Source of the DNA: a virus
Lineage: Duplodnaviria > Heunggongvirae > Uroviricota > Caudoviricetes
Strand: one strand, 5' to 3'
DNA: 4,078 bases
IMG/VR virus record: IMGVR_UViG_2711768074_000019
In this document: positions 1-4,078 of the stretch, one piece after another
How the letters are laid out: each line of letters begins with the position of its first letter
Position numbering within the stretch: the stretch's first letter is position 1
Translations under genes and position numbers: made by a program
The notes under the pieces: generated by a model
The model's input: only the letters and a program-made list of their open reading frames with translations
Database searches by the model: none
What the model was told of the DNA's origin: nothing

Positions 1-83
1 TAGTCATGTGGGATGGCTGGTTCAGACTTCAGGATATGGTTGAGGGTTACCTGGTGATGAAGTCTCTTGATCAGGAGATCTGA
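1..83 (+). CDS. IS4-family (IS50-like) transposase, C-terminal fragment; the 5' part lies outside the window
   Basis: Seen: in-frame codons from position 3 translate to VMWDGWFRLQDMVEGYLVMKSLDQEI, then stop. Recalled Tn5 Tnp tail ALWEGWEALQSKLDGFLAAKDLMAQGIKI aligns without gaps (W-[DE]-G-W, LQ, [DE]-G-[FY]-L, K-x-L, terminal I). Identity is only about 40 percent by eye. Confidence 0.65.
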   Translation, partial: VMWDGWFRLQDMVEGYLVMKSLDQEI

Positions 84-92
84 TCAAGAGAC
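62..92. repeat. Palindrome inside the IS end (13-bp arms 62..74 and 80..92, 5-nt centre) carrying three GATC Dam sites
   Basis: Seen: gtctcttgatcag / gagat / ctgatcaagagac, with GATC at 69..72, 77..80 and 82..85. The same structure is mirrored at 3985..4015. Knowledge: the IS50 inside end is regulated by Dam methylation of GATC sites. Confidence 0.6.
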
Positions 93-182
93 AGCCGCAC
101 AGGGGGATTCACCATGCCAGTTTCTTTTAACAAACTCCCCGCAAAACAGACAACTGTCAACCGTCTGAATTGTGAGACATTT

Positions 183-206
183 AAAAAAAAGCCCGCAAAA
201 GCGAGC
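183..206 (-). terminator. Rho-independent terminator closing the minus-strand tRNA transcription unit
   Basis: Seen: the minus-strand RNA reads GCUCGC-UUUU-GCGGGC (6-bp stem with one G.U pair, from 206..191) followed by eight U (complement of A183..A190). Confidence 0.7.
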
Positions 207-221
207 CAGGGAAAATAAGTG

Positions 222-298
222 TGGCGCGTTGTACTGGATTCGAACCAGTGACCGATTGCTTAGAAGGCAATTGCTCTGTCCGGCTGAGCTAACAACGC
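222..298 (-). tRNA. argO: tRNA-Arg (anticodon UCU)
   Basis: Seen: the reverse complement folds as a cloverleaf with acceptor stem GCGTTGT/ACAACGC, T-loop GGTTCGAATCC, anticodon loop CU-UCU-AA and a 3' GCCA. It closely resembles E. coli argU by eye. The symbol is assigned from its position in an ileZ-argN-argO-like cluster, not from a search. Confidence 0.8.
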
Positions 299-311
299 AG
301 GATACAGATAA

Positions 312-388
312 TGGACCGCCTTCGGGGACCCGAACTCCGCGCAACCAGCTTCGAAGGCTGGCGCTCTTTCCTGATGAGATAATGGCGG
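312..388 (-). tRNA. argN: tRNA-Arg (anticodon UCG), with an atypical T-arm
   Basis: Seen: acceptor stem CCGCCAT/AAGGCGG (one A-A mismatch), anticodon stem-loop CCAGC-CTTCGAA-GCTGG and a 3' TCCA. The T-loop is TTCGGGT (G where A58 is normally conserved) and the T-stem has one mismatch. The symbol is assigned from cluster order only. Confidence 0.65.
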
Positions 389-395
389 TATGTGA

Positions 396-471
396 TGGTG
401 GCCCTTGCTGGATTTGAACCAGCGACCTGGCGATTATGAGTCGCTCGCTCTCACCACTGAGCTAAAGGGCC
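396..471 (-). tRNA. ileZ: tRNA-Ile2 (anticodon CAU, lysidine type); formally tRNA-Met cannot be excluded
   Basis: Seen: GGCCCTTTAGCTCAGTGGTGAGAGCGAGCGACTCATAATCGCCAGGTCGCTGGTTCAAATCCAGCAAGGGCCACCA, with a perfect 7-bp acceptor stem and anticodon CAT. It is near-identical in layout to E. coli ileX/ileY as recalled. It is the first gene of the Ile-Arg-Arg cluster. Confidence 0.8.
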
Positions 472-480
472 GCGCGCAGA

Positions 481-510
481 ATAATAACGTTACGGAATTA
501 ATACTGCAAT
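481..510 (-). promoter_or_regulatory. Candidate sigma70 promoter for the tRNA cluster
   Basis: Seen on the minus strand: -35 TTGCAG (510..505), 18-bp spacer, -10 TATTAT (486..481), then a GC-rich discriminator (GCGCGC) about 9 nt before the tRNA-Ile 5' end. Inference only. Confidence 0.4.
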
Positions 511-520
511 CTCATCCGTT

Positions 521-1570
521 TCAAACGATTAAATCCTGAACTTCCCTGACTGTCTGCTCAAAACGTCCGGTCTCCAGCTCAACACCAATCGCACGACGCC
601 CCAGTGCCATCGCCGCTTTTACCGTTGAACCCGACCCCATGAAAAAATCCGCAACCAGATCACCAGGACGACTACTTGCGCTGATTATCTGCTGCAGCAT
701 TTCTGCCGGTTTTTCGCACGGATGTTTCCCTGGATAGTACTGCACCGGTTTATACGTCCACACATCGGTGTACGGCACCTGCACCGTCACACCGAAATAC
801 CGCCGCAAATTTTTATATTCACTCAGCAGTTCCATATACTGCCGGTTCAGCTCACTGTATGTGCTGACCAGCTGGTGGTGTGGCTTTTCCAGTTCCCCGC
901 GCTGATGTTTCTCTTCTGCCACCCGGGCAAACAACGCCTGCAATTTGTTGTAATCACCCTCGTTCGGTAACTGCCACTGACTGGTACCAAACCAGTGCGA
1001 AGCCATGTTTTTCTTTCCGGTGGCTTCCGCTATCTGTTTTGACGTTATTCCCAGTGATTTACGCGCATCACGAAAGTAAGAAATCAGCGGGGCCATGACG
1101 TGCTGTTTTAGCTCGCGCCCCTGTGCCACATAGCCATCATCTTTCGGGCGATACGGTCCCTGATAATGTTCTGCAAACAGAATGCGCTCTGTTGCCGGAA
1201 AATACGCCCGCAGACTTTCCTTATTGCACCCGTTCCAGCGTCCGGACGGCTTCGCCCAGATAATGTGGTTCAGCACATTAAAGCGCTCACGCATCATGAT
1301 TTCGGTGTCAGATGCCAGGCGATGACCACAGAACAGGTAAAAACTTCCGGCAGGCTTCAGTACCCGCCAGAACTGCGCCAGACACTGGTCCAGCCATTTC
1401 AGGTAATCATCGTCGCCCTCCCACTGGTTATCCCAGCCCTCGGGCTTCACTTTAAAGTATGGCGGGTCTGTGACTATCAGATCGACAGAGTTTTCCGGTA
1501 AGGTCTGGATAAATTCCAGGCAATCAGCGTTGATTAACTCACAACTGGATATTTTTACAGTATTAGCCAT
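521..1570 (-). CDS. Beta-class DNA amino-methyltransferase (N6-adenine or N4-cytosine), orphan within this window
   Basis: Seen in the 349-aa ORF: N-terminal DLIVTDPPY (motif IV), HPCEKP, and C-terminal DLVADFFMGSGST (FxGxG AdoMet motif I). Motif IV before motif I is the beta-class order. The central region carries an HTH-like LGITSKQIAEATGK. No endonuclease gene is nearby. Confidence 0.85.
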   Translation of the reverse strand: MANTVKISSCELINADCLEFIQTLPENSVDLIVTDPPYFKVKPEGWDNQWEGDDDYLKWLDQCLAQFWRVLKPAGSFYLFCGHRLASDTEIMMRERFNVLNHIIWAKPSGRWNGCNKESLRAYFPATERILFAEHYQGPYRPKDDGYVAQGRELKQHVMAPLISYFRDARKSLGITSKQIAEATGKKNMASHWFGTSQWQLPNEGDYNKLQALFARVAEEKHQRGELEKPHHQLVSTYSELNRQYMELLSEYKNLRRYFGVTVQVPYTDVWTYKPVQYYPGKHPCEKPAEMLQQIISASSRPGDLVADFFMGSGSTVKAAMALGRRAIGVELETGRFEQTVREVQDLIV

Positions 1571-1711
1571 AGATCAATAAGCACTTCTCTGATAGGCTCA
1601 TACCGCTTTTGCGCAAAGCAGATGGGCCTGAGGTTTGCTTGTGACCCCAACGCATGAGCAGATGGCTGGCAGGTGCCGCTAACACCCACCAGCCGCCCAT
1701 TACCACAAATT

Positions 1712-1733
1712 AAAAAACCTTCACTGAGGAAGG
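1712..1733 (-). terminator. Weak hairpin plus U-run overlapping the stop codon of the small HTH ORF; possible attenuator or weak terminator
   Basis: Seen: a 5-bp stem CCTTC/GAAGG (1718..1722 with 1729..1733) and a 6-nt loop. On the minus-strand RNA it is followed by six U (complement of A1712..A1717). The stem is short, so this is weak. Confidence 0.3.
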
Positions 1734-1918
1734 CGTCTGTAACAACCGAACTGATAATCTGCCAGACCCGCCATAACAAGCTGAGTCAGTATTAACTGGC
1801 AGCGTTCGCGTGAAAGGTAAGTATTCTGCGCAATTTCCCCGACGGTCGCCGGTTCGGTGACGCTTAATTCATTAAACACCACTCTGGCGGTTTCGGTCAT
1901 ATCCTGCTGTTTTAGCAT
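1721..1918 (-). CDS. Small hypothetical protein (65 aa) with a predicted helix-turn-helix
   Basis: Seen: internal ATG at 1918..1916 preceded by AAGGG about 8 nt upstream. Product MLKQQDMTETARVVFNELSVTEPATVGEIAQNTYLSRERCQLILTQLVMAGLADYQFGCYRRLPQ. The segment ATVGEIAQNTYLSRERCQLILTQL looks like an HTH; this is inference from the pattern. The longer track ORF (to 2041) starts at GTG directly against the terminator and is less plausible. Confidence 0.45.
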   Translation of the reverse strand: MLKQQDMTETARVVFNELSVTEPATVGEIAQNTYLSRERCQLILTQLVMAGLADYQFGCYRRLPQ

Positions 1919-2041
1919 GCCTTTTTCCCTTTTCCGGTTAACGTGACATACCAATACCTCTTGTCGAAAAAGCCAGCAAGCTGAAAGACCGGCATTCGCA
2001 ACCACCAGCGCATTTAACGTCCTGTACCGCTTTTCGGGCAC

Positions 2042-2069
2042 AAAAAAACCCGCATAAAGCGGGTTCTTT
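2042..2069 (-). terminator. Strong intrinsic terminator (hairpin usable on both strands) about 85 nt downstream of the Q-like gene; tR'-like
   Basis: Seen: stem CCCGC/GCGGG (2049..2053 with 2059..2063, extendable by two A-T pairs) and loop ATAAA. The minus-strand RNA is followed by seven U (A2042..A2048); the plus strand is followed by TTCTTT. Confidence 0.75.
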
Positions 2070-2153
2070 CAGGTGTCCATGTCTGCTATTCGCCTCGCGG
2101 TATAGCTTTGCGAAGCGTAGCTGGATTGAAACAGTTTATGCGTAAAAAATCAA
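2070..2153 (-). promoter_or_regulatory. Candidate late promoter and Q-utilisation region (pR'-like) between the Q-like stop and the terminator
   Basis: Seen: a weak candidate -35 TTGATT (2153..2148, overlapping the stop codon), 17-bp spacer, -10 TTCAAT (2130..2125). This -10 lacks the conserved A at position 2. Placed mainly by analogy to the lambdoid Q-pR'-tR' layout. Confidence 0.3.
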
Positions 2154-2704
2154 GACATTTTTTGAGCAAACGATTCTCGCATAGGGATGTATAGCGCATA
2201 TTCAGCAACAGCCAACCAATTAGCAATTCGCTTTTCGCATGTACTAAAACACCATTCCGGGTGCACCTCATTCAACAATTCAGCCATTTTGCGTTTACTC
2301 ATCCCCCGCCCTTCGTATCTTTGCCGCAGGATATCAATCAATCCAGGATAACGTGCAAGCGCTTTACTTATCACCCCATCAATGCGTAACGCCTCTGCAT
2401 CAGTACAGTGAGACAACCAGCTCTTCTGTCTGCCAGCGATCATCTCTCGCAAGAATGCTTCCAGCTCTGGTTTATCAATCCCTGACTCCCTGATTCTACG
2501 CAGGGCTTCATTGATCGCGGTTTTTGTCAGTTTTTTGGATGTCAGCAACTGATTGAACATATTTCCTGGTTTGCCACCACCTATGTACGACCAACGCCCC
2601 CACATCCGTAATTTCCCCTGGATCCAGACGGCTTCCAGCGTTTTTAGACGTAAATGCTCGCCGCTTTTGCCTGTAATTTCCGGGTATATCATATTTACGA
2701 TCAC
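2150..2704 (-). CDS. Putative late-gene antiterminator Q-like protein
   Basis: Seen: a 184-aa ORF starting at GTG 2704..2702, which overlaps the RusA stop (GTGA); an alternative ATG lies at 2692..2690. It contains LRMWGRW, reminiscent of the L-x-R-W-G-x-W N-terminal motif I recall in phage 82-type Q. Synteny also fits: RusA then Q, as in DLP12 and phage 82, followed about 90 nt later by a strong terminator. No domain search was run. Confidence 0.5.
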   Translation of the reverse strand: MIVNMIYPEITGKSGEHLRLKTLEAVWIQGKLRMWGRWSYIGGGKPGNMFNQLLTSKKLTKTAINEALRRIRESGIDKPELEAFLREMIAGRQKSWLSHCTDAEALRIDGVISKALARYPGLIDILRQRYEGRGMSKRKMAELLNEVHPEWCFSTCEKRIANWLAVAEYALYIPMRESFAQKMS

Positions 2705-3060
2705 TCACTCTCAATTTTGTAAATCTTCACGCCCAGCCGCCCCCCAGGAACGAGCTGACCGCGCACAATATTAATTTCATCAAACTGCTCGTCGTCTATG
2801 AGAAGTCCGGCATGCGTCAGCGCATCCAGTGGTGCTTTCAGGATATTGTCCAGGTCACGACGACGCTTATCCGGTGGCTCTGCAATAATCTTTATCGCCA
2901 GCCGTCCGGACAGGTTTAATTTCAGCCGCTGCTCGCGAACAATTAGCGCCACATCCCGGCGATAACGCTCACCGGCTTTTGATACAAAATATGTGTTGTC
3001 ACGACGTCGCCAGTAGGTGTTCACCGTTGGCGGGTAAGGCAAAACAAACTCTATACGCAT
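2701..3060 (-). CDS. rusA: Holliday-junction resolvase RusA (crossover junction endodeoxyribonuclease)
   Basis: Seen: 119 aa with LPYPPTVNTYW, DKRRRDLDNILKAPLDALTHAGLLIDDEQ and GGRL, matching the RusA signature and its acidic catalytic residues. SD AAGAGG lies 6 nt upstream of ATG 3060..3058. Confidence 0.9.
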   Translation of the reverse strand: MRIEFVLPYPPTVNTYWRRRDNTYFVSKAGERYRRDVALIVREQRLKLNLSGRLAIKIIAEPPDKRRRDLDNILKAPLDALTHAGLLIDDEQFDEINIVRGQLVPGGRLGVKIYKIESE

Positions 3061-3072
3061 CAGTAACCTCTT

Positions 3073-3978
3073 TTACCCAAGCACGCCGGTTGCAAAGGCG
3101 TGATCAAGAAAATGAAAAATTAAATCAACCTGGGAACCATGCTTTTCTTCGAATGCCAGCGGATCCGCATGAAGCTCGTTGTGATGTTCCCGACACAGCG
3201 GTAGTGTGAAAATATCGTGGGATTTTGTTCCCATTCCACCCTGACCGTGGCCTATCAGGTGGTGGGCATCATCAGCAGGCTTTCCGCAACATGCGCACGG
3301 CTGCGTCTTAACCCAGCGCGTGTACTTTTCATTAACCCAGCGGCGACGTTTTGGGCGTAACATAAAAGACTCCGGCGACTCCGGATCCACTTTCAGCGCC
3401 AGCACCTTTTTCGCCTTATCCTGGATGATGCTGGTGGCAGGAACCGAAGGCACAAGGTCACTTTCCCGGGTAACAGACGGCACAACAGGCTTCGGTAATC
3501 TCAGTGCCTTACGGGCTGCACTTTCCGATAAGGCATCCGCCAGATCATTACGAATCAGCCACCAGCACAGTTCCGGCATTGTCACAACGTGACTGTCGTC
3601 AAAACCGAGCTCCCGACGCACAACAGACAACACCCAGCGGGCACAGTTATCCGTTGCCATTGATTCCAGCCGTTCCGTGAACTGATCGCGCAGCTGGTTA
3701 TCGCAGTGCCAGCACAGACGGATTGCGCCCGGAGCGTGTCGCATTGTGGTCATGTTCTCGCTGTGCCAGTTGGAATGAGGCCACTGACAGCCCTTTTCAC
3801 GAAGTAACCAGCTTTCAAGACATTCCACGCCACCAGCACGACGGATCACTGCCTCATTGCGGAACACGGCCCGAACGGCAGGATCATCCGCCAGCGGTTG
3901 TGATGCCGCCGGAACGGCACCACTGGCAAAAGATGAATAACGTTCCGGCTCAGGCTCCAGCAGGACACGCCCCTGCAT
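3073..3978 (-). CDS. DUF968 / YdfU-like prophage protein with a C-terminal HNH-like zinc-binding nuclease domain; possibly N-terminally truncated by the IS
   Basis: Seen: 301 aa. The C-terminus PCACCGKPADDAHHLIGHGQGGMGTKSHDIFTLPLCREHHNELH has the Cys/His spacing and G-x-GTK element of HNH-like prophage nucleases (compare DLP12 YbcO as recalled). The ATG at 3978..3976 is only 5 bp from the IS end. Confidence 0.55.
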   Translation of the reverse strand: MQGRVLLEPEPERYSSFASGAVPAASQPLADDPAVRAVFRNEAVIRRAGGVECLESWLLREKGCQWPHSNWHSENMTTMRHAPGAIRLCWHCDNQLRDQFTERLESMATDNCARWVLSVVRRELGFDDSHVVTMPELCWWLIRNDLADALSESAARKALRLPKPVVPSVTRESDLVPSVPATSIIQDKAKKVLALKVDPESPESFMLRPKRRRWVNEKYTRWVKTQPCACCGKPADDAHHLIGHGQGGMGTKSHDIFTLPLCREHHNELHADPLAFEEKHGSQVDLIFHFLDHAFATGVLG

Positions 3979-3982
3979 AAAC

Positions 3983-4078
3983 CTGTCTCTTGATCAGATC
4001 TCCTGATCAAGAGACTTCATCACCAGGTAACCCTCAACCATATCCTGAAGTCTGAACCAGCCATCCCACATGACTACC
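3983..4078 (-). mobile_element. Second, inverted copy of the IS50-like inner end; transposase on the minus strand, again reading towards the cargo
   Basis: Seen: 3983..4076 is the exact reverse complement of 1..94. It begins CTGTCTCTTGATCAGATCT at 3983..4001 and runs off the window edge. Confidence 0.75.
3994..4078 (-). CDS. IS4-family (IS50-like) transposase, C-terminal fragment (second copy)
   Basis: Mirror image of feature 1..83, with stop codon TGA at 3996..3994 on the minus strand. Confidence 0.65.
   Translation of the reverse strand, partial: VVMWDGWFRLQDMVEGYLVMKSLDQEI

Follow-up and report, generated by a model that had tools for sequence, protein, structure and literature searches.

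Does a 3.9-kb segment of phage DNA held between two inward-facing insertion sequence (IS) ends represent a transposon in its own right, or a prophage in which the same IS has landed twice? The question is posed by the stretch of DNA analysed here (the window), which is the entire 4,078-bp draft contig CYGG01000169.1 of E. coli assembly GCA_001284325.1. The original prediction, made from the letters alone, was of a Tn5-like composite transposon moving a late antiterminator, a methylase and tRNA genes independently of any phage; as the alternative, it was suggested that the same IS had inserted twice, independently, into a prophage. That alternative turns out to be the best explanation. Most probably, ISEc13 inserted in two separate, simple events, at sites 3.9 kb from each other, into an ordinary lambdoid prophage, of which the outer flanks in the source genome would be the remainder. 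This is a routine case, a known IS present twice in a known type of prophage.

The contig ends are the ends of ISEc13

A repeat search of the window finds inverted arms at 1-94 and 3983-4076 (94 nt, 100% complementary, with 3,888 nt enclosed), far beyond chance expectation. The last two bases of the right edge, 4077-4078, have no partner within the window, yet they belong to the same element (3983-4078 matches ISEc13 at 96 of 96 positions). The edges are thus perfect reverse complements, as had been noticed, in the form of 94/94 arms and two extra bases of ISEc13 on the right. Both contig ends match the transposase-3' end of ISEc13 at 100%:

1..94, plus strand: 3' end of ISEc13 copy A (100% ISEc13 match, reverse complement of 3983-4076, cut by the contig edge), with the last ~27 transposase codons, the stop codon TGA at 81-83 (+) and the IE-like 19-bp tip at 76-94, AGATCTGATCAAGAGACAG
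3983..4078, minus strand: 3' end of ISEc13 copy B (ISEc13 match 96/96, cut by the contig edge), with the IE-like tip CTGTCTCTTGATCAGATCT at 3983-4001 and the transposase stop at 3994-3996 (-)

The tip CTGTCTCTTGATCAGATCT is found at 76-94 and, reversed, at 3983-4001. The positions of tips and stop codons agree with the expected geometry, in which the IE-like terminus and the transposase C-terminus face the cargo in each copy.

The contig holds only the last 94 and 96 nt of the two copies, and the transposase was analysed on a full copy in enteropathogenic E. coli (EPEC) O127:H6 E2348/69. ISEc13 belongs to the IS50 subgroup of the IS4 family; the full element is 1,550 bp long, with OE-like and IE-like tips, and its OE-like end terminates in ...ATTTGTGTATAAGAGACAG. 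The single-ORF DDE transposase consists of the Pfam domains Tnp_DNA_bind, DDE_Tnp_1 and Dimer_Tnp_Tn5, is homologous to Tn5 transposase over the full length (E = 7e-83), which upholds the description of the ends as IS50-like, and has a Y(2)R(3)E(6)K motif in which YERRWLIEEYHKAWK is aligned opposite YTHRWRIEEFHKAWK of the Tn5 enzyme. Members of the IS50 subgroup are 1350-1550 bp in size and have ends of the form CW------Y---CA-A--W- (PMC2266710, Table 1). ISEc13 agrees with the subgroup in length and in its ends, with both CTGTCTCTTGATCAGATCT and CTGTCTCTTATACACAAAT fitting the consensus; the target duplication is 8 bp at six of seven distinct full-copy sites and 11 bp at the other one, compared with 8-9 bp for the subgroup. 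Among 5,426 complete E. coli genomes, 2,464 contain ISEc13, and E2348/69 has it at about 30 positions. It is a cut-and-paste IS of the Tn5/IS50 type, abundant in EPEC-lineage E. coli.

The repeats touch the contig edges because the assembler halted at a multicopy repeat. They probably continue outwards as ISEc13, as was suspected, but the edge is an assembly break at the repeat, not a sampling edge. A short-read assembler that failed at a multicopy IS would put out the unique DNA, flanked on either side by about k-1 bases of the IS. When a small contig has inverted IS termini, it is usually a product of assembly and does not count as evidence for a composite transposon. The resemblance of the tips to Tn5 ends also brought up an adapter or tagmentation artefact, which we reject: 96 nt match a natural IS of 1,550 bp, and the sequence past the tip diverges from the Nextera mosaic end and from IS50.

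Genes of the enclosed segment

The enclosed segment contains the following features.

95..102, no strand assigned: CCGCACAG, 8 bp duplicated around ISEc13 at the same site in E2348/69 (from the E2348/69 copy and the uninterrupted site in RM12579)
190..207, minus strand: terminator-like hairpin GGCTCGCTTTTGCGGGCT and then a T run, downstream of the tRNA cluster
222-298, minus strand: tRNA-Arg(UCU), in the tRNA cluster 222..471
312-388, minus strand: tRNA-Arg(UCG), in the same cluster
396-471, minus strand: tRNA with anticodon CAU, tRNA-Ile (ileZ type) in the annotation of related records
521..1570, minus strand: DNA methyltransferase, 349 aa (N6_N4_Mtase, E = 8.7e-45; annotated as DNA-methyltransferase in RM12579)
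1721..1918, minus strand: hypothetical protein, 65 aa, no Pfam family (TrmB family regulator in some related records)
2150..2692, minus strand: DUF1133 protein, Q-like late antiterminator, 180 aa (DUF1133, E = 1e-102)
2701..3060, minus strand: RusA Holliday-junction resolvase, 119 aa (Pfam)
3073..3982, minus strand: 5'-truncated DUF968 gene, 301 of 329 codons left, the first 28 lying beyond the right IS
3975..3982, no strand assigned: GCATAAAC, 8 bp duplicated around ISEc13 at the same site in DEC strains of EPEC (from the flanks in those strains)

The tRNA genes correspond to the ileZ-argN-argO cluster known from Stx-type lambdoid phages, and an Rfam search of the window returned nothing besides these three tRNAs. 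The Q-like protein scores 28.1 bits against Phage_antitermQ (cut-off 26), and in a related Stx2a phage its gene is called quuQ or antitermination protein Q. A cassette of Q, methylase and tRNA genes had been proposed; all three components are there, but so are RusA and the truncated DUF968 gene. Likewise, the segment was thought to be transcriptionally self-contained, and all genes are indeed on the minus strand, with the terminator-like hairpin at 207-190 (-); the DUF968 gene, however, has lost its 5' end to the right IS. The truncated reading frame is now headed by an internal ATG at 3978, and its exact 301-aa product is on record for CYGG01000169.1 only.

The segment is colinear with an ordinary prophage

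Positions 95-3982 align in one piece with a prophage of E. coli O55:H7 RM12579, at 99.87% identity, colinear and uninterrupted there. On one side the RM12579 sequence runs into SASA esterase, holin and lysozyme genes, and on the other into the N-terminus of DUF968 and a helicase gene. The order DUF968, RusA, Q-like, methylase, tRNAs is that of the nin-Q-late region of lambdoid prophages; in the relatives it is preceded by replication genes and followed by lysis genes. The contig is best explained as 3.9 kb of an ordinary lambdoid prophage of the Stx-phage-like, stx-negative kind, comprising nin region, Q-like gene, methyltransferase and ileZ-argN-argO.

The left insertion site

E2348/69 and three further genomes of O127:H6 have the same left junction, at 100% identity. 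In them, one single ISEc13 stands between two copies of the 8-bp duplication CCGCACAG, with late genes beyond the OE end; in E2348/69 the site reads ...CCCCTCCGCACAG|IS|CCGCACAGGGGG... Together with the next GGGG, CCGCACAG forms half of a target palindrome CCCCT-N8-GGGG. Over the 95 bp next to the junction, the window, RM12579 and E2348/69 have exactly the same sequence; for the left copy, shared descent combined with prophage mosaicism would therefore look just like an independent insertion.

In Nissle 1917 and uropathogenic (UPEC) strains this left site is occupied by an ISEc13-like copy (96%, frameshifted), whose OE side abuts unrelated island DNA and has no matching duplication. We considered the island as an instance of the same IS-phage junction in a non-phage context and rejected this, as the neighbouring DNA is a decayed phage remnant (70-78% identity). 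Nor is the island a composite: its second 'IS4 family' fragment is unrelated to ISEc13 (BLASTP E = 1.3).

Such a copy indicates that rearrangements next to ISEc13 do occur. The outer context of the two copies in the source genome might likewise have been altered by IS-mediated inversion or deletion, involving the 3.9-kb segment or other copies, without any composite transposition. Strains of this kind hold up to ~30 copies of ISEc13, and short reads cannot orient a segment between inverted repeats of 1.55 kb. The idea, however, lacks direct support in the source genome and calls for events beyond two insertions; we regard it as unlikely.

The right insertion site

The right IS interrupts codon 28 of the DUF968 gene. 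In uninterrupted sequence, GCATAAAC is preceded by CCCCT and followed by AGGGG. A simple insertion at this site with an 8-bp duplication was predicted to leave a DUF968 stub of 48 aa, and the stub was then searched for. It exists exactly as predicted, as ECDEC2B_4929, and led to five contigs of DEC EPEC strains in which the right junction is a simple ISEc13 insertion with GTTTATGC on either flank and an intact prophage around it. A variant of the stub with 60 aa is also on record, on a 5.05-Mb contig. The 48-aa stub is absent from the records for GCA_001284325.1, which may merely reflect the annotation of that assembly, and an exact scan of metagenome contigs for the right junction gave no match.

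The DUF968 allele beside the IS in the DEC strains shows ~92% identity to that of the window, its mismatches extending up to 31 bp from the tip, and the IS copies in the DEC strains differ by only 1-2 nt in 1,550. These are recent IS copies in old, diverged DUF968 alleles; therefore, insertion at the right site has been recurrent.

The same comparison bears on the integrity of the contig. It is short, it is a draft that ends in a multicopy repeat, and each of its junctions is found singly in other strains, all of which would suit an assembly artefact in which the two IS ends do not both lie beside the segment on one molecule, such as a collapsed duplicate prophage segment or a mixed population with one insertion in each subpopulation. 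But the junctions are base-clean at the IS tip, and the assembly extends 94-96 nt into the IS at each end, as an unbranched path from unique DNA should, whereas with collapse or mixing the path would fork, and the contig end, right at the junctions. Nor could the DEC genomes be part of such a mix, as their allele bearing the right insertion differs from that of the window. An artefact is thus extremely improbable.

Target preference of ISEc13

The CCC trinucleotide occurs at -15..-8 in 37 of 41 unique IE-side flanks of ISEc13 (90%), compared with 5.8% at random positions, and inverted C/G arms surround the duplication at all seven distinct sites for which both flanks are available. ISEc13 strongly prefers small CCC..N8..GGG palindromes, and the left and right sites are both such targets. 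From this preference follows recurrent insertion at the same nucleotide. Thus the same nucleotide is hit repeatedly in diverged prophages, including one in the interval that holds the Shiga toxin genes in Stx phages. No account of palindrome targeting by ISEc13 was found in the consulted papers that mention this element; for IS231A, a degree of insertion specificity is on record (PMC2266710).

Composite transposition or two insertions

A composite transposon would require that ISEc13, cargo and ISEc13 had moved as a whole by way of the two outside ends and now lie away from the parent prophage. The arrangement is that of Tn5: the copies are inverted, IE-like tips and transposase 3' ends (the C-termini) point inward and the OE-like ends outward. 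The transposase is a full-length enzyme of the Tn5 type, and the IE-like tip, which is identical to the IS50 IE 19-mer, contains two GATC sites that are also found in the IE of IS50. That 19-mer has been used as a mini-Tn5 primer (PMC12310338). Dam methylation of Tn5 end sequences inhibits transposase binding, according to a passage in PMC3347997 citing Yin et al. 1988, and by analogy Dam-sensitive IE-like ends would favour use of the OE-OE pair. Finally, only inner junctions were read in the source genome, and the outer flanks could differ.

Against this, two copies can be arranged in only four ways, of which inverted with the IE inward is one, and little can be made of the geometry. The cargo breaks off within DUF968, leaving a fragment of that gene, and is 99.9% identical to DNA that sits in a prophage in situ. 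Each inner junction is explained by a simple insertion found alone elsewhere, with a separate 8-bp duplication of its own, which argues against a single duplication flanking the unit. The bracketed unit did not turn up in any of 5,426 complete E. coli genomes, 72,556 plasmids, 50,697 phage records or the metagenome contigs scanned, so that it was seen in no second context, and the diagnostic 301-aa product is confined to one contig. No record spans both junctions; the complete E. coli genomes show the left junction only, always as a single simple insertion. A plasmid search with the cargo found only distant prophage-like matches (86-92%) and no copy bracketed by ISEc13.

The proposed transposition of the cassette independently of phage was therefore not borne out in any context searched. 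In related strains the observations named beforehand as speaking against it were made instead, the cargo being contiguous with ordinary prophage in RM12579 and the insertions single in E2348/69 and the DEC strains. We consider it very unlikely that the unit moved as a composite, and equally doubtful that the pair works as one, carrying a late antiterminator, an orphan methyltransferase and rare-codon tRNAs to new replicons without a phage. The composite reading is disfavoured, and a latent composite is possible. Transposition of the pair as a unit, if it were shown, would provide a first, modest case of regulatory and tRNA genes of a phage being mobilised in the manner of IS50.

With two simple insertions, each copy of ISEc13 would have landed in a preferred short palindrome with C-rich and G-rich arms, CCCCT-N8-(A)GGGG. 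The left target lies shortly beyond the tRNA terminator and the right one in codon 28 of DUF968, and the inverted arrangement with inside ends inward would be due to chance. Going outward, the left copy should read OE|CTGTGCGGAGGGGCAATCAGCGAG... into the late region of the prophage, and the right copy OE|GCATAAACAGGGGCATCAGCTCTGAACC... into the 5' end of DUF968 and then the replication genes. The insertions probably disable the prophage by isolating Q from early transcription on one flank and from the genes for lysis and structure on the other. The pair could also invert the segment by homologous recombination.

Comparison with known systems

The stx-negative prophage of RM12579 is 99.9% identical to the cargo. 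Stx2-converting phages share the gene order, and many Stx2a/c/d phages are ~90% identical over 184-3982, but the cargo, unlike these phages, has no stx genes. In comparison with phage Stx2a_1447, the left ISEc13 lies ~128 bp past argO, in the interval held there by stx2AB.

Tn5 (IS50L - kan/ble/str - IS50R) likewise consists of two inverted IS50-type copies with inside ends inward, and the OE-like tip of ISEc13, CTGTCTCTTATACACAAAT, differs from the Tn5 OE, CTGACTCTTATACACAAGT, at two of 19 positions. The cargo of Tn5, however, is made of selectable genes, whereas here it is a truncated prophage slice with no sign that the unit ever moved. ISEc13 makes duplications of 8 bp, compared with 9 bp in Tn5, and its target preference is much stronger. 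In the kind of target it is like other elements of the IS4 family, which also insert about the centre of a short inverted repeat whose arms are G/C-rich. The consensus for IS231A, reportedly described by Hallet and co-workers in 1994, is said to be GGG-N5-CCC; ISEc13, with CCCY-N8-RGGG, differs from it in both the polarity of the arms and their spacing.

Terminal repeats and the ISEc13 element

The ends of the window form a perfect inverted repeat of 94 nt (repeat search; positions 1-94 versus 3983-4076) with 3,888 nt between, as the original prediction had it. Searching for the exact 301-aa protein of the DUF968 ORF found a sole contig, CYGG01000169.1 of assembly GCA_001284325.1, which at 4,078 bp is the same as the window from end to end; the window is therefore a complete draft contig, and the repeats run to its edge because the assembler halted about k-1 bases into a multicopy repeat. 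An assembly artefact is the least probable explanation of the arrangement as a whole.

The inner tips of the repeats are CTGTCTCTTGATCAGATCT, the sequence of the inside end (IE, 19 bp) of IS50/Tn5. Many genomes have the right-hand 96 nt, with 100% identity, in copies of 'IS4-like element ISEc13'. Of the 5,426 complete E. coli genomes, 2,464 contain this end; about 1,000 plasmids have it too, and in EPEC O127:H6 E2348/69 it is found at some 30 places. The complete ISEc13 between satP and mog in that strain is 1,550 bp long, with 11 nt from the transposase stop codon to the IE-like tip. Its OE-like tip, CTGTCTCTTATACACAAAT, differs at two positions from the Tn5 outside end, CTGACTCTTATACACAAGT (PMC3347997), and CTGTCTCTTGATCAGATCT serves as a mini-Tn5 primer (PMC12310338). 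The 457-aa transposase has DNA-binding, DDE and dimerisation domains, all of Tn5 type by domain search, and can be aligned from end to end with structures of Tn5 transposase (E = 7e-83), keeping the YREK motif. Element size, end consensus and duplication length agree with the definition of the IS50 subgroup in PMC2266710. The predicted IS50-like ends, with the IE-like tip and the C-terminus of the transposase turned inward, are thus correct, and they belong to ISEc13.

The first 16 nt (CTGTCTCTTATACACA) of the OE-like tip (4032-4050 in the satP-mog locus, L002) are also found in the Nextera adapter sequence, and one database protein, P0003, terminates in PVSYTHLDVYKRQ and looks like a translated Nextera adapter remaining in an assembly. 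The same 16 nt are the Tn5 mosaic end as given in PMC3347997; because of this match, adapter trimmers could clip real ISEc13 ends.

The cargo as a slice of prophage

The segment between the two ends (the cargo, 95-3982) contains the following features:

Minus strand: three tRNA genes (tRNA gene calling; Rfam concurs)
Minus strand: N6/N4 DNA methyltransferase, 349 aa (ORF and domain search)
Minus strand: 65-aa ORF (ORF calling)
Minus strand: DUF1133, Q-like protein (ORF and domain search)
Minus strand: RusA (ORF and domain search)
Minus strand: DUF968 ORF (ORF and domain search)
207-190, minus strand: terminator-like hairpin

The expected tRNAs, methylase, Q-like gene and terminator-like hairpin are all present, with the genes on one strand. 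ARAGORN calls the tRNA at 396-471 tRNA-Met (CAT); its homologue in RM12579 and Stx-phage records is annotated as tRNA-Ile (ileZ), the lysidine-modified AUA reader. The earlier 'rare-codon' label was right, the homologues being ileZ, but the Met of the gene call is the wrong amino acid label.

The cargo aligns unbroken with a prophage of O55:H7 RM12579 (99.87%), and nearly as well with E. coli O111:H2 strain 12A; the RM12579 alignment ends exactly at both IS tips. Past the tRNAs, RM12579 continues uninterrupted into genes for a SASA-family esterase, holin, lysozyme and lysis; in the opposite direction it has the 28 opening codons of DUF968, followed by a helicase and genes for replication. Window 184-3982 has about 90% identity to many Stx2-converting phages, which marks the cargo as the segment that in Stx-type lambdoid phages carries Q - methylase - ileZ/argN/argO. 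In phage Stx2a_1447, stx2A and stx2B directly follow argO. Being colinear with the RM12579 prophage and Stx-phage-like, it is a slice of ordinary prophage and not the self-contained cassette that had been proposed: the right-hand IS interrupts DUF968, leaving 301 of 329 codons behind an internal ATG, the upstream promoter context of the nin-region genes is lost, and the late genes for the Q-type antiterminator are on the far side of the left-hand IS.

The right copy likely cuts Q off from early rightward transcription, and the left copy likely cuts the Q-dependent late promoter region and the tRNAs off from the lysis and structural genes; with Q separated from both inputs and targets, late gene expression of the prophage is probably defective.

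From argO it is about 128 bp to the left ISEc13, which occupies the interval where Stx2a_1447 has stx2A/stx2B (window 95-221; L051 1707-3115). Stx2-phage homology ends at about window 184, and stx-negative RM12579 and E2348/69 carry the hairpin target there instead.

Both junctions in other strains

The left-junction probe (111 nt: 35 nt of IS and 76 nt of cargo) has perfect matches (100%) in four O127:H6 genomes, E2348/69 among them. There a lone ISEc13 interrupts a lambdoid prophage, with the tRNAs on one side, the late genes on the other and the 8-bp direct repeat CCGCACAG on both flanks; RM12579 has the empty site. A right-junction probe of the same kind matched none of the 5,426 complete E. 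coli genomes searched, and we therefore predicted the far-side product of a simple insertion. Assuming an 8-bp duplication, the DUF968 N-terminus would read through GTTTATGC into the OE end as a 48-aa ORF. Exactly this protein exists (P0001, 'hypothetical protein ECDEC2B_4929') on five contigs, all DEC-collection EPEC drafts. Three of them have the entire 1,550-bp ISEc13 with GTTTATGC on each side, in an otherwise unbroken prophage whose genes run KilA-N, the stub, ISEc13, the remaining 301 aa of DUF968, Q, esterase and lysis genes.

For each inner junction, other strains thus show a target duplication of its own and prophage sequence past the outside end. Both being seen alone elsewhere, the inner junctions of the window are ordinary ISEc13 insertion junctions, and two independent simple insertions in situ are quite probably their origin. 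Two insertions whose surroundings were later rearranged by IS-mediated events are an unlikely variant.

In several DEC strains (L053 5811-8455; L054 and L055 alike) the same prophage also has an IS21-family element (rve and IstB), which splits the prophage Dam methylase gene, intact (217 aa) in DEC2B, into 85-aa and 185-aa pieces.

At the homologous left site, Nissle 1917 (NZ_CP022686.1; locus L005, 3497-7258) has a frameshifted ISEc13-like copy (96%) beside the iro island and iroB, and its IE end abuts tRNA-Arg DNA left from a decayed phage (70-78% identity); more than 400 further genomes have this copy by iroB. The duplication has no counterpart at the OE end, so that rearrangement or deletion has affected the far side. 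A hot spot and an old insertion are both consistent with this copy. A second 'IS4 family' fragment nearby was rejected as a partner, as it is unrelated to ISEc13.

Target preference of ISEc13

The empty sites are CCCCT-CCGCACAG-GGGG (left) and CCCCT-GCATAAAC-AGGGG (right), and the satP-mog site is CCCC-CCGCTCGG-GGGG. Forty-five Enterobacterales loci with the same IE tip gave 41 unique IE-side flanks, and CCC occurs at -15 to -8 in 37 of these (90%), whereas random positions of those loci have it in 5.8%; positions -3 to -1 are enriched in G. REP-like CCCTCTCCC...GGGAGAGGG palindromes contain many of the sites, and the targets are often terminator-like hairpins or such repeats. Among full copies with both flanks, inverted C-rich/G-rich arms surround the duplication at all seven distinct sites, and the duplication is 8 bp at six and 11 bp at one. 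ISEc13-type elements target the middle of short C/G-armed palindromes, about CCCY-N8-RGGG. We found no account of this rule in the eight papers mentioning ISEc13 that we searched, and it is the most useful by-product of the analysis.

The sites are at window 84-107 and 3965-3990; L002 2480-2500/4051-4075; the E2348/69 prophage locus L004, 7460-7485/9036-9060; the DEC2B contig L052, 10060-10088/11639-11665; the further full-copy loci L057-L062; and the IE-tip loci L006-L050. The 11-bp case is the direct repeat CACCTACCGGG in the yhhY-ggt intergenic region of NZ_CP090611.1.

The DUF968 allele beside the IS in DEC strains is about 92% identical to that of the window, with the first mismatches 31 bp from the tip, and the IS copies are 1-2 nt apart in 1,550. 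Young IS copies at the same nucleotide of old, diverged alleles point to recurrent, target-directed insertion at a hot spot rather than to descent. The same positions are occupied in diverged alleles at window 94/95 and 3982/3983, L004 9035/9036, L005 (Nissle 1917) 5035/5036 and L052 11638/11639; allele identity is 92% at the right site, and for the left site in the Nissle/UPEC island it is 78%.

Comparison with Tn5

Two 1.55-kb inverted copies likely permit inversion of the segment by homologous recombination, and short reads cannot show the orientation of the segment. The contig has the architecture originally described: a known IS lies in a prophage of known kind, and an assembly break forms the frame. 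As a whole it is of low interest.

The mobile cassette of the original prediction, a composite moving independently of any phage, is not supported, and a composite transposon that has moved is a very improbable origin. Such a unit should occur in other contexts or bear one outer duplication; ISEc13-cargo-ISEc13 is absent from the 5,426 complete genomes, the plasmid and phage collections and a metagenome scan, the diagnostic truncated 301-aa protein is recorded for CYGG01000169.1 only, and both junctions are simple insertions elsewhere. A composite could in principle be transposition-competent, with OE-like ends outward and two GATC sites in the IE-like ends, which is potential and not evidence. 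Dam methylation reduces use of the Tn5 inside end, as established knowledge cited in PMC3347997; by analogy, methylation at the IE-like GATC sites would lower IE use here. The geometry of the window is that of Tn5, one of four possible arrangements of two copies: the two ISEc13 ends are inverted, with IE-like tips and transposase C-termini inward and OE-like ends outward.

Follow-up and report, generated by a model that had tools for sequence, protein, structure and literature searches.

Both ends of the DNA analyzed here, a 4,078-nt stretch of the IMG/VR virus record IMGVR_UViG_2711768074_000019 (referred to as the window), are very probably the right termini of the insertion sequence ISEc13, two copies of which were inserted independently of each other into a lambdoid prophage; this is the best explanation of the observations as a whole. 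ISEc13, a catalogued element of 1,550 bp, can be assigned to the IS4 family, IS50 subgroup. The tips of the window represent a perfect inverted repeat (positions 1-94 versus 3983-4076, 94 nt, 100% complementary), and the 3,888 bp between them (95-3982) constitute a lambdoid prophage segment enclosed by two inward-facing ISEc13 copies (Table 1). This segment was found to be collinear with, and 99.9% identical to, a prophage of E. coli O55:H7 RM12579 (L001), the match stopping exactly at the boundaries of the arms. The initial annotation covered the left arm alone; the same end recurs in inverted orientation at positions 3983-4078. From other loci, we infer that both copies are full-length and intact, the window itself showing 94 and 96 nt of them.

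Table 1. Coordinates of the ISEc13 termini, target duplications and prophage genes in the window.
Feature	Position	Strand	Remarks
ISEc13 copy A, last 94 nt, IE-side end	1..94	+	100% to E2348/69 ISEc13 3' end; remainder off-window leftward
ISEc13 transposase, last 26 codons + TGA (VMWDGWFRLQDMVEGYLVMKSLDQEI*)	3..83	+	matches WP_000244363.1 C-terminus (457 aa)
Perfect palindrome, 13-bp arms, 5-nt spacer	62..92	.	GATC at 69, 77, 82
19-bp terminal putative transposase-binding sequence	76..94	-	equals IS50 inside end; contains GATC at 77, 82 and the tnp stop
CCGCACAG, inner copy of the copy A 8-bp target duplication	95..102	.	site GCCCCT-CCGCACAG-GGGGAT
tRNA-Arg(UCU)	222-298	-	ARAGORN
tRNA-Arg(UCG)	312-388	-	ARAGORN
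tRNA(CAU)	396-471	-	ARAGORN
N6/N4 DNA methylase	521-1570	-	Pfam
DUF1133/Q-like antiterminator	2150-2704	-	Pfam
RusA	2701-3060	-	Pfam
DUF968 gene, 5'-truncated by the right arm	3073-3978	-	Pfam
GCATAAAC, inner copy of the copy B 8-bp target duplication	3975..3982	.	site GCCCCT-GCATAAAC-AGGGGC, inside DUF968 gene
ISEc13 copy B, last 96 nt, inverted relative to copy A	3983..4078	-	IE-side end inward; reverse complement equals ISEc13 last 96 nt
GATC sites in copy B arm	3992, 3997, 4005		

The Arg(UCU)/Arg(UCG)/CAU trio of the prophage segment represents a rare-codon tRNA set, as is typical of Stx-type lambdoid phages. The CAU tRNA was called tRNA-Met by ARAGORN, and its O55:H7 counterpart is listed as tRNA-Ile in RefSeq, a Met/Ile discrepancy representing the usual ambiguity of lysidine-modified ileX/ileZ-type tRNAs. 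The DUF968/HNH-like gene is interrupted by the right IS copy 80 nt into its sequence; its ORF in the window comprises 301 aa counted from an internal ATG, and the intact O55:H7 protein 329 aa.

The 94 nt of the left arm were found to be 100% identical to RefSeq copies annotated as 'IS4-like element ISEc13 family transposase'. Hundreds of ISEc13-annotated copies match at this level, and a match was detected in 2,464 out of the 5,426 complete E. coli genomes, with approximately 30 matches in the EPEC strain E2348/69 (O127:H6). A complete copy of this strain is located between mog and satP (L002 1545-3094, 1,550 bp) and features the transposase CDS at 1710-3083, an intact ORF of 457 aa (WP_000244363.1); further 1,550-bp copies are 98-99.9% identical. 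The name ISEc13 as applied here rests on RefSeq/PGAP annotation and on literature usage rather than on an ISfinder reference sequence, and it is in use as a standard annotation name (PMC9837563, PMC4764695). No experimental study of ISEc13 was found in the literature searched, in which the element is mentioned in annotation lists only. The IS50 subgroup has been defined by a single-ORF DDE transposase with the motif Y-(2)-R-(3)-E-(6)-K and, in Table 1 of the same work, by 5'-CT termini, a length of 1,350-1,550 bp and direct repeats of 8-9 bp (PMC2266710). In ISEc13, both ends start with CTGTCTCTT..., the length is 1,550 bp, and target-site duplications of 8 bp were found at seven independent sites. 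Identity values of 52.6% for the whole element (DNA) and 42.4% for the whole protein set it apart from IS50 itself.

The ISEc13 transposase was matched to the PDB entries 1MUH, 1MUS and 4DM0 with E = 7e-83 over residues 6-453. The Pfam domains Tnp_DNA_bind and DDE_Tnp_1 scored above their cut-offs, Dimer_Tnp_Tn5 reached 24.1 bits, just under its cut-off of 26.7 bits, and the NCBIfam model for IS4 family transposases scored 511 bits. The overall identity of 42.4% to the Tn5 transposase comprises 56% for the N-terminal DNA-binding domain and approximately 40% for the remainder. Residues D93/D193/E323 of ISEc13 align to D97/D188/E326 of Tn5, and Y316/R319/E323/K330 to the YREK residues Y319/R322/E326/K333; W298, R26/R27/R30/R62 and S438/K439 (Tn5 numbering), together with the DSKRTG segment, are all conserved. 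M56, the start of the Tn5 inhibitor, corresponds to Q52 in ISEc13. An internal start of the Inh type was therefore rejected for ISEc13, the next in-frame ATG being codon 127. The missing methionine indicates that regulation differs from that of IS50 at least in part.

For comparison of the ends, an IS50 copy adjacent to aph(3')-IIa/ble/aph(6)-Ic on plasmid NZ_LT985287 (L004 2385-3918) served as the reference Tn5; its tips carry the textbook OE and IE 19-mers (2385-2403 and 3900-3918, respectively). Window positions 94 to 76, read from outside, correspond to CTGTCTCTTGATCAGATCT and are identical to the IE of this element in 19 out of 19 positions. Inside base 19, the identity between ISEc13 and IS50 is at chance level (next 30 bases of the end alignment). 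Frame 3 of the window encodes VMWDGWFRLQDMVEGYLVMKSLDQEI, followed by a stop codon at 81-83, and this tail shares nine of 23 aligned positions (39%) with the last 26 residues of the Tn5 transposase, its helix (window 3-80) aligning to the Tn5 dimerisation helix. The initial annotation, which had recognized the IS50 inside end in the terminal 19 bp, a tail about 40% identical to that of the Tn5 transposase and a divergence of the DNA right inside the 19-mer, is borne out in these respects, as is its view of a distinct IS50 relative combining a conserved end with a diverged transposase.

Scanning of IMG/VR with the bare 19-mer revealed a third lineage with an identical IE (L084), whose transposase shares 56% identity with that of ISEc13 and 47% with that of Tn5. 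This element is encoded on the minus strand of IMGVR_UViG_2639762814_000006, where its IS end is located at position 4763 of the reverse complement; its transposase comprises 460 aa and belongs to the IS50 subgroup. In every lineage compared (ISEc13, IS50 and L084), the 19-mer includes the final Ile codon of the transposase gene together with its stop codon. Since L084 ends in the same 19-mer despite protein identities of only 56% and 47%, the 19-mer is an old and strongly constrained trait of the IS50-type clade. Such a constraint fits a role as the putative transposase-binding site. The inside end of IS50 has accordingly been kept base for base across lineages whose transposases are 42-56% identical. 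In a further contig, L071, the same 19-bp IE was found beside a disrupted ORF and an inner palindrome arm preserved in 11 of 13 positions.

At the opposite end, the left tip of ISEc13 (L002 1545-1563) reads CTGTCTCTTATACACAAAT and matches the OE of IS50 in 17 out of 19 positions, which answers in the affirmative the question raised in the initial annotation whether the outside end is OE-like. Compared to the engineered hyperactive mosaic end of Tn5, the first 16 bases of CTGTCTCTTATACACAAAT are identical (17/19 overall), suggesting that the Tn5 transposase may recognize both ends of ISEc13. The outside-type end carries the IE-type T at position 4. A perfect palindrome also overlaps the 19-mer at this end (L002 1557-1582, IS positions 13-38; CACAAATCCCC-ACCC-GGGGATTTGTG, 11-bp arms). 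It lies within a stretch of approximately 62 bp that the shorter relatives in Pantoea and Scandinavium (1,485-1,488 bp) lack, and its core CCCC...GGGGAT resembles the target motif of ISEc13 itself. Dam also controls IS50 through a GATC site overlapping the tnp promoter. In ISEc13, a GATC site is located at IS position 130, 32 nt upstream of the tnp ATG; a consensus scan of the element revealed no sigma-70-like promoter at the left end.

By analogy with Tn5/IS50, transposition of ISEc13 may be envisaged as follows: the N-terminal domain of the transposase would bind each 19-bp end, two end-bound monomers would synapse via the C-terminal helix encoded at window positions 3-80, the DDE site would excise the element through DNA hairpin intermediates, and the excised element would be pasted into a dyad-symmetric target.

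Two GATC sites (77-80 and 82-85) are situated inside 76-94, placed as in the IS50 IE. In IS50, methylation of the GATC sites in the IE is known to reduce binding of the transposase. The DNA-binding residues are conserved in the ISEc13 transposase. Given the complete identity between the 19-mer and the IE of IS50, Dam control of the inside-type end of ISEc13 is plausible; Dam methylation of the two GATC sites would then lower the use of this end. The methylase gene of the prophage segment encodes a DPPY motif and sits between two GATC-bearing IS ends. If the specificity of this methylase is GATC, the cargo could itself modulate the usage of the flanking ends.

The three GATC sites and the palindrome with 13-bp arms described in the initial annotation were recovered exactly (69, 77 and 82 in 62-74/80-92). 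The arms are 100% complementary, and the outer arm corresponds to bases 3-15 of the ISEc13 right end. As RNA, the region folds with -31.5 kcal/mol (z = -4.98 versus shuffled sequences), the 13-bp stem enclosing the stop codon. Relatives from Scandinavium and Pantoea, with an overall identity of only 72-74%, retain the palindrome without any change; the unchanged bases include ten that were unforced by the search pattern, and divergence resumes immediately upstream. The inner arm is degraded in L071 (11/13) and L084 (approximately 8/13), and the palindrome is absent in IS50. These comparisons point to the palindrome as an add-on to the end that is specific for the ISEc13 lineage. A requirement of the palindrome for IE recognition was rejected, because IS50, L071 and L084 feature the 19-mer without an intact palindrome. 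A function as a classical intrinsic terminator is unlikely, since only 2 nt of the IS follow the stem and the flanks preferred by the element are rich in G instead of T. Our best guess, held weakly, is that the palindrome may represent a 3' stabilizing stem-loop on the tnp mRNA or a transcription barrier.

In both copies at the ends of the window, the 3' end of the transposase gene faces the central segment, as in the geometry of Tn5. The left junction was also found in a prophage of E2348/69 (L003), where a complete IS is bordered by CCGCACAG on both sides, and the corresponding empty site is present in O55:H7 (L001 ~4001; ~3995-4015). Likewise, the right junction is joined to a complete IS with GTTTATGC (reverse complement of GCATAAAC) on both sides in the IMG/VR contig L066, and its empty site is the uninterrupted DUF968 sequence of O55:H7 (L001 7858-7900). 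A search of the 5,426 complete E. coli genomes yielded no instance of the right junction; in IMG/VR, six contigs contain it. A second assembly (L065, IMGVR_UViG_2648501110_000014, 4,071 bp, 99.9%) features two IS copies in the same arrangement; each of its ends reaches 90-93 nt into the IS, the window ending 94 and 96 nt in. In appearance, the window corresponds to an entire short-read contig whose borders are formed by a collapsed IS repeat. Two independent simple insertions in place and in opposite orientation would be the simplest history, because both sites are contiguous in the uninterrupted prophage and each IS is found alone with its own 8-bp duplication; the in-situ double insertion in this particular genome was deduced from collinearity and from relatives carrying a single IS.

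The same junctions were also observed beside diverged flanks. In UTI89 (L005 3517-5055), the left junction is located beside the iroBC salmochelin locus, where a tRNA-Arg gene adjoins the surrounding prophage remnant; the IS present at this position in ExPEC strains of the UTI89 type is frameshifted and 97% identical. The IS-plus-flank junction of UTI89 is 87.7% identical, compared to approximately 97% for the IS alone, the flanks being more diverged than the IS. Five IMG/VR prophages (within L062-L067) carry the right junction in a DUF968 allele that is only 94% identical, and an IS that is 99.9-100% identical. Recurrent insertion into a hot spot would explain these junctions; alternatively, they may represent old inherited insertions with later homogenisation of the IS. 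The pMAR2 plasmid of E2348/69 carries an intact ISEc13 between hok and finO (L008 345-1894) that is flanked by TGCAAGGA and GTCATACA. This copy lacks a target duplication, which suggests IS-mediated deletion or recombination between two copies.

The identity of the arms could, in principle, be read differently. The tail identity of approximately 40% to the Tn5 transposase, the end of DNA similarity to IS50 after 19 bp and the fact that no experimental work on ISEc13 was found in the literature searched would suit an uncharacterised and uncatalogued element of the IS50 group, as proposed in the initial annotation. Such an element is, however, hardly credible in view of the 100% match to hundreds of ISEc13-annotated copies, the presence in 2,464 out of 5,426 genomes and a name in routine use. 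The claim of novelty fails because the 94 nt exactly match a catalogued IS, an outcome that the initial annotation had itself named as refuting; the attribute 'uncharacterised' holds with regard to experimental study in the literature searched, whereas the element as such is catalogued and named. The inside end (19/19) and the outside end (17/19) would also be expected of IS50/Tn5 itself, or of a recent IS50 derivative or hybrid with a borrowed IS50 end. This origin may be considered practically negligible, as identity amounts to 52.6% on the DNA and 42.4% on the protein level, no homology is present beside the 19-mer that could mediate an exchange, and L084 shares the same 19-mer, so that the end is to be regarded as an old trait of the clade.

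The arrangement of the two copies leaves somewhat more room for debate. With OE-type ends pointing outward, IE-type ends pointing inward and two IS copies bracketing 3,888 bp, the geometry is exactly that of Tn5; it was found in two assemblies (the window and L065), and two opposed ISEc13 copies are known to flank blaIMI-3 on an Enterobacter plasmid (PMC4764695). All this would be compatible with a Tn5-like composite transposon of approximately 7 kb that moved, or can move, together with the tRNA, methylase, Q-like and RusA genes. Nevertheless, both junctions are contiguous in the uninterrupted prophage, L003 and L066 each show a single IS at the respective site, bordered by a separate 8-bp duplication, and the unit was not found in a different context, the right junction being detected in 0 out of 5,426 complete genomes, which makes a composite transposon quite unlikely. 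It is likewise improbable, if slightly less so, that the arms are an assembly by-product, namely a contig stopping in a collapsed repeat, with two full IS copies per molecule not being implied. The window breaks off after 94 and 96 nt of the IS, L065 does likewise, and the scans revealed several further contigs with breaks after 75-98 nt of the IS; however, longer records (L003, L066) show a complete IS at each junction, and a contig with one and the same repeat at both of its borders is to be expected from two flanking copies. In any case, an assembly effect bears on the completeness of the copies and not on the identity of the element.

Duplications of 8 bp were observed at seven independent intact copies, and a 9-bp duplication as in IS50 was rejected on this basis. 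Every duplication site represents a GC-rich dyad of the form CCCCY-duplication-RGGGG, and both sites of the window fit this pattern. The flank sample comprised 58 unique sequences adjoining the IE side, taken from E. coli, from prophages in IMG/VR and from a dozen further genera of Enterobacterales. GGG was present at +9 to +16 in 50 out of the 58 flanks, compared to 6.3% at random positions of the same loci, and G occupied position +13 in an equal number (50/58). Many of the insertion sites are located between convergent genes. Only the C-left/G-right class of dyad was represented among the sites, which favors sequence recognition over mere hairpin potential. Longer duplications were also encountered, namely 11 bp (CCCGGTAGGTG) in E. 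coli DCE7 at ggt/yhhY (L012 345-1894) and 10 bp (CCGTAAGCAC) in Pantoea sp. B9002 (L031 2648-4132); both are still positioned between C-rich and G-rich arms, suggesting that the distance between the cuts may be set by the palindrome arms and not fixed at 8 bp.

Tentatively, and with slightly less than even confidence, we propose that ISEc13-type transposases are dyad-target specialists inserting at the center of CCCCY-N8-RGGGG palindromes in E. coli and at least a dozen further Enterobacterales genera, with a specificity so tight that diverged prophages and a UPEC island have received, or kept, insertions at the two prophage positions occupied in the window. The targets may be terminator-like or REP-like hairpins or chance matches within genes, the duplication usually being 8 bp. 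A preference of this kind would explain both the location of ISEc13 between convergent genes and the recurrence of the same sites. No description of palindrome targeting by ISEc13 was found in the literature searched; ISfinder may already record one.

Overall, the element identified at the tips of the window is an ordinary and already known one, named but experimentally unstudied in the literature found. The value beyond the known element is modest and lies in the target-site rule and in the Tn5-like arrangement around a prophage regulatory module. The two inverted copies in the prophage form a Tn5-like unit around the late-regulation module, and inverted repeats of 1.55 kb could invert this module. 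Furthermore, the conservation of the IE together with the match to the mosaic end implies that sequences expected to be recognized by Tn5-type transposases are present in many wild E. coli genomes, a point that bears on cross-mobilisation and on how Tn5-based tools are interpreted.

Compared to ISEc13 of E2348/69, the window agrees in the tail peptide, the palindrome, the GATC sites, the 19-mer and the left junction; relative to ISEc13 elsewhere, it differs only in its context, namely the second, inverted copy in the DUF968 gene. The resemblance to IS50/Tn5 (1MUH) comprises the IE (19/19), the OE (17/19), the domain order, the DDE and YREK residues, W298, the DSKRTG segment and a stop codon equally placed inside the end (ATC TGA + 11 nt). 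On the other hand, ISEc13 differs from IS50 in length (1,550 bp versus 1,534 bp), in sequence (42% protein and 53% DNA identity), in the target duplication (8 bp versus 9 bp), in the perfect palindromes overlapping both of its ends and in the lack of a Met at the Inh start. Tn5, too, is known to insert into palindromic targets. The Tn5 consensus, reportedly determined by Goryshin et al. 1998, is A-GNTYWRANC-T, in contrast to CCCCY-N8-RGGGG for ISEc13. Insertion sequences targeting REP elements or other palindromes include IS1397, ISKpn1, IS621 and ISRm22 (PMC1525189). They resemble ISEc13 in inserting at the center of GC-rich extragenic palindromes, often between convergent genes, but belong to other families or subgroups (IS3, IS110 and IS4Sa) and recognize specific REP families, whereas ISEc13 also enters chance matches of its motif in coding sequences, such as the DUF968 site.

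Follow-up and report, generated by a model that had tools for sequence, protein, structure and literature searches.

Positions 182–509 of the window, by which we mean the whole 4078-bp stretch of DNA analysed, are a self-contained tRNA operon of a lambdoid prophage, in which the promoter pT, the genes ileZ, argN and argO, and a terminator follow one another (Table 1). Our data as a whole very probably describe a lambdoid tRNA operon that supplies decoders of rare codons, in which argN is degraded and the absence of stx is ordinary, and which lies on a prophage fragment bounded by IS copies. The ileZ–argN–argO trio is a known module of lambda-like E. coli prophages, and there is nothing new in its identity. 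Little is at stake in the assignment, as the module already has its name in phage 933W and occurs in over half of the complete E. coli genomes. A search of the available literature on ileZ, argN and argO found no relevant paper, and the names of the genes and of the pT and terminator features follow the GenBank annotation of 933W. Contig CYGG01000169.1 (GCA_001284325.1) consists of the window and nothing else, and both of its ends lie inside copies of ISEc13.

Table 1. Positions of the features of the 4078-bp window, with the strand and the basis of each assignment.
Feature	Position	Strand	Basis and remarks
ISEc13 (IS4 family), 3' end	1–94	plus	transposase stop at 81–83; terminal inverted repeat to 94
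STnc100 homologue, first 52 nt, cut by the IS	95–146	minus	Rfam model positions 1–52
Empty stx site	180–183	minus	blastn against 933W
Intrinsic terminator of the tRNA operon	182–207 (hairpin 207–190)	minus	pattern scan; homology to 933W
argO, Arg(UCU)	222–298	minus	ARAGORN; Rfam 70.1 bits, E 1.9e-14; 76/77 identical to 933W argO
Spacer argN/argO, 13 bp	299–311		
argN, Arg(UCG), eroded allele	312–388	minus	ARAGORN; Rfam 33.8 bits, E 1.9e-4; 69/77 identical to 933W argN
Spacer ileZ/argN, 7 bp	389–395		
ileZ, anticodon CAU	396–471	minus	ARAGORN; Rfam 72.5 bits, E 4e-15; 76/76 identical to 933W ileZ
-10 hexamer TATTAT	481–486	minus	17 nt after the -35 hexamer; 9 nt before the mature ileZ 5' end
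-35-like hexamer TTGCAG	504–509	minus	read from the sequence; position homologous to 933W pT
DNA methyltransferase (N6_N4_Mtase), 349 aa, directly upstream of the tRNAs	521–1570	minus	ORF list; Pfam; RefSeq on a relative
Candidate Q-like late antiterminator (DUF1133, faint Phage_antitermQ)	2150–2692	minus	called gene; Pfam
Second ISEc13 copy, same end, inverted; truncates the DUF968 5' end	3983–4076	minus	

ARAGORN called exactly three tRNAs, and all of them lie on the minus strand of the window. The original prediction of Ile(CAU), Arg(UCG) and Arg(UCU) genes on that strand, separated by 7 and 13 bp, is borne out by ARAGORN and Rfam alike, and its naming of them as ileZ, argN and argO is supported by the match of order and sequence to the annotated 933W module. 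All three genes pass the gathering threshold of the Rfam tRNA model (RF00005, 29 bits), argN by a margin of 4.8 bits only, and all three far exceed chance matches. ileZ and argO are textbook tRNAs, and argN is marginal. Rejection of the middle element by a tRNA finder, as a pseudogene or non-tRNA, would have spoken against the prediction; ARAGORN called it a tRNA, Rfam placed it above threshold, and RefSeq annotates the identical sequences as tRNA-Ile, tRNA-Arg and tRNA-Arg, the middle one included.

The surroundings of the operon are those of a prophage. Positions 95–3982 of the window (3888 bp) are 99.9% identical to prophages of E. coli O55:H7 RM12579 and O111:H2 strain 12A. Upstream of the tRNAs on the minus strand lie, in order, genes for DUF968, RusA and the Q-like DUF1133 protein, a small ORF (65 aa) and the DNA methyltransferase gene. 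The product of the Q-like gene is a DUF1133 family protein in RefSeq, and its homologue in related phages is annotated as antitermination protein Q. Downstream in the intact relatives, the tRNAs are followed by about 270 nt and then by genes for a SASA-family esterase, a holin and a lysozyme. The cluster is thus located 3' of a Q-type gene and 5' of the lysis genes, as in the late region of lambdoid phages. It is not immediately 3' of Q, as had been proposed, because the 65-aa ORF and the 349-aa methyltransferase gene intervene. A host chromosomal tRNA locus was considered as a candidate and ruled out by the 99.9% identity to prophages and by the distance to the K-12 genes, ileX (68/76 identical positions) and argU (56/77); the assignment to a phage rather than a host locus therefore stands.

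The terminator expected downstream of the tRNAs was called by the pattern scan. Its hairpin, GGCTCGC-TTTT-GCGGGCT, has a 7-pair stem and a 4-nt loop and is followed by a T-run, and it is homologous to the element annotated in 933W as 'possible rho-independent terminator upstream of the stx genes'. The promoter expected upstream was supported in another way. In the promoter scan the candidate tRNA promoter remained below threshold, because its -35 hexamer matches the consensus at 3/6 positions only. The region is homologous to the 'pT putative tRNA promoter' of the 933W GenBank annotation, and TATTAT is nearly invariant across 29 distinct upstream haplotypes (one position is substituted in a few lineages), whereas the neighbouring bases vary. 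The near invariance of the -10 hexamer amid varying neighbours supports a real promoter, and the claim of a promoter is based on this conservation and on the homology to pT.

ileZ is identical to K-12 ileX at 68/76 positions, with a compensatory change at pair 6-67, and to the K-12 elongator tRNA-Met genes metT/metU at 54/78 only. Its acceptor stem, GGCCCUU/AAGGGCC, contains the pairs C4-G69 and C5-G68, which we take to be determinants for TilS. The likeness to ileX and the RefSeq annotation as tRNA-Ile point to a lysidine-dependent tRNA-Ile2 and not to a tRNA-Met; judged by its sequence, ileZ is of the tRNA-Ile2 (lysidine) type. argO differs from 933W argO at a single position, with A37 in the window and G37 in 933W, and A37 is the state of 64/67 loci.

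The expected function of the operon follows from its anticodons and from E. coli tRNA biology. The CAU anticodon of ileZ would be modified to lysidine by the host TilS, and the resulting tRNA-Ile would read AUA; argO (UCU) would read AGA and AGG, and argN (UCG) would read CGA and CGG. In a lysogen the operon would be transcribed from its own sigma-70 promoter. Upon induction it would also be part of the Q-dependent late transcript and would be read through by the Q-modified polymerase, and host RNases would process the three tRNAs. All three might thereby supplement decoders that are scarce in E. coli and needed by phage genes or horizontally acquired genes. In phage genes (of the window, RM12579 and 933W) there are 7–13 ATA and 6–12 AGA codons per 1000, compared with 3.9 and 0.7 in a K-12 chromosomal sample of 14 genes only. 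The frequency of ATA in stxAB is 36.8 per 1000.

Sequence variation among related clusters indicates which of the tRNAs are maintained. An exact 29-nt ileZ pattern was used to fetch 120 IMG/VR loci, and the alignment comprised the 67 clusters with an argO-type gene after ileZ, taken from IMG/VR loci, reference prophages and the window, with 58 distinct haplotypes. The loci are related and recombining, and the exact pattern biases ileZ toward conservation, not argO or argN. Among the 58 haplotypes the mean pairwise difference was 0.013 for ileZ, which is partly an ascertainment effect, and 0.027 for argO, which is free of this bias. It was 0.188 for argN, 0.20–0.22 for the spacers and 0.22–0.33 for the flanks. 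ileZ and argO are nearly invariant in loci where argN and the spacers differ by about 20%, which indicates that purifying selection still acts on both genes. These data suggest that selection keeps the decoders of AUA and of AGA/AGG even in defective prophages, and that argN drifts like a spacer.

The same comparison bears on the view that the whole cluster is an inert relic in a dead, IS-fragmented prophage, with three tRNAs that are neither expressed nor useful any more. An ISEc13 end lies on each side of the fragment, the insertions have severed the late operon from the lysis genes and truncated DUF968, and argN is eroding, all of which would be expected of a relic. However, ileZ is identical to the gene of the inducible phage 933W and argO is one base off, the -10 box and the terminator are intact and conserved, and ileZ and argO have stayed nearly constant across the alignment while the DNA between them changed. 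We therefore regard an inert cluster as improbable, and a tRNA operon in which two of the genes are under selection remains the preferred interpretation.

The middle gene differs from its neighbours. By the Rfam alignment and a count of its pairs, the T-loop of the window argN is UUCGGGU, with G58 instead of the near-universal A58, and its stems contain the mismatches A6.A67 (acceptor), U10.C25 (D-stem) and A52.C62 (T-stem). The unusual T-loop and the T-stem mismatch had already been noticed in the original prediction, and the acceptor and D-stem mismatches are additional. The set of canonical features that is found in 933W argN (all stems paired, G10-C25, T54-A58) is not found in the window argN. 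It retains the anticodon stem-loop, the G18-G19 pair and the encoded CCA, and has an A at the D-loop position read as A20, which is presumably an identity element for Arg. Minimum-free-energy folding reproduced the cloverleaf neither for the window argN nor for 933W argN, and folding was therefore left out as evidence. Covariation among the 29 distinct argN alleles (three double changes, all from one sequence; 96% of cells paired) supports the cloverleaf and adds little.

Comparison of the alleles places the window argN within a series of decay. Every stem is paired in 18 alleles, that of 933W among them. The combination of A6.A67, A52.C62 and G58 is common to five alleles (9 loci), and the form with A6.A67 and A52.C62, when the window allele and a sixth variant are included, makes up 7/29 alleles. 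The window allele adds U10.C25 and was found only in the window, in RM12579, in strain 12A and in one IMG/VR locus. Wherever it differs from the fully paired alleles, the change affects a stem pair or a near-universal position (G10, A58), and no such change is compensated. Other alleles of the slot have deletions or scrambled anticodon arms, and a few have a switched anticodon: UCU, UUU (with two compensatory anticodon-stem changes) or CCG. The Rfam scores of the middle slot fall from 54.8 bits in 933W to 33.8 in the window and below 16 in E2348/69, and it is only in the better-preserved variants that the middle tRNA has a RefSeq annotation. Fully paired argN was present in 7/7 stx-positive loci and in 17/44 stx-negative loci (hypergeometric p ~0.003, with relatedness ignored).

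The window argN thus appears to be a derived allele in partial decay, which probably functions poorly or not at all; we consider it somewhat likelier that the tRNA is non-functional or severely impaired than that it works. The original prediction had left open whether this gene was decaying or specialised. The mismatches, the score of 33.8 bits, the series of alleles and scores and the divergence at the rate of the spacers make decay the better of the two suggestions, and specialisation is less supported. A functional, specialised tRNA would require that the odd T-loop and the mismatches are tolerated or even selected, for example through its behaviour with EF-Tu or the ribosome or through resistance to nucleases. 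Such a tRNA would still be called by ARAGORN, by Rfam and by RefSeq (as tRNA-Arg on the identical sequence), as is the case, and the intact anticodon stem-loop, G18-G19, CCA and presumed A20 would be expected of it. The form with A6.A67 and A52.C62 is also so common among the alleles and loci that it must have persisted for some time. Against this, the changes are uncompensated and affect stem pairs or the near-universal G10 and A58, the score is 21 bits below that of 933W argN, and the slot diverges at the rate of spacer DNA, with deleted and scrambled forms beside invariant ileZ and argO genes. Specialisation is therefore unlikely, though it deserves some weight. It is a good deal less likely that the middle slot is a rapidly turning-over tRNA cassette under diversifying selection, or else that an ISEc13 composite transposon is spreading the operon outside phages. 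If turnover of the slot were real, it would fit the idea that prophage tRNAs are reshaped so as to evade, or to complement, host defences or toxins that target tRNAs.

The cluster is not specific to Shiga toxin phages. A query with the cluster found 7597 places in 3061/5426 complete E. coli genomes, with up to 13 per genome, whereas the junction of argO, terminator and stxA2 was found in 599/5426. Among the IMG/VR loci with at least 1.5 kb downstream, stxA follows the ileZ-type gene in 7/85. Roughly 90% of the copies of the module have no adjoining stx, and the toxin-less state is the rule. The claim that this cluster is a hallmark of Stx phages is contradicted by these counts, and a tRNA trio 3' of Q should not serve as a marker of an Stx phage or of a lost toxin gene.

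As had been predicted, no stx gene is present in the window. The blastn alignment with the 933W locus (L124) locates the site that a toxin cassette would occupy. Window positions 184–600 align to 3992–4409 of this locus, up to the tRNA terminator, and positions 95–179 align to 5745–5829, directly behind stxB. Where 933W has its 1335-bp stx cassette (stxA2B2 with short flanks), the window therefore has 4 nt. The boundaries of the cassette are clean and lie between the tRNA terminator and STnc100. The IS had been thought to stand in the place of stx; the empty site adjoins the terminator directly, and a further 85 nt separate it from the IS. No ORF of at least 40 aa lies in the stretch of 87 nt from the terminator to the IS, and the window does not qualify as part of an Stx phage. 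At the homologous position in the intact prophages of RM12579 and strain 12A there is no stx either. On the evidence of these alignments, the absence of stx is the ancestral or an ordinary empty-site state and not a loss caused by the IS.

The opposite view, that the IS removed or displaced a Shiga toxin operon and that the fragment is a former Stx phage, would be in line with the fact that the closest relatives in the phage databases (~90% identity) are mostly Stx2 phages and that an IS end follows the cluster. However, the DNA that follows stxB in 933W is still present in the window and is contiguous with the terminator, the 99.9% identical prophages of RM12579 and 12A are uninterrupted and have no stx, and E2348/69 has the IS at the same site as a simple insertion that duplicated 8 bp of its target. 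The sequence data thus contradict a former Stx phage, and we give this view almost no credence.

The IS itself entered a different gene. ISEc13 lies 127 bp downstream of argO, within a homologue of the sRNA STnc100 (Rfam RF02076, gathering score 47 bits). The fragment that is left in the window scores 23.6 bits and is not a full-length match. In E2348/69 the segment identical over window positions 95–175 scores 37.9 bits and likewise comprises STnc100 positions 1–52, truncated at the IS junction. STnc100 is full-length in the uninterrupted RM12579 prophage (137.7 bits), and in 933W it is found downstream of stxB (207.7 bits).

Positions 1–94 and 3983–4076 form a perfect 94-nt inverted repeat. 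The contig holds 94 nt of each copy, and these are identical over 94/94 positions to annotated ends of the ISEc13 transposase in many E. coli genomes and plasmids; the end of the transposase CDS was mapped via E2348/69. At the right end, the DUF968 CDS of RM12579 runs 80 nt further than that of the window. The right IS junction was found neither in any complete E. coli genome nor in the collection of species-representative genomes. The two copies bound a 3.9-kb prophage fragment in which the late operon is broken and the tRNA operon keeps its promoter and terminator. Because the operon is self-contained, the insertions would not obviously silence it.

An arrangement of two inverted ISEc13 copies around 3.9 kb might also be a composite transposon that mobilises the tRNA operon. 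The inward-facing ends of the two IS copies are the same and form a perfect 94-nt inverted repeat, a layout that resembles that of Tn5, and the right junction is unique to this contig. In genomes of the UTI89 type, moreover, an IS4-family element abuts a diverged STnc100/tRNA fragment outside any recognisable prophage, next to iroB. On the other hand, in E2348/69 the left junction belongs to a simple insertion, and the prophage continues beyond the IS. The E2348/69 chromosome has about 30 matches to this IS end, and two copies in one prophage are therefore unremarkable. The contig ends within the IS copies, and the outer ends and target duplications fall outside the sequence. Mobilisation of the operon as a composite transposon is thus very unlikely, and we interpret the window as a prophage fragment bounded by two ISEc13 copies.

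The closest named system is that of 933W (NC_000924, 21082–21408), in which pT, ileZ, argN, argO and the terminator have the same order and the same strand logic; across 419 aligned positions its promoter and terminator flanks share 90.5% identity with those of the window. Both modules belong to the late region and precede STnc100 and the esterase gene. They differ in that 933W carries the stxA2B2 cassette after the terminator and the window does not. The first spacer is 9 bp in 933W and 7 bp in the window, and the second is 13 bp in both. Between Q and the tRNAs, 933W has only pR', qut and terminators, whereas the window has the methyltransferase gene. The argN of 933W is fully paired, whereas that of the window has three stem mismatches and G58.

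The prophages of RM12579 (NC_017656, 2676122–2680010) and 12A are closer still. Their tRNA cluster is identical, down to the argN allele, and they have no stx. Unlike the ISEc13-bordered window, they are uninterrupted, with a complete DUF968 gene and with the esterase, holin and lysozyme genes downstream. E2348/69 (EPEC O127:H6) shares the left IS insertion: 3' of the tRNAs, ISEc13 has entered at the very same nucleotide and with the same orientation, and the junction is 100% identical over 131 nt. There an 8-bp duplication, CCGCACAG, flanks the simple insertion, and prophage DNA resumes after it. E2348/69 does not have the second IS in the DUF968 gene, and its middle tRNA has decayed further, being unannotated in RefSeq and below 16 bits in Rfam. 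In K-12, ileX and argU have the same anticodons as ileZ and argO and presumably the same decoding. The anticodon loop of argU is identical to that of argO, but the whole genes are identical at 56/77 positions only, and ileX and argU are found at chromosomal loci and not in a prophage operon. We know of no tRNA-Arg(UCG) in K-12 that would be the counterpart of argN.

The window corresponds to the complete contig CYGG01000169.1 of GCA_001284325.1. The 3' end of ISEc13 occupies both of its ends (1-94 and 3983-4076), and the two 94-nt stretches form a perfect inverted repeat. The assembly therefore broke at a pair of IS copies in inverted orientation, each of which turns the same end toward the phage fragment. 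The terminal 19 bp of ISEc13 appear to match the IS50/Tn5 inside end exactly.

Each copy interrupts a phage feature. At the left end, ISEc13 breaks a homologue of the small RNA STnc100 (Rfam RF02076) after nucleotide 52. STnc100 is intact in the uninterrupted prophage of E. coli O55:H7 RM12579 and in the Stx2 phage 933W, where the order is stxB, STnc100 and AsxR. At the right end, the IS copy truncates a DUF968 gene. The coding sequence in RM12579 reaches the equivalent of window position ~4062, and gene callers use an internal ATG at 3978 as the new start of the truncated ORF.

Features of the window and of the compared loci (L001, RM12579 prophage; L003, EPEC E2348/69 prophage locus; L124, phage 933W; L130, UTI89-type locus).
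Feature	Position	Strand	Detail
ISEc13 terminal 19 bp	window 76-94 and 3983-4001		CTGTCTCTTGATCAGATCT
ISEc13 junction	window 94/95; L003 7501-9050; L130 4455-4640
STnc100 homologue, 5' part	window 95-146	minus	just downstream of tRNA terminator
Intact STnc100, RM12579	L001 5862-6052		137.7 bits
Intact STnc100, 933W	L124 5778-5983		207.7 bits
Region with hairpin and T-run, AACCCGC-TTTAT-GCGGGTT-TTTTT	window 2042-2149	minus	between Q-like gene and next ORF
Truncated DUF968 gene	window 3073-3982	minus	first 80 nt removed by right IS copy
Middle tRNA allele, E2348/69	L003 9271-9344		anticodon UUU

In E2348/69, ISEc13 is inserted at the same nucleotide as in the window, inside the STnc100 hairpin, with an 8-bp duplication (CCGCACAG). 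UTI89-type genomes (237 genomes) carry an IS end that is 99% identical and an adjoining flank estimated to be ~79% identical, and this IS-linked flank adjoins iroB, outside any recognisable prophage. The occurrences in E2348/69 and the UTI89-type genomes point either to a target site that the IS prefers or to mobilisation of a tRNA fragment linked to the IS.

The region after the Q-like gene looks like a pR'/tR' late-promoter leader. Its match to isrK is weak and sub-threshold (Rfam, 21.6 bits, E = 0.14), and the terminator scan of the window did not call its hairpin and T-run.

Among the surveyed IMG/VR loci (L004-L123), other clusters headed by ileZ-type genes contain Lys(UUU), Thr(UGU), Gly(UCC) or Arg(CCG), and in ten loci an ileX-like tRNA is represented by its 3' half alone, which may be an attachment-site remnant. 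In the E2348/69 allele between ileZ and argO, the anticodon stem carries two compensatory double changes, but the D-arm has lost 1 nt. For the class of loci that, judged by sequence, apparently carries this allele, ARAGORN identified the middle gene as tRNA-Lys; it has no RefSeq annotation and was undetected by Rfam.

Position 37 of argO is G in 933W (L124 4296-4372), whereas it is A in the window (222-298). A37 is also found in K-12 argU and in the argO of 64 of the 67 surveyed loci, and the unusual state is therefore that of the reference phage 933W.

Follow-up and report, generated by a model that had tools for sequence, protein, structure and literature searches.

A methyltransferase of the M.EcoGII/M.EcoGI family in the slot behind Q of an ISEc13-bracketed lambdoid prophage segment

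The stretch of DNA analysed here, 4,078 nucleotides in its entirety and called the window below, carries on its minus strand a methyltransferase gene which, as judged by sequence comparison, is a member of the M.EcoGII/M.EcoGI family; the family is already published and the gene is not new. In the explanation that best fits the evidence, the product is very probably an orphan enzyme of this family which methylates adenine in essentially any sequence context, and its gene a late gene switched by the antiterminator Q, carried here by a probably defective prophage. The features of the window are the following.

1..94, plus strand: 3' end of an ISEc13 (IS4 family) copy, its terminus abutting position 94/95
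190..207, minus strand: terminator-like hairpin and T-run after the tRNA cluster (-11.4 kcal/mol, z -2.7)
222..471, minus strand: tRNA cluster, with a CAT anticodon (annotated tRNA-Ile, ileZ type), Arg-TCG and Arg-TCT; ARAGORN and Rfam tRNA matches
521..1570, minus strand: M.EcoGII-family beta-class N6-adenine DNA methyltransferase, 349 aa, intact; Pfam PF01555
643-629, minus strand, residues 310-314 of the methyltransferase: FMGSG (FxGxG, motif I)
1051-989, minus strand, residues 174-194 of the methyltransferase: HTH-like stretch GITSKQIAEATGKKNMASHWF in the target-recognition domain (TRD)
1468-1457, minus strand, residues 35-38 of the methyltransferase: DPPY (motif IV)
1721..1918, minus strand: conserved small ORF of 65 aa (phrog_331, E 1.4e-37), probably a winged helix
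2040..2068, minus strand: strong intrinsic terminator, stem AACCCGC / GCGGGTT and then U7
2150..2692, minus strand: Q-family late antiterminator of the DUF1133 type, 180 aa from the annotated ATG
2701..3060, minus strand: RusA Holliday-junction resolvase, an upstream nin-region gene (Pfam RusA, E 5.4e-15)
3073..3978, minus strand: DUF968 / HNH-like nin-region gene, 5'-truncated (Pfam DUF968, E 7.4e-78)
3983..4076, minus strand: 3' end of a second ISEc13 copy, inverted, within the DUF968 gene; inverted repeat with 1-94

The methyltransferase reading frame matches the Pfam family N6_N4_Mtase (PF01555) with an E-value of 8.7e-45 and 153.8 bits, the cut-off being 26.7, and the match spans residues 29-340 of the protein and positions 1-219 of the 221 of the profile. 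A PADLOC Type II methyltransferase model is also matched from end to end (E 9.3e-161). Motif IV comes first, followed by the TRD and then by motif I, which is the beta-class (circularly permuted) order. The preliminary description of this DNA, made from its letters, had proposed an orphan beta-class methyltransferase with DPPY towards the N-terminus, FxGxG towards the C-terminus and an HTH-like stretch between them, and the profile match and the positions of the motifs agree with it on each of these points.

An AlphaFold2 model of the protein is of moderate quality (mean pLDDT 68), because the underlying alignment is shallow and consists of closely related sequences. The Rossmann core of the model matches M.BceJIV, CcrM, MboIIA, RsrI and HpyAVI (Foldseek E 6e-14 to 1e-8), and the predicted fold is the Rossmann type of the solved beta-class members. 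Sequence matches in the PDB cover only the two core segments, and the solved enzymes M.BceJIV, CcrM, M.MboIIA and M.RsrI, with Foldseek E between 1e-13 and 1e-10, are 18-21% identical to the window enzyme. The model has a helical domain at residues 147-254, composed of helices 147-173, 177-184, 190-194, 204-224 and 231-254, with pLDDT of 65-83 across residues 160-240. PMC11551740 describes the TRD of M.EcoGII as a four-helix bundle that contains an HTH and is connected to the core through long charged linkers; no solved methyltransferase structure is reported to have a counterpart of this recognition domain or of the charged linker. On the strength of that description and of the predicted model, the HTH that had been taken for an internal insert is the normal target-recognition domain of the family.

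M.EcoGII (GenBank EGT69837.1), a characterised prophage enzyme of E. coli O104:H4, and M.EcoGI, both from strain C227-11, are beta-class N6-adenine methyltransferases without sequence specificity (Murray et al. 2018, PMC5778455); they are identical at 333 of 349 positions and both methylate every A residue (PMC5778455). Kinship with enzymes of this type had been suggested for checking by alignment, and it is close. The window protein is identical at 327 of 349 positions (93.7%), at equal length, to an M.EcoGII allele found in an IMG/VR locus (L048). The M.EcoGII sequence itself was available as a machine-read table in the supplement of PMC11551740, to which 321 of 350 positions are identical; its scanning errors were corrected against the L048 allele, which differs from the printed M.EcoGII at two real positions besides likely scanning errors. 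Like the window protein, M.EcoGII is 349 aa long (PMC5778455), and both M.EcoGII and M.EcoGI share with it the length, an identity of about 93-94%, the order from DPPY through an HTH-containing recognition domain to FxGxG, and the orphan state, i.e. no accompanying endonuclease. Identity reaches 347 of 349 positions for the protein of a prophage in E. coli O55:H7 RM12579 and is 84% and 70% for the reconstructed ancestors Anc291 and SUPREM, respectively. All the residues that are invariant across 39 aligned family members, drawn from E. coli, Shigella, Citrobacter, Salmonella, Klebsiella, Enterobacter, Kosakonia, Pantoea, Erwinia and related genera of Enterobacterales, are present in the window protein. 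Annotated genes nearly identical to this one occur in thousands of E. coli genomes and also in well-known phages, SfV and phiP27 among them.

For the window enzyme, methylation of adenine without sequence specificity is the strong default, because the protein, about 94% identical to M.EcoGII, lies within a clade whose tested members (M.EcoGI, M.EcoGII, Anc291 and SUPREM) are all non-site-specific; in this respect the earlier view that the sequence does not reveal the specificity of the enzyme was too cautious. Homologues in O111, with an identity of 92-94%, are given as non-specific, and they are silent in lysogens (PMC6602927). The 22 differences from the L048 allele are, however, unevenly distributed: 16 of them cluster in residues 145-212, that is in the linker and recognition domain, and the TRD is identical at 66 of 78 positions as against 90 of 90 in the C-terminal core. 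A changed preference of the window allele is therefore formally conceivable, and with it a sequence-specific orphan methyltransferase, in which the substitutions in the recognition domain would give a defined motif and the enzyme would serve as a site-specific anti-restriction or epigenetic factor. M.PflMI (CCANNNNNTGG), which PMC11551740 names as the closest relative with site specificity, has the beta-class Rossmann core in common with the window enzyme and a similar predicted overall structure (PMC11551740), and the RefSeq cluster bears the name "site-specific DNA-methyltransferase", which is a generic label and not a test. But M.EcoGI and M.EcoGII are both non-specific despite their 16 differing positions, and nanopore mapping of Anc291 and SUPREM, carried out on RNA, gave no sequence motif (PMC11551740). 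The HTH core and its flanking residues are invariant across the 39 aligned members, and the TRD of the window protein is nearer to the family consensus (63 of 67 defined positions) than that of M.EcoGII (59 of 67). M.PflMI, M.BceJIV, CcrM, M.MboIIA and M.RsrI, unlike the M.EcoGII family, are sequence-specific, and several of them belong to restriction-modification systems or to cell-cycle control. We consider it very unlikely that the window enzyme recognizes a defined site.

The surroundings of the gene bear on whether it could be the methyltransferase half of a restriction-modification system with its endonuclease lying outside the window. PADLOC does place the protein under Type II methyltransferase models, and the upstream DUF968 protein has a weak HNH-like match; the DUF968 product, however, is not a cognate restriction enzyme, being encoded by a common early-operon nin gene that is found also in prophages devoid of the methyltransferase, such as that of E2348/69. 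Profile searches with Pfam, PHROG and PADLOC find no restriction endonuclease in the window, as had been noted from its open reading frames. The preliminary description had pointed to a cognate endonuclease just outside the window as evidence against an orphan; there is none within 9 kb on either side in the RM12579 prophage, a lambdoid element to which the core of the window is 99.9% identical, and none at the loci of SfV, mEp460, phiP27, Stx2a_1447 and L048. A single locus among 80 species-level genomes has an adjoining system, of the BsuBI/PstI type, which is unrelated, and the neighbours in these genomes are otherwise Q proteins and lysis genes. Finally, there can be no cognate sequence-specific partner for a methyltransferase that is itself non-specific. 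A restriction-modification origin is thus extremely improbable.

The gene order is instead that of a late-region cassette. In the RM12579 prophage Q is followed by the strong intrinsic terminator, the 65-aa ORF, the methyltransferase, three tRNAs, an esterase, a holin and a lysozyme, and the layout in SfV, mEp460, phiP27, Stx2a_1447 and L048 matches it. Among the 80 species-level genomes, at least 46 of 63 cases have a Q-family antiterminator as the nearest large ORF upstream, and 42 of 77 have a holin as the first ORF downstream of the methyltransferase. Throughout Enterobacterales the cassette keeps consistently to one slot, with the Q terminator on one side and the lysis genes on the other. 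The same slot also collects stx, tRNAs, Tad2-like proteins and a kinase/phosphatase pair. The "DNA methylase" of SfV (orf48), phiP27 (L24), mEp460, cdtI, 1720a-02 and Stx2a phages of the WGPS2/1447 type is 81-92% identical to the window enzyme at the protein level, and cassettes of the SfV/phiP27 type have, like the window, Q, an annotated terminator, the small ORF and the methyltransferase, followed in those phages either directly by lysis genes or by tRNAs, stx and lysis genes. At L048, too, the gene lies between a Q gene on one side and three tRNAs and lysis genes on the other, with the 65-aa ORF upstream; the Q gene there is of the PF03589 type, as against the DUF1133 type in the window. 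SfV, phiP27, mEp460, cdtI, 1720a-02 and the Stx2a phages are complete and inducible, whereas the cassette in the window is a fragment between two IS copies and has nothing in the stx slot.

The Q gene product matches Pfam DUF1133 with an E-value of 1e-102 and Phage_antitermQ with 28.1 bits (cut-off 26), as well as PHROG 753, "anti-termination protein Q-like" (E 8e-78). The intrinsic terminator lies 82-110 nt downstream of its stop codon and folds with -22.2 kcal/mol (z -6.6), a stability reached by none of 200 shuffled sequences; a terminator is annotated at the equivalent site in phage SfV, and homology to loci with other Q types stops at 2047-2065, within the hairpin. The methyltransferase gene follows both elements, on the same strand as the lysis genes and upstream of them, so that its placement downstream of a Q/terminator module, already proposed, is confirmed here and in the gene order of RM12579, SfV and phiP27. 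The tRNA cluster is directly downstream, as in Stx phages; the Ile/Arg/Arg naming is taken from the annotation of RM12579 and Stx2a_1447. Q, the terminator and the methyltransferase hold as elements of the preliminary description, which had missed the ISEc13 bracketing and the 65-aa ORF lying downstream of the terminator and upstream of the methyltransferase.

In Q-controlled phages the late promoter is constitutive, the transcript stops at tR' in lysogens and Q gives read-through (PMC7547250). The terminator of the window would be a tR'-like element, to be read through by the Q-modified polymerase. A consensus scan found no late promoter between Q and the terminator; by eye, a weak candidate consists of TTGATT (2153-2148), a 17-nt spacer ending in TG at 2133-2132 (extended -10) and TTCAAT (2130-2125). 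Other candidate elements were discarded: Rfam gives only sub-threshold matches in the leader between Q and the methyltransferase (isrK, 21.6 bits against a gathering score of 50, mainly over the terminator hairpin), the hairpin 1734-1717 at the end of the small ORF behaves like shuffled sequence (z -0.8), and a terminator-like hairpin at 1372-1345 within the methyltransferase coding sequence is marginal (z -2.0). M.EcoGII is silent in lysogens and toxic under constitutive expression (PMC5778455; PMC12707154), and both properties are consistent with the place of the window gene behind a strong terminator.

About 150 nt separate the end of the 65-aa ORF from the start of the methyltransferase downstream of it, and across genera the distance is 76-154 nt. 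The counterparts of the ORF are orf47 of SfV and L23 of phiP27, the latter labelled a TrmB-family regulator in RefSeq, and its match to Pfam TrmB is weak (E 0.005, below the cut-off). From this match, the RefSeq naming and the sequence pattern, the protein is probably a winged helix; against PDB sequences its profile gives only marginal and inconsistent matches (a repeat protein at E 4e-4, a putative DNA-binding protein at 0.019 and EutK at 0.45). The ORF is upstream of the methyltransferase in every IMG/VR locus that reaches that far, and a homologue is detectable in 57 of 78 species-level loci, at 37-98% identity, the most distant being those of Rosenbergiella (37%) and of Xenorhabdus and Photorhabdus (39%).

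This conservation, down to 37% identity, favours an enzyme that would act mainly on RNA, or a two-subunit enzyme in which the 65-aa protein would redirect or restrain the methyltransferase, towards rRNA, tRNA, phage transcripts or phage DNA only. M.EcoGII methylates RNA and DNA:RNA hybrids in vitro (PMC5778455; PMC11551740). There is also a possible precedent in M.EcoPA8orf6770P-PNB-2, the 16S rRNA methyltransferase of an Stx2a phage, where a small wHTH partner, PNB-2, directs a different methyltransferase to 16S rRNA (PMC10810198); as in the window, a prophage methyltransferase has a small winged-helix protein encoded immediately upstream. Unlike the window enzyme, that methyltransferase belongs to the MT-A70 fold family, lies in another genomic region and is reported to be induced as stationary phase approaches (PMC10810198), and the parallel is therefore an analogy only. 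The two enzymes are not the same: identity of the window enzyme with the Stx-phage rRNA methyltransferase of Gong et al. is ruled out by the MT-A70 family of the latter and its location elsewhere in the phage. Furthermore, M.EcoGII alone is fully active and non-specific on DNA, methylating about 85-90% of adenines (PMC11551740), and thus no partner is required for catalysis; 21 of the 78 loci lack a detectable homologue of the 65-aa ORF, and the profile of the ORF matches solved structures only marginally. An enzyme directed mainly to RNA or dependent on a second subunit is very unlikely.

More broadly, the 65-aa protein might be a functional partner of the M.EcoGII-family methyltransferases, either as a controller that sets the time or limits the level of expression of a toxic enzyme or as a subunit that restricts or redirects a non-specific catalytic core in vivo, a proposal that we put forward tentatively and regard as unlikely. 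If it were true, the "non-specific orphan" behaviour of the gene cloned alone would misrepresent the enzyme as it is during phage growth. M.EcoGII is widely used as a reagent for chromatin and RNA footprinting, and a partner modulating its activity in nature, a speculative idea, would have practical interest.

The condition of the prophage is indicated by the two ends of the window. Positions 1-94 and 3983-4076 form a perfect 94-nt inverted repeat, each arm of which matches the end of the transposase gene region of ISEc13 with 100% identity, and the left junction is identical to one in the E2348/69 prophage, which keeps the DUF968 gene and is without the methyltransferase. The right junction, in the DUF968 gene, was found in none of 5,426 complete E. 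coli genomes. The DUF968 copy of RM12579 is 990 nt long and reaches 81 nt beyond window position 3982, the window copy being truncated at its 5' end by the right-hand ISEc13. A reading of the termini as IS50-like inside ends, left by cloning or tagmentation, was rejected, because ISEc13 has the sequence of the 94-nt arms as its natural 3' end and E2348/69 carries the left junction as well. With two inverted copies of ISEc13, one of which truncates an upstream gene, the prophage is probably defective. The copy inserted in the DUF968 gene, with rusA and Q downstream of it, probably keeps early transcripts from extending as far as Q; given the bracketing, late induction in the source genome is doubtful, and the methyltransferase gene, isolated on its segment by an insertion at either end, is probably carried silently by a defective prophage.

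For an intact cassette, the function proposed here would proceed as follows. The methyltransferase gene, which by gene order is in the first stretch of the late operon, behind Q and the strong intrinsic terminator, would stay unexpressed during lysogeny, its transcription depending on Q to let the polymerase read through; this position would avoid the toxicity of genome-wide methylation. From what is described for the family, the split Rossmann core (about residues 1-134 and 260-349), which carries DPPY and FxGxG, would use AdoMet and flip the target adenine into its active site, and the four-helix-bundle domain with the HTH (about 160-237) would provide, together with the charged linker, a grip on nucleic acid that is not base-specific. 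Replicating and packaged phage DNA would become heavily m6A-methylated and so enter its next host protected against many restriction systems. The likely role of the gene, which Q would switch on, is the methylation of progeny DNA, with a timing suggested by gene order.

Earlier publications already cover the family, the absence of specificity, the recognition domain with its HTH, the location in prophages and the silence in lysogens, so that the window carries little weight as a discovery and its value is in confirmation and context. The context added is that the slot of the cassette is constant across Enterobacterales and that a small, probably winged-helix, gene usually travels with it.

All genes of the window are carried by the minus strand, in the following order:

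3978-3073, minus strand, DUF968/HNH-like gene
3060-2701, minus strand, rusA
2692-2150, minus strand, Q-family antiterminator of DUF1133 type
2068-2040, minus strand, strong intrinsic terminator (hairpin plus U7, from folding energy)
1918-1721, minus strand, 65-aa ORF (phrog_331)
1570-521, minus strand, 349-aa methyltransferase ORF (Pfam N6_N4_Mtase)
471-222, minus strand, three tRNA genes

Between its two IS ends the window has 3,888 bases, and these share 99.9% identity with a lambdoid prophage in E. coli O55:H7 RM12579. That prophage carries replication and immunity genes on the upstream side; past the tRNAs it has genes for a carbohydrate esterase, a holin, a lysozyme, a lysis protein and terminase. 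The preliminary description had seen no restriction endonuclease in the window; none is encoded there, and none is found in the natural flanks provided by the RM12579 prophage. The first tRNA (396-471) is Met-CAT according to ARAGORN and tRNA-Ile (ileZ type) in record annotations. The middle one (312-388, minus strand, Arg anticodon TCG) reaches only 33.8 bits with the Rfam tRNA model, compared with 70-72 bits for both neighbours, and may be atypical or decaying.

The assignment of the ORF at 521-1570 to the beta-class methyltransferases holds: Pfam N6_N4_Mtase matches the protein with an E value of 8.7e-45, DPPY (residues 35-38) is N-terminal and FMGSG (residues 310-314) is C-terminal. An AlphaFold2 model, built on an alignment of 39 homologues and of moderate confidence (mean pLDDT 68), has a Rossmann core split in two, with a helical domain in the middle. 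Its core matches the solved beta-class enzymes M.BceJIV, CcrM, MboIIA, RsrI and HpyAVI in Foldseek (E 1e-13 to 1e-8), and PDB sequence matches are confined to two core segments. The HTH-like stretch, GITSKQIAEATGKKNMASHWF, is indeed present at residues 174-194, and the model places a helix-turn-helix (short helices 177-184 and 190-194) within the middle domain; it is not, however, an insert, as had been proposed, but the normal, already described recognition domain of the M.EcoGII family. This segment is highly conserved among the 39 aligned homologues, which come from Enterobacterales genera.

M.EcoGII had been cited beforehand as a general example; by its sequence, the window protein is a close allele of it. 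Murray et al. (PMC5778455) describe M.EcoGII as a prophage-borne, adenine non-specific beta-class enzyme of 349 aa with a central recognition domain, identical to M.EcoGI at 333 of 349 positions, and point out that phage 1720a-02, also among our DNA matches, encodes a very similar one. Against the M.EcoGII sequence that Ochiai et al. print in their supplement, identity is 92%, scanning errors included. A near-identical M.EcoGII allele at IMG/VR locus L048, which differs from the printed sequence by two real differences plus likely scanning errors, shares 327 of 349 residues (93.7%) with the window protein; the RM12579 copy differs from the latter by two residues. Identity is 84% to Anc291 and 70% to SUPREM, two reconstructed ancestors of the family.

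The differences from the M.EcoGII allele are concentrated in residues 145-212 (16 of 22), with 66/78 identical positions in the target-recognition domain (TRD) and 90/90 in the C-terminal core. One might suppose that the window protein has acquired a sequence preference; at the 67 defined TRD positions it is closer to the family consensus than M.EcoGII itself (63/67 against 59/67), and we consider such an acquired preference highly improbable. M.EcoGI and M.EcoGII are both non-specific (PMC5778455); for Anc291 and SUPREM, nanopore mapping of RNA gave no sequence motif (PMC11551740). O111 homologues of 92-94% identity are catalogued as non-specific, with lysogen methylomes lacking a signal (PMC6602927). 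The window protein would thus very probably methylate adenine non-specifically.

The same slot is occupied in other phages. The annotation of SfV reads Q, "putative rho-independent terminator", orf47, orf48 methyltransferase, terminator, S, R and Rz, and mEp460 has the same layout; phiP27 carries L23, L24, ileZ, argO, stx2e and holin, and Stx2a_1447 has the cassette of the window followed by stx2AB. Locus L048 shows RusA, Q, the small ORF, methyltransferase, three tRNAs, holin, DUF1327, lysozyme and Rz, its Q being of PF03589 type whereas that of the window is of DUF1133 type. Scanning one genome per species gave 80 loci, from Escherichia to Xenorhabdus, Photorhabdus, Providencia and Serratia, with methyltransferases 63-91% identical. 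In at least 46 of 63 cases, the closest large ORF upstream falls into one of four Pfam families of Q antiterminators; holin is the first downstream ORF in 42 of 77, and the second is most often lysozyme or holin.

Between methyltransferase and lysis genes, where E. coli has tRNAs and stx, other genera hold other accessory genes. Xenorhabdus loci encode Tad2-like proteins (Thoeris anti-defence domain), fused to DUF7823 in L142:7174-7950 and L143:7191-8036 and with a PARP-like repeat match in its place in L160:7197-8177; a Providencia locus (L162:7186-7932) encodes a Ser/Thr protein kinase. A PP2C phosphatase occurs among the second downstream ORFs, and an Acb2/Tad1-like gene in one locus. In the window, the 90-nt stretch 95-184, which separates the IS end from the post-tRNA hairpin, is common to RM12579, O111:H2 strain 12A and E2348/69 and is missing from the Stx-phage matches, whose homology starts near position 184; it marks the stx/moron insertion point, left empty in this prophage type.

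The 65-aa ORF between terminator and methyltransferase, overlooked previously, belongs to phrog_331 (E 1.4e-37) and corresponds to SfV orf47 and phiP27 L23. It has a weak, sub-threshold Pfam match to the TrmB winged helix, and RefSeq names the phiP27 homologue a TrmB-family regulator. All viral loci that extend far enough have it before the methyltransferase, at 95-100% identity and with any Q type. At species level a homologue is present at 57 of 78 loci (lowest identity 37% in Rosenbergiella, 39% in Xenorhabdus and Photorhabdus) and was not detected at the other 21; about 150 nt separate it from the methyltransferase start in Enterobacteriaceae, and 76-101 nt in Xenorhabdus and Photorhabdus. 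The available text of the M.EcoGII papers (PMC5778455, PMC11551740) does not discuss this ORF and reports M.EcoGII as active alone in vitro, so the 65-aa protein is not needed for catalysis. In an MT-A70-family methyltransferase of Stx phages, a small winged-helix partner encoded upstream redirects the enzyme to 16S rRNA (PMC10810198); the likeness is one of analogy, not homology, and a role of the 65-aa protein as partner or controller of the methyltransferase seems rather unlikely.

The placement of the gene downstream of a Q/terminator module was correctly recognized. The hairpin and U7 lie 82-110 nt past the Q stop codon, and the hairpin (-22.2 kcal/mol, z -6.6) is matched by none of 200 shuffles. 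When the Q-to-methyltransferase interval was compared with 80 viral loci carrying the same methyltransferase, homology continued through the Q gene at loci with a DUF1133-type Q and stopped at window 2047-2065, within the hairpin, where the Q was of another type. Q, together with its presumed promoter, thus forms a module separate from the downstream cassette; as judged from these alignments, the terminator is where the two join, and it doubles as the recombination boundary that separates sequence specific to the Q type from the conserved small-ORF/methyltransferase cassette. The promoter scan returned no promoter between Q and terminator; a weak extended -10 candidate was read by eye (TTGATT 2153-2148, a 17-nt spacer ending in TG 2133-2132, TTCAAT 2130-2125). 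A sub-threshold Rfam isrK match over 2043-2116 (21.6 bits, gathering score 50) is a hint, not evidence, of a short promoter-to-terminator RNA like StxS or lambda 6S.

The late promoter of Stx phages is constitutively active; in lysogens its transcript ends at tR', and with Q transcription reads on into stx and the lysis genes (PMC7547250). By its position, the methyltransferase would obey the same rule, and gene order suggests late expression. This fits the silence in lysogens and the toxicity on expression that are reported for M.EcoGII (PMC5778455, PMC12707154).

This copy is probably an exception. A perfect 94-nt inverted repeat (1-94 with 3983-4076) corresponds to the 3' terminus of ISEc13, an element of the IS4 family, and its inner 19 nt resemble the IS50 inside end. 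Two inverted ISEc13 copies with the same end inward around a prophage segment resemble a composite transposon. The left junction recurs unchanged in an EPEC E2348/69 prophage that has no methyltransferase; at the right one, absent from all 5,426 complete E. coli genomes in the search, the DUF968 gene loses 81 nt of its 5' end. A decaying prophage, assembled as a contig ending in repeats, is the more economical reading. With one IS lying between the early operon and Q, expression of Q would probably be prevented, and the second IS separates the methyltransferase cassette from the lysis genes; the enzyme, though intact, is thus probably not inducible here.

Distant methyltransferase homologues (50-61% identity, phage records H141-H159) are encoded by three linear-plasmid phages, N15 (gp52), PY54 and phiKO2, and by phages of Vibrio and Aeromonas such as VHML and phiO18P; among the matches listed for the small ORF (40 of 57 records), none comes from these phages. 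The preliminary description was essentially right: the window holds a member of an already characterised family at its usual place, and these distant homologues indicate that the family reaches well beyond lambdoid prophages.

Follow-up and report, generated by a model that had tools for sequence, protein, structure and literature searches.

A small winged-helix gene, a structured leader RNA and an M.EcoGII-type methyltransferase gene probably form one control cassette in the late operon of lambdoid phages

The window analysed here is the whole 4,078-nucleotide stretch of a virus of the Caudoviricetes (IMG/VR record IMGVR_UViG_2711768074_000019), and all of the features described lie on its minus strand. 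A Q-type antiterminator gene (2150..2704, identified by family matches to DUF1133/Phage_antitermQ) lies upstream of the pR′ region and of a terminator, after which come, in this order, a conserved box, a small gene, a hairpin around the stop codon of that gene, a structured leader RNA and an M.EcoGII-type methyltransferase gene. The small gene is thus the first gene after the tR′-type terminator of a lambdoid late operon. In the window and in related loci the methyltransferase gene is followed by tRNA, stx or lysis genes. The same cassette is preceded in other phages by at least four different Q types, and the DUF968/HNH gene found upstream is an ordinary lambdoid nin-region gene which is also present in HannyBb, a phage without the cassette.

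The terminator (2042..2067), read directly from the sequence as AGAACCCGC-TTTAT-GCGGGTT followed by seven U residues, is the strong GC hairpin and U-run that the preliminary description had termed tR′-like. A GC hairpin with a U-run occurs at the same position in all 36 aligned loci, its stem varying in sequence while complementarity is kept, and equivalent terminators are annotated in SfV, Ayreon, N15 and phiKO2. It was not flagged by a simple terminator scan, probably because extension of the stem consumed the U-run, and the weak isrK, RsmY and leader-peptide matches returned by Rfam at 2040–2080 reflect the terminator hairpin only. This terminator serves as the tR′ of the Q/pR′ unit and marks the upstream boundary of the cassette. 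In 933W-type phages the tRNA and stx genes come directly after tR′, whereas here the winged-helix gene, the leader and the methyltransferase gene are inserted between the two. As in the lambda pR′-6S RNA-tR′ and StxS arrangements, the cassette begins right after a Q-controlled short transcript and its terminator, and its genes are therefore Q-dependent late genes (PMC7547250).

The small open reading frame runs from an ATG at 1918 to a TGA at 1723–1721 (1721..1918, 65 codons; protein MLKQQDMTETARVVFNELSVTEPATVGEIAQNTYLSRERCQLILTQLVMAGLADYQFGCYRRLPQ, PHROG 331), as the preliminary description had stated, and it is a genuine, conserved gene. The length of the protein is kept at 63–69 aa in 36 loci from ∼35 species, and the frame is free of frameshifts in related phages, the kind of loss that would have counted against the original proposal. 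Purifying selection is indicated by a comparison of the window with Kluyvera (pN 0.09, pS 0.85), and 58 of 63 third codon positions are variable as against 26–33 of 63 at the first and second positions. Hardly any variation is seen in the core CQLILTQL.(M)AGL, and even variants with only 41–55% identity retain the same fold pattern. Because a conserved hairpin extends into the 3′ end of the frame and conserved non-coding elements lie on either side of it, one could suppose that the frame is non-functional and owes its conservation to overlapping RNA or DNA elements. The predominance of third-position variation, the low pN, the maintenance of frame and length, the shared fold pattern of the divergent variants and a confident AlphaFold model all speak against this, and we regard it as extremely improbable.

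The start codon is fixed by in-frame stops further upstream in the relatives. About half of the related loci have such a stop within 12 codons 5′ of the ATG, with no alternative start, and the region upstream of the ATG contains indels among relatives that are not multiples of three. A 106-aa GTG-started frame (2041..1721), called in some databases, was for these reasons rejected as not conserved; its PHROG score is better than that of the 65-aa frame, which probably reflects copied annotations. The ribosome-binding region (1919..1931) reads AAGGGAAAAAGGC before the ATG, and an AAGG or AGG element is conserved 9–12 nt 5′ of the start in the 37 loci examined. The Shine-Dalgarno sequence previously called good is indeed present as AAGG(G), usable and conserved in relatives, but at ∼9 nt before the ATG its spacing is at the long end of normal.

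The hairpin at the other end of the gene (1707..1734; GCCTTC-CTCAGTGA-AGGT, then TTTTTTAATTT) holds the TGA in its loop and is followed by a U-run, as already described, and this weak terminator-like site was the only one flagged by the scan. RNAfold predicts a stable hairpin with the stop codon in its loop for 20 of 36 loci; for the short segment of the window itself, the minimum-energy fold was a different one. The stems vary by lineage and remain complementary (CCTTC/GAAGG, CCTCC/GGGGG, CTCCGC/GCGGAG, CTGCC/GGCAG). No such hairpin was found in Proteus, Providencia or Morganella, and the U-run is confined to the E. coli type.

The helix-turn-helix that had been predicted for the 65-aa protein is more specifically a winged helix. 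The AlphaFold model (pLDDT 93.3, pTM 0.81) has helices at residues 9–16, 26–33 and 37–49 and strands at 53–56 and 59–62, that is, three helices followed by a C-terminal β-hairpin wing, so structure prediction upholds the DNA-binding type of fold. Foldseek neighbours of the model are the winged helices of MarR, IclR and OhrR proteins, with query-normalised TM-scores of 0.6–0.86, the best being to MarR-type domains. The top structural neighbours include the N-terminal winged-helix domains of SAM-dependent O-methyltransferases, and a SelB-SECIS domain appears at rank 50. In SAM-dependent O-methyltransferases these N-terminal domains have a role in dimerisation and not in DNA binding.

At the sequence level, residues 1–64 match PHROG 331 (E 1.4e-37), a family of unknown function. 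All Pfam matches are to winged-helix families and all fall under the gathering thresholds; the TrmB match (PF01978) scores 18.0 bits against a cut-off of 25.6 (E 0.0026), which leaves the protein outside that family, and NCBI labels it ‘TrmB family transcriptional regulator’. NCBIfam models and a PDB sequence search gave no match, and the one weak PADLOC match (E 0.0035) was judged spurious. The protein shares the H1-H2-H3-wing topology, its best structural similarities and its weak sequence similarities with the MarR, IclR and TrmB regulators; it differs from them in being a bare 65-aa domain without dimerisation or effector domains, and in being acidic. Members of the family range from acidic to neutral, with a net charge whose median is −1 (pI 5.6) and which reaches −5 in Proteus; such a charge is unusual for a nucleic-acid binder of 65 aa. 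Conservation within the protein is strongest in helix 3 (CQLILTQL), and two cysteines, C40 and C59, are conserved.

The downstream gene (521..1570) starts at 1570, where the preliminary description had placed a methyltransferase, and encodes a β-class N6-adenine DNA methyltransferase of 349 aa (PF01555, E 8.7e-45). Its translation contains VTDPPYF (the DPPY motif, N-terminal) and FFMGSGST (FxGxG, C-terminal), and with a central target-recognition domain between them and a length of ∼349 aa it has the layout of the M.EcoGI/GII type, matching the domain organisation described for M.EcoGII (PMC11551740). It is 89.7% identical to the enzyme of phage 1720a-02, itself very similar to the 349-aa M.EcoGII (Murray et al., PMC5778455). 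M.EcoGII, the characterised enzyme, is non-specific and fully active on its own; its constitutive expression is deleterious and it is silent in lysogens (PMC5778455). By analogy, the copy in the window would be non-specific too.

The linkage between the two genes is tight. The distance from the stop of the small gene to the start of the methyltransferase gene is 135–155 nt in 36 of 40 species-level loci, a set drawn from ∼35 Enterobacterales species, and this spacing is kept while identity drops to 41% for the small protein and 57% for the methyltransferase; the co-occurrence proposed as a check of the original idea is thus borne out across Enterobacterales phages. Two scans of IMG/VR, one pattern-based and one methyltransferase-based, returned only near-identical E. 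coli relatives and are therefore unsuited to co-occurrence statistics. The two genes can also be found apart. In Flotzy and Serratia phage OS31 the leader and methyltransferase gene are essentially unchanged and the small gene is absent, while phiSTEC1575-Stx2k and PhiR5_1 keep the small gene and have no methyltransferase gene, and these cases weaken a simple model of an obligate controller. A probable distant homologue of the small protein, gp51 of N15 and phiKO2 (hhalign probability 86%, E 5e-6), adjoins a unit of late promoter, leader and methyltransferase gene; its helix 3 differs from that of the small protein.

Such exceptions bear on the idea that the small gene is an independent regulator or moron, acting on some other phage or host target (the timing of the late operon, Q or RNA polymerase, host genes) and linked to the methyltransferase gene only because both use a recombination-prone slot after tR′. 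The order of terminator, box plus gene, and hairpin with U-run is moron-like, the small gene is the first late gene in phiSTEC1575-Stx2k and PhiR5_1, a late promoter and a terminator separate gp51 from the methyltransferase gene in N15, and proximity to a late promoter or terminator is the common denominator of all cases. Yet spacing and co-occurrence are maintained over ∼35 species although synonymous sites are saturated and the Q modules differ, none of the 40 species-level loci has a different intact gene downstream, and the two loci in that set without the methyltransferase gene retain the leader and look decayed. We therefore consider an independent role unlikely.

The preliminary description had placed about 150 bp of non-coding DNA between the two genes. 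The interval is not inert, however: conservation in the region is highest here, and the interval corresponds to a structured 5′ leader RNA of the methyltransferase gene (1571..1706). A 47-aa frame inside it (1706..1563), starting near the invariant AUG of P1, was rejected because it is interrupted by an in-frame TAG after seven codons in Kluyvera, Salmonella and Citrobacter and because its hairpin loops carry 1-nt indels among relatives. The covariance model of the leader, R1, detects a single copy in each of 52 loci out of 53, directly upstream of the methyltransferase gene wherever that gene is intact. The helices are P1 (1695–1699/1623–1627), the P2 hairpin (1683–1694/1664–1675), P3 (1653–1659/1637–1643) and the P6 hairpin (1603–1621). 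Overall, 87.8% of cells are paired, against 28–44% in slid controls, and there are compensatory changes at 17 pairs, against 5–8 in the same controls. Covariation is seen in P2, P3, P6 and a further helix, Stem B, while P1 is fully paired with one compensatory change. The fold of the window leader has a z-score of −3.4, and Rfam gives no match to 1571–1706 even at E up to 10.

Stem B brings the leader to the start codon. Its 3′ strand, GCTTATTGATC, comprises 11 nt (1572..1582) ending 1 nt before the methyltransferase ATG, and pairs with 1637–1646 (GGTCACAAGC). Compensatory changes affect six of its nine pairs, with 89% of cells paired, although the helix lies outside the structure used to build or align the covariance model. 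P3 and Stem B share seven nucleotides (window 1637–1643) and are mutually exclusive, and for the window leader the fold of minimum energy is the sequestered one, with Stem B present. Inspection of the sequences reveals no Shine-Dalgarno sequence at normal spacing before the methyltransferase AUG. The leader thus combines a conserved structured domain with mutually exclusive helices at the start site, the structural signature of a regulatory leader, and the methyltransferase gene is probably controlled primarily through it. As in riboswitches and protein-responsive leaders, a three-way junction lies upstream, the nucleotides directly before the start codon can be taken up in an alternative helix, and both folds are maintained by covariation; the differences are that this leader belongs to no Rfam family and that the N15-type, Hafnia and VHML versions keep only the junction, Stem B being weak or absent in them. 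It also occurs in phages without the small gene in this position (Flotzy, OS31, N15, PY54 and VHML). Its effector could be the winged-helix protein, the methyltransferase or a metabolite, SAM for instance.

A second element precedes the small gene. The box CTTGCTG-N10-(C)AAGAG(G/T)TAYNTGTRTG (1947..1980), noticed for its sequence conservation and promoter-like geometry, occurs once per locus in 224 of 253 sequences. Its distance to the small-gene ATG is always 58–62 nt, or 69–70 nt in the Morganellaceae, and is ∼61 nt in the window. The box was not found in the loci checked that have no small gene in this position, namely Flotzy, OS31, N15, phiKO2 and HannyBb, and in N15 this absence goes together with the different helix 3 of the homologue. 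It may be the promoter of the small gene, or an operator. A canonical σ70 promoter was not supported by the scan; in TAYNTG, the best candidate for a −10 element, the T at −7 is missing. An RNA structure was rejected, as RNAalifold predicted no pairs and no consensus structure, and the box therefore points to an element acting at the DNA level. There is no dyad symmetry in it beyond CTG/CAG. The box may merely be the small gene's own promoter or 5′ region, co-occurring with the gene regardless of protein binding. The box and the structured leader are two cis elements absent from the preliminary description.

The small gene, the leader RNA and the methyltransferase gene probably form one control cassette. 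Our main reading, to which we give a probability of roughly 0.45, is that the small protein is a dedicated regulator, a controller in function, and that the toxic methyltransferase is gated at two levels. In the window the leader would by default form Stem A and Stem B, pairing the 12 nt just before the methyltransferase AUG and keeping the gene off, and would refold into the P1-P2-P3 three-way junction to free the start region and switch it on. The winged-helix protein would most probably bind the box upstream of its own gene and so set the transcription of itself and of the methyltransferase gene (autoregulation), binding to the leader RNA being a less likely alternative. The occurrence of the box once per small-gene locus, at a fixed distance, and its absence, in the loci checked, where the gene is absent or helix 3 differs support this DNA-level model, which is weakened by the acidic-to-neutral charge of the protein, the lack of dyad symmetry and the poor resemblance of the box to a σ70 promoter. 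We infer nucleic-acid binding by the protein, the site bound and the direction of regulation alike.

A controller in this functional sense is not a C protein of a restriction-modification system, to which the arrangement had been compared. C proteins carry an Xre-type HTH_3 domain, act as dimers on palindromic C-boxes and chiefly control the endonuclease gene. The present protein shares with C.PvuII and C.AhdI its small size, its helix-turn-helix, its position beside a DNA methyltransferase gene, the conserved element upstream of its own gene and a plausible role in the timing of expression. However, its fold is a winged helix, and the Pfam scan did not find HTH_3 (PF01381); the box has no dyad symmetry and so is no C-box; and the enzyme is an orphan late phage methyltransferase. 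The absence of an endonuclease, already remarked upon, holds for the window and for the related loci, where no partner was found. Wrong fold, no endonuclease and no C-box together place the small protein outside the C proteins.

The control logic is plausibly closest, by analogy, to that of com-mom in phage Mu. In Mu-like prophages, promiscuous adenine methyltransferases lie behind homologues of the small regulator Com (PMC3299994). As in com-mom and com-hin1523/hia5/nma1821, a small regulator gene sits directly upstream of a late, host-toxic, broad-specificity adenine-modifying enzyme that protects phage DNA from restriction, with the translation start of the target gene held in RNA secondary structure (predicted here); the Mu-like prophages share, in addition, a modifying enzyme that is itself a non-specific adenine methyltransferase (PMC3299994). 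The systems differ in several respects. Com is a Cys4 zinc-finger RNA-binding protein, whereas the present protein is a winged helix with two cysteines and no homology to Com, and no Com-related family appeared in its Pfam or PHROG scans. The enzyme here is of the β-class M.EcoGII type and neither of the Dam-like Hia5 family nor a Mom protein. The genes are 150 nt apart with a complex leader between them, whereas com and mom overlap, and the leader here works without the protein in some phages, RNA binding being only putative.

These parallels invite the alternative that the protein is a Com-like translational activator which binds the leader RNA, for example at the P1-P2-P3 junction, and converts it from the Stem A/Stem B fold into the open one; translation of the methyltransferase would then depend on late transcripts, and with them the protein, being plentiful. 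The sequestering default fold of the window leader and the maintenance of the alternative by covariation would suit such an activator, as would the position of the small gene immediately 5′ of the leader on the same transcript and the precedent of com-mom and com-hin1523/hia5 (PMC3299994); moreover, winged helices can bind RNA, the SelB-SECIS domain among the structural neighbours being a case in point. Set against this, the essentially unchanged leaders of Flotzy and OS31 indicate that the protein is not required for the leader to work, the junction core is common to the N15-type phages, whose homologue has a different helix 3, and the protein is acidic to neutral, with no zinc finger. We think it improbable that the protein acts in this way.

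The charge of the protein is better accommodated if it binds the methyltransferase or another protein and not nucleic acid, either as an inhibitor or chaperone which restrains the enzyme until late in infection or as a dimerisation or targeting subunit. The winged-helix domains of SAM-dependent O-methyltransferases among its top structural neighbours and the tight gene linkage would agree with a protein partner. Nevertheless, M.EcoGII alone is fully active and non-specific (PMC5778455), the methyltransferase also occurs without the small gene, and a structured spacer of 150 nt is unlike typical two-subunit or toxin–antitoxin gene pairs, all of which makes this a quite unlikely explanation.

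A further proposal, which goes beyond the dedicated-regulator reading and which we put forward as a speculative one, is that the 136-nt leader represents a novel class of cis-regulatory RNAs, in which a three-way-junction sensor coupled to a start-sequestering helix licenses translation of promiscuous M.EcoGII-type enzymes in Enterobacterales and Vibrio phages; its dedicated effector would be the winged-helix protein, as a convergent counterpart of Com unrelated to it in fold, or the junction would sense SAM/SAH. Neither the small protein nor the leader turned up in literature searches by topic, family name, accession or sequence string. With the leader, the known regulatory RNAs would gain an undescribed structured member that is widespread among the prophages of enterobacteria. 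If protein and leader do gate a promiscuous anti-restriction methyltransferase, the problem met by com-mom would have been solved a second time here, by independent evolution. M.EcoGII is itself a widely used enzyme, for example in MadID, BIND&MODIFY and the engineered SUPREM, and on its regulation the original paper reports only silence in lysogens and toxicity on expression (PMC5778455). In several Stx2 phages the cassette lies upstream of stx, on the late transcript between pR′/tR′ and the toxin genes, and the hairpin, the box and the leader could therefore influence toxin output. The cassette is very common: of 5426 complete E. coli genomes, 2158 have it, in up to seven copies each.

The window represents a lambdoid prophage's late-regulatory region. 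On the minus strand it carries a DUF968/HNH gene (3978..3073), RusA (3060..2701), a DUF1133-type Q antiterminator (2704..2150), a strong intrinsic terminator closing a short pR' region (2067..2042), a small ORF (1918..1721), a non-coding stretch of about 150 nt, a PF01555 methyltransferase of 349 aa (1570..521) and three tRNA genes (471..222). Over positions 95-3982 it shares 99.9% identity with a prophage in E. coli O55:H7 RM12579. Inverted end copies of ISEc13 (IS4 family), 100% identical to those of EPEC E2348/69, occupy 1-94 and 3983-4078 and bracket the 3.9-kb phage segment in a composite-transposon-like manner; the right-hand copy shortens the DUF968 gene to 301 aa, from 329 aa in the intact RM12579 prophage. 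From the Q stop codon to the terminator (2068-2150, minus) a short pR' transcript would be expected, resembling lambda 6S RNA or the StxS of Stx phages. A simple promoter scan gave no canonical promoter in this interval, and matches there to isrK and RsmY were weak, sub-threshold and reflect the terminator hairpin only. The first of the tRNA genes (396-471, 312-388 and 222-298) is called Met(CAT) by ARAGORN, whilst RefSeq and the annotation of related phages give ileZ, tRNA-Ile; the middle one, tRNA-Arg(TCG), reaches no more than 33.8 bits with the Rfam tRNA model. After the tRNAs, the RM12579-type prophage lineage has no stx genes and continues with a SASA-family esterase.

The 65-aa ORF is a real gene. 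It matches PHROG 331 (labelled as of unknown function) with an E value of 1.4e-37, and its reading frame and length (63-69 aa) are maintained in 36 loci from about 35 species, so that the ORF call of the preliminary description stands and the frameshifts that it had considered for related phages are not what is seen there. Between the window and Kluyvera genes, non-synonymous divergence is 0.09 and synonymous divergence 0.85 (saturated); in the E. coli-type group, 58 of 63 third codon positions vary, compared with 26-33 at each of positions 1 and 2. A large protein database holds 334 homologues, many auto-named 'TrmB family transcriptional regulator', which form only 61 clusters at 50% identity, and the family is therefore narrow. 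The annotated 106-aa ORF from a GTG at 2041 is an artefact: the upstream DNA has non-triplet indels in relatives, and in about half of these a stop codon occurs no more than 12 codons before the ATG, with no alternative start. The spurious N-terminal extension is explained by a segment of about 55 nt (1981-2041, minus; …CAGGACGTTAAATGCGCTGGTGGTTGCGAATGCC…) between the terminator and the conserved box described below, kept in about half of related loci and cleanly missing from the others. Decayed copies of the small gene occur in Erwinia tracheiphila (L145), Mangrovibacter yixingensis (L159), L146 and L168, one having lost its stop codon and one being cut short at codon 23 by a premature stop. 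The methyltransferase leader can still be recognised in each of the four, and the methyltransferase itself in L145 and L159.

The HTH predicted earlier for the small protein is supported by structure prediction, which gives a DNA-binding-type fold. AlphaFold, with a 25-sequence alignment, gives a model (pLDDT 93.3, pTM 0.81) with helices at 9-16, 26-33 and 37-49 followed by a beta-hairpin at 53-62, a predicted canonical winged helix. Pfam matches are to winged-helix families throughout (TrmB, MarR_2, DprA_WH, HTH_24, Rrf2, Crp), all sub-threshold; as the TrmB score is among these and the effector domain is missing, bona fide membership of that family was rejected. Foldseek neighbours are similar at the fold level only (best E 1.7e-3; query-normalised TM-scores of 0.6-0.86) and include MarR/OhrR/SarZ, IclR and the N-terminal winged-helix domains of SAM-dependent O-methyltransferases, with the SelB SECIS-binding domain far down the list. 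Conservation is strongest in helix 3, (R)CQLILTQL.(M)AGL, and in an N-terminal DMTE.A motif. Members of the family are acidic to neutral, with a median net charge of -1 and pI of 5.6, which cautions against assuming strong nucleic-acid binding.

In Enterobacteriaceae, Hafnia and Plesiomonas, a stable hairpin usually holds the small-gene stop codon in its loop. The stem sequence varies between lineages with complementarity kept, and the hairpin is retained in phage Flotzy despite the lost ORF; it is absent in Morganellaceae. RNAfold places the stop codon in the loop in 20 of the 36 loci, although the minimum-energy fold of the short window segment differed. The weak hairpin and U-run originally noted at this stop codon are flagged by a terminator scan in the window, but because the U-run is found in the E. 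coli type only, the weak terminator is real here and lineage-specific.

The window methyltransferase is of M.EcoGI/GII type, with the length and the DPPY...FxGxG layout of that type. It is 89.7% identical to the enzyme of phage 1720a-02, whose great similarity to M.EcoGII was pointed out by Murray et al. (PMC5778455). M.EcoGII acts on adenine whatever the surrounding sequence; it stays silent in lysogens, and its constitutive expression is deleterious (PMC5778455). [quoted passage not shown]

The small gene, box, leader and methyltransferase show near-constant linkage. A genome-wide scan with the small-protein alignment, taking one genome per species, gave 40 loci (in Escherichia, Salmonella, Klebsiella, Kluyvera, Citrobacter, Buttiauxella, Scandinavium, Phytobacter, Mixta, Erwinia, Mangrovibacter, Proteus, Providencia and Plesiomonas), and in 36 the methyltransferase starts 135-155 nt past the small-gene stop. 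The other four comprise one cut by a contig end, one decayed copy and two loci, apparently decayed, where the leader remains and the methyltransferase is gone. In phiP27, SfV, mEp460, Ayreon and Stx2a_1447 the cassette (terminator, box, small gene, stop-codon hairpin, leader and methyltransferase) follows differing Q proteins, sometimes with an extra gene, and it therefore moves as a unit. The co-occurrence suggested as a check thus holds, with exceptions in both directions: Flotzy and Serratia phage OS31 have leader and methyltransferase and no small gene, whilst phiSTEC1575-Stx2k (L257 2477-3548) and PhiR5_1 (L258 2468-2698) keep box and small gene and have lost the methyltransferase, the break in the former falling inside the leader, after helix P2, with an unrelated 237-aa HTH protein next. 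These exceptions, together with the acidic charge, sustain two other readings, that the small protein is an independent regulator, which we think unlikely, or that it works with a protein partner, which seems less likely still.

Phage database records number 57 with the small gene and 95 with the methyltransferase family. Methyltransferases of ∼61% identity or less (N15, phiKO2, PY54, VHML, phiO18P) lack the small gene in this position. In N15 and phiKO2, however, the 75-aa gp51 (L250 1006-1233 and L251 1003-1230, respectively), annotated as winged-helix in phiKO2, sits just ahead of the late promoter and terminator, with the leader and methyltransferase following, as does PY54 ORF59 (L253 992-1225). 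An hhalign comparison of N15 gp51 with the small protein (probability 86%, E 5e-6) suggests that these 75-78-aa proteins of linear-plasmid prophages are probable distant homologues.

The preliminary description also likened the small gene to the controller (C-protein) of a restriction-modification system, noting that no endonuclease was present. That interpretation is supported in part. The absence of an endonuclease was upheld, as was a small helix-turn-helix gene tightly linked to a methyltransferase; neither the C-protein fold nor the operator type was found, and membership of that family was rejected. Closest in logic are the com-mom and com-methyltransferase cassettes of Mu-like prophages (PMC3299994), where a small regulator and an occluded start site likewise precede a promiscuous, toxic, late DNA-modifying enzyme. 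A relation to Com itself was rejected.

The spacer before the methyltransferase, described earlier as non-coding DNA, proved to be a conserved leader (1571-1706, minus), more conserved than either adjoining gene: identity is ∼77-83% in comparisons in which protein identity is 41-86% and synonymous sites are saturated. Searching 53 loci with a covariance model made from 42 sequences gave a single copy in each of 52, lying immediately 5' of the methyltransferase in every case where that gene is intact. The model also matched PY54 at 78 bits, an N15-like E. coli phage at 61 bits and, at 47 bits (E 6e-10), Vibrio phage VHML; Aeromonas phiO18P gave no match. Helix P2 has compensatory changes in 8 of 12 pairs, P1 (AUGGGC with GCCCAY) is 100% paired with one double change, and P3 and P6 are also backed by covariation. 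Overall, 87.8% of cells are paired (28-44% in slid controls) and 17 pairs show compensatory changes (5-8 in the controls). We conclude that the leader is a functional structured RNA. In E. coli-type leaders P3 (1653-1659 with 1637-1643) contains a conserved tandem C·A / A·C mismatch, C-G / G-C in other lineages, and P2 of phiKO2 has a tandem mismatch of the same kind; protonated A+·C wobbles are one possible explanation and a recognition feature another.

Outside the model's structure, a long-range helix, Stem B (GGUCA-C-AAGC with GCUU-AC-UGAUC), has compensatory changes in 6 of 9 pairs (AAGC/GCUU in E. coli, GGAC/GUUC in Proteus, GGGC/GCCC in Plesiomonas), and its 3' strand ends one nucleotide ahead of the methyltransferase AUG. 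Seven nucleotides are shared by P3 and Stem B, which therefore cannot co-form; the 5' strand of P1 likewise has two alternative downstream partners. Minimum-energy folds (z-scores -2.4 to -5.7) predict a paired start region, in the Stem A/Stem B form, for the window, Salmonella, Proteus, Providencia and OS31, and the P1-P2-P3 three-way junction for Plesiomonas, Hafnia, N15, phiKO2 and PY54. None of the leader sequences compared has a Shine-Dalgarno at normal spacing before the AUG. Most probably the leader gates the translation of a toxic enzyme. Its closed default fold makes a Com-like action of the small protein on the leader RNA attractive, which we nevertheless regard as improbable, since the leader is unchanged in phages without the small protein.

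That observation favours action on DNA at the box, CTTGCTG-N10-CAGAGTTAYNTGTRTG (1947-1980, minus), whose spacing is invariant and sequence near-invariant in every small-gene locus. It starts 25-80 nt past the terminator and 58-62 nt ahead of the small-gene ATG (69-70 nt in Morganellaceae), and the pattern gave 225 matches in 224 of 253 sequences. No copy was seen in Flotzy, OS31, N15, phiKO2 or HannyBb, the loci checked in which the small gene is missing from this position. Because RNAalifold predicts no structure from box to ATG, in sharp contrast to the leader, we read the box as a DNA-level element. Its geometry is promoter-like (TTGCTG, 17-nt spacer, TAYNTG), although a simple scan called no promoter and the -10 candidate lacks the T at -7; it could be a weak or activator-dependent promoter of the small gene, an operator, or both. 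We put the probability that the small protein regulates the cassette at about 0.45, and it would then most plausibly bind the box and regulate its own gene in a controller-like manner. Action at the box is also favoured by the invariant helix 3 and invariant box, which appear and vanish together, and by the N15 homologue, whose helix 3 differs and which lacks the box.

The leader RNA, hitherto undescribed, is the most valuable by-product of the analysis: it has no match in Rfam, and a literature search for its sequence found none. Nor did we find a study of the small gene, though thousands of genomes carry it as an annotated gene. Of complete E. coli genomes, 40% contain the cassette, which lies upstream of stx in several Stx2 phages.

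Follow-up and report, generated by a model that had tools for sequence, protein, structure and literature searches.

A probable Q-type late-gene regulatory cassette with a DUF1133 protein in a lambdoid prophage

Q cassettes of lambdoid phages

The closest described system is the Q21 cassette of phage 21, for which we used the curated record OL657228 and the Q21 structures PDB 6P18/6P19/6P1A and 6JNX as a reference. Its pR′ promoter consists of a −35 hexamer TTGACA, a QBE (ATTGAGCA/AATGAGCA) made up of two 8-bp direct repeats within the spacer, a weak −10 AACACT and the sigma-70-dependent pause element (SDPE) TAAGCT, which has been defined experimentally at +2..+7. The Q protein of lambda is not homologous to Q21; the lambda pR′ promoter follows the same logic with nearly the same geometry, a −10 being followed after 5-6 nt by a −10-like pause element at about +1..+6, and the Q site is located in the promoter spacer (PMC9388147). 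In Stx phages the pR′ RNA is processed to the 74-nt StxS and tR′ has been mapped to the second hairpin, which lies 258 nt past the start; the start mapped in that study is that of the Stx-phage pR′ and not that of the allele considered here (PMC7547250). The isrK RNA of Gifsy-1 is likewise a short terminated RNA produced from a promoter directly 3′ of the Q gene, and its readthrough form is an mRNA.

Here we analyzed a window of 4,078 nucleotides (the whole stretch of DNA under study). We think it likely that the minus-strand segment 2692..2042 represents a complete cassette of the Q type for late-gene regulation in a lambdoid prophage, with 2153..2042 as its cis-acting half. The computed evidence consists of the homology to Q21, the terminator, the conservation and geometry of the cis-acting elements and the covariation between recognition helix and promoter spacer. 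The features of the cassette and of the region downstream are the following:

2150..2692, minus strand: Q gene, coding for a DUF1133 protein of 180 aa (Pfam, PHROG, profile search, hhalign, Foldseek, RefSeq)
2148..2153, minus strand: predicted −35 hexamer of pR′, TTGATT, overlapping the Q stop codon TGA (2152-2150)
2131..2147, minus strand: promoter spacer TTTTACGCATAAACTGT, 17 nt, candidate QBE, with a conserved TG (2133-2132) at its end
2125..2130, minus strand: hexamer TTCAAT after TGt, predicted extended −10 of pR′; TGnTT[G/A/C]AAT is conserved across the family
2114..2119, minus strand: hexamer TACGCT, predicted SDPE, 5 nt past TTCAAT; TAnGCT is near-invariant
2042..2118, minus strand: predicted terminated leader RNA of ~77 nt, a 6S-like pR′ transcript, from the predicted start to the end of the U-run
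2042..2069, minus strand: intrinsic terminator, tR′-like; stem 2065-2059/2053-2047, loop 2058-2054, U-run 2048-2042
1721..1918, minus strand: 65-aa ORF, the first gene that readthrough would reach; RefSeq CDS in an identical prophage, PHROG 331
1717..1734, minus strand: second terminator-like hairpin and U-run after the small ORF, from the terminator scan
521-1570, minus strand: N6/N4 DNA methyltransferase, in the readthrough path
396-471, 312-388 and 222-298, minus strand: tRNA-Ile2(CAU), tRNA-Arg and tRNA-Arg, in the readthrough path
207-190, minus strand: third terminator, at the end of the readthrough path inside the window

The position of the gene and the order of the predicted elements are shared with phage 21, where a −35, a 17-nt spacer, a weak −10, a pause element of the TAnGCT form and a terminator within ~100 nt also follow one another, and the −35 has the same position relative to the end of Q as TTGATT. 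A promoter-like block conserved across the family, a −10-like pause element and a terminator laid out as in phage 21 agree well, at the level of computation, with the original prediction, which had proposed a Q-pR′-tR′-like module at this place. That prediction also described the module as compact. It is indeed short, but this is normal for the class since the terminator ends 91 nt past the Q stop in phage 21 and 70 nt past it in 933W. The expected distance of about 85 nt between Q and the terminator is close to the 86 nt found between the stop codon and the terminator stem (2149..2064); however, the predicted promoter is not wholly contained in it because its −35 overlaps the Q stop codon, and the module therefore starts at 2153. 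Compared to phage 21, the spacing of the predicted pause element after the putative −10 is 5 instead of 7 nt, the hexamer is TTCAAT instead of AACACT and the terminated RNA is predicted to have ~77 instead of ~50 nt.

Phage 933W has the same downstream layout, with terminators, the ileZ-argN-argO tRNAs, the stx position, an esterase and the lysis genes. Its promoter overlaps the end of Q, as does the predicted promoter of the window, and its first hairpin (GAACCCGC...GCGGGTTTTTTTG) and the flank of this hairpin resemble the terminator described here. On the other hand, the 933W Q is another allele (PF06530 proper), the promoter/pause sequence differs (TATCAT ... TACATT) and, unlike in Stx phages, stx genes are absent from the window.

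The DUF1133 protein and its relation to Q21

The Q gene is preceded by DUF968 and RusA. Its ORF, 2704..2150 on the minus strand, would encode 184 aa if translation started at GTG 2704, while RefSeq starts the identical gene at ATG 2692 (180 aa) and labels the product 'DUF1133 family protein'; it ends at 2150, as had been noted. The protein matches DUF1133 (Pfam PF06576) over its full length with an E value of 1e-102 and a score of 341.3 bits (cut-off 23.1), its residues 5-179 aligning with positions 1-175 of the 176 in the profile, and it is assigned to PHROG 753, 'Q-like'. It also matches PF06530, the Q21/Q933W antiterminator family, with 28.1 bits against a cut-off of 26 and over residues 73-144 only. 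At E <= 0.01 in Pfam the protein matched neither the lambda Q (PF03589) nor the Q82 (PF06323) family, and NCBIfam has no model for it.

A search of the PDB with the single DUF1133 sequence gave nothing useful and Q21 was reached by the family profile only, which returned Q21 and no other structure (6p18/6jnx, E 1.2e-5), in two colinear stretches. When Q21 was compared with the DUF1133 family using hhalign, residues 7-151 aligned with DUF1133 15-178, nearly the full length, at a probability of 95% (E 3.6e-8). An AlphaFold model of the protein, with a pLDDT of 70.8 overall, at least 86 for residues 101-170 and low confidence in the N-terminal half, was compared to the PDB with Foldseek; ranks 1-11 were all Q21 with a probability of 1.0 (TM 0.55 on the query and 0.64-0.71 on the target), and the next match had E > 1. 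Profile and fold thus show the DUF1133 protein to be a genuine, though distant, homologue of Q21. The ORF had been called Q-like with the reservation that it might turn out to be an unrelated nin-region protein, to be decided by a profile comparison of the 184-aa ORF with the Q family. Pfam, profile search, hhalign and Foldseek all lead to Q21, and as far as such computed comparisons reach the ORF is not an unrelated nin-region protein. Antipausing and antitermination activity of the DUF1133 protein would be predicted from this homology; in the literature searched we found no experimental data on any DUF1133 protein, the single mention being an HHpred annotation.

The two proteins share only ~22% identity. 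Relative to Q21, ~30 residues are inserted in DUF1133 behind the WGxWxY motif, and the 13-residue loop in the HT[loop]H of Q21 is missing. The helices themselves align (SKxxxA... / TCxxRI...), which results in an ordinary-looking helix-turn-helix. Because the looped HT[loop]H is absent, DUF1133 can be regarded as a distinct branch of the Q21 family, and with the loop missing and ~30 residues inserted the loading geometry may differ from that of Q21.

Promoter-like block, predicted pause element and predicted leader RNA

The composite motif TTGATT, N14, TGt, TTCAAT, N5, TACGCT covers 2153-2114 on the minus strand, with TGt-TTCAAT at 2133-2125 and 17 nt, the TGt included, between TTGATT and TTCAAT. 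In the form TTG-N17-TGnTTnAAT-N5-TAnGCT (40 nt) it has a single match in the window, at 2114-2153 of the minus strand, and none in 200 shuffles. The same arrangement, with a terminator 64-116 nt further on, was found in 105 of 111 DUF1133 loci (49 unique sequences), which come from many Enterobacteriaceae genera and encode proteins down to 50% identity. At the species level, the TTG of the predicted −35 is invariant in 26/26 loci and always exactly 17 nt before the next conserved hexamer; a terminator lies 64-116 nt past TAnGCT in 26/26 anchored loci, with stems of differing sequence. The positions of highest information content are TTG, TG, TT.AAT and TA.GCT, and between them both the spacer and the linker are variable. 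In one group of loci (L062) the block lies 77 nt past the stop codon and the −35 is retained as TTGTAT. In the window the predicted −35 overlaps the stop codon and the spacer comes after it, whereas relatives of 192 aa have the predicted −35 and the putative Q site within the last Q codons. The final codon of these relatives is always GnT (D/A/G/V) whatever the amino acid, which indicates that the constraint is on the DNA and not on the protein. Conservation among related mobile modules can nevertheless in part result from recent shared descent.

A weak −35/−10 pair had been picked out by eye, and TTGATT and, after a 17-nt spacer ending in TGt, TTCAAT are indeed present. However, a consensus promoter scan of the window called no promoter in the interval, and the pair is rejected because the second hexamer has no A at position 2. 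Sigma-70 prefers an A at −11, a position that is normally essential, and the proposed −10 has a T instead in every locus. This invariant T is odd for a −10; TTCAAT is our putative −10 of pR′. With this assignment transcription is predicted to start at ~A2118 (+/-2). In an SDPE, sigma region 2 requires an A as the second base and a T as the sixth, and both are kept in TACGCT.

The same two residues could also mean that TACGCT is the real −10. Transcription would then start near 2107 and give an RNA of ~65 nt, and TGt-TTCAAT together with the spacer would be nothing but protein-binding DNA, that is, a Q site or a −35-like element of the paused complex. TAnGCT offers sigma-70 the A at position 2 together with the T at position 6, a combination never seen in TTnAAT; one subgroup has TGn directly before it (e.g. 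TGaTAGGCT), and in the window a purine is found 7 nt downstream of TACGCT. Yet no class has a −35-like hexamer 16-18 nt before TAnGCT, while TTG-N17 fits TTnAAT exactly. With TAnGCT as the −10, no conserved −10-like pause element would be left downstream, and TAAGCT of phage 21 is a mapped pause element and not a −10. We consider such a shifted promoter unlikely and retain TTCAAT as the predicted −10 and TACGCT as the predicted SDPE.

Among the DUF1133 loci the class of the recognition helix (EKR, RRR, ESR) and the class of the promoter spacer (TTTTACGCATAAAC, AGTGAGCC..., AGTTGCGCGG...) covary perfectly and never separate, whereas the leader class, 20 nt further on, reassorts freely between Q classes. 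The loci with a TCRRR helix (TCRRE in Q21) carry A[G/T/A]TGAGC[A/C] directly past the −35 in 12 of 13 cases, and this sequence is the half-site of the Q21 QBE. One DUF1133 class thus agrees with phage 21 in the beginning of the helix (TCRR) as well as in the half-site (TGAGC). The window belongs to the class with the helix motif TC-EKR, which has another spacer and, unlike phage 21, no direct repeat; a Q21-style repeated QBE searched for in 2036-2165 was not detectable. Given the covariation and the location of the phage 21 QBE in the same spacer, the spacer 2131..2147 may hold the QBE of its own specificity class. The spacer (2142-2135) shows a complementarity of 8 nt to the terminator loop region (2058-2051), which is not conserved in relatives and was treated as chance. 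A CII-type paQ site (TTGYN6TTGY) was also looked for in the window and none was found.

It is conceivable, with a rather small probability in our estimate, that the DUF1133 proteins constitute a mechanistically distinct, unstudied branch of the Q21 superfamily. The ordinary helix-turn-helix, the extra ~30-residue domain, the placement of the −35 and Q site in or at the end of the Q gene, the T at −11 and the lack of a repeated half-site in the class of the window would be the marks of such a branch. In that case Q may load as a monomer or with another spacing; alternatively, the promoter may be near-silent until Q helps to open it, which would make Q an activator as well as an antiterminator.

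The strong terminator noted at 2063..2042 was confirmed. Its core stem is formed by AACCCGC (2065-2059) and GCGGGTT (2053-2047) with a UUUAU loop, and an upstream A-run could lengthen it to 2069/2043. The fold of 2125..2030 (96 nt) has −38.8 kcal/mol compared to −21.0 +/- 2.8 kcal/mol for 200 shuffles (z = −6.5). A simple terminator scanner run on the window missed the site at 2069-2042, probably because the T-run can become part of a longer stem. In our view, the comparative evidence counts for more than the negative scans for promoter and terminator. The terminator at 2042 may be only partly effective, since in Stx phages the homologous first hairpin-U7 is contained within the mapped 258-nt pR′ transcript. 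Mosaic junctions between Q cassettes and downstream modules fall at the terminator.

Measured from the T that opens TAnGCT to the last base of the U-run, 28 unique leaders of the same type span 69-80 nt, with 80 nt in the window, and the first 23 nt past TAnGCT are almost invariant within this leader class. For comparison, the lambda 6S RNA measures 194 nt. A conserved hairpin in the 5′ part of the leader was considered and dropped because all that RNAalifold leaves besides the terminator is an invariant 4-bp stem (covariation term −0.91); lacking this support, the single-sequence fold of 2125..2030 cannot be taken as evidence for a 5′ hairpin. The leader was also rejected as a member of Rfam isrK (RF01394), for which 2043-2116 on the minus strand scores 21.6 bits with a cut-off of 50. 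It thus differs from the isrK of Gifsy-1, and no C4/antirepressor module comes after it. True isrK copies (67-81 bits) do occur in two loci (L006, L008), after DUF1133 genes 77-78% identical to that of the window. On account of these loci the experimentally studied AntQ of Gifsy-1 was considered as a DUF1133 protein, but this was discarded, as the antQ cloning primer encodes MNTQYLQ and not MIYP...; the DUF1133 proteins upstream of isrK in L006 and L008 start with MIYPTNTGK, and AntQ is therefore a different Q allele.

These comparisons bear on the question whether the short RNA might be the product that matters, as a trans-acting prophage sRNA similar to StxS or IsrK that would be made constitutively in lysogens, with antitermination being secondary or lost in the truncated element. 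The pR′-tR′ RNAs of Stx phages (PMC7547250) and Gifsy-1 (PMC4825925) are functional sRNAs, and a hairpin followed by U7 is the usual 3′ end bound by Hfq. The near-invariance of the 23 nt after TAnGCT, the full-length though weak isrK match and the missing late genes in the window would also fit an sRNA. Against this, the isrK score is far under its cut-off, the 5′ structure has no covariation support, neither a target nor a seed was identified and the leader class reassorts between Q classes. An sRNA would moreover add to the function of a switch without replacing it, and we regard this explanation as improbable. We think it very improbable that the interval contains no promoter at all, such that the hairpin merely closes the early (nin/Q) operon and other promoters serve the genes downstream: the consensus scan is negative here, a terminator after Q would stop unmodified early transcription as well and the 933W annotation has a separate tRNA promoter, but the TTG-N17-TGnTTnAAT-N5-TAnGCT block, the GnT codon constraint, the helix/spacer covariation and the element-for-element match to pR′ of phage 21 would all be left unexplained, and with no site for loading there would be nothing for the Q homologue to act on.

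Proposed readthrough and prophage context

We have summarized the preferred reading, a Q-dependent late-gene switch, in a model in which we infer from the cassette that the promoter is active, where it starts and where the polymerase pauses, where Q binds and that it antiterminates. A sigma-70 promoter at the Q stop, composed of the −35 TTGATT, the 17-nt spacer and TGt-TTCAAT, would initiate near A2118. Sigma would then re-bind the −10-like TACGCT (2119-2114), and the polymerase would be paused at roughly +15. Without Q, transcription would stop in the U-run behind the hairpin (2069-2042) and yield an RNA of ~77 nt. Once accumulated, Q would bind the promoter spacer via its helix-turn-helix and load onto the paused polymerase, where by analogy with Q21 it would form a nozzle at the RNA exit channel. 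The Q-loaded polymerase could then pass the terminators at 2042, 1734-1717 and 207-190 and transcribe the small ORF, the methylase and the tRNAs, and in intact prophages readthrough would extend into the lysis and morphogenesis genes.

The original prediction had readthrough entering an HTH ORF, the methyltransferase and the tRNAs. This path can be maintained, except that the 106-aa HTH ORF is more likely the 65-aa ORF 1918..1721. The latter has a weak winged-helix match (Pfam TrmB, 17 bits, below cut-off), and its phiP27 counterpart is annotated 'TrmB family transcriptional regulator'. The hairpin at 1717..1734 is a possible additional or alternative tR′. The order of small ORF, methylase and tRNAs matches that of Stx phages, and the part of the window from 1700 to 2053 is shared, at 86-95% identity, by Stx phages with other Q alleles. 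E. coli ETEC H10407 is 99.6% identical to the window over 1700-2750. E. coli O55:H7 RM12579 has a prophage with 99.9% identity, in which the genes after Q are the small ORF, methylase, tRNAs, esterase, holin and lysozyme; in phage vB_EcoS-666R9, holin, endolysin and Rz come after the Q gene. Lysis and morphogenesis genes are absent downstream in the window, where the path stops at one end of an ISEc13 copy after the tRNAs. The lysis genes are removed here by ISEc13, and since this element cut off everything past the tRNAs the switch is left with a truncated payload.

Judged from its sequence, the interval 2153..2042 very probably serves to switch the late genes of a lambda-like prophage on and off. 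As a kind of element it belongs to ordinary phage biology, in a little-studied branch of the family, and is no new kind of system. Q cassettes set the timing of the lysis and toxin genes in lambdoid prophages, Shiga-toxin phages included, and differences in toxin output have been linked to the Q allele. Out of 5,426 complete E. coli genomes, about 830 carry at least 80% of window 1700-2750, which comprises the DUF1133 Q gene and the small-ORF stretch next to it; the allele was also found in 13 Stx phages, and its RefSeq label is still 'unknown function'. What is new here is that the DUF1133 allele is tied to Q21 by profile and fold, that a conserved layout of promoter, pause and terminator is defined, and that recognition helix and promoter spacer move together. 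These results provide a design basis for tests of Q specificity and for the annotation of DUF1133 loci.

The Q-position protein and its kinship to Q21

The interval 2042-2153 on the minus strand is very probably the half of a Q cassette that holds pR', pause site and tR'; the Q of this cassette would be a distant member of the Q21 superfamily. This Q-pR'-tR' reading, put forward in the original prediction, is supported by homology to Q21, a conserved promoter-like and pause-like block, and a terminator. The Q-like ORF does end as predicted, with a TGA stop codon at 2152-2150 (minus strand), and its product is a DUF1133 protein (Pfam, E 1e-102) with an additional short match, barely over threshold, to PF06530, named as the Q21/Q933W family in the Ebright papers. 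PHROGs labels the protein Q-like, NCBIfam gave no match to it and a PDB search with a single DUF1133 sequence was empty. With a 60-sequence family profile the sole PDB match was Q21 (6p18, 6jnx; E 1.2e-5), in two colinear stretches comprising a WxxGxLxxWGxWxY motif and the C-terminal 90 residues. Aligning Q21 to a 21-sequence DUF1133 alignment with hhalign (95% probability, E 3.6e-8) paired Q21 residues 7-151 with DUF1133 residues 15-178. The AlphaFold2 model has a mean pLDDT of 70.8, rising to at least 86 over residues 101-170. Compared with the PDB by Foldseek, it has Q21 structures as its 11 best matches (probability 1.0, TM 0.55/0.64-0.71); apart from Q21 no match fell below E = 1. The family differs from Q21 by an insertion of ~30 residues after the N-terminal motif and by the absence of the 13-residue loop that splits the Q21 helix-turn-helix. 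Profile, hhalign and Foldseek all relate the 184-aa ORF to Q21. In one earlier genomics paper the DUF1133 proteins of 13 Stx phages already bear the label 'Q antiterminator (HHPred)'; a literature search for experiments on the family found none.

A predicted promoter and pause block at the end of the gene

We compared the ends of DUF1133 genes in 35 loci from one-genome-per-species contigs (40-84% protein identity) and in 80 close relatives from viral contigs. The weak -35/-10 pair noticed originally is present, as TTGATT and TGt-TTCAAT, and turns out to be part of a block found in 105 of the 111 usable loci (49 distinct sequences), with the consensus TTGnnn, 14 nt, TGn, TT[G/A/C]AAT, 5 nt, TAnGCT. 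Its information content peaks at TTG, TG, TT.AAT and TA.GCT, while the 14-nt spacer and the 5-nt linker are variable. In the window the composite pattern has a single match, as follows, and 200 shuffles gave none:

2153-2148, minus strand: TTGATT
2133-2132, minus strand: TG
2130-2125, minus strand: TTCAAT
2119-2114, minus strand: TACGCT

A simple promoter scanner called no promoter in the interval, the second hexamer having no A at position 2.

In relatives of 192 aa the block lies within the last codons of the Q gene, the last codon is always GnT, whether it encodes D, A, G or V, and the middle of TT[G/A]AAT is formed by the stop codon. Since GnT is kept across four amino acids, the constraint acts on DNA rather than protein sequence. 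In L010-L033 (last 30 nt of the 192-aa genes), the final 9 codons together with the stop contain the -35, the TGnTTnAAT hexamer and the putative Q site; the promoter encoded there appears to have shaped the protein tail ...RFxLQ(S/N)(E/C).... One subgroup carries the block intact 77 nt past the stop codon, with TTGTAT as first hexamer. An intrinsic terminator follows TAnGCT by 64-116 nt in every anchored locus, with stems that vary by locus, and leaders of the window's class keep a length of 69-80 nt, counted from TAnGCT to where the U-run ends.

The curated phage 21 genome, whose annotated pR' elements cite primary papers, offers a direct comparison:

-35: TTGACA, 7 nt after the Q stop codon
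QBEu ATTGAGCA and QBEd AATGAGCA, filling the 17-nt spacer
-10: AACACT, weak, followed by the start site
SDPE: TAAGCT at +2..+7
terminator: ending 91 nt past the Q stop codon

The DUF1133 block has the same order of elements at near-equal spacing, and its TAnGCT hexamer is of one word family with the TAAGCT pause element of phage 21. From this likeness we read TTGATT as the -35, TGt-TTCAAT as an extended -10 and TACGCT as a sigma-dependent pause element, with transcription likely to start at A2118. The shift from -10 to SDPE is 11 bp in the window (lambda, 12; phage 21, 13) and, together with established pause geometry, predicts a polymerase pause near +15. A caveat on the proposed -10 is that the T at -11, where sigma-70 prefers A, is invariant across loci. 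TACGCT could itself be the true -10, with a start near 2107, but this seems unlikely, as such a promoter would have neither a -35 nor a pause element downstream. A Stx phage of the Q21 family, 933W, is as compact: the end of its Q gene lies within the annotated pR', and from the stop codon it is 70 nt to the end of the first hairpin, so that compactness is the rule and no peculiarity of the window.

Recognition helix and spacer

Grouping 31 species-level loci by how the predicted recognition helix begins gave the following classes:

TC-RRR: spacers begin A[G/T/A]TGAGC[A/C] in 12 of 13 loci
TC-E[S/T/N]R: spacers ..TTGCGCGG..
TC-EKR (the window's class): spacers T[T/C]TTACG[C/T]..AAC
TC-CSR: isrK-type promoter

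The spacer start of the first class is the Q21 half-site, and the Q21 helix begins TCRRE. Helix class and spacer class agree with 0 exceptions. The leader, which starts only ~20 nt past the spacer, falls into three or more classes, which combine freely with the spacer classes. Because leaders part from spacers while spacers never part from helices, linkage alone is insufficient as a cause. The proteins of loci L012 and L017 are near-identical over the N-terminal 105 residues, their C-terminal DNA-binding halves are of different classes, and each has its own matching spacer; this split kinship points to recombination within the Q gene, at a joint where a part that binds RNAP meets one that sets specificity. 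Indirect evidence thus places a predicted Q site in the spacer at 2147-2131, as in phage 21 and lambda; no repeated half-site was seen in the window. Spacer positions 2135-2142 and the terminator loop and stem at 2051-2058 share 8 nt of perfect complementarity (CGCATAAA / TTTATGCG), which is not kept in relatives and is probably due to chance.

Terminator, leader RNA and the limits of the cassette

The terminator lies where it had been placed: AACCCGC (2065-2059), loop UUUAU, GCGGGUU (2053-2047) and U7 to 2042, 86 nt from stop codon to stem. The fold of this region is far stabler than shuffles (z = -6.5). A-U pairs can extend the stem, and its ability to extend into the T-run is probably why a simple scanner missed the site. 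A terminator scan also gave a terminator-like second site at 1734-1717. The window's terminator resembles the first hairpin-U7 of 933W (L038, 1727-1749), strong-looking, annotated as a terminator and situated at about +27..+49 of the pR' transcript. Mapping by dRNA-seq and Term-seq puts the tR' of Stx phages 258 nt from the transcription start (PMC7547250), so the 933W hairpin must be read through at least partly and is evidently no complete stop in vivo. The tR' function in the window may reside at 2042, at 1734-1717 or at both. Readthrough was expected to enter a 106-aa HTH ORF; a gene is indeed there, but it is annotated in identical prophages as a 65-aa ORF (1918..1721, minus strand), with a sub-threshold Pfam match to TrmB (17 bits versus 25.6). 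The 106-aa ORF (1721-2041, minus strand) starts at a GTG within the terminator.

StxS (PMC7547250) and IsrK (PMC4825925) are short RNAs of pR' type that act in trans. The predicted short leader RNA of the window could do likewise, although its match to Rfam isrK is far sub-threshold and its 5' domain lacks structural covariation support. A true isrK RNA follows the gene in a DUF1133 subgroup that is 77-78% identical (L006, 3575-3776; L008, 290-476 and 3588-3768). There isrK is overlapped by the c4-a1b1 target family and followed by a P1-type C4 antisense RNA; in L008 another isrK-C4 pair lies 2.7 kb further upstream. From this layout, the Gifsy-1 isrK-orf45-anrP region looks like a P1 immI-type (c4-icd-ant) antirepressor operon behind Q. 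Gifsy-1 AntQ was dropped as a candidate DUF1133 protein, since the primer used to clone it specifies another N-terminus.

Over window 1700-2053, Stx phages that have other Q alleles show 86-95% identity, with homology ending inside the terminator, and in phages with DUF1133 Q genes homology begins at ~2040. Among close relatives at least six unrelated contexts follow the U-run while Q gene, promoter and leader are unchanged, and the hairpin core AACCCGC/GCGGGTT recurs after many differing Q cassettes, 933W included. These boundaries make the terminator the recombination joint of a portable cassette of Q plus its own putative loading site. Such portability is ordinary lambdoid mosaicism, and no transposon is needed.

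Window 95-3982 has a 99.9% identical counterpart in E. coli O55:H7 RM12579, in a lambdoid prophage. All genes of the window are on the minus strand, in the order DUF968/HNH (5' end lost), RusA, DUF1133, 65-aa ORF, N6/N4 DNA methyltransferase, tRNA-Ile2(CAU), tRNA-Arg and tRNA-Arg. In RM12579 a SASA/NanS-type esterase, a holin and a lysozyme continue beyond the tRNAs on the same strand; this is a late region as in a Stx-type phage, without stx. The tRNA at 396-471 (minus strand, CAU anticodon) is called 'Met' by ARAGORN and tRNA-Ile (ileZ) in RefSeq and phage records; the ileZ type is a lysidine-modified Ile2 tRNA typical of Stx phage late regions. Both window ends (1-94 and 3981-4078) consist of the right (transposase 3') end of ISEc13, which belongs to the IS4 family, in opposite orientations and as a perfect 94-nt inverted repeat; the right copy shortens the DUF968 gene (301 aa versus 329 aa in RM12579), and the late genes are lost from this copy, which the ISEc13 ends bound. 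The left IS/tRNA-Arg junction (window 1-200) has a 99.5% identical counterpart in a different prophage, of EPEC E2348/69, with another Q allele. Across the IS end/prophage junction runs a weak, sub-threshold Rfam match to STnc100 (17-146, minus strand; 23.6 bits versus 47); related loci have true copies downstream of Q, at a distance of 0.7-1.6 kb (L003, 4289-4475; L010, 5120-5249).

The switch is of a well-known type and the window's copy is a new example, cut off on both sides by an ISEc13 end; small ORF, methylase and tRNAs are all that it would still control. The main value lies in the family-wide cis layout and the covariation of helix and spacer, which make Q specificity directly testable.

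Follow-up and report, generated by a model that had tools for sequence, protein, structure and literature searches.

A prophage ydfU-type gene truncated by an ISEc13 insertion, with an internal ATG probably exposed by chance at the junction

When an insertion sequence (IS) ends a few bases in front of an open reading frame (ORF), has it cut into a longer gene, or does it now supply the signals by which that frame is transcribed and translated? The question is raised by a stretch of DNA, here called the window, whose 4078 bp make up an entire draft contig of Escherichia coli (CYGG01000169.1, assembly GCA_001284325.1). On the minus strand of the window, the end of an ISEc13 transposase gene and the start of a 301-amino-acid frame of the DUF968/ydfU type read …Q E I TGA S R D R F ATG Q G R…, with the transposase stop (TGA, 3996..3994) and the DUF968 ATG (3978..3976) in the same frame and 15 nt, or five sense codons, apart. 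An earlier note on this DNA had pointed to the arrangement, and its coordinates for the stop, the IS end, and the ATG, together with the shared frame, all hold on a base-by-base reading. Judged from the DNA itself, this is very probably an ordinary ISEc13 insertion scar that truncates a prophage ydfU-type gene, the ATG being an internal methionine codon exposed by chance. Scars of this kind, left by an IS in a decaying prophage, are already known.

ISEc13 is an IS50-like member of the IS4 family, present in thousands of E. coli records. The window contains only 94-96 nt of the element at each end. The right-hand copy (3983..4078, minus strand) is the inside end (IE), which carries the 3' end of the transposase gene, and all 96 of its 96 nt are identical to copies annotated as "IS4-like element ISEc13 family transposase". 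It includes the last 27 transposase codons (VVMWDGWFRLQDMVEGYLVMKSLDQEI*) and the terminal 19 bp at 3983-4001, an IS50-type terminal repeat that reads CTGTCTCTTGATCAGATCT on the plus strand, starting at 3983. The transposase stop lies within this repeat, 11 nt from the IS end, a distance that is constant at every ISEc13 insertion site. The insertion breakpoint falls between 3982 and 3983, and four prophage bases, GTTT (3979..3982, minus strand), separate the IS terminus from the ATG, which is therefore 4 nt away from it. Translated from 4077, the minus strand gives VVMWDGWFRLQDMVEGYLVMKSLDQEI*SRDRFMQGRVLLEPEPER. The SD-like sequence AAGAGACAGG, which the earlier note had placed inside the IS terminus, does draw its first nine bases from the IS; its final G (3982) is prophage-derived.

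At 99.9% identity, the interior of the window (95-3982) matches a lambdoid prophage of E. coli O55:H7 RM12579, which served as the uninterrupted, empty-site reference. The match breaks off exactly at both IS termini, and its right limit, 3982, corresponds to position 6889 of the RM12579 prophage segment. At the other end of the window, the left-hand IE end (1..94, plus strand) is a perfect inverted copy of 3983-4076 (94 nt, 100% identity), and the unique part of the contig amounts to 3888 bp, stopping in one multicopy repeat at either side. Short-read contigs typically stop in such repeats.

On the minus strand, the truncated gene (3073..3978) is followed by rusA (2701..3060), the next gene of its operon, which encodes a RusA family Holliday-junction resolvase (Pfam PF05866, E=5e-15; RefSeq annotation of the RM12579 prophage). 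Next come a gene for a DUF1133 protein, a Q-like antiterminator (2150..2704; PF06576, E=1e-102; PF06530 Phage_antitermQ, E=2e-6), which is annotated as 180 aa with a start at 2692, and an N6/N4 DNA methyltransferase gene (521..1570; PF01555, E=9e-45). The Phage_antitermQ match of the DUF1133 protein is marginal, with a score of 28 bits where the cutoff is 26; at the position that this protein occupies in the window, unrelated types of Q are found in other prophages. Three phage tRNA genes (222..471; CAU, Arg-UCG, and Arg-UCU, called by ARAGORN, RefSeq, and Rfam) complete the minus-strand set, and an Rfam scan of the window gave these three tRNAs and no other match. The CAU tRNA (396-471) is assigned to Met by ARAGORN and to Ile by RefSeq; like its counterparts in Stx phages, it is probably a lysidine tRNA of the ileZ type. 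The tRNA-Arg(UCG) (312-388) scores 33.8 bits in Rfam against a threshold of 29, far weaker than both of its neighbours. A minus-strand, terminator-like hairpin at 2047-2067 (AACCCGC-TTTAT-GCGGGTT, then a T-run) lies about 85 nt past the Q-like gene and was noticed by eye, the scan remaining silent, and two further hairpins resembling intrinsic terminators are found on the same strand at 1734-1717 and 207-190. These hairpins are candidate late-operon terminators on which the Q-like protein might act.

That the IS truncated a longer gene, one of the two possibilities raised by the earlier note, is shown by the empty site and by the conserved N-terminus of the family. In RM12579 the DUF968/ydfU coding sequence (CDS) is 990 bp long, encodes 329 aa, and has its own GTG start and GAGGTG ribosome-binding site. 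Its start region reads …GCTGAGGTGACC GTG AGA GCA CTA CTG … CCC CTG TTT ATG CAG GGG CGT…, with GAGGTGACC preceding the native start, and the ATG of the window is codon 29. The intact CDS begins 84 nt (28 codons) upstream of the window ATG and 80 nt beyond the junction, and the IS entered codon 27 between its second and third bases (CT and G). Lost to the insertion were the GTG start, the GAGGTG ribosome-binding site, and 28 N-terminal codons; Met29 is the first in-frame start codon past the junction, and the 301-aa product corresponds to residues 29-329 of the intact protein.

Homologues elsewhere tell the same story about length. The alternative that 301 aa is the full length, which the earlier note had named as a refutation, is contradicted by the usual family length of 329-330 aa among 1568 homologues, with query coverage of 100% down to 66% identity. 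The alignment to full-length DUF968/YdfU homologues that had been proposed as a check finds the 28 N-terminal residues missing from the window protein. When phage genomes were searched with the 329-aa query (tblastn), coverage was at least 80% in 173 of 178 records, and the alignment began at residue 1 or 4 in 29 of 30 phage records drawn from the whole of the ranking, with Klebsiella, Morganella, Vibrio, and P1-like phages among them. A complete Stx2a-converting phage carries a 990-bp ydfU directly after the replication genes. The 301-aa form, recorded as E. coli CTZ98718.1 / WP_053904821.1, occurs on one contig only among about 15 billion proteins, and the cluster to which it belongs has 1892 members, mostly of 329 aa.

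The missing residues are a conserved part of the protein. In an alignment of 13 sequences, M1, R2, L4, L5, P7, G14, V16, P20, G21, and F28 are kept in at least 90% of sequences, and this full-length signature (MRxLLxP…G.V…PG…F) is absent from the window protein, in which residues 1-28 are gone. Met29 is not a conserved alternative start, because position 29 of the same alignment is Met in close relatives only and His or Arg in more distant members. An AlphaFold2 model of a full-length homologue (23-sequence alignment) has a mean pLDDT of 63, with values below 50 for residues 1-54 and a confident region at about 60-190.

Downstream of the junction, the protein retains the features of its family. 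The 301-aa ORF matches PF06147 (DUF968) with E=7.4e-78 over residues 132-298, in addition to a sub-threshold match to HNHc_6, and the invariant C256/C258/C259, H267/H268, C290, and H294/H298 are retained; the catalytic C-terminal domain is intact. DUF968 and DUF1364 form group 7 of the His-Me finger superfamily, which includes YdfU and YbcO (PMC5714182), and an Orf-like N-terminal domain occurs in some of the DUF968 members from Gram-positive bacteria (PMC4118853). The sole amino-acid difference between the remnant and RM12579 is P for T in SV(P/T)ATS at about residue 210 (near window position 3346), P being the family consensus. The homologue set also contains several singleton DUF968 proteins of 390-526 aa with extra, unrelated Pfam domains, which may be fusions from other rearrangements, frameshifts, or annotation run-ons.

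How surprising is it that the exposed ATG should lie so close to the IS and in the frame of the transposase? The intact gene offers 987 possible insertion points. For 5.5% of them there is an in-frame ATG no more than 5 nt from the junction, the frame is shared for 33%, which agrees with the one-in-three chance given in the earlier note, and both hold for 1.8%. The shared frame and the nearby ATG are best taken as a modest coincidence, noticed in hindsight at a junction with a single occurrence, although with an expectation of about 1.8% selection for a junction competent in reinitiation is just conceivable. The shared frame itself has no role in reinitiation and would matter for readthrough only.

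In the preferred account, ISEc13 would have transposed into codon 27/28 of the DUF968/HNH gene in a lambdoid, Stx-phage-like prophage of an E. coli strain, and the position of the ATG and the shared frame would both be due to chance. Any expression of the remnant, rusA, and the Q-like gene that is left would then need transcription passing through the IS or coming out of it, and the remnant would be translated either by weak de novo initiation or through reinitiation by ribosomes that have just terminated on the transposase 15 nt upstream, opening the hairpin at the IS terminus. Such expression is probably very low.

The hairpin in question is a perfect 13-bp stem with a 5-nt loop (3985..4015, minus strand), which was detected as an inverted repeat, appears in the minimum free energy structure, and is formed by the terminal 31 nt of the IS. 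By itself it is worth -20.1 kcal/mol. It includes the transposase stop, in its 3' arm, and the AAGAGAC part of the SD-like element, of which the bases CAAGAGAC have an unpaired probability of about 0. Three GATC (Dam) sites, at 3992, 3997, and 4005, also fall within it. The corresponding palindrome in the DNA (GTCTCTTGATCAG-N5-CTGATCAAGAGAC, at 62-92 and 3985-4015) has bases 3-15 in common with the terminal repeat; in IS50L, the outer arm alone is present. The palindrome could act as an mRNA 3' stabiliser, as a second transposase site, or as an insulator.

Translational coupling as the actual basis of the arrangement is unlikely. Ribosomes that end at the transposase UGA would open the hairpin and start again 15 nt further on, at the AUG, and the truncated protein would be made in proportion to transposase translation. 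The short distance between stop and AUG and the location of the stop within the 3' arm of the hairpin favour this proposal, and bacterial ribosomes are known to reinitiate over short distances even where the SD is not strong. IS50-type transposases are, however, very poorly translated; the coupling would be a passive by-product of the junction and no designed feature, and the common frame counts for nothing here.

A quite improbable alternative is that the inside end of ISEc13 works as that of IS50L does in Tn5, giving an outward promoter, a ribosome-binding site, or both to the truncated DUF968 gene, rusA, and the Q-like gene. The geometry is suggestive, since two inverted IS50-like copies have their IE ends facing in. 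The inside end of IS50L does drive the kanamycin gene of Tn5, and the IS50R-like state gives drastically less transcription of the Tn5 core (PMC9330008), so the analogy in the earlier note is sound as regards Tn5 itself. It does not transfer to the window, where ISEc13 is without the hexamers of IS50L. For this comparison the IS50L-neo junction sequence, which occurs exactly in more than 200 plasmids with aph(3')-IIa, was aligned to the window. The terminal 20 nt of the ISEc13 end match, base for base, the IS end that precedes aph(3')-IIa in Tn5, a further point in favour. In contrast, the -10 hexamer of IS50L, TAAGGT, which is made by a single base change (the ochre change), is GATGGC in ISEc13, and the -35 hexamer TTGCCA is CGCCCC. 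Both ISEc13 ends of the window have the intact GAT codon, that is, the IS50R-like state, from which there is little outward transcription in Tn5. Literature searches returned catalogue mentions only for ISEc13, no matches for the IS50L ochre change, and primer and vector mentions only for the 19-bp end.

Other signals point the same way. A consensus scan found no sigma-70-like promoter in 3800-4078, in the last 96 nt of the IS, or in the whole of ISEc13, though as a crude and insensitive match it also failed to flag the element's own transposase promoter; a weak outward promoter may exist in the ISEc13 end. The same insensitive scan found no promoter-like site in the 51-nt gap upstream of native ydfU, which fits the membership of native ydfU in the early-right operon that its gene order suggests. 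No terminator-like site was found at the IS end by scanning, and therefore transcripts that arise in or upstream of the IS could enter the truncated gene, so that read-out transcription is possible. As for translation, the purine-rich GAGACAGG lies 3-10 nt before the window ATG, where it forms the best nearby anti-SD duplex, but this duplex reaches only -3.6 kcal/mol, compared with -6.9 at the native start and -6.5 at rusA, and its 5' part is locked in the hairpin. Moreover, the junction occurs once only, which gives no sign of selection. With the hexamers not conserved and no sigma-70-like site found, an IS50L-type promoter was rejected, and the broader suggestion that the IS now supplies the signals of the gene finds no backing in the bases of the IS end, where the SD is weak and for the most part paired.

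A composite transposon, in which two ISEc13 copies and a 3.9-kb interior carried a phage late-control module (the Q-like gene, the methylase, and the tRNAs) to a new site, is very doubtful. The two perfect inverted IS ends do have a Tn5-like geometry. The left junction (94/95, IS followed by CCGCACAGG…), however, agrees at 120 of 120 nt with an ISEc13 insertion carried by a prophage of the enteropathogenic strain (EPEC) E2348/69, and that copy is a complete simple insertion with its own 8-bp target duplication, CCGCACAG, relative to the RM12579 empty site. The full ISEc13 occupies 5510-7060 of the E2348/69 segment and encodes a transposase of 457 aa, and the comparison of this filled site with the empty site in RM12579 sets the IS terminus independently of the window. 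E2348/69 carries about 30 copies of ISEc13. The outer IS ends of the window and their flanks lie outside the contig, and no other genome was found in which the interior is flanked by ISEc13 on both sides. The right junction had no match in 5426 complete E. coli genomes (megablast) and no exact-pattern match in GTDB representative genomes or JGI metagenomes. Spread or mobility as a unit is not suggested, because the right junction is absent from the genomes and metagenomes searched. The "cargo" of the earlier note, like the composite transposon that it evokes, is an unproven interpretation of a draft contig that simply ends in a repeat at both sides.

The simplest reading of the pair is that two independent ISEc13 insertions occurred in one prophage and are by chance inverted, with their inside ends facing in; an IS-mediated inversion may instead have produced the two junctions, since it would yield the same ones. 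The insertion in E2348/69 is at the same base and in the same orientation as the left ISEc13 and has different neighbouring genes; the shared insertion points either to common descent, with later recombination between prophages, or to a hotspot for insertion. The left ISEc13 lies just downstream of a phage tRNA-Arg and a terminator, which is the stx2AB slot of Stx2-converting phages. The target duplication in E2348/69 (5500-5512 and 7058-7070 of its segment, set against 2990-3010 of the RM12579 segment) is apparently 8 bp (CCGCACAG), compared with the 9 bp typical of IS50. The outside end of ISEc13 in that strain (5510-5560 of its segment) reads CTGTCTCTTATACACAAAT and is followed immediately by an 11-bp stem, CACAAATCCCC…GGGGATTTGTG; two positions separate this end from that of IS50, and two likewise from the engineered mosaic end of Tn5.

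The most far-reaching proposal joins several of these elements. It takes the inverted ISEc13 pair to be a nascent Tn5-like transposon able to mobilise an Stx-type phage late-control block (Q-like antiterminator, DNA methylase, three tRNAs, and rusA), with the truncated HNH gene expressed by read-out and by termination-reinitiation, and is highly improbable.

That the right junction is an assembly chimera has a very slight probability: a short-read draft contig that ends in a many-copy repeat invites the suspicion, but the break falls exactly at the IS terminal base on both sides, as in a true transposition junction, and on this ground a chimera was rejected. Stop-codon readthrough into a transposase-HNH fusion protein, which the earlier note had called formally possible, has a probability close to negligible and was likewise rejected: its one argument is the shared frame, with five sense codons between the two ORFs and a one-in-three prior for the match, and against it stand the lack of any recoding or stimulatory signal, a UGA-U stop context (a comparatively efficient terminator in E. 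coli), an identical ISEc13 stop 11 nt from the end at every insertion site, and a downstream ORF that is foreign DNA and that, with the junction, is found on a single contig.

The ORF finder and the public annotation (WP_053904821.1, 301 aa) present an IS-disrupted remnant as an intact gene with a tidy ATG, and a draft contig that ends in one repeat at both sides can mimic a composite transposon with its "cargo". For the strain, the likely effect of the insertion is loss of ydfU function or polarity on rusA and the Q-like gene, a further step in the decay of the prophage. The importance of the case is small, and would be modestly greater only if the IS pair were mobile as a unit or if the IS end drove the phage late-control genes.

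Several known systems share parts of this arrangement. Among members of the YdfU (Qin prophage)/DUF968 family (group 7 of Jablonska et al. 2017), the window protein has the full PF06147 domain and the CxxC…HH…CxxHHxxLH motif, and its gene likewise occupies a nin-region setting beside rusA and Q; in contrast to the members of 329-330 aa and 349 aa, it is without the 28 conserved N-terminal residues. The ISEc13 insertions of E2348/69 have the same IS end, and the left junction of the window is the same insertion between the phage tRNAs and an esterase gene, whereas the right-hand insertion into ydfU is in none of the 5426 complete E. coli genomes. IS10 (pOUT), IS1999, ISEcp1, ISAba1, and others resemble the window in that an ORF begins right beside an IS end and reads in the same direction, but those elements with outward or hybrid promoters have a mapped -35 or full promoter in the IS end and a selected phenotype (PMC9330008), neither of which is present in the window. 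Tn5, where the inside end of IS50L drives the kan-ble-str operon, also has features in common with the window. Both have an IS50-group element whose transposase gene runs toward its inside end and stops within the terminal repeat, the last 20 nt of the two elements (AGATCTGATCAAGAGACAGG) are the same, and the copies at the two sides, represented in the window by 94-96 nt each, are inverted with their inside ends facing in. The promoter hexamers of IS50L, TTGCCA and TAAGGT, are nevertheless missing from ISEc13, and nothing points to selection or mobility for the arrangement in the window. In Tn5 the neo ATG lies 17 nt past the IS50L end, after GGATGAGGATCG in the transposon's own central DNA, whereas the ATG of the window is an internal codon of a broken gene.
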